Source of the DNA: an uncultured bacterium
GTDB lineage: Bacteria; CSSED10-310; CAZUFC01
Assembly (NCBI GenBank): GCA_964619725.1
Contig: CAZUFC010000122.1
Span: 1 to 24,258 of the forward strand
Direction of reading: 5' to 3'
Length of the DNA stretch: 24,258 bases
The position numbers and the translations under genes are program-made. The number at the start of each line of letters is the position of its first letter. Position 1 is the first letter of the stretch. The notes under the pieces are model-generated. The model was not told the origin of the DNA. It ran no database searches and saw only the letters and a program-made list of their open reading frames with translations. Shown one piece after another: positions 1 to 24,258 of this stretch.

Positions 1-94
1 GTCTTAAGAAAAATTCGCTCGTTTATGGATCAAAAACCGCAGTGACTGTCCAGCACTAAATTTTGAATCGACAATCGAGTTTATGGACAGTCAC
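1..94. mobile_element. Right part of a ~200-bp MITE-like element (second copy of 24004-24203), truncated by the window edge
   Basis: 1-94 aligns without gaps to 24110-24203 (8 mismatches in 94 by my count). It ends in GTTTATGGACAGTCAC and contains an internal palindrome AGTGACTGTCCA...TGGACAGTCAC. Confidence 0.85.
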
Positions 95-178
95 TCGCTA
101 GTGGTGAACGGTTGATTTGAAATGTCGGCATTGATCAAACATCCGGGTATTTTGTTTATCAAACTGTTCTAAGGGTGT

Positions 179-511
179 TCATCGTCCGTAACGGTCCTGA
201 TAAAGCCGGTAGAGCAGAACGCCGGCTATAACGCCGAGGATGTCGGCGATTGCGTCTGCCAGGGAGCAGTAACGGCCTGGAATGAATGTTTGCAAACCCT
301 CCAGGATGATGCCCAGCAGGATGCAGAATATTACGGCGAAAAGGCGAGTTTGCTTTGAATGAAAAACAGGAAAGACGGCGGCGGACATTACTGCATACAT
401 GATGAAGTGCCCTATTTTATCCAGGTGTGCGTAGGACTCTCCGCTGCCGGGAATAAGAGACAGCGTTGCAACGATTAAGACATAGGTAACGAACATTATA
501 TAGTTTTTCAT
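179..511 (-). CDS. VanZ-like family membrane protein
   Basis: 110 aa with about 4 hydrophobic segments and the motifs DKIGHFIMY, GIILEGLQTFIPGR and DAIADILG. Its start overlaps the upstream stop (ATGA-type coupling at 508-511). Confidence 0.85.
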   Translation of the reverse strand: MKNYIMFVTYVLIVATLSLIPGSGESYAHLDKIGHFIMYAVMSAAVFPVFHSKQTRLFAVIFCILLGIILEGLQTFIPGRYCSLADAIADILGVIAGVLLYRLYQDRYGR

Positions 512-1986
512 TTTTCAGCTTTTTGACCTGTAGAGAGAACGTACGTTTCATCCAGCTCAGGAATGACGGCAGGAAAAGAAAATCTTTCTTCTATGGCTGA
601 TTTAAGTCTCCGCATGCCGTCGGGTTGGCCGTGAACGATGAAAACACGCTTCAGCCTCTTGAAACTCTTCAGCCAGTCCAGTATCTGGTCCTGATCCCCA
701 TGCCCGTAAAAAGCGCCCAGTTCATAAATTTTAGCCCGGACCGAGTATCGTTCGCCGTCTATTTCGATGCGCCTGACTCCTTCTATGAGCTTTTCGCCCA
801 GGCTGCCCGGTTCCTGGTAACTGCTGACGAAACATATCCGGGTGTCGGAATTCCCGATGTATTTCCTGAGGTAGTCCAGCACCTTGCCGGCAGTCGCATC
901 AGCCGTAGGCACGATCACCACCGCCGGCCGTTTGATCTGTCGGAAGGTCCGGTACAGATGAAGTCTGTCCGAATGAAAAGCGGACCTTCGGGATACCGGT
1001 TTGCTGCGGAAGGGGTTCCTGAGTTTATCCGTGTTGTCCGCGTATATTCGAGTGATCCGGGAGGCCGAGGGACTGTCCACGTAAATGTTTATCATGTCGG
1101 GGATTTTTCCCTGTCGTATTCCGAGGTAGATATAGCCCAGTATTTTCTGCGTTCTGGCCAGCACGAAAGAGGGAATGACGGTGATGCCGCCGTCGTATAC
1201 GGTATCTCGCATTATTTTGTAAAGCGTTTCCCGCTGTTCTTCATATTGACCGTGGGATTTGCCGCCGTAAGTGGATTCTATCACGAGATAGTCTGCGGAG
1301 GTGAAATGAGTTTTCCAGTCCAGTATGGTGTTGTAAGCATTGCCGAAATCACCCGTATAAATGAGAGACTTCCTGTCGCGAGAAGGCCCGAATTCTATTT
1401 TCGCCATGGCCGAGCCCAGGATATGCTGCGCCGGATAAAGGCGTATGCATGTCCCGCTCAGCATCTTATAAGGCTCCTTGTAGTCGATTTCCATGAAATT
1501 GGACATCGTCTGTTCGAGATCATACCGGGAATACTGAACGGAACCGGGTTCGTTCTCAGCTATGATCATCTGCACGTTCAGCATTATATCGGTAAGCGCC
1601 CGGGTAGGCGGAGCGCAAATTACCGCCCCCCGATACCCGCCGGCGAACAGCAAGGGCAGGCGTCCGCTGTGGTCCATGTGTGCATGCGACAATACCGTAA
1701 TGTCGACGTCACCGGCATCAAAAGGAATCGCATCGTTACGCTTCAGAAGTCGAGGTTCCATAAAGCTCCCGCAGTCAAGCAATATCTTCTCCAGACCCGT
1801 ATCCAGCAAATGGCACGATCCCGTCATGCACCGCGCCGCTCCATAAAACGATATGACAGCCTCATCTGCAGCGCGCGCCTGCGGATAAGAGCCGAAAAGC
1901 GTAACCGCAAAAAAAACGAGTATCAAACGGTCATGTTTAATGGAGAATATCCCCGGCTTCAAACATCTCCGATTTTGATTTTTCAT
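508..1986 (-). CDS. Metallo-beta-lactamase-fold, beta-CASP (COG1236/Ysh1-like) nuclease with a signal-peptide-like N-terminal extension
   Basis: Motifs LLDCG, SHAHMDH, AQHILGS, YTGDFG, ESTYG, GHGDQ and VHG. ATG at 1986 chosen; the ORF track starts at 2019. N-terminus is basic, then LILVFFAVTLFG, then QARA. Confidence 0.9.
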   Translation of the reverse strand: MKNQNRRCLKPGIFSIKHDRLILVFFAVTLFGSYPQARAADEAVISFYGAARCMTGSCHLLDTGLEKILLDCGSFMEPRLLKRNDAIPFDAGDVDITVLSHAHMDHSGRLPLLFAGGYRGAVICAPPTRALTDIMLNVQMIIAENEPGSVQYSRYDLEQTMSNFMEIDYKEPYKMLSGTCIRLYPAQHILGSAMAKIEFGPSRDRKSLIYTGDFGNAYNTILDWKTHFTSADYLVIESTYGGKSHGQYEEQRETLYKIMRDTVYDGGITVIPSFVLARTQKILGYIYLGIRQGKIPDMINIYVDSPSASRITRIYADNTDKLRNPFRSKPVSRRSAFHSDRLHLYRTFRQIKRPAVVIVPTADATAGKVLDYLRKYIGNSDTRICFVSSYQEPGSLGEKLIEGVRRIEIDGERYSVRAKIYELGAFYGHGDQDQILDWLKSFKRLKRVFIVHGQPDGMRRLKSAIEERFSFPAVIPELDETYVLSTGQKAEK

Positions 1987-2307
1987 TATTTTAATTTCCC
2001 GGAATGTCTTCCCGTTCAAAATTCAATAAGCTTCACGCCTGTTCAGCGCCTCCCTATTGTCTTTCAACCCTACCGTTGCAATCGATCATCGGAACTATAC
2101 CGCCAAAAACCGCCGAACCACAGGCAGTCAAAAAGATTCTACCGCAACCCTTCACCTTTTTCAAAAAACCGGGGACAGCTAAAGAACAAAAATTCACCGC
2201 AGCTTTCACGCATCAAATAATGACGAAGTTAAAAGCAAATGTCCGCCGCGAACAAAGAAATAAGATCGTTCAGGAAAAGTGCCCCGACACCATTTCCCAA
2301 TTAGGTC

Positions 2308-2337
2308 TTGACTTTTTAAACGATCCGTGCGAAACAT
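2308..2337 (+). promoter_or_regulatory. Possible sigma70 promoter of the tRNA
   Basis: TTGACT at 2308-2313 and a weak -10 (AAACAT 2332-2337, 18-bp spacer) about 45 nt before the tRNA. Confidence 0.3.
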
Positions 2338-2381
2338 TAAAAGCTGGTTTTTCCGACTGGAAACGCCGGCGATCATTCTGA

Positions 2382-2455
2382 GCAGCCGTAGCTCAGTCGG
2401 CTAGAGCGCCTGACTGTGGATCAGGAGGTCGAAGGTTCAAGTCCTTCCGGCTGTA
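2382..2455 (+). tRNA. tRNA-His (GTG); CCA not encoded; A at -1, G1.U72, A73
   Basis: Complete cloverleaf: acceptor GCAGCCG/CGGCTGT, D stem GCTC/GAGC, anticodon stem CCTGA/TCAGG with loop CT-GTG-GA, T stem GAAGG/CCTTC with loop TTCAAGT. Confidence 0.95.
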
Positions 2456-2520
2456 TTGAAGGAAAACATTGAGGGATAATGGATTAACGGGATTTTAGAT
2501 TTTCTTGTCTGAAATTTCTC

Positions 2521-2538
2521 TGGCTAAACTATGGCTAA
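2521..2538 (+). repeat. TGGCTAA direct repeat at 11-bp period, resembling tyrosine-integrase arm-type sites
   Basis: TGGCTAAACTATGGCTAA lies about 65 bp 3' of the tRNA in AT-rich DNA, where att arm sites of tRNA-targeting elements usually lie. Confidence 0.4.
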
Positions 2539-2624
2539 TTTTCGGATGAACATTCAATCTCTAATCAAGCATTTTGTCCGCGCCCCTATTTCCCCCCCCG
2601 GATGTATCGGTATGGGGAGCATTA

Positions 2625-2771
2625 TAGGGACTCGCCTGCAAGCCCGGATGTATCGGGTAGGGAAACGTCGATGATCAGCATCCGCCTACAGACTCTCCAG
2701 AATCGCCCAGGTTGAGAGATGCGGTCCTCATAAGGGTTATGGGGTCCGCTTTCAGTTGTGAGGAGTCCCTA
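2625..2771. repeat. MITE-like or structured palindromic element
   Basis: Terminal inverted repeats TAGGGACTC (2625-2633) and GAGTCCCTA (2763-2771). Internal hairpins include CGGTCCTCATAA-GGG-TTATGGGGTCCG and GCATC..CTCTC..GAGAGATGC. Confidence 0.5.
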
Positions 2772-2950
2772 GAGCGGAATTCACCCGAACCTCATCCCGC
2801 CTCCAGGATTCACCAAGGGAATTAGCTCATCAATACTTAAAAACGAACTATTAAAAACGTAAATAAAAAAGTAAACAAACGTTTTAAGCCGCAACAGTAA
2901 CCGCCTCGCCTGCGTCATACCCATCATTGTTTTTCTTACAAGAGAATGAT

Positions 2951-3181
2951 TCAATTCCGGCATTCAACCGGATCGCGTAAACGGCCTCGTTCCAGGTCAA
3001 GCGCCGTTTTTTCAAATTCGTTCACCTGTACGATGAATGCATCGTCGTCTAAACGGTCCGCAGTTTTCCTGAATAACAGCAGCAGGTCTAGAACAGCCCC
3101 TTTTATCTCGCTCAATTCCGCTTCTAGTTCGCAAAGTTCCCACAATTCTTTGCTGAGTTCATCCTCGTCAAATTCACCCAT
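2951..3181 (-). CDS. Small acidic helical hypothetical protein (76 aa)
   Basis: ATG at 3181 preceded by GGAGA, with a near-consensus promoter about 100 nt upstream. Coiled-coil-like ELWELCELEAELSEIK. Confidence 0.6.
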   Translation of the reverse strand: MGEFDEDELSKELWELCELEAELSEIKGAVLDLLLLFRKTADRLDDDAFIVQVNEFEKTALDLERGRLRDPVECRN

Positions 3182-3283
3182 GATTCTCCATTCCATGTTG
3201 ACGCTTGCCTTCCATGCGCCGTAATTCCAGTTCCGGTGCAACGAATCGGCGATGCGGTCGGGTCTGCTGCCGGTTCTAACTCG

Positions 3284-3313
3284 ATTATAGCAGCCGGACC
3301 TTCATTTATTCAA
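3284..3313 (-). promoter_or_regulatory. Sigma70-type promoter with extended -10
   Basis: Minus strand reads TTGAAT-N18-TATAAT with TGn directly before the -10. Confidence 0.6.
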
Positions 3314-3705
3314 GCCTCCTTGCCTTGAGACCTTAAAAAGCCTTCATACCATATTTTTTCAACCATTCCATCGCTTCTGTTCTGGACGGCTTTTTTCACT
3401 TATCGAACTCAAGCGATCCCCGCAAATCGTTGATGGCGCATCACGCAATTTCAGTAACGGTTATCATGAAGGAAAAGCGTGCACGCTTTTTCAAAATTGA
3501 ACGGTTTTAATGGCGACCTCTGCCTGACAAATAAAAAAAAATTACGCCCGTTTCGCTTGAATCGATTTTTAAACCGGTTTAACGCATCGGCGAGTCGTCT
3601 TGTCGATTCGACGAAGGCTGCAAAAAACTTCGAGTGTTTCCGACCTTTTTATAATTGATAACAGGCATCTTTTGACTATATCTACAACGAAAAAAATAAT
3701 CGTTT

Positions 3706-3812
3706 CCGTAACGGTCTTCGCATCACCCGCACGCGAAGGCGCTATGTTATTGCGTTGACTCATGCCGCACCGTTTTGCGCCGGAGAGTGTCGGGTGCATG
3801 CGATGGTTAGGC
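3706..3812 (-). other. Integron attC site (last of array 1)
   Basis: Minus strand GCCTAAC-CATCGCATGCACCCG...CGGGTGATGCGAAGACC-GTTACGG: R'' and R' boxes plus complementary L boxes with an extrahelical base. Confidence 0.85.
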
Positions 3813-3963
3813 AAGGTTCCAAAAATAGGCAGTGGAAACCGAGACAAAGTTGCTGCAATAGAACGCAGCGGTGAATTTTCCAAGAGCTGTCTCCCTCTTT
3901 TCGAATAACAATCAGCAAATATATACAGCTTTGGGTGAAGCGATTCTACTACTTTGCTGCTTT

Positions 3964-5592
3964 TCATTTCTCTACAATCCCCAGAGCACTTCGCAAGCCT
4001 TTATGCACAGTCAGTTTGGTGTCTAAGCCAAGTTCATTTACGCGAATAGATTCCCCATCAATATGGCTAAACATAAATCGATGTTGGGGACCAAGTTTAA
4101 TTCCTAATAAGCCAATTTCGTAAAAAATAAAGCAAAATTGCTGGCGAACTACGTTTACTGACGACTTTTCTTCAATCAACTGGACCGCAGTTTGATAGAT
4201 AAGACAATCTTGCTCGCGTGGCATTAAATTGTCTGTGACCAAAACTAAACAGAATTCATTAATCGATTCATCTGAAATTTCACCCATCAGAAAAGTTGTT
4301 GGGAAACCATATATTAACTTTGTTACTTTGTTTAAATTTGGATAGTCCCCATGCCATTCATCAATCATAGCCCGTACACGTGAAAGGGAGTATTCTTTTT
4401 CGGCACTTTTTAGAACAGACTGGGAAAATTTCGGCCGCCCGGCTGCCTTTGCTATGGCGTGGTTTAGAAAAGCTATAACATCTCGCGGTCGTAAATGTGT
4501 TCGATCTAAAATAAAATCTATCGGGTCTTCCTTTCGAGCAATCTGTTTATTGGGTAGCAAATCCTGAAGTTTCACATCGGTTTTTACATATGTCCCCTTA
4601 ACAAGATAGTTGATTCTCTTGTCCAGCAACTCAATTAAGTTCTCTTTTGCCCATTTTATAGGAAGACATCGAGATTCATATTTTTCTTGCTGAAATCCAG
4701 CTGATCTAGTTTTTCGAAAGACACGCTGAAGTAAATCTTCTCTCAAAGAAATTAATACTTTGGCATGCCGTACCCTTTGAAAATCACGGGATGTTTCTAT
4801 TAGAGAACGGATTAACCTGTACCTAAAGGCATCATCTACCCATTCTTCATCAAGATGATCAAGGGCAATAAAGTATGGTTTTTGTGGATCATCAAGAACT
4901 TTGTCAATCAAGTCGATTATCTGCGTCAATTCACGGATTTGGACCTCATTTACAACATGTTGTGCCCGAGAAACTACTTCGGCTTTCTGTGTATCCTCTA
5001 AATGAGAACCTGCACAAATATTGGTTTTCGCGCCGGGGATTGCAATATCCAGAGATCCTTCAATGTTTGATTCAAGCTTCCGTGTCAATTCTTTAATCCG
5101 ATAGTCGGTTTCCTTCCAAAAGGAAGTACCCCATTTTTTTATATATTGTAATGCCTCTTCTTGCCTTCTGTCAGTGCATCTCCGGATAAAAGAAAAAAAC
5201 CAATTGTTCGTTTGAGTTTCATCTTCAAGTGCAAACCTCTTACGAATTATTTCAACGGTAAATACATGTCGCCATAATAGTTTAAAGAAAATATCAAAGT
5301 TTACACCAGCATCAAAGAGAAAGCTAAGAATTTGCGAATTGGAAACATAGTTCAACGCCAGGTTTTCAGGTGGTAAAAAAATAACTCTATCGTAGGATTC
5401 CCTTAGTTTTAATAGAAGAGCTGTTTTCCCGGTACCTGTTCGTCCAAGGAGGATTCGTCTCGGATCAGACAGATCCTTTAAACTATCCAAGTATCCAGTA
5501 TCAACAAAGCAATTGCTTAGAAATTGATCGTCTTCTGCATCTGCAGCACCGATTGTGTCGAGTGCTTTAAAGCGGTATTTTACTGAACTCAT
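3964..5592 (-). CDS. P-loop ATPase, Sll1717/FunZ-like family (cassette-borne)
   Basis: N-terminal IGAADAEDD..FLSNCFVDT, Walker A GRTGTGKT, Walker B FIALDHLDE, later RPRDVI. GGAGG RBS, AT-rich, lies between two attC sites. Confidence 0.8.
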   Translation of the reverse strand: MSSVKYRFKALDTIGAADAEDDQFLSNCFVDTGYLDSLKDLSDPRRILLGRTGTGKTALLLKLRESYDRVIFLPPENLALNYVSNSQILSFLFDAGVNFDIFFKLLWRHVFTVEIIRKRFALEDETQTNNWFFSFIRRCTDRRQEEALQYIKKWGTSFWKETDYRIKELTRKLESNIEGSLDIAIPGAKTNICAGSHLEDTQKAEVVSRAQHVVNEVQIRELTQIIDLIDKVLDDPQKPYFIALDHLDEEWVDDAFRYRLIRSLIETSRDFQRVRHAKVLISLREDLLQRVFRKTRSAGFQQEKYESRCLPIKWAKENLIELLDKRINYLVKGTYVKTDVKLQDLLPNKQIARKEDPIDFILDRTHLRPRDVIAFLNHAIAKAAGRPKFSQSVLKSAEKEYSLSRVRAMIDEWHGDYPNLNKVTKLIYGFPTTFLMGEISDESINEFCLVLVTDNLMPREQDCLIYQTAVQLIEEKSSVNVVRQQFCFIFYEIGLLGIKLGPQHRFMFSHIDGESIRVNELGLDTKLTVHKGLRSALGIVEK

Positions 5593-5634
5593 GTTTCCTC
5601 CGATTGTGTTTTGTGATCATTAAGAAATCGCGCT

Positions 5635-5720
5635 GCCTAACGGTTCGGATAACCGGTGGCGTAAAATTTGTTTGGATTGGGGGAGAACTCGTCGCCGGCC
5701 GGTTCATCCGATGGTTAGGC
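5635..5720 (-). other. Integron attC site
   Basis: Minus strand GCCTAAC-CATCGGATGAACCGG...CCGGTTATCCGAACC-GTTAGGC. The TAA stop of the upstream gene lies in R''. Its R' GTTAGGC is the exact complement of the next R'' (3806-3812). Confidence 0.92.
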
Positions 5721-6065
5721 ATCGTCGCGCACCCAGCGGTATTCGCGAATCATATTTCCCTCTCTGGTCTCAAATGTCCGCGAGTCGGCAGCTATTACCG
5801 ACTTTAGAATCCAGCCAGCATCTTGACCAGCACTCTTCACTGCATCGTTGCTCATTGTCTCGTGCTTCATGTACAGCGAGATTAGCGGTGTACCTTGCCA
5901 ATAATAATTTTCACCTCCCATAAGGTCCCGAAGCGAGAACCACTCATTTGGTCGATTTTTACACCAGCAATAAACAGCGCCTTGGAGGAAATAGCGGATC
6001 GCGGTAATATCCGATTCCGATACGCCTGTGACATTTCGAAGCTGAGATACGGGCCTTAATGTCAT
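5715..6065 (-). CDS. Hypothetical cassette protein (116 aa, Trp/Cys-containing)
   Basis: AAGGAG RBS and stop codon inside attC R''. Protein-like segment FLQGAVYCWCKN..WFSLRDLMGG..WQGTPL. Confidence 0.8.
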   Translation of the reverse strand: MTLRPVSQLRNVTGVSESDITAIRYFLQGAVYCWCKNRPNEWFSLRDLMGGENYYWQGTPLISLYMKHETMSNDAVKSAGQDAGWILKSVIAADSRTFETREGNMIREYRWVRDDA

Positions 6066-6118
6066 TCGATTACTCCTTCATTTCGAAATAAGTTGAAACC
6101 GCGCATGGCCAAAGCTTT

Positions 6119-6772
6119 CTATAGTGGTCGCCTGGGGACAGATTTGGAGCCAGAGTGTTCATGAGTTAGTTGAAATCCCGAAACTGTAATGTTCGGTGCC
6201 TTAGTTATCACATCGTCTTCGATCGATCTCCACTCATCGATACGACCCACTGCCCCATAGCCATGCCAAGTGCAGGTGAGGTGATACCGATCTAGGTTTG
6301 TGCGTAGGTCATCTTTTGTTGGCCGCAATGTTGCTCTCTTTTCTGCAGGCAAGAAGGAGACTCTATAGCTTGCTACGAATCGGCGTGCTGTGACAGAAAT
6401 TTTTAGTAGCAGTTGGTTCTGAAGCCAGTCTGGGGAGTCACCACCAAGTGCAGTAGCCTCGACCTGAGTACCACCAGTGGGGTCTAACGCTGTGACTTCA
6501 GTAATCCTACCCGGCACTGGGTAGCTTAGGACGATATTGTCAACGCTTGAGTTCAGCAACCCGGGGTTGCGAATCGTAATGTCTACCGCGCCACTGGATA
6601 TGCTTGTTGCGACATCAAGTGAGGGGCGAGCTAAGATCGTAATCGTGAGACCAATACTCTTATCTGAAACCCAAAGTATGAGTGCCAGCATGCCCACCAG
6701 GGCTCCGATAGCCGTTAGTTTGCTTGGCAACGACCATGCCTTCCACTGCCTTTTAGATGGGATCATTCCCAT
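6119..6772 (-). CDS. Hypothetical protein with N-terminal membrane anchor and beta-rich C-terminal domain
   Basis: ATG at 6772 (or 6766) after GAGG; PSKRQWKAWSLPSKLTAIG followed by a hydrophobic helix. The longer 6850 start runs through the degenerate attC. Confidence 0.65.
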   Translation of the reverse strand: MGMIPSKRQWKAWSLPSKLTAIGALVGMLALILWVSDKSIGLTITILARPSLDVATSISSGAVDITIRNPGLLNSSVDNIVLSYPVPGRITEVTALDPTGGTQVEATALGGDSPDWLQNQLLLKISVTARRFVASYRVSFLPAEKRATLRPTKDDLRTNLDRYHLTCTWHGYGAVGRIDEWRSIEDDVITKAPNITVSGFQLTHEHSGSKSVPRRPL

Positions 6773-6794
6773 CTTTCGAGCCTCACGTCGTGTG

Positions 6795-6901
6795 CCCGAA
6801 GCAGGAGGATCAGCCGCACCCGACGCCGAGGTTTTACGTAGTGATTTCACGGCAGTATCCCCGTCGCGCCGGAGCGAAACCGGTGAATGAGCGGATTAGA
6901 C
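6795..6901 (-). other. Degenerate or hybrid attC site
   Basis: Left half GTCTAAT-CCGCTCATTCACCGG follows the HEPN stop; right half is GGCTGATCCTCCTG-CTTCGGG. Spacing matches the other attCs, but both cores are mutated (AAC->AAT, GTT->CTT) and the L boxes do not pair. Confidence 0.5.
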
Positions 6902-6904
6902 TTA

Positions 6905-8001
6905 TCAGTCTTGATGCGGCACCAATACATTTCGGATAACCTTATCATGGAGAATTACATGGCCGATGCTGTCAATTAGCGCAAGGAATTTGAGTGCGAT
7001 TCGCCTTTCTTCGAAATCAGTATACAAACCATGAAGAATGCCGTGTCTGTTTACCTGCTTTGTTGGGTCCTGAACCTGAGCGGTTCTCATCCAGAATGAG
7101 CCATCCCTGATAAATTCGAAAGCCAGCTCGAAGAGTTCCTTCGGAATAGGATTATTGCCCGTGAAAATACAGTGTTCTTCAGCATATCAACCTTGGCTCT
7201 GAACTGGTTCGGTATGATCGCACCTGCTTCCCCGAGGTAGGATGTAATGATCCCCTCGATCTGGGGAACCAATACGTAGACACATGAGATGAAGTTCTCT
7301 GCCAGGTATTCGTTGATGGCATGGCGTACATACTTTAGCCGCTTTGGGAATACGCCAAGTTCATGCCATTCTTCCAACCTGCTCTCCCAAAACGGTTCAC
7401 TGTGGGTAGCGATGAGGACTTGCTCAATTTGATTGTCATCGGCCAACTGGGCGGTCCTGTGTGCGTAAGTCGTGGCTGTTGGAAAGTGGGATGGAGCAGG
7501 AGGCCAGTTTACATCTGCGAGGCGCCTAAGCTGATCAAGAGGTTTTACTGTGTCTGAATAGTGCTGATAATAAGCTATCTTGGCAAGGTCCCACGGAAGA
7601 TTGTCATCGAGGTCCTGGCCTTGTGAAAGGTTGCCAGGCAGATTGCGCCGGCAATCCATAGCCATGAATAGGTCAACGAACTCGAAACGGGTGTAAAAGT
7701 AGGCGCACTTCTGACCGTCGACTTCAGGTGGAACGACCTTTACTCTGTGTGGATATATACCCTTGAGTTCCAGTATGTCCTCTTGTTCAATAGGGTGCCG
7801 AGTTTCCACCTGTACTGTGAACTCAACCTCCTCGTTTAACTCTACGATCGTCCCGCGTGCATTAGGCTTGAAGATCACCCTGAACTGACGGAGTTGCAGC
7901 GGCCGCTGATCAAATCGTAGCTGTTGAGCGGCAAAGCGGCGATCGACCTCGCGAAGTACGTATTGCGATAGCATGTCCGAGACAATTCTATAGTAGCTCA
8001 T
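6905..8001 (-). pseudogene. HEPN-domain protein split by a 1-nt deletion
   Basis: ATG 8001 with AAGGGAG RBS. Adding one G to GG at 7143-7144 joins ...AIILF to PKELFELAFEFIRDGSFWMRTAQ...NRHGILHG (RX4H HEPN motif). Upstream helix LVPQIEGII. Confidence 0.75.
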
Positions 8002-8022
8002 GATCTGCTCCCTTGAATGCTC

Positions 8023-8090
8023 GCCCAACCATGATTATGCGGAAACCGCTTAACGCGCGTAAACGCGTCGATTCTGTCCGCGTAGCACTT
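8023..8090 (-). other. Putative attI site heading array 1
   Basis: Minus strand ...CTACGCGGACAGAATC...TTAAGCGGTTTCCGCATAATCATG-GTTGGGC: a GTTRRRY core 22 nt before the first cassette ATG, an imperfect inverse L box and no attC-type long palindrome. Confidence 0.55.
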
Positions 8091-8789
8091 TTGCTAATCA
8101 TTCCTATGCGATCCAAAGTAAATTGTTTTTAAATTCATTATGTTATCCTAGCTTTTTATTCGGGGATTTTATCCAGAAACCTTTTAATCTCCTTTTCCGA
8201 ATCCTCCGCAGAGAAAAATCAGAAAATGTTCACCCCGTAAGAGGCATTTTCAATCATAAGACTAAATATCAAATTTTTCGAAAGTAGTCAATTAATTTTG
8301 TCTATGAATCCCTTTTTCAATCCGCAATGATTCACGTTAAGTTATTTAATTTCCGCTTCCCCGCCCCTGATCGCGCCTGTATCGAATGCGGATTTCCCTT
8401 AAGCGGCAGACCCGGACCGGACGTTGCGCCCTCACCCAGGACGGAGGCATTCAAGCCGCCGACAAGCCGTTTATTTTCGCTCATAATGCGATTTAAGCCA
8501 GAATAGAAGACGTTCATATCCCCGATTTCACCGGAGCGGACAGAACGTAAAACGGTCGCCTTCCCGCCGCTTCCATTCCCTGATGTATAGAGTCGGGAGA
8601 TTTCGCTGCGCACGCATTCCCGGTTTTATCGGGATGGGGAGCGGTTACGTTTTTTGGGACTGATCAAACCGTGGTTACACTTCTCTCATAACTTTTGACA
8701 AGTTGTTTCAGTAATCGGGGAGGGTATGGTTACCGCGATCGCAATCGGGATAAAAACAAAATGATTAGATATTCTGTAGAATTGATCCT

Positions 8790-8997
8790 CGATCATCTCG
8801 AAAAATCGACGGCGATCCGTCCGCGACCGTTTGCCGTTACCCTCGGCGATATTACACGGTACTGATTGAGCGGCTCCCATCAATTTTTCACGCGCATGAC
8901 GGCAATGACCTTTCAATCGATTAACGCGCTCGAAAACCTACGCGACAAATTGAGGGCTGACCTGGTAAACATCACGTCGTTTATGGTCGAACGTAAT
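8790..8997 (-). pseudogene. Four-helix-bundle protein (23S rRNA IVS-encoded/S23/Avd-like family) remnant
   Basis: AAGGAG RBS, then (ATT)TFDHKRRDVYQVSPQFVA*VFERVNRLKGHCRHAREKLMGAAQSVPCNIAEGNGKRSRTDRRRFFE. Start codon lost, TAG at a likely Trp, C-terminal helices deleted. Confidence 0.75.
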
Positions 8998-9021
8998 TCG
9001 TCTCCTTTTCGATTACGATTA

Positions 9022-9052
9022 TCCGCTTTCGCCAAGGCTTCAGCGGGACAGG
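9022..9052. repeat. Short REP-like palindromic repeat
   Basis: TCCGCTTTCGCCAAGGCTTCAGCGGGACAGG forms an imperfect hairpin of the CCGCCTTCGCCAAGGCTTCGGCGG type. Confidence 0.5.
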
Positions 9053-9085
9053 CAAAGCGCCGCTATGCTGAGTGCGAGCGCTAAG

Positions 9086-9147
9086 CCGTAACGTCCCGGC
9101 GATCAGCGGTCGTTCGAAGATTGATCCGTTGCATCGGCTTGTTGGGC
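9086..9147 (-). other. Integron attC site (TA cassette)
   Basis: Minus strand GCCCAAC-AAGCCGATGCAACGG...CCGCTGATCGCCGGGAC-GTTACGG, 62 bp. The antitoxin ORF reads into it. Confidence 0.8.
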
Positions 9148-9294
9148 GGCCACCGGACGGAGCAGGCGTTCACGATGCTGTTCCTGGATAGCGATGTAGT
9201 GTTCGATAAGTCTTTCCGGATCATCGTTAAACTTTTCCGGGATCACCTTATGCACGTCGCGCACGGCCTTAATGCATTCATCCTCTTTCTTCAT
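9103..9294 (-). CDS. Putative antitoxin partner of the PIN-domain toxin
   Basis: 63 aa, DECIKAVRDVHKVIPEKFNDDPERLIEHY. Overlaps the reconstructed toxin 3' end. Confidence 0.65.
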   Translation of the reverse strand: MKKEDECIKAVRDVHKVIPEKFNDDPERLIEHYIAIQEQHRERLLRPVAAQQADATDQSSNDR

Positions 9295-9766
9295 GGTCGT
9301 TTCCAAGTAGCTCTAGCCGCGTCACTAGGGCTGGAACGAAAAGCCCCAGCATCGTGTTGACTCTTCTGATATGATGCAACTTTGTTTGCATTTGCTAGAT
9401 GGCGGCAGTTCCAGGTGATCAGGAAATCACAACGATGGTACGACGCCATGGCCAAGTTGGTGCATCGCCTACGGGAGAACGCGGCATGACCTGAAGAGTG
9501 AGGTAGTTCTGGACAATCTCTGTTATAGCAGGTTCGATCTGCAACACGGGTATGTGATCCACGAGCTTTAGGCAGTCTTCACGAGCTGGGAACTCATCAA
9601 GTGAAAGCTCTTCGATTACCGCCTTGCTCGTAACCAGCTCGTAACTATTACCGGCATCGTCCCACCATCGCCGTGTCCATTCGCGCCGCGCCGTCATCTC
9701 CGGTTCGGAGCGAGTCTCGAAATAAAAACTCGATATCGTTGTTTCTATGTGAACCCGCTTTCTCAT
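9278..9766 (-). pseudogene. PIN-domain (VapC-like) toxin with two frameshifts
   Basis: VHIETTISSFY...WTRRWW...VIEEL...GDA, shift, LAMASYHRCDFLITWNCRHLANANK, shift, LHHIRRVNTMLGLFVPALVTRLELLG. Confidence 0.85.
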
Positions 9767-9928
9767 GGACAAAATTCTCTCCGAATCACCATCAATTTGA
9801 ATTTACCAATATGTAATCACCAAAACAAGAATCGTATTGAAAAGTACGATAAGAGCTTTTTCAATGTCTCGAGATTTAAAACGACCGATTTCATAGTCAG
9901 ACGTCAAAAGGTGAATTCATATTCAACT

Positions 9929-10275
9929 TTACCCTTTCAGACTCTCCTCCAAGTCTGCTGCGGCCTGCCAATCCGTGGGATAATTATCGGTGGAGTGAGA
10001 TAAATCGAAAATCCATATCTGGTCGCAATCGTTCTCGTTTATTAACTGCGAAGCCTGATCGTCGGAGGAAAGATTCACCCAGTCCGCATCTGCTCCGGCA
10101 TTCACGGGCGGCTCATAAACGCTGTAACCGTCCGCATCGTATGAAGTTCCATGAACGTTGATCATCAGTAAACGATGTTCGGGAACCGGCGTCGGCGTCA
10201 TAAAGGCAGCCACGCAGGATAAAGTCGTCAAAAAGAAAAAAAGACCGTAAGAACTGAAAAATTCCTTATCTTCAT
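9929..10275 (-). pseudogene. Truncated secreted protein with a homopolymer frameshift in the signal peptide
   Basis: GGAGA-ATG at 10275. Changing T7 (A7 at 10236-10242) to T8 gives MKIRNFSVLTVFFFFLTTLSCVAAFMTPTPVP... The acidic mature part ends after about 90 aa. Confidence 0.55.
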
Positions 10276-10611
10276 CGTTTCTTCTCCATAATCCATTTAA
10301 CAAATATTGGAAAAGAATTTTTTTCCATTGCTGCTTCCCTTGCATACCGGATTAAATTTGAAAAATCAATTCGGGACGGTTTCACTCTTTTAATGCTTGA
10401 TAATTTTTCATGTTTCCGTTAGTCTTTCTACGAAAAATCATCGACGCAGCAACGAAATCGTTGATTTCACTCATACTGCAGGAAATTTCGTTCGGCGAAG
10501 AATTCATTAGAAGAAAAAACAAGCTCATTTATATTGCATGAAAATGGGAAAAGACGAGAATACATTGATTAAAGGGCACAATAGAATGCGTAGTCTGAAA
10601 TATCGAAGCAG

Positions 10612-13452
10612 GTGAAAAAGGATATGACCAGAGAAGACGGAGAGACCGTCGTTCGGGAAGCTGGATTCGAAGGAACGACGTACGCATTTTTAGAGCCCGG
10701 TACAATAATCACCGGCAGGAATCATTCCTACTATATCCGGGAACATATTGCGCGAGGAGGTCAATGCGACGTTTATACGGCCGATTTTTTCGGCGATGCA
10801 GGCGATAAACACAGGTTGGCGGTGAAGATAGTTCGCCCCCAGGCGGATAACGAGGCGCGAAAAGAACTCGCAGAGATGCTCCAGCGGGAAGGTGAGATTT
10901 TGCTCAAGCTGGACCATCCCAATCTTGTTCCCTGCCGTGACGCTGGATTTCATGAAGAGATGCCGTTTCTGGTCATGAATTATATCCATGGAGATCAACT
11001 CGATTTTTGGCTTCGGAAGAATCATGATGCTTTATTAGAGACGAAACTGCGGTTATTATCGGAAATCGCAGACGGGATAGCTTATCTGCACAAACGAAAA
11101 ATAGTCCATCGAGGCATCAAACCATCCAATATAGTCATAACGGACAACACAAACGCCGTTATTCTTGATCTCGGCGTCTGTTTACTCGACAGGCGTACTG
11201 AACGTCAAGAAAGAAAACTCACTGAACTGGGTCAGAGGATAGGAACGCCGGGTTGGTGGTCTCCGGAGCAATATTTCGACGGTAAGGCCGTCGATAAGCG
11301 CTCCGATGTGTATCAAACGGGTCTGGTAACTCTTTTCATGCTGGCCGGCATTAATCCTTATTTGACCGCGCCGAATCCGAAGCTGATTGAAGGGAATAAC
11401 AGTATCCCTTATCCCGTCGTCAAGATGACGAAAAAGATGCTGAGACGTTCGCCTTCGACCAGGTTTCACAATATGAAAAGGATTGCATCGATTTTTCGAT
11501 TATCGAGATGTAATTTGCAAAATGAAACGCTCTTGACGAAAAATCAGGGCATGGTGGAAAGCTATTCGGCAAATAAGGCGCGGAAAACAGGAGTTTCCTT
11601 TTTTTCAGTATTTGAGAATAAGGGGAGGTCTCTATGGTTACGTATTTATTTCAACAGACTGCACATTTTGGCGCCCCTGATTTTTCTCGTTTTAATGCTG
11701 TCGGTTTTTTTCATATCGATTAATGACGCTTTTTCCGTGAATGGCTTACCCTCATATAACCTTGAATCGGAAGCTACATTGAATGTTGACGAACCGTTTC
11801 CTAAAAGAGACTGGAGTTTTGGTCTGAAGGATGAAATTACAAAGCTTGTGATTCCCGATCCCCCTTACGGCAATTTCTTCCCGGGGAAAAAGCGTTGCTG
11901 GCTGGTTGGAGGAGGAGCCAATAGTCGCCTTGTTGCTGAAACAGAAAAGCAATTACCGTTCGAGAACGGCATGGTTTACCTCGTGCAACCGCCGAAGTCT
12001 TTATTCGGCCGTCCTGAAATAATCGACAGGCATTCGGTCGAACCGAGGGATTTTTATCCCGATGTCGGTTTTGATTACATTATAAGTAAAATTTTATGGC
12101 TGGAAAATACCTCCTCATACAACGGATTTCTTATTCTTTCTTATTCCAGGCAAGGATTCCCCAACATTGCAGTATTTCGCGAATATTGTAAAAATCGGGA
12201 TGTTATTGGCTCCTCCAAAATATACTCGAATGCCGGGGGCATATCTGACGTGATCAAAGTTCCTGGAGATTCTGAAGGTCTTTATTCTCTTGTTTTCTAT
12301 GGAAACAACTGGCGTATGAACAAGCGTCCCGTCGTTTTTAAAATAAGCAATTATCGCCATCCGGGTGAAATGCCCCCGTTTGAAAATGGACTCGGAACGA
12401 CGTTGAGTCTGCCGTTTGACTGGTATGTTCTTCTTCCCGGAGGTCAGGGCGATGGAATAATCCAAATCTCGATCGAGCGGGAAAAAGAGATTGTTGAAAT
12501 AATCGATCGCCGCTCCAACAGGATAAAAATTGATTTCAACAATGGACGTATACTGGGCAAACCCGATATTCCCGACAGACTCGAAAGGCAAAAAGAATTT
12601 TGGAAGTCTCTGAGAAAAGCGCAGCTTTATTATCATGACGGAAAACTGATGAAGGCGATAAATGAAATAAAGAAATATGAAGACATTCCTCTGGGCAATC
12701 GCGGCCTGGAGGTATATCTGTATTACCTTCTGGGCCAATGGCATTTGCGTAAAAACGACTGGAAGGCTTCAAAAGAATATTTTATCGCAGGCGCTGAGAA
12801 AGACCCCACAAATATAGAATGCACATTGGCTCTGGCGGAATGGTATCACGAACAGGGCCGGTTTGAGGAAGAACTTGAATTTTACGAAGACCTTGGAGTA
12901 AAGGATGTTGAAAGTCATTACTGGTTGGCAGGTAAAGAATTAAAAGCCATGTATCTGAACGGCATGAAAAGAGAAGCGCAGGCTGAAGCCCGCATTTTTG
13001 CCGGGAAAAGGAGCAACAGGCAGACAGTGATTCACAATTCATTGGAATTATATGCGTATTACTCTTTTCTGTCTGACGACATGCAAACGGTTCTTTCGGC
13101 GTTAAAAGAAAACAGGCTGCTGCTGCACGCGGACAATCCGTTGACGGTATCATTGGAAGCCATGGCGGATTGCGCTTTGAGAAACAGTGAAAAATACAGT
13201 CATCACGCCGGCCGGCTCGATCAATGGCTGACTTACAACATCCTGGACCCGAAACTGAGAGCCATCCTTCATGAAGCCAGGGCGGAGGTGCACGCCGCGC
13301 AAAATGAACATGGAAAAGCTGAAGAACAGTTGAAGAAAGCCCTGGATGAAATCGAGCGATACGGAAACTGGTATATCGATTTGAGAAGTGTGGAAGACCG
13401 TTTGAGGGCAAAGTTGAACCGGATTAATACTGACGTTTTCGAAGAGCTCTGA
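10612..13452 (+). CDS. Membrane Hanks-type Ser/Thr kinase-fold protein with extracytoplasmic domain and C-terminal TPRs; catalytic HRD replaced by HRG
   Basis: IARGGQCDVY, LAVK, REGEIL, LDHPNLV, VHRGIKPSN, DLG, GTPGWWSPEQ, SDVYQTG; TM helix ILAPLIFLVLMLSVFFISI; TPR-like YLLGQWH and LALAEWY. Start is GTG 10612 or ATG 10624. Confidence 0.9.
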   Translation: MKKDMTREDGETVVREAGFEGTTYAFLEPGTIITGRNHSYYIREHIARGGQCDVYTADFFGDAGDKHRLAVKIVRPQADNEARKELAEMLQREGEILLKLDHPNLVPCRDAGFHEEMPFLVMNYIHGDQLDFWLRKNHDALLETKLRLLSEIADGIAYLHKRKIVHRGIKPSNIVITDNTNAVILDLGVCLLDRRTERQERKLTELGQRIGTPGWWSPEQYFDGKAVDKRSDVYQTGLVTLFMLAGINPYLTAPNPKLIEGNNSIPYPVVKMTKKMLRRSPSTRFHNMKRIASIFRLSRCNLQNETLLTKNQGMVESYSANKARKTGVSFFSVFENKGRSLWLRIYFNRLHILAPLIFLVLMLSVFFISINDAFSVNGLPSYNLESEATLNVDEPFPKRDWSFGLKDEITKLVIPDPPYGNFFPGKKRCWLVGGGANSRLVAETEKQLPFENGMVYLVQPPKSLFGRPEIIDRHSVEPRDFYPDVGFDYIISKILWLENTSSYNGFLILSYSRQGFPNIAVFREYCKNRDVIGSSKIYSNAGGISDVIKVPGDSEGLYSLVFYGNNWRMNKRPVVFKISNYRHPGEMPPFENGLGTTLSLPFDWYVLLPGGQGDGIIQISIEREKEIVEIIDRRSNRIKIDFNNGRILGKPDIPDRLERQKEFWKSLRKAQLYYHDGKLMKAINEIKKYEDIPLGNRGLEVYLYYLLGQWHLRKNDWKASKEYFIAGAEKDPTNIECTLALAEWYHEQGRFEEELEFYEDLGVKDVESHYWLAGKELKAMYLNGMKREAQAEARIFAGKRSNRQTVIHNSLELYAYYSFLSDDMQTVLSALKENRLLLHADNPLTVSLEAMADCALRNSEKYSHHAGRLDQWLTYNILDPKLRAILHEARAEVHAAQNEHGKAEEQLKKALDEIERYGNWYIDLRSVEDRLRAKLNRINTDVFEEL

Positions 13453-13545
13453 ACCTCGGCTCTCGGATTTCCAACTTTTTACTGATCTGTCTGTTGGACT
13501 TACGTAACACAGGCATGCAACCGGCTCCGTTTTCTGTATTAAATT

Positions 13546-13587
13546 TCCGATTGCGATACCGATCCCGCCACCGATTACCGATAGCGG
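13546..13587. repeat. Degenerate hexamer (NNCGAT) tandem repeat
   Basis: TCCGAT TGCGAT ACCGAT CCCGCC ACCGAT TACCGAT. The same type occurs at 8713-8750 (opposite orientation) and 9008-9022. Confidence 0.5.
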
Positions 13588-13792
13588 ATGCCTGAGATTA
13601 AAAAAAACTGGGCGGTCCACGCCAAACAGTCAAAGAGTAGTCATATATAAAAAATTACCGCATGGACTTCCCTTTTGGTCAGAGTTGACCGAAAAATCAT
13701 AGAATTTCCCGTCTTGATGATCGTCTTTCCATTAAAGCAAATATATTTATATACAATAACCTATGTAGATTTTTCATTGTTTCTGTTTTCCC

Positions 13793-13807
13793 TGGCATGG
13801 AGCTTGC
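13793..13807 (+). promoter_or_regulatory. Sigma54 (RpoN) -24/-12 promoter
   Basis: TGGCATG-GAGC-TTGC matches TGGCACG-N4-TTGC with exact GG-N10-GC spacing. An AT-rich tract lies upstream; about 140 nt to the ATG. Confidence 0.75.
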
Positions 13808-13948
13808 CCTTAGTCAAACCGTCATTATCTGCAGCGAAGGGAGGTGACTCAAGGTTATATTTCGTTCCCGGCGGAAGGACATTTCACCGCAATCTGCGGA
13901 CAGCGAAGTTTTAGAAGTAATTTTCAGGACTTAATGAAAGGAGAAACA

Positions 13949-16900
13949 ATGAAAAATCAGTTGACGGTATTGATGATGATATGGATGATTGGGATTCTTG
14001 CAGCCTCAGGCGAAAGGGTGCAAGCCGAATTTATTTTGTATGAGGATTTTGAGTCGATAGATGAGTTTCCTTCGGATGACTGGAACGTGCATACGCTTTA
14101 TAATCCGGACCTTTCGCCCGACATTGATCCTGTAAACGGTAATCCCGGTCATTGTTACGCGCCGGGAGGCGCCGGCGACGGACAGAATACGGAAATCTAT
14201 CATAACGAATTCACGGTGGATTACAGTCGCGGTTGCCGTATGACCTGCGATTTCAAAATTACCGACACATCAGCGCATTATAATGACCTTTGGTTCGGAT
14301 TAGCTCAGGGGGATGTGGTCGACGGGGAGAATACAGCGTTTTCCGTTGAGCTCTGGTTTAACGGGAGCGCCGGCGACAACTACGTTTATTGCAGGATAAA
14401 CGGTTATCAGGACAATGAAGAGTTAATATATATTGAAAACGGATTCGTGCCGGGTCAGTATCATATGGCGGAGATTAGAATACGGCCGGACCGTCTGGTG
14501 GAATTTTACGTTGACGGCGTTCTTTTATGGACGACGTCCCGGACGATCGACATGATGTATAATCACGGCATACCTGTTTTAGGGGGTTTCAATGCGAGTC
14601 CTGCGTATGCCGACAATTTTTACATTAACGAACAGTTTTACCGGATACCCTATTGTGAAGACTTTGAAGAAATTGAAGAATTGCCTTCTGATGACTGGGG
14701 CGTGCACACTCTGTACAATCCTTACATAGAGCCTGCCATTGACCCGACACAAGGGAATCCGGATCATTGTTACGTTCCCGGAGGAGCCGGCGACGGGCAG
14801 AACACAGAAATATACGCTAAATACTACACAGCGGACTACAGCCGCGGATTCCGAATGACGTGCGATTTTTACCTGAGCGATACGTTGACTCATTACAACG
14901 ATTTGTGGATGGGATTGCCCAGGGAGCGTATCCTGAATGGCGACAACATCGATTACGCTGTTTTTATGACGTTGAATGCCGCAGCCGACAATCGCAATGT
15001 CGGCGGATACATAGGTTCTGAGAATGCCGGTCATCAAGATTCATTTGTAATTCCGGGAGGATTCGACCCCGGCGTATGGTACCAGGCGGAGATAAGAATA
15101 CGTCCCGATCAATACGTGGAATTTTATTTGAACGGCGACTTGCTGTACACGACCGTGACGAAGATAGACCCGGCTTACAATAATGCACCGCCGGTATTGG
15201 GCGGATTCAACACTTATCCTGTTTATGCCGATAATTTCTGTCTGGATGAATTTTTCTACATGGACATGTTTGAGGATTTCGAGTTGATTGATGAATTCCC
15301 TTCTGAGGATTGGAGCATCCATACATTGTACAATCCCGGACTTTCGCCGAGTATTGACAGGACGCACGGCAATCCTCGCCATTGTTATGCTCCCGGTGGG
15401 GCCGGCGACGGAATGAACACGGAAATCTACCATAACTCATTCCTGGCGGATTACAGCGAGGGACTGGTTATGAGTTGCGATTTCTTTTTGACCGACTGTT
15501 CTTCTCATTACAACGATCTGTGGTTCGGTTTGCCCATGGAGGATATAGTAAACGGGGACAATCTGGATTATGTGGTATTCATAGGTTTTAACGGAGGAGC
15601 GGGGAACCGGACAGTCGACATGTATATCAACTCGGAATACCCGGCTCACCAGGATCACCATTACATTCCCAATTCTTTTACAGACAATGCGTGGCACACA
15701 GCGACCGTAGTCGTCAGGCCTGATTTGCATGTGGAGTATTACCTTAACGGCGATCATCTCTGGACGACCGAAAACACAATAGACCCGGCCTATAATGAAT
15801 CGCCGCCGGTTCTGGGCGGATTCAATGCGCATCCTGCCCACGCGGATAATTTTTTCGTCAGTAAGTCTCTGGGCGGGACGACTCAACCAACGCCGACATT
15901 AGTCCCGACATATCAAATTACTGAAACTCCGACCTTCTATCCTACTCCGACGCCCGCGGTAACGTTTACGCCCACAGAAGATTTCCTGTGGATAGAGGGA
16001 GCGACCGGAGAGAACGGCGAAACCGTGCAAATAACAGTCAATATCCATAATCCATTTACGCCCCTCAATGAATTCGGATTGGACCTGACTTATTGTCCCG
16101 CAATGCTTCAGTTCGATTCCTGCGAACCGGGCGATTTGACTACGAATTGGTACGAGCTGGACTGCAATGACGAGACCCAGGACAGTTATGTGCGGGTTGC
16201 GGGATTCCATACCCAGGAGATTCCTTCCGGGAGTTACGGCAGCATAGCGATCCTGAATTTCGTGGTGAATTGTCCGGACTGCCTGGACGGCGATCAATGC
16301 ACCATATGCCCTCAGAATATGGTCGACGACATAGGCGGGTGGATGACGCAATGCGATACATTCACCTTCATCGATTGCATTAACGACGGCGATGTGTCGA
16401 ACGACGGAATGATTACTCCTCGCGATGCCAATATGGCCTTTCAGCTTTACCTGACCATGATCCCCGATCCCAGCCGACAGGAATTATGCTCTGCAGACTG
16501 CAACGGCGACGGAAACGTTACGCCCGCTGACGCCAACTGCATATTCAAGCATTATCTGGATATGGGCTGTAGTTGCGTAGATCAGCCTGAATCGCCTGGT
16601 AACAACGGTTTCAATCCTGCTGAAAAAATCTCCACTTATTCAAACAACAATCGAATATCTCATCCTGGATCGCCTCACGGCATCATCTGCGCATATCTCA
16701 TACCCGATTCCACCACTGACCGTCTTAAAATGGTCGTTTCAATCGATAAATCAGACCAGCCCATCGCTTCATTAGGGTTCAAACTGCATTATCCTGAGTC
16801 TGAACTGGAATTCTGTGACGTACGATTCGGCGATTTCGTCGATGGCTGGCCCTTTACAGGCGTCGGTCAGTATCCTGATGCGATCAAAATAGGCGCTTTC

Positions 16901-17086
16901 CAGCCTGAAGTCGATGAACGCCAGGACGACAGCGGTATACTCGCTGTCATTACCTTTAAACGTAATGCCAGGGTAATTCCGTGGGACTTTGACCGGTTAG
17001 AGTTCGACTTGACCTGTCTGGTGGACGACATCGCAGGCTTCGATGTCGTTTTTGAACAAAAAAACAGCTTGTCTGGAATAAATTGA
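13949..17086 (+). CDS. Secreted modular protein: signal peptide, 3x 205-aa beta-sandwich-like repeats, Pro/Thr linker, cohesin, dockerin, cohesin
   Basis: AAGGAG-ATG at 13949 (1045 aa). Repeats start at 14039, 14654 and 15269 (exactly 615 nt apart); PT linker ~15878-15975; cohesin-like FGLDLTY..LQFDSCEPGDL..SGSYGSIAILNF; duplicated Ca-binding dockerin motifs GDVSNDGMITPRDA and ADCNGDGNVTPADA; second cohesin LGFKLHY..LEF..GDF..SGILAVITF. Confidence 0.88.
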   Translation: MKNQLTVLMMIWMIGILAASGERVQAEFILYEDFESIDEFPSDDWNVHTLYNPDLSPDIDPVNGNPGHCYAPGGAGDGQNTEIYHNEFTVDYSRGCRMTCDFKITDTSAHYNDLWFGLAQGDVVDGENTAFSVELWFNGSAGDNYVYCRINGYQDNEELIYIENGFVPGQYHMAEIRIRPDRLVEFYVDGVLLWTTSRTIDMMYNHGIPVLGGFNASPAYADNFYINEQFYRIPYCEDFEEIEELPSDDWGVHTLYNPYIEPAIDPTQGNPDHCYVPGGAGDGQNTEIYAKYYTADYSRGFRMTCDFYLSDTLTHYNDLWMGLPRERILNGDNIDYAVFMTLNAAADNRNVGGYIGSENAGHQDSFVIPGGFDPGVWYQAEIRIRPDQYVEFYLNGDLLYTTVTKIDPAYNNAPPVLGGFNTYPVYADNFCLDEFFYMDMFEDFELIDEFPSEDWSIHTLYNPGLSPSIDRTHGNPRHCYAPGGAGDGMNTEIYHNSFLADYSEGLVMSCDFFLTDCSSHYNDLWFGLPMEDIVNGDNLDYVVFIGFNGGAGNRTVDMYINSEYPAHQDHHYIPNSFTDNAWHTATVVVRPDLHVEYYLNGDHLWTTENTIDPAYNESPPVLGGFNAHPAHADNFFVSKSLGGTTQPTPTLVPTYQITETPTFYPTPTPAVTFTPTEDFLWIEGATGENGETVQITVNIHNPFTPLNEFGLDLTYCPAMLQFDSCEPGDLTTNWYELDCNDETQDSYVRVAGFHTQEIPSGSYGSIAILNFVVNCPDCLDGDQCTICPQNMVDDIGGWMTQCDTFTFIDCINDGDVSNDGMITPRDANMAFQLYLTMIPDPSRQELCSADCNGDGNVTPADANCIFKHYLDMGCSCVDQPESPGNNGFNPAEKISTYSNNNRISHPGSPHGIICAYLIPDSTTDRLKMVVSIDKSDQPIASLGFKLHYPESELEFCDVRFGDFVDGWPFTGVGQYPDAIKIGAFQPEVDERQDDSGILAVITFKRNARVIPWDFDRLEFDLTCLVDDIAGFDVVFEQKNSLSGIN

Positions 17087-17096
17087 AAACAGCAGA

Positions 17097-17789
17097 ATGC
17101 GCAATTCGGAGGAAACGCCAGTGAAAAATTCAGATAATTCCGGACGGCAAAATCGAAACAGGGCGCGGCCGGAGCTTAAATGGCGGACATGCTTCAACGC
17201 TGCACTGTTGATCCCGGCTTTGCTGCTTGCTTCAGTTGCCGGCGATTCTCAGGCAGCCGAGAGGTCCGGACAGATCGCTATCGGCGACGTTTCTGGATGC
17301 TACGGGGATTCAGTTCGCATAACCGTCTCCCTCCAGAACAATTCCTTTTCAATCGAACAATTCGGTTTTGATCTGATCTTCTGCCCGGAAATGTTGGAAT
17401 ACGTTTCGGCGGAAAGGGGCGATTTGATACCGGAATGGCCCTTCCTGGAAGGATTCGAGCTGGACCAGGGATGCGTAAGAATGGGTGGGTTCTCACCTGA
17501 AAATCCCATTCCCCCTCAGAGCTCCGGAATCCTTCTTTACGTCAACTTCACCGTTACATGCGACGCATGCCTGGAGGGCGACGTGTGCGAAATCGACTGT
17601 ATCAATCCTGTTGACGATATAGTGGACTTTTCCATTCAAAACGCCTCCTTCACCTATTCATGCGGTGAGGCCGTTCCGTGTCTCAATCTTATAGGCGTTG
17701 CCGTTCTTCTAATTCTGCTGTCCGGTATGAAATTCAAAACTCGAAGAAAGATTGAAAAACGCGGAATGCCGATCGAGCATCATCTGTAA
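17097..17789 (+). CDS. Single-cohesin protein with C-terminal IPTL/PEP-CTERM-like sorting signal (putative anchoring scaffold)
   Basis: Signal-like AALLIPALLLASVAG..QA; cohesin FGFDLIFCPEMLEYVSAERGDLI..SSGILLYVNF; C-terminus VPCLNLIGVAVLLILLSG followed by basic KFKTRRK. Starts 10 nt after the upstream stop. Confidence 0.82.
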   Translation: MRNSEETPVKNSDNSGRQNRNRARPELKWRTCFNAALLIPALLLASVAGDSQAAERSGQIAIGDVSGCYGDSVRITVSLQNNSFSIEQFGFDLIFCPEMLEYVSAERGDLIPEWPFLEGFELDQGCVRMGGFSPENPIPPQSSGILLYVNFTVTCDACLEGDVCEIDCINPVDDIVDFSIQNASFTYSCGEAVPCLNLIGVAVLLILLSGMKFKTRRKIEKRGMPIEHHL

Positions 17790-17841
17790 GGTCGAAAGCA
17801 GGTGAAGTCCTGATAATCGCAGACTCGAACCCTTGTTCACA

Positions 17842-17878
17842 AGGACCGCCGGAGACGATTGCTGTTTCCGGCGGTCCT
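17842..17878 (+). terminator. Strong hairpin after the cohesin operon (terminator or stabiliser)
   Basis: AGGACCGCCGGAGAC...GTTTCCGGCGGTCCT, 15-bp stem with one G.U pair. No U-tract follows. Confidence 0.5.
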
Positions 17879-18236
17879 ACGCGTTAGGCAGATCAACCGT
17901 CATGAATCTACCTGACCTTTTGAAGGAAAGCGTAAAATTGCCTTCGCCTGATTTTTTTCAAGATCAAAAATGGACCATGATCAACGATGCACATTCCGAG
18001 ATAACAATTCTGCCGGCGCTTATTCTTTGACTGAGCAAATCCGAAGACTGACGCAGTATTGGGAAAAATTCGCCGTTTTGGACAAAAAACAGTTATGATT
18101 TCGGCGGTTGAAACTTTTAAACTTTTTGATTTTAAAAATGAATCGATCCGCAATGGCGGATCGCGTTCGAAAATGGATAGAAGCGCTGTTTTCCCGTTAA
18201 TTTTTTCACTTTGACTCATTTTTCTTTTTTTGTTAT

Positions 18237-18431
18237 CTTTGTCCCCATTGACAAATGAAGAATTCTTTACTTGTCGATGGGGATAAAGGGAATTTCACAC
18301 CCTTTCAACCCTCTTGACATCATTTAAAAAGGCAGAGGAGGTTAGGCATGAAATTGAAATTCCTGTCACCTCACCCCATCACCAACACCTCACCTTTGCC
18401 GTGAGGAAAAAAATAACGAGCAGAGAGGTGT
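18237..18431 (+). promoter_or_regulatory. Structured 5' region of the TIR-TPR gene
   Basis: About 24-bp hairpin at 18237-18288 with G.U pairs on the + strand; GGAATTTCA/TGAAATTCC stem at 18289-18363; ACACCTC (18385-18391) complementary to the RBS GAGGTGT (18425-18431). Confidence 0.45.
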
Positions 18432-18434
18432 ATA

Positions 18435-19505
18435 ATGGTAAATAAATCAAGATTTAACCAGGTTTTCGTCAGTTATGCCCATGAAGATAAACCTGCTGTC
18501 CGAAAGATATGTCGAGAGTTGAAACGAAACGATGTGAACGTATGGTGGGATGATGACTCTCTGAAAAACCATGGAATTGAGCTGGATCATGAAATTGTAA
18601 GGGAGATTTATAAAAGTCGGTTCGTGATTTTTTGTCTTAGCCGGAATTCGAAACTAAAAATAGGCGAGGATTCGATAGGTTTCGTAGACCATGAATTGAA
18701 CATTGCTTTCAATGCATCATTAACTAGAAAAGAAGAAATGTTTGAACTTTTAATCGTGAAGCTCGAAGAAATTGATCTAGCCGATAAAAGATTGAAGGAA
18801 AAGAAATATTTTTCCGTCGAAGTCGGATTTCAGGAATGTATTGATTCAATTACTGCTCATATAACCGCTGGTACGGAGACGTTTTCCAAGGCAGAAAGAG
18901 ATTGGATCAAATTTGATGCTTTAATGAACAGGTCTTTTGATTGTTTCAAAAAAGATCAAACCGACAAGGCAATCCAATATGTCGATGAAGCCATTGCAAT
19001 ATTTCCTGATAATTATCAGGCGTGGTCTCATAAAGGAGCGATTCTGAATGAAGTTGCCAGAGACGAAGAAGCGCTGAAATGCTTTACCAGGGCAACGGAT
19101 ATTTGTTCGGTGGGTTTTGAAGCCTTGAACAATAAAGCAACTTTATTGTTGAAAATGGGTCGATTTAAAGAGGCTTTGGCGACAGCCGATAAAGCAATTT
19201 CCGTTGTCGACACTGTTCATGACGCCTGGCTTACGAAAGCATACGGTTTGTTTGCTTTAAGCAAATACAGTAAAGCGCTGGAAGCATTAAACGATGGGCT
19301 CTCCAAATGCAGGGACGAACAAGGAAAAAGCATTCTTTGGAATACAAAAGGGTGTTTTTTTCTGGATCGGAGAGAGGTTGGAGAAGCTGCTAGGGCATTT
19401 AACAAGGCGTTGGATATAGATGCAGATAATGAAGACGCACAACGAAATCTGCTGGGACTGCAAACATCTTTTATGCATGGACTGAATGGAGGATTTTTAG
19501 AGTAA
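18435..19505 (+). CDS. TIR-domain + TPR-repeat protein
   Basis: VFVSYAHED, VNVWWD, FVIFCLSRNS and FVDHEL (catalytic-position Glu). About 5 TPRs: AWSHKGAIL, ALNNKATLL, AWLTKAYGL, LWNTKGCFF. Confidence 0.9.
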   Translation: MVNKSRFNQVFVSYAHEDKPAVRKICRELKRNDVNVWWDDDSLKNHGIELDHEIVREIYKSRFVIFCLSRNSKLKIGEDSIGFVDHELNIAFNASLTRKEEMFELLIVKLEEIDLADKRLKEKKYFSVEVGFQECIDSITAHITAGTETFSKAERDWIKFDALMNRSFDCFKKDQTDKAIQYVDEAIAIFPDNYQAWSHKGAILNEVARDEEALKCFTRATDICSVGFEALNNKATLLLKMGRFKEALATADKAISVVDTVHDAWLTKAYGLFALSKYSKALEALNDGLSKCRDEQGKSILWNTKGCFFLDRREVGEAARAFNKALDIDADNEDAQRNLLGLQTSFMHGLNGGFLE

Positions 19506-19881
19506 TAGTTGCTTGACCCCTCCCGTGAGCGTGACAAGAGGTTATATTGTCCTGTTTCAAATCGAATGAATGCTGACCTGTCGTTCTCTGTATTTTCTTG
19601 GTGTATTGAGCAAAGCAGAGCCGGCTTTTCGGCCTTGATCAAAATTACAAATTTCGTATTCGGGCCTTCGTTGGTTGAATCACAGGTTGCAAAAACCTCA
19701 AAACAGCACGGCTGTACCTCCGGTTTTGCAGTTGTTACCGGCCAACAGAATTCCCCAGAAATCAGATATTAATTCTTCCCAACCTTTCATTGTACCTTGT
19801 CTTTCCGGCAAGAGTGCTTAATAATCACTGTCTGCCGTGGCTATCATGGGAATGACCATATCCTTTCAAAGGAGGCAACCA

Positions 19882-20298
19882 ATGGATCGGTCACCTGCAA
19901 AAACAACTCATCAAGAAGTAACCGACAGTCTTGAAGAAGTAGAGAAGTTATTTTCGGATTATCGTCGAAGCCGTAGTCGGGGAAGGATACCGACGCATTT
20001 GCGGCGTGCGGCGGCGCATTTATCGGAACGCCATTCCCTGGGTCGCATATGTCATGTTTTGGGATTGAGGTACGATTCCTTGAAGCAACGAGTGGAGCGT
20101 CATCATTCAAAAAGCAGTTCGACGCCCGATCGTCCTGAGTTTTTTGAATTATCGCTGCCCCCTCCGTTTTCTGGACGGTCAAGGGAATCGGCCTGCATGG
20201 CGGAGTTTAAAATATTAGGCTCAAGTTTTCATCTTTGCGGTGAGATACGAATAAACCTTTTTTCGCTGTTCCGCCTAAGAATCGGGGTATGCCCATGA
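19882..20298 (+). CDS. IS66 accessory orfA (TnpA-like HTH protein)
   Basis: GGAGG-ATG at 19882; RGRIPTHLRRAAAHL..ICHVLGLRYDSLKQR..FFEL. Coupled to TnpB by an ATGA overlap. Confidence 0.65.
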   Translation: MDRSPAKTTHQEVTDSLEEVEKLFSDYRRSRSRGRIPTHLRRAAAHLSERHSLGRICHVLGLRYDSLKQRVERHHSKSSSTPDRPEFFELSLPPPFSGRSRESACMAEFKILGSSFHLCGEIRINLFSLFRLRIGVCP

Positions 20299-20625
20299 TT
20301 CAACTTACGTCTTCAATGCGAATCTTGTCGGCAGTGAACACAGTGGATTTCAGAAAAGGCATAGACGGCCTGGTTGGCGTGTGTCGAAACATCCTTAAAA
20401 TGACCCTTTTTCCGGTTATGTTTTTGCATTCCGCAATCGTTCTGGAATCCCGCTTAAGATATTGGCGTACGAAGGTCAGGGATTTTGGCTATGTCAAAAA
20501 CGATTTTCAACCGATCGTTTGAAATATTGGCCCCGAAGCGCGGAGGGAGGAATAAGCTTATTGGCAGCCAGAGAACTTCAGGTGTTGATATGGAACGGCA
20601 TTCCCGATGCTGCCGAGATGTCGTT
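20295..20625 (+). pseudogene. tnpB: IS66 accessory protein TnpB, frameshifted
   Basis: VDFRKGIDGL; shift in the A4 at 20397-20400; then DPFSGYVFAFRNR..KILAYEGQGFWLCQKRFS. Confidence 0.85.
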
Positions 20626-21468
20626 GGACCGGTGTCGGGTTTGCAGCGGAAGTTATTGTAAATAAAGAACGATTTCTTGTGTTGCCCTGGGAGCGCTCGA
20701 AAAATCTTGCTTCACGAATTTTAGGCATGGCCTTGCGTCGTCTGTCCGACGATTGGATGAAGCGATACAATTACTGGTCCGTACTGGCGGAGACGTTCGT
20801 ACAGAAAGAAAGATTCTCCGCGACCAGTTTCAATGCCTCTAATTGTCTTTGCGTAGGAGAAACCCGCTGCCGCGGTAAACTGGACGTAAAACATGAACAT
20901 GCGATGCTGGTGAAAACTGCTTGGCTTTACCCCCTGATCCCACGGTTCCGCGCCTGTTTGCCTGAATTGGAAAAACCATGAAAGAGAAAAAGACGATTGA
21001 AATGAGTTCCAAGCGGCTCCCGTTTGGCCGGATGAATGCCGCCATGTGATTGAAGCCCTCGGCCGGGTATTTTATGTCGAAAAACGGGTCAAAAGTGAAA
21101 ACCTCACACCGGGTGAATGCCTGGAGCTTCATTTCGCAAGGGGGAAGTTTAACAATGGAGTTCTGAAGGACAAATGCAGCAACGGTTTATGTTTCCTTCA
21201 TTTGTCTTTCTTCCGCTGGGTAGCCTTCTATGATTTCCAATTAATGGAATATTAGCTTGCCTGTTTTGAAGGGATTCTCGTTGCCCGGCGACGGTGCTCC
21301 GTAGTCGAAACTGATTGTCGACTCCTCATGCCTTGCCGTGGAAAAAAATTTGCCCTGAGCATGCTTACCGGAATAGTACGATTCAGCGGACTTAGTGTGA
21401 CTTGAATGCAGAAGGAAGGTTGGCTCCAATCCGCGTAATTGCAACGAAATATTGCAACATCGGGTCGT

Positions 21469-21556
21469 GACGAACGGCCAGGATAACCGGCGGCGTTGAA
21501 GCAGCTCTGGCTTTTAGTCAAGAGCTTTCGCCGTCCGGTTCATCCGGTGGTTAGCC
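21469..21556 (-). other. Integron attC site
   Basis: Minus strand GGCTAAC-CACCGGATGAACCGGACGGCG...CGCCGCCGGTTATCCTGGCC-GTTCGTC, starting 2 nt after the DUF2283 stop. Confidence 0.88.
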
Positions 21557-21558
21557 GA

Positions 21559-21828
21559 TTACGCTGCGCAAAGCGGCGCCAACTCACCGCTTTTTATCGG
21601 TGGAAAACCTAAATCGATCAGAACACGGTTGAATGCTGCGAGTGTAACCTGTTCAGGATCGGTAATTTCTATTCCGATTGGCCTTCCGCTTTTATTATAG
21701 TCGATGATTAGACCTAACTCCGCCTTAGATGTCCGAAAACTCTTTTCACCAGTATTGCGAGGCAAATAATAATAAGCCGCCAGCGGTCGACCCTGGCGAA
21801 AAGTCACTTCAAGGTAGGATTTCTTCAT
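21559..21828 (-). CDS. DUF2283-like putative antitoxin
   Basis: AAYYYLP..LIIDYNKSGRPIGIEI; GGAGG RBS; directly downstream of the DUF4258-like gene. Confidence 0.8.
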   Translation of the reverse strand: MKKSYLEVTFRQGRPLAAYYYLPRNTGEKSFRTSKAELGLIIDYNKSGRPIGIEITDPEQVTLAAFNRVLIDLGFPPIKSGELAPLCAA

Positions 21829-21829
21829 T

Positions 21830-22096
21830 TCATTCCTCCCAACATGGGTATGCTGTTACGACGACCAACAACTTGCTCTCTTCGTCCGGTTCCACAATGA
21901 CTTCCCAATCGTACCGTCGATGACGAGTTTCAATCACCCAACGGCCTTTCACGACATCTTGCCGTAAAGAGCCGGCTTTCTCAAGCATCGAACGTAAATC
22001 AACTTCATCAAAACATCTATCATCCATACGTTTAAGCAAATGGGGACTGAGTTCTAACTCCCAATCCCACCATGGTGGCCAAGATCGTTTAATCAG
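21830..22096 (-). CDS. DUF4258-like (RelE-type fold) putative toxin with non-canonical or mutated start codon
   Basis: LSPHLLKRMDDR..WEVIVEPD..LVVVTAY. GGAGG at 22103-22107 is followed only by CTG (22096) or ATT (22093). Confidence 0.75.
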   Translation of the reverse strand: MIKRSWPPWWDWELELSPHLLKRMDDRCFDEVDLRSMLEKAGSLRQDVVKGRWVIETRHRRYDWEVIVEPDEESKLLVVVTAYPCWEE

Positions 22097-22144
22097 AATT
22101 AACCTCCATATTGTAAAAATTTCAACCGCATCTTCCACCTTCAT

Positions 22145-22172
22145 GACTAACGCCGGCAATGAGCGGCGCGGC
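22145..22172 (-). other. Right half of an attC site (left half deleted)
   Basis: Minus strand GCCGCGCCGCTCATTGCCGGC-GTTAGTC. No matching R''/L'' is found upstream. Confidence 0.65.
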
Positions 22173-22385
22173 TGTTTCCAACAAAGACCTTCCAAAAACC
22201 CTCGTACATTATAATAGAAACAGACGAGCTTTTCAATATGGTGTTCAAAACATCTGCTCCAGTGCTTTGTCAGCCCCATCACTCATCCAGTCAAGTACTT
22301 AGAAGGTTGTGCAATTTTCGGTTGACATTCACATCCCGGCACCATCATCTTGGCGCTTGGATTTGAATCACTTGTCATGTTCCTG

Positions 22386-22447
22386 TGCTGACGTTCAGCA
22401 TCAGTGGCAGCCAGAGGCGGCCGTCCAATTGAATGCTGTAGTTAGAC
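22386..22447 (-). other. attC site with mutated R' core (GTT->GTC)
   Basis: Minus strand GTCTAAC-TACAGCATTCAATTGG...CCACTGATGCTGAAC-GTCAGCA, 62 bp. Confidence 0.75.
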
Positions 22448-22477
22448 CTCGAATGCTTGGCATGGATGCATATCCTA

Positions 22478-23269
22478 CTACTTGAGAACCTGACACAAGC
22501 ACTCGAGGAGGGCTTCAAAGTCCTTGAGAGTCATTTGATAACCGATCTCATTGCGGTGTTCAACGGCACCTGTAGTGAATGTCGACGTTGTGGCTAACAG
22601 ACTTGCGTTCGCTCTGTGCATCTGCTGAGTCCCGTACAGAGCGCGGACGACTTGAACACCAACACGCCTTTGAGGGGAATATCGTTTGCACTCTGCTATG
22701 CACAGGAACTCCCCAACCTTGTCCTTGCGGACCGCCCAGACATCCACACCTCCATCCCGGGTACCTGGACCGAGTGTGACACTGTACCCACTCCGGTGGA
22801 ATAACTCACCTACAACTTCCTCGAACTGTCTCGGCGTGAGCTCGTGGAATCCAGCTGGATCGCGATTCAGTCTTTCTAGCAGTCCTGCACTAACAACCAC
22901 CAGATCGGGCCTCACTTGAGCCAGTTTCATATCTGCTTTGGCAAGCTGGTAGATTCTCCGGTGGACGGGAAGCTTCACACTGCTGTCGCCTCCCAGATAC
23001 CGAACAACGTCGTATTTGATATCCCGCACATACCTGGTCTCAATGCGGCGTTCAGTACCTTCATAGTCCTCTGCTAGCCACAGAGCTGCATCAAGTAGGT
23101 CGGTGGCATCCGCCCCGTGCACTGCGAAGAGCTGTGCCGCGAAGCAGAGCCACCTATGATCCTCGCGTTCTGCTGTCTCTTTGATTTGATCTGCCAACTG
23201 GCGGGCTTCAGATATCCTCCCGGATTGCAGCAGTGACTCCAAACGATTAAACTCATCATCAACGTACAT
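22478..23269 (-). CDS. Mrr-like (type IV) restriction endonuclease domain protein with unknown helical N-terminal domain
   Basis: LTPRQFEEVVGELF..GY.V..TRDGGVD..IAECKRY..VGVQVVRALYG..TTSTFT (PD-(D/E)xK Mrr_cat). Flanked by attC sites. Confidence 0.88.
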   Translation of the reverse strand: MYVDDEFNRLESLLQSGRISEARQLADQIKETAEREDHRWLCFAAQLFAVHGADATDLLDAALWLAEDYEGTERRIETRYVRDIKYDVVRYLGGDSSVKLPVHRRIYQLAKADMKLAQVRPDLVVVSAGLLERLNRDPAGFHELTPRQFEEVVGELFHRSGYSVTLGPGTRDGGVDVWAVRKDKVGEFLCIAECKRYSPQRRVGVQVVRALYGTQQMHRANASLLATTSTFTTGAVEHRNEIGYQMTLKDFEALLECLCQVLK

Positions 23270-23287
23270 GGTTTATTCCCCACTGGA

Positions 23288-23365
23288 GGCTAACGTTGAG
23301 CATCAGCCTCAGAATGGGCCGCGGACGCACGGCCCATTCTGTAGTGCTTCATGCTCTTGTTCGGC
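23288..23365 (-). other. Integron attC site
   Basis: Minus strand GCCGAAC-AAGAGCATGAAGC..CAGAATGGGCCG..CGGCCCATTCTG..GCTGATGCTCAAC-GTTAGCC. Confidence 0.9.
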
Positions 23366-23385
23366 CGATCACTTCACATAACCAT

Positions 23386-23782
23386 CTACGTGCGTGCTGC
23401 AACCGATACGGGTACTTCTACCAAATGGAAGATGGTCGTTGGACCACCGTGAAAAGTCCGCGTAATACTGAAATGCCATTCACCGGAAACTGTATGACCC
23501 CTGTACCGCCGCTTAAGTAAGGTGGGTTGCGAAGGAACGTGAATTTCAGATATATTAGGGATTCAGGACCATCAATCGGCATCATGTGTCCAGACGGCGA
23601 TTCTATAAACGAATCAATATCGATTGCTTCGGCGATCTCACTACTTCTTTCCGACGACACTGACATGTCTAGAACAGTGGAAAGCCTCACGATTGCGCCC
23701 ACGTGTTTCTCAAGAAACTGAACGAATGCCCCGTTGTCGGGATATGTAATACTGATTGATTCCCTATACTCCGGGGCATCTG
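23386..23782 (-). pseudogene. Cassette gene 3' remnant, 5'-truncated by the IS and probably frameshifted
   Basis: The frame stays open from the IS junction (ESISITYPDNGAFVQFLEKHVG...). An alternative frame FSITRTFHGGPTTIFHLVEVPVSVAART ends just before the attC. Confidence 0.5.
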
Positions 23783-23877
23783 CAGGGCTACGTCAAAGTA
23801 TTTTTTAATCCATTATGATTGAAAAAAAATTAAAAATTTAGTGGACTTTCTGATTTTTATTTTTTATATTAAAAATC

Positions 23878-24258
23878 ATGAAAACTCTACGAAACGCCCA
23901 AACCTTCACGAATTCAGAAATAGTCCGAGGAGTAAGGGTCCGTCCGATTTTCATTGAAGAGCGGGGTCAGTGGAATGAGCTGATGAACAACCATCATTAT
24001 TTAGTTTTTGTCCATAAACGGCGAATTTCCCCCAATGCTGCGTCAGACTGGGGATTTGCTCAGTCAACGTATAATAAATGCGCCTCCTTCGCAAATCCTT
24101 GCCTTCCTTGTCTTAAGAAAAATTCGCCCGTTTATGGATCAAAAACCCAAGTGGCTGTCCAGCATTAAATTTTGAATCGAGATTCGAGTTTATGGACAGG
24201 CACTATTTAGGATTCCATGGCATGGTAGGTCGCACCTTGCGTTACGTTGCTGCATTCG
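23878..24258 (+). pseudogene. DUF4338-domain transposase N-terminus interrupted by a MITE
   Basis: Removing 24004-24209 restores ...RGQWNELMNNHHYLGFHGMVGRTLRYVAAF. Confidence 0.8.
24004..24203. mobile_element. 200-bp MITE with terminal inverted repeats and 6-bp target duplication
   Basis: TIRs GTTTTTGTCCATAAAC and GTTTATGGACAGGCAC; TATTTA duplicated at 23998-24003 and 24204-24209; second copy at 1-94. Confidence 0.9.

Follow-up and report, generated by a model that had tools for sequence, protein, structure and literature searches.

ScaE of Ruminococcus flavefaciens is small and secreted, carries a single cohesin and a tripartite sorting signal, and serves as a cell-bound socket for a dockerin-ended scaffoldin. 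Its signal is an LPXTG motif used with a sortase in a monoderm host, and its partner is a cellulolytic complex. Adaptor scaffoldins, such as ScaC of R. flavefaciens and ScaA/ScaB of Acetivibrio cellulolyticus, hold cohesin(s) and a dockerin in one polypeptide and bridge the anchor and further dockerin proteins. Outside the cellulosome, cohesin and dockerin modules were reportedly treated by Peer et al. in 2009, and a cohesin structure is available from Archaeoglobus fulgidus (2xdh). Both modules are abundant in ANME archaea, where their function outside cellulosomes is given as unknown in a review (PMC5244752).

The locus presented here lies in a window of 24,258 nucleotides, i.e., the whole stretch of DNA that was analysed, from an uncultured bacterium of the rare candidate phylum CSSED10-310 with a genome of 9.2 Mb. 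The host is a diderm, since a genome search found six Omp85 genes and LpxC. With moderate confidence, we read the locus as a two-gene cohesin–dockerin display cassette of this diderm, comprising an adaptor (or scaffold) and a small anchor (Table 1). The anchor resembles ScaE in that a single cohesin is followed by a short motif, a hydrophobic helix and a basic cluster, but the motif is of the VP/IP type, the sole candidate processing enzyme belongs to the exosortase/archaeosortase family, the host is a diderm and the cassette has no glycoside hydrolase. The adaptor shares with ScaC and ScaA/ScaB the combination of cohesins and a dockerin in one chain, which would bridge an anchor and further dockerin proteins. 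It differs from them in that its dockerin is internal, placed between two cohesins of different clades and fused directly to the first, in that it bears three lectin-like modules itself, and in that the dockerins here are Cys-rich with six conserved Cys. Like the non-cellulosomal modules, including those of ANME and A. fulgidus, its cohesins and dockerin occur outside cellulose degraders and have no linked glycoside hydrolases, and their role may be adhesive. The earlier reports are censuses of domains or individual structures; in this genome, by comparison, an operon grammar recurs (a cargo with dockerin and cohesin, then a tailed anchor with n cohesins), together with a defined family of tails and a candidate enzyme for sorting.

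Table 1. Positions of the features discussed, numbered from the first letter of the window
Feature	Position	Strand	Remarks
Truncated homolog	9929..10345	-	138 aa
Hanks-type Ser/Thr kinase-like membrane protein	10612..13452	+	kinase domain, TM helix, unknown domain, TPR
Imperfect palindrome	13677..13690	+	GGTCA-N4-TGACC; about 117 nt upstream of the -24 element
Sigma-54-type -24/-12 motif	13793..13808	+	TGGCAT-N5-TTGC (TGGCATggagcTTGC at 13793-13807); 141 nt upstream of the start codon
Scaffold/adaptor gene	13949..17086	+	1045 aa: signal peptide, three lectin-like modules, PT linker, cohesin 1, dockerin, linker, cohesin 2
ConA-like (L-type-lectin-like) modules, tandem, ~205 aa each	14027-14641, 14642-15256, 15257-15874	+	residues 27-231, 232-436, 437-642 of the 1045-aa form; from alignment, AF2 and Foldseek
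Cohesin 1	15947..16384	+	Cys-rich, anchor-type clade; envelope takes in the end of the PT linker
Dockerin	16373..16600	+	two Ca-loop repeats (DGDVSNDGMITPRD, DCNGDGNVTPAD)
Cohesin 2	16646..17074	+	divergent, "post-dockerin" clade; without the CxxC...C motif
Anchor gene	17097..17789	+	230 aa: long signal peptide, one cohesin, C-terminal tail
Anchor cohesin	17238-17672	+	
C-terminal sorting-type tail	17673..17750	+	VPCLN-LIGVAVLLILLSGM-KFKTRRK
GC-rich hairpin, 16 bp	17842..17878	+	53 nt past the anchor stop codon; no T run

Adaptor and anchor

A sequence-only reading of the window had proposed a two-gene operon, with a secreted protein of three tandem modules, a PT linker, two cohesins and a dockerin, followed by a one-cohesin protein. 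These sequence features are confirmed. The two open reading frames (13844/13949-17086 and 17097-17789) lie on the same strand with a gap of 10 nt; the true start of the first is the ATG at 13949, which is preceded by AAAGGAG and conserved in a paralog on another contig of the genome, C86. In the protein database, the anchor has a length of 222 aa. In the alignment, module 1 shares 54% and 56% identity with modules 2 and 3, respectively; the PT-rich linker comes after the three modules.

The cohesin and dockerin assignments hold up by profile and by fold. A Pfam search of the whole scaffold returned Cohesin (E 4.5e-7, in two stretches) and Dockerin_1 (E 8e-6). Against gathering scores of 24.1 bits for Cohesin and 22.9 bits for Dockerin_1, the dockerin scanned alone reached 32.5 bits, cohesin 1 fell short with 22.3 and cohesin 2 with only 16.5; the anchor cohesin scored 23.7 bits within the whole protein and 25.3, i.e., above the cut-off, when scanned alone. 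A tblastn search with the anchor cohesin picks up the counterpart of cohesin 2 on C86 (E 4e-8), and both calcium loops are kept across an alignment of 20 dockerins. In an AF2 model of the cohesin 1–dockerin–cohesin 2 block (pLDDT 79.3), cohesin 2 forms a beta-sandwich and the three dockerin helices lie at residues 158-203. The best fold match was 3l8q, the cohesin dyad of A. cellulolyticus ScaA, which aligned over both sandwiches (E 2.4e-12); 2xdh, with a TMt of 0.78, ranked among the best single-domain matches, type I cohesins reached 0.7-0.79, and the ScaC cohesin 5lxv was also found. Among the fold matches there was further 2zf9, the type III cohesin of ScaE, the sortase-anchored single-cohesin anchoring scaffoldin. 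The similarity noted earlier between the Cys-rich cohesin 1 and the anchor cohesin was borne out as well, the strings CPDCLDGDQC and CDACLEGDVC falling in register in an alignment where the two domains are 34% identical.

The tail of the anchor consists of VPCLN, 14 hydrophobic residues and KFKTRRK, and belongs as a diverged member to a family of tails of the form [IV]P[AST]-TM-KR in this genome. Such tails were found on 202 of the 6667 open reading frames of at least 150 aa, as compared to 7 with internal-window and 4 with reversed-C-terminus controls. Scored with a profile trained without it, the window tail reached 17.4 bits, while none of 4995 internal control windows scored above 12.0; it is atypical, with half the median score of the family, and VPC occurs in only two of the 202 tails. 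Its tripartite build is the same as that of the IPTL-CTERM, VPXXXP-CTERM/archaeosortase B and PEP-CTERM/XrtA systems, and the tail belongs to an exosortase-type class of signal, judged from its sequence. The more specific designation as an IPTL/PEP-CTERM-like anchor did not survive, as scans with Pfam, NCBIfam and CTERM models matched the window tail to no IPTL-CTERM, PEP-CTERM or other curated CTERM model. In the genome as a whole, two tails exceed the IPTL_CTERM cut-off and the PEP-CTERM model has no match. The genome encodes one small exosortase-family protein (65.7 bits on TIGR04178, cut-off 23), whose gene adjoins that of a tail protein; its closest subfamilies are archaeosortase B (78 bits) and XrtH (76.6 bits), but it reaches the cut-off of none of the named ones. 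XrtH pairs with IPTL signals. As a separate observation and a lead only, protein-language look-alikes of the anchor include Acidobacteriota proteins of ~220 aa, 40% of them with IPTL-CTERM.

Paralogous loci and regulation

The C86 contig holds a paralogous pair, 83% and 69% identical to the two window proteins, in the same order of kinase, scaffold and anchor. The synteny of kinase, RpoN site, scaffold and anchor is kept in the paralog, including the -24/-12 motif, but it does not extend to G012, a genome of another family of the phylum and the only other one with the same three-module cohesin–dockerin–cohesin architecture, in which the scaffold has an ECF sigma/anti-sigma pair as its neighbours and is not followed by an anchor gene. 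Upstream in the window, the product encoded at 9929..10345 has no Pfam family and matches a 384-aa tail-bearing protein encoded divergently to the kinase in the block on C86; the C86 tail-bearing protein C86_36935_38089 has a VPA tail.

The proposal that RpoN drives the operon fared unevenly. The C86 paralog retains cGGCATGGAGtTTGCCCTTAGT, which is the best-conserved intergenic block of the alignment, and among 20 cohesin/dockerin genes tested only those of the window and C86 carry an upstream sigma-54-type site; on the other hand, the motif alone is not significant (matched in 84 of 100 shuffles), and no sigma-54 activator gene was found on the window contig or C86. The genome holds one rpoN and 37 sigma-54 activator genes. 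The palindrome, partly conserved in C86 as GGGCA-N4-TGACC, is a candidate activator binding site, as far as its sequence can suggest. An upstream pseudokinase had also been named as a possible regulator. The catalytic-loop Asp is indeed replaced in the window copy (HRG, G168), with identical letters in the contigs of two runs, but the C86 paralog, 77% identical, reads HRD, and nothing ties the kinase to the promoter. Behind the anchor gene, the hairpin has a z of -3.0, with 2 of 200 shuffles folding equally well; it was not called by a terminator scan and is possibly a transcript end or stabiliser. Its end at 17878 and the start of the -24/-12 motif at 13793 account for the limits given in the sequence-only reading.

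A network of cassettes and a proposed display model

The locus is not a self-contained system, and the genome census showed it to be one of about 11 cassettes in a genome-wide network. There are 56 cohesins in 34 open reading frames and 25 dockerins in 25, and the anchors bear up to five cohesins. The order of cargo gene and cohesin-anchor gene is repeated 11 times, with 11 of the 12 cohesin-only, tail-bearing frames sitting directly downstream of a dockerin gene at distances from a 4-nt overlap to 156 nt. The domain E-values, the paralogous pair and this recurrent gene order place the locus beyond chance. The view of the system as non-cellulosomal was upheld, as no glycoside hydrolase family was found at the locus by Pfam or NCBIfam, and no catalytic one in 16 dockerin proteins scanned (E<=1e-5). 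Domains partnered with dockerins are Beta_helix/NosD, FG-GAP, CARDB, Laminin_G_3, PLD/TIG and CBM_4_9.

The adaptor is Sec-secreted. In the display model, the anchor would be retained in the membrane, or processed there, via its tail by the exosortase-family enzyme. The calcium-binding dockerin of the adaptor would then plug into the anchor cohesin, so that the lectin-like modules are displayed and may bind a glycan, e.g., of the mat matrix or of another cell, while the two cohesins of the adaptor itself could accept additional dockerin proteins from that specificity group, whether more copies or the beta-helix giants. In the sequence-only reading, such recruitment would give a branched multivalent surface array. 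Transcription is probably from the sigma-54 promoter, with the activator encoded elsewhere.

In the trees, dockerin groups are congruent with anchor-cohesin groups: cohesin 1 and the anchor cohesin are placed within the anchor clade beside the C8, C2, C15 and C154 anchors, and the window dockerin groups with the dockerins of these same cassettes. Such congruence and adjacency would also arise if whole cassettes had been duplicated, and are therefore no proof of cognate binding. The adjacent proteins might instead not be partners, the adaptor dockerin clasping its own cohesin 1 or 2, or binding only the multi-cohesin anchors of other cassettes, with the cohesin of the small anchor taking up different group-Y dockerin proteins, e.g., the beta-helix giants, and no branched array being formed. 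All group-Y dockerins are 46-59% identical to that of the window, so that binding across cassettes is plausible; nearly all cargo proteins hold dockerin, linker and cohesin in a single chain, which fits a cis dyad; the dockerin abuts cohesin 1 without a linker, and the pTM of 0.61 of the three-domain model suggests some packing; and the scaffold of G012 lacks an adjacent anchor. We nevertheless consider this unlikely, since the placement of a dockerin gene directly before 11 of the 12 anchors argues for cognate pairs, and the dockerin–cohesin spacing of only about 8-15 residues in the self-anchored giants, which carry both modules and a tail, would leave little room for a canonical cis complex.

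Somewhat less probable still is a complex that is periplasmic or bound to the inner membrane, with the tail as a plain membrane anchor and the pairs organising envelope proteins within the periplasm. It would agree with the presence of an outer membrane across which no export route is evident in the window, with the lack of a match between the tail and curated exosortase signals, and with the 12 further residues behind its basic cluster. However, the tail-bearing proteins include open reading frames of 3,000-12,000 aa with adhesin-type repeats, which are hard to picture in the periplasm, a dedicated exosortase-family enzyme is conserved across the phylum (14 of 14 genomes), and in the diderm Methylomirabilis lanthanidiphila the S-layer protein carries a predicted IPTL-CTERM tail (PMC8671808).

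The nature of the modules bears on the function of the displayed protein. Their AF2 model (pLDDT 73.9) had the calreticulin lectin domain as its top Foldseek match and the carbohydrate-recognition domain of ERGIC-53 as its best structural match (Z 16.2, rmsd 3.0 over 177 residues), followed by the legume-lectin domain of M. jannaschii (Z 15.5) and VIP36 (Z 15.3). The family is rare, with 116 members at E<=1e-3 in a search of 1.84 billion proteins, and relatives occur in proteins bearing PEP-CTERM or T9SS tails or cohesins. Least probable of all, and rather doubtful, is a true enzyme complex in which the modules are GH16-like glucanases or PL7/PL20-like lyases displayed on the cell as a cellulosome analogue for mat polysaccharide: Foldseek/VIA-align matched the module to the PL7 alginate lyase 7w13 (E 4e-7), lichenase 3i4i (Z 14.7), several GH16 enzymes (Z 13-14.3) and glucuronan lyase 2zzj (Z 12.9), the GH16 and PL matches lie only 1-3 Z units under the lectins, many acidic, His and Tyr residues are invariant across the modules, and one distant relative (P0025) is fused to a GH10 domain, but no GH or PL family was assigned by Pfam or NCBIfam, the GH16 strand motif ExDxxE is absent by eye, with EDFE in the first strand as the sole similar string, non-catalytic lectin domains are the top structural matches, and three tandem copies are commoner for binding modules.

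Under the display model, the cassette would then serve in adhesion or in building a matrix rather than in breaking down polysaccharide. The set of gene pairs suggests the building of a sticky cell surface in the style of a cellulosome, without the cellulose-degrading enzymes.

Domain architecture of the scaffold and the anchor

The window spans all 24,258 bases of contig C122. The two genes at the heart of the locus encode a secreted scaffold and, starting ten bases past its stop codon, a small cohesin-bearing anchor. The ORF call for the scaffold begins at GTG 13844; an ATG at 13949 lies behind an AAAGGAG, and both of these are kept in a paralog on C86, another contig of the same genome bin (9.17 Mb, 344 contigs, completeness 90.9%, contamination 6.5%). 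The scaffold starts with a signal peptide (MKNQ...ERVQA), followed by three tandem modules of ~205 aa (identity to module 1 is 54% for module 2 and 56% for module 3), a Pro/Thr linker, cohesin 1, a directly fused dockerin (residues ~809-885), a linker of ~45 residues and a divergent cohesin 2. The anchor consists of a long signal peptide, a single cohesin and the tail VPCLN-LIGVAVLLILLSGM-KFKTRRK, with 12 further residues after it. Downstream of the anchor there is a 16-bp hairpin, and a terminator scan called no site 3' of the gene. The sequence-only reading had placed a cohesin-dockerin surface system at 13793..17878, and since the reported ORFs, domains and tail, the start at TGGCATggagcTTGC (its first base is 13793) and the end of the hairpin (17878) were all located in the sequence, this observation was confirmed. 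Four runs from a single microbial-mat study have contigs with the locus, and no RNA run is among those listed.

The domain assignments were followed up with profiles and structural models, which support them overall, although the cohesin profile gave mixed scores. With the whole scaffold, Pfam returned Cohesin (E 4.5e-7), Dockerin_1 (E 8e-6) and, under its own cut-off, Laminin_G_3 (E 1.3e-5); NCBIfam had no family for either scaffold or anchor. The cohesin profile PF00963 (gathering score 24.1 bits) gave 30.6 bits on the whole scaffold and 23.7 bits on the whole anchor, and on isolated domains 25.3 bits for the anchor cohesin, 22.3 bits for cohesin 1 and 16.5 bits for cohesin 2. The dockerin scored 26.4 bits within the scaffold and 32.5 bits when isolated (PF00404, cut-off 22.9 bits), and has two EF-hand-like Ca loops, each with a helix after it; both loops (DGDVSNDG..D and DCNGDG..D) and six cysteines are kept across 20 dockerins of the genome. 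AlphaFold2, using a 9-row alignment, modelled the block from cohesin 1 to cohesin 2 as two beta-sandwiches and a three-helix dockerin (pLDDT 79.3, pTM 0.61), and in this model, which spans the scaffold block only, the cohesins are predicted to be nine-stranded jelly-roll beta-sandwiches. Foldseek matched the model to solved cohesins, the best being the ScaA cohesin dyad of A. cellulolyticus (3l8q, E 2.4e-12), along with 2xdh, a non-cellulosomal cohesin of A. fulgidus (TMt 0.78), and numerous cohesins of type I (TMt 0.7-0.79, including 4uyq and 1g1k at 0.79 each). The two similar Cys-rich strings that had been noticed in cohesin 1 and the anchor do align in the cohesin alignment, and one of their cysteines never varies among the 34 cohesins of anchor type. 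A search for anchor homologues among proteins of 126-403 aa found only the anchor itself and its C86 paralog.

The predicted fold of the N-terminal modules is a ConA-like jelly roll, in an AlphaFold2 model with a pLDDT of 73.9 in which residues 9-52, where the best-conserved motifs lie, fall below 50. In VIA-align the L-type lectin domains came out on top, with the carbohydrate recognition domain of ERGIC-53 at Z 16.2 (rmsd 3.0 over 177), the legume-lectin domain of M. jannaschii at Z 15.5 and VIP36 at Z 15.3; GH16 glucanases and CBM66 were just 1-2 Z units lower, and in Foldseek the lectin domain of calreticulin and PL7 alginate lyase led. On these models the modules are read as glycan-binding, with an enzymatic role as the alternative. 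An EDFE string in the module was considered as a GH16 catalytic motif and rejected by eye. A profile of 10 modules, searched against 1.84 billion representatives, retrieved just 116 proteins at E<=1e-3, of which 8 reached E<=1e-30; the 30 relatives that were scanned carried PEP-CTERM (3), T9SS tails (2), cohesins (2) and GH10 (1).

Coordinates of the features in the window and of the candidate sorting-enzyme gene on contig C134 of the same bin
Feature	Position	Strand	Remarks
tRNA gene	2382-2455
AAA_16-like ATPase	3964-5592
Kinase-like gene	10612-13452	+	HRG codon 11113-11115; C86 paralog L035:6756-9593 (-)
Sigma-54-type motif TGGCATggagcTTGC	13793	+	kept in C86 paralog
Scaffold	13949-17086	+	1045 aa; ATG 13949 behind AAAGGAG
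Anchor	17097-17789	+	230 aa
TIR_2+TPR protein	18435-19505
Fragment matching Druantia DruA	20607-20981
Mrr_cat restriction endonuclease	22478-23269
Exosortase-family gene	C134:12955-13527 (L057:1956-2528)	-	190 aa; the one such gene in the genome

The paralogous block, the probable promoter and the upstream kinase-like gene

The block on C86 has the same order as the window, namely a divergent tail-bearing gene, kinase, scaffold and anchor, with identities of 77% for the kinase, 83% for the scaffold and 69% for the anchor. The product of the divergent gene of C86 (L035:9936-11090, + strand) has 384 aa and a VPA tail, and its truncated counterpart in the window is a 138-aa ORF (9929-10345, - strand) for which Pfam gave no family. 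Because this ORF matches the C86 protein, the duplicated unit was one of four genes, the first of which has been mostly lost from the window copy. The window cassette is surrounded by defence-like genes, and the G+C content has two minima of about 38%, one at 4-5 kb and one at 18-19 kb; these surroundings look like a variable island.

The motif upstream of the scaffold was judged by the presence of GG and GC exactly 10 nt apart in an upstream TGGCAC-N5-TTGCW together with an rpoN gene in the genome, and both were found, i.e., at the level of sequence this is likely a sigma-54 promoter. The string GGCATGGAG(C/T)TTGCCCTTAGT is kept in C86 within an otherwise poorly conserved intergenic region, and among 20 cohesin or dockerin genes checked, only the scaffolds of the window and C86 had a sigma-54-type site within 600 nt upstream. 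Across the genome there are 100 such sites compared with roughly 52 expected (our own arithmetic), and one rpoN and 37 activator genes. The proposed regulation by RpoN is supported as far as the conserved motif and the rpoN gene go; however, none of the 37 activator genes is on the window contig or C86, and the motif alone is not significant, a chance match with <=1 mismatch occurring in 84/100 shuffles of the window. A further conserved block, GAAGGGAGGTGA, lies at 13827-13838 and at the same position in C86, ~20 nt 3' of the -12 element; it is far from the real start codon and no conserved short ORF follows, and it could be a leader element.

The kinase-like protein had been taken for a pseudokinase and a possible regulator of the operon. 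Its catalytic loop reads VHRGIKPSN, with HRG aligned to the HRD of StkP and of the C86 paralog, so the window copy lacks the aspartate that marks an active Hanks-type Ser/Thr kinase, but the paralog retains it, and the term applies to one copy of the two. No variant at the HRG codon was found in contigs of two runs of one study, and since the same letters recur there, the window copy is probably truly degenerate and not the product of an assembly error. Nothing ties the protein to the promoter.

Anchor tails, the candidate sorting enzyme and cassettes across the genome

The tail of the anchor was followed through the genome with a regular expression that looks at the C-termini of ORFs for [IVL]P-x followed by a hydrophobic run and then a basic cluster. 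It matched 202 of 6667 ORFs of at least 150 aa, compared with 7 internal windows and 4 reversed C-termini as controls; the 47 reversed N-termini that it also matched are signal peptides in backward reading. The commonest motifs were IPA (64) and VPA (48), with VPC restricted to the window and its C86 paralog. Some 200 large secreted proteins of the genome, 77 of them of at least 1000 aa, end in [IV]P[AST]-TM-KR. A profile trained on 178 tails, excluding those of the window and C86 (consensus PPIPALSSAGLLLLILLLGLLLLFRKKK), scored 17.4 bits on the window and 13.1 bits on C86, with a training median of 32.7 bits and a maximum of 12.0 bits on 4995 internal control windows. The description of the anchor as IPTL/PEP-CTERM-like therefore fits as a class but not as membership, as no CTERM model matches it: PEP-CTERM (PF07589) had no match at E<=1 anywhere in the genome, and IPTL-CTERM (TIGR04174/PF18203) gave nothing on the anchor at E<=1 in Pfam or E<=5 in NCBIfam, with two tails above the cut-off and seven weaker ones across the genome, none of them on the window contig.

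The enzyme encoded on C134 matches the exo_archaeo signature TIGR04178 with 65.7 bits (cut-off 23), a signature that is present in 14/14 genomes of the phylum; it is closest to archaeosortase B and XrtH, yet falls under every named subfamily cut-off. Its gene adjoins that of a tail-bearing protein, and a gene for a sigma-54 activator (C134:9784-10284) is ~3 kb away. With a predicted tripartite signal in many proteins and an enzyme of the family, the genome appears equipped for generic exosortase/archaeosortase-dependent sorting, and the [IV]P[AST]-TM-KR tail and the C134 enzyme are possibly an undescribed CTERM/exosortase pair.

The census of cohesins, dockerins and exosortases confirmed the ingredients but showed that the window pair does not stand alone. 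Across the genome, Pfam models gave 34 matches for cohesin and 13 for dockerin. With profiles built from the window's own modules, a scan of 22,519 ORFs of at least 70 aa yielded 56 cohesins (34 ORFs) and 25 dockerins (25 ORFs), beside the single exosortase-family gene. A recurrent grammar was seen: large secreted cargo proteins of ~1,000-2,200 aa end in dockerin-linker-cohesin, and their genes are followed by one for a protein with 1-5 cohesins and a C-terminal tail. Of the 12 tail-bearing ORFs that have cohesins only, 11 are found immediately 3' of a dockerin gene, overlapping it by 4 nt at the closest and separated from it by 156 nt at the widest; the remaining one, on C5, is an orphan. In four self-anchored giants (1,208-12,076 aa), the dockerin, cohesin and tail come at the end of one chain; the largest is a single open frame at C34:1739-37969, its ending read from the last 8 kb, and the others have 3095 aa (C7), 2806 aa (C182) and 1208 aa (C19). 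At C12:40012-40745 (- strand) a dockerin and a cohesin are spread over three short ORFs with an in-frame TAG, which looks like a broken dockerin-cohesin gene. The short contigs C276 and C277 carry near-identical partial genes of 578 aa each with a dockerin-cohesin ending; these probably come from different strains or from a duplication in the assembly, and the module counts are slightly inflated by them.

In the trees the dockerins split into three groups, and the grouping of the cohesins parallels theirs. From the window, the dockerin, cohesin 1 and the cohesin of the anchor fall with the cassettes on C2, C8, C15 and C154, and cohesin 2 sits in a separate "post-dockerin" clade; because whole cassettes duplicate, this congruence is compatible with cognate binding and is not proof of it. 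The claim that the system is non-cellulosomal is supported by the 16 of the 25 dockerin proteins that were scanned. Their cargo domains were mostly Beta_helix/NosD, with FG-GAP/CARDB, Laminin_G_3, PLD+TIG and, in one protein, CBM_4_9; none of these 16 had a GH catalytic family at E<=1e-5, and no GH family was found in the window's scaffold and anchor by Pfam or NCBIfam.

The nearest genomes compared are related at the phylum level only. Searches with the scaffold gave matches to its cohesin or dockerin parts in 9 of the 13 other genomes from the phylum and in 0 of 27 from elsewhere in the domain. A protein of G012, a genome of another family, shares the architecture of three modules followed by Coh-Doc-Coh; other relatives are Coh-Doc adaptors, three-cohesin scaffoldins with a terminal dockerin, and Doc-Coh cargo followed by a cohesin scaffoldin. 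Conservation of the gene order, which had been suggested as a check, is partial: the kinase-scaffold-anchor order and the motif are kept at C86, but the G012 scaffold adjoins an ECF sigma/anti-sigma pair and has no anchor gene after it. The gene that does follow (L038:7639-8520, contig G012:C253) encodes a tail-less protein with no relation to cohesins. Upstream, at 1199-2305, is a 368-aa protein with a single module, and the module family therefore occurs as a stand-alone secreted protein too. When contigs were searched for related loci, the single scaffold protein brought up 18 pattern matches, none of them a relative, and the module alignment brought up only the G012 contig.

A possible surface network in a diderm phylum

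The operon and its domains, the grammar that recurs in the genome, the family of tails, a candidate enzyme for sorting and the diderm markers (six Omp85 matches and LpxC) are directly established, and Gram-negative cells were predicted for CSSED10-310 in the announcement of the phylum (PMC8248873). In the proposed mechanism, the anchor would be held via its tail and the dockerin of the adaptor, with calcium, would bind the anchor cohesin, which is the crux of the mechanism; the lectin-like triplet would then be displayed for adhesion, and the spare cohesins could draw in further dockerin proteins. A wider "adhesome" reading, tentative and on balance doubtful as a whole, is that the outermost coat or matrix of this diderm phylum is a hierarchical cohesin-dockerin network on exosortase-type tails. 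Multi-cohesin anchors would hold giant beta-helix proteins, these giants, each ending in dockerin-cohesin, could chain head to tail, and the sigma-54-switched Coh-Doc-Coh lectin adaptor would be the branching and glycan-binding unit. Such a network would be self-assembling in the style of a cellulosome and enzyme-free, with a sorting signal and enzyme subfamily not yet described.

Nearly all knowledge of cohesin-dockerin assembly comes from the cellulosomes of Gram-positive bacteria. Systems of cohesins and dockerins, and modules outside cellulosomes, were already known as such (PMC5244752), and a giant-gene preprint describes dockerin-repeat giants in Omnitrophota, a different system from the present cassettes (10.1101/2023.11.21.568195). 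In the full texts searched, no paper was found that joins dockerin with PEP-CTERM, and where cohesin, dockerin and exosortase occur together the three are not connected; the phylum announcement does not mention cohesins or dockerins (PMC8248873). What the present case adds is a new phylum, the tail outside the curated models, the multi-cohesin anchors and the cargo ending in Doc-Coh, and also the lectin-bearing Coh-Doc-Coh adaptor and the self-anchored giants.

The role of many non-cellulosomal cohesin and dockerin modules is an open question in the field. This genome gives a testable grammar, with 11 cargo-then-anchor pairs, three co-varying specificity groups, a defined tail and just one candidate for the sorting enzyme, and its phylum is uncultured, double-membraned and comes from microbial mats. 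The Cys-rich mini-domains are possible orthogonal parts for synthetic scaffolds. If the pairs do bind, cellulosome-type docking would be a general route to adhesive surfaces, coupled to exosortase-type sorting.
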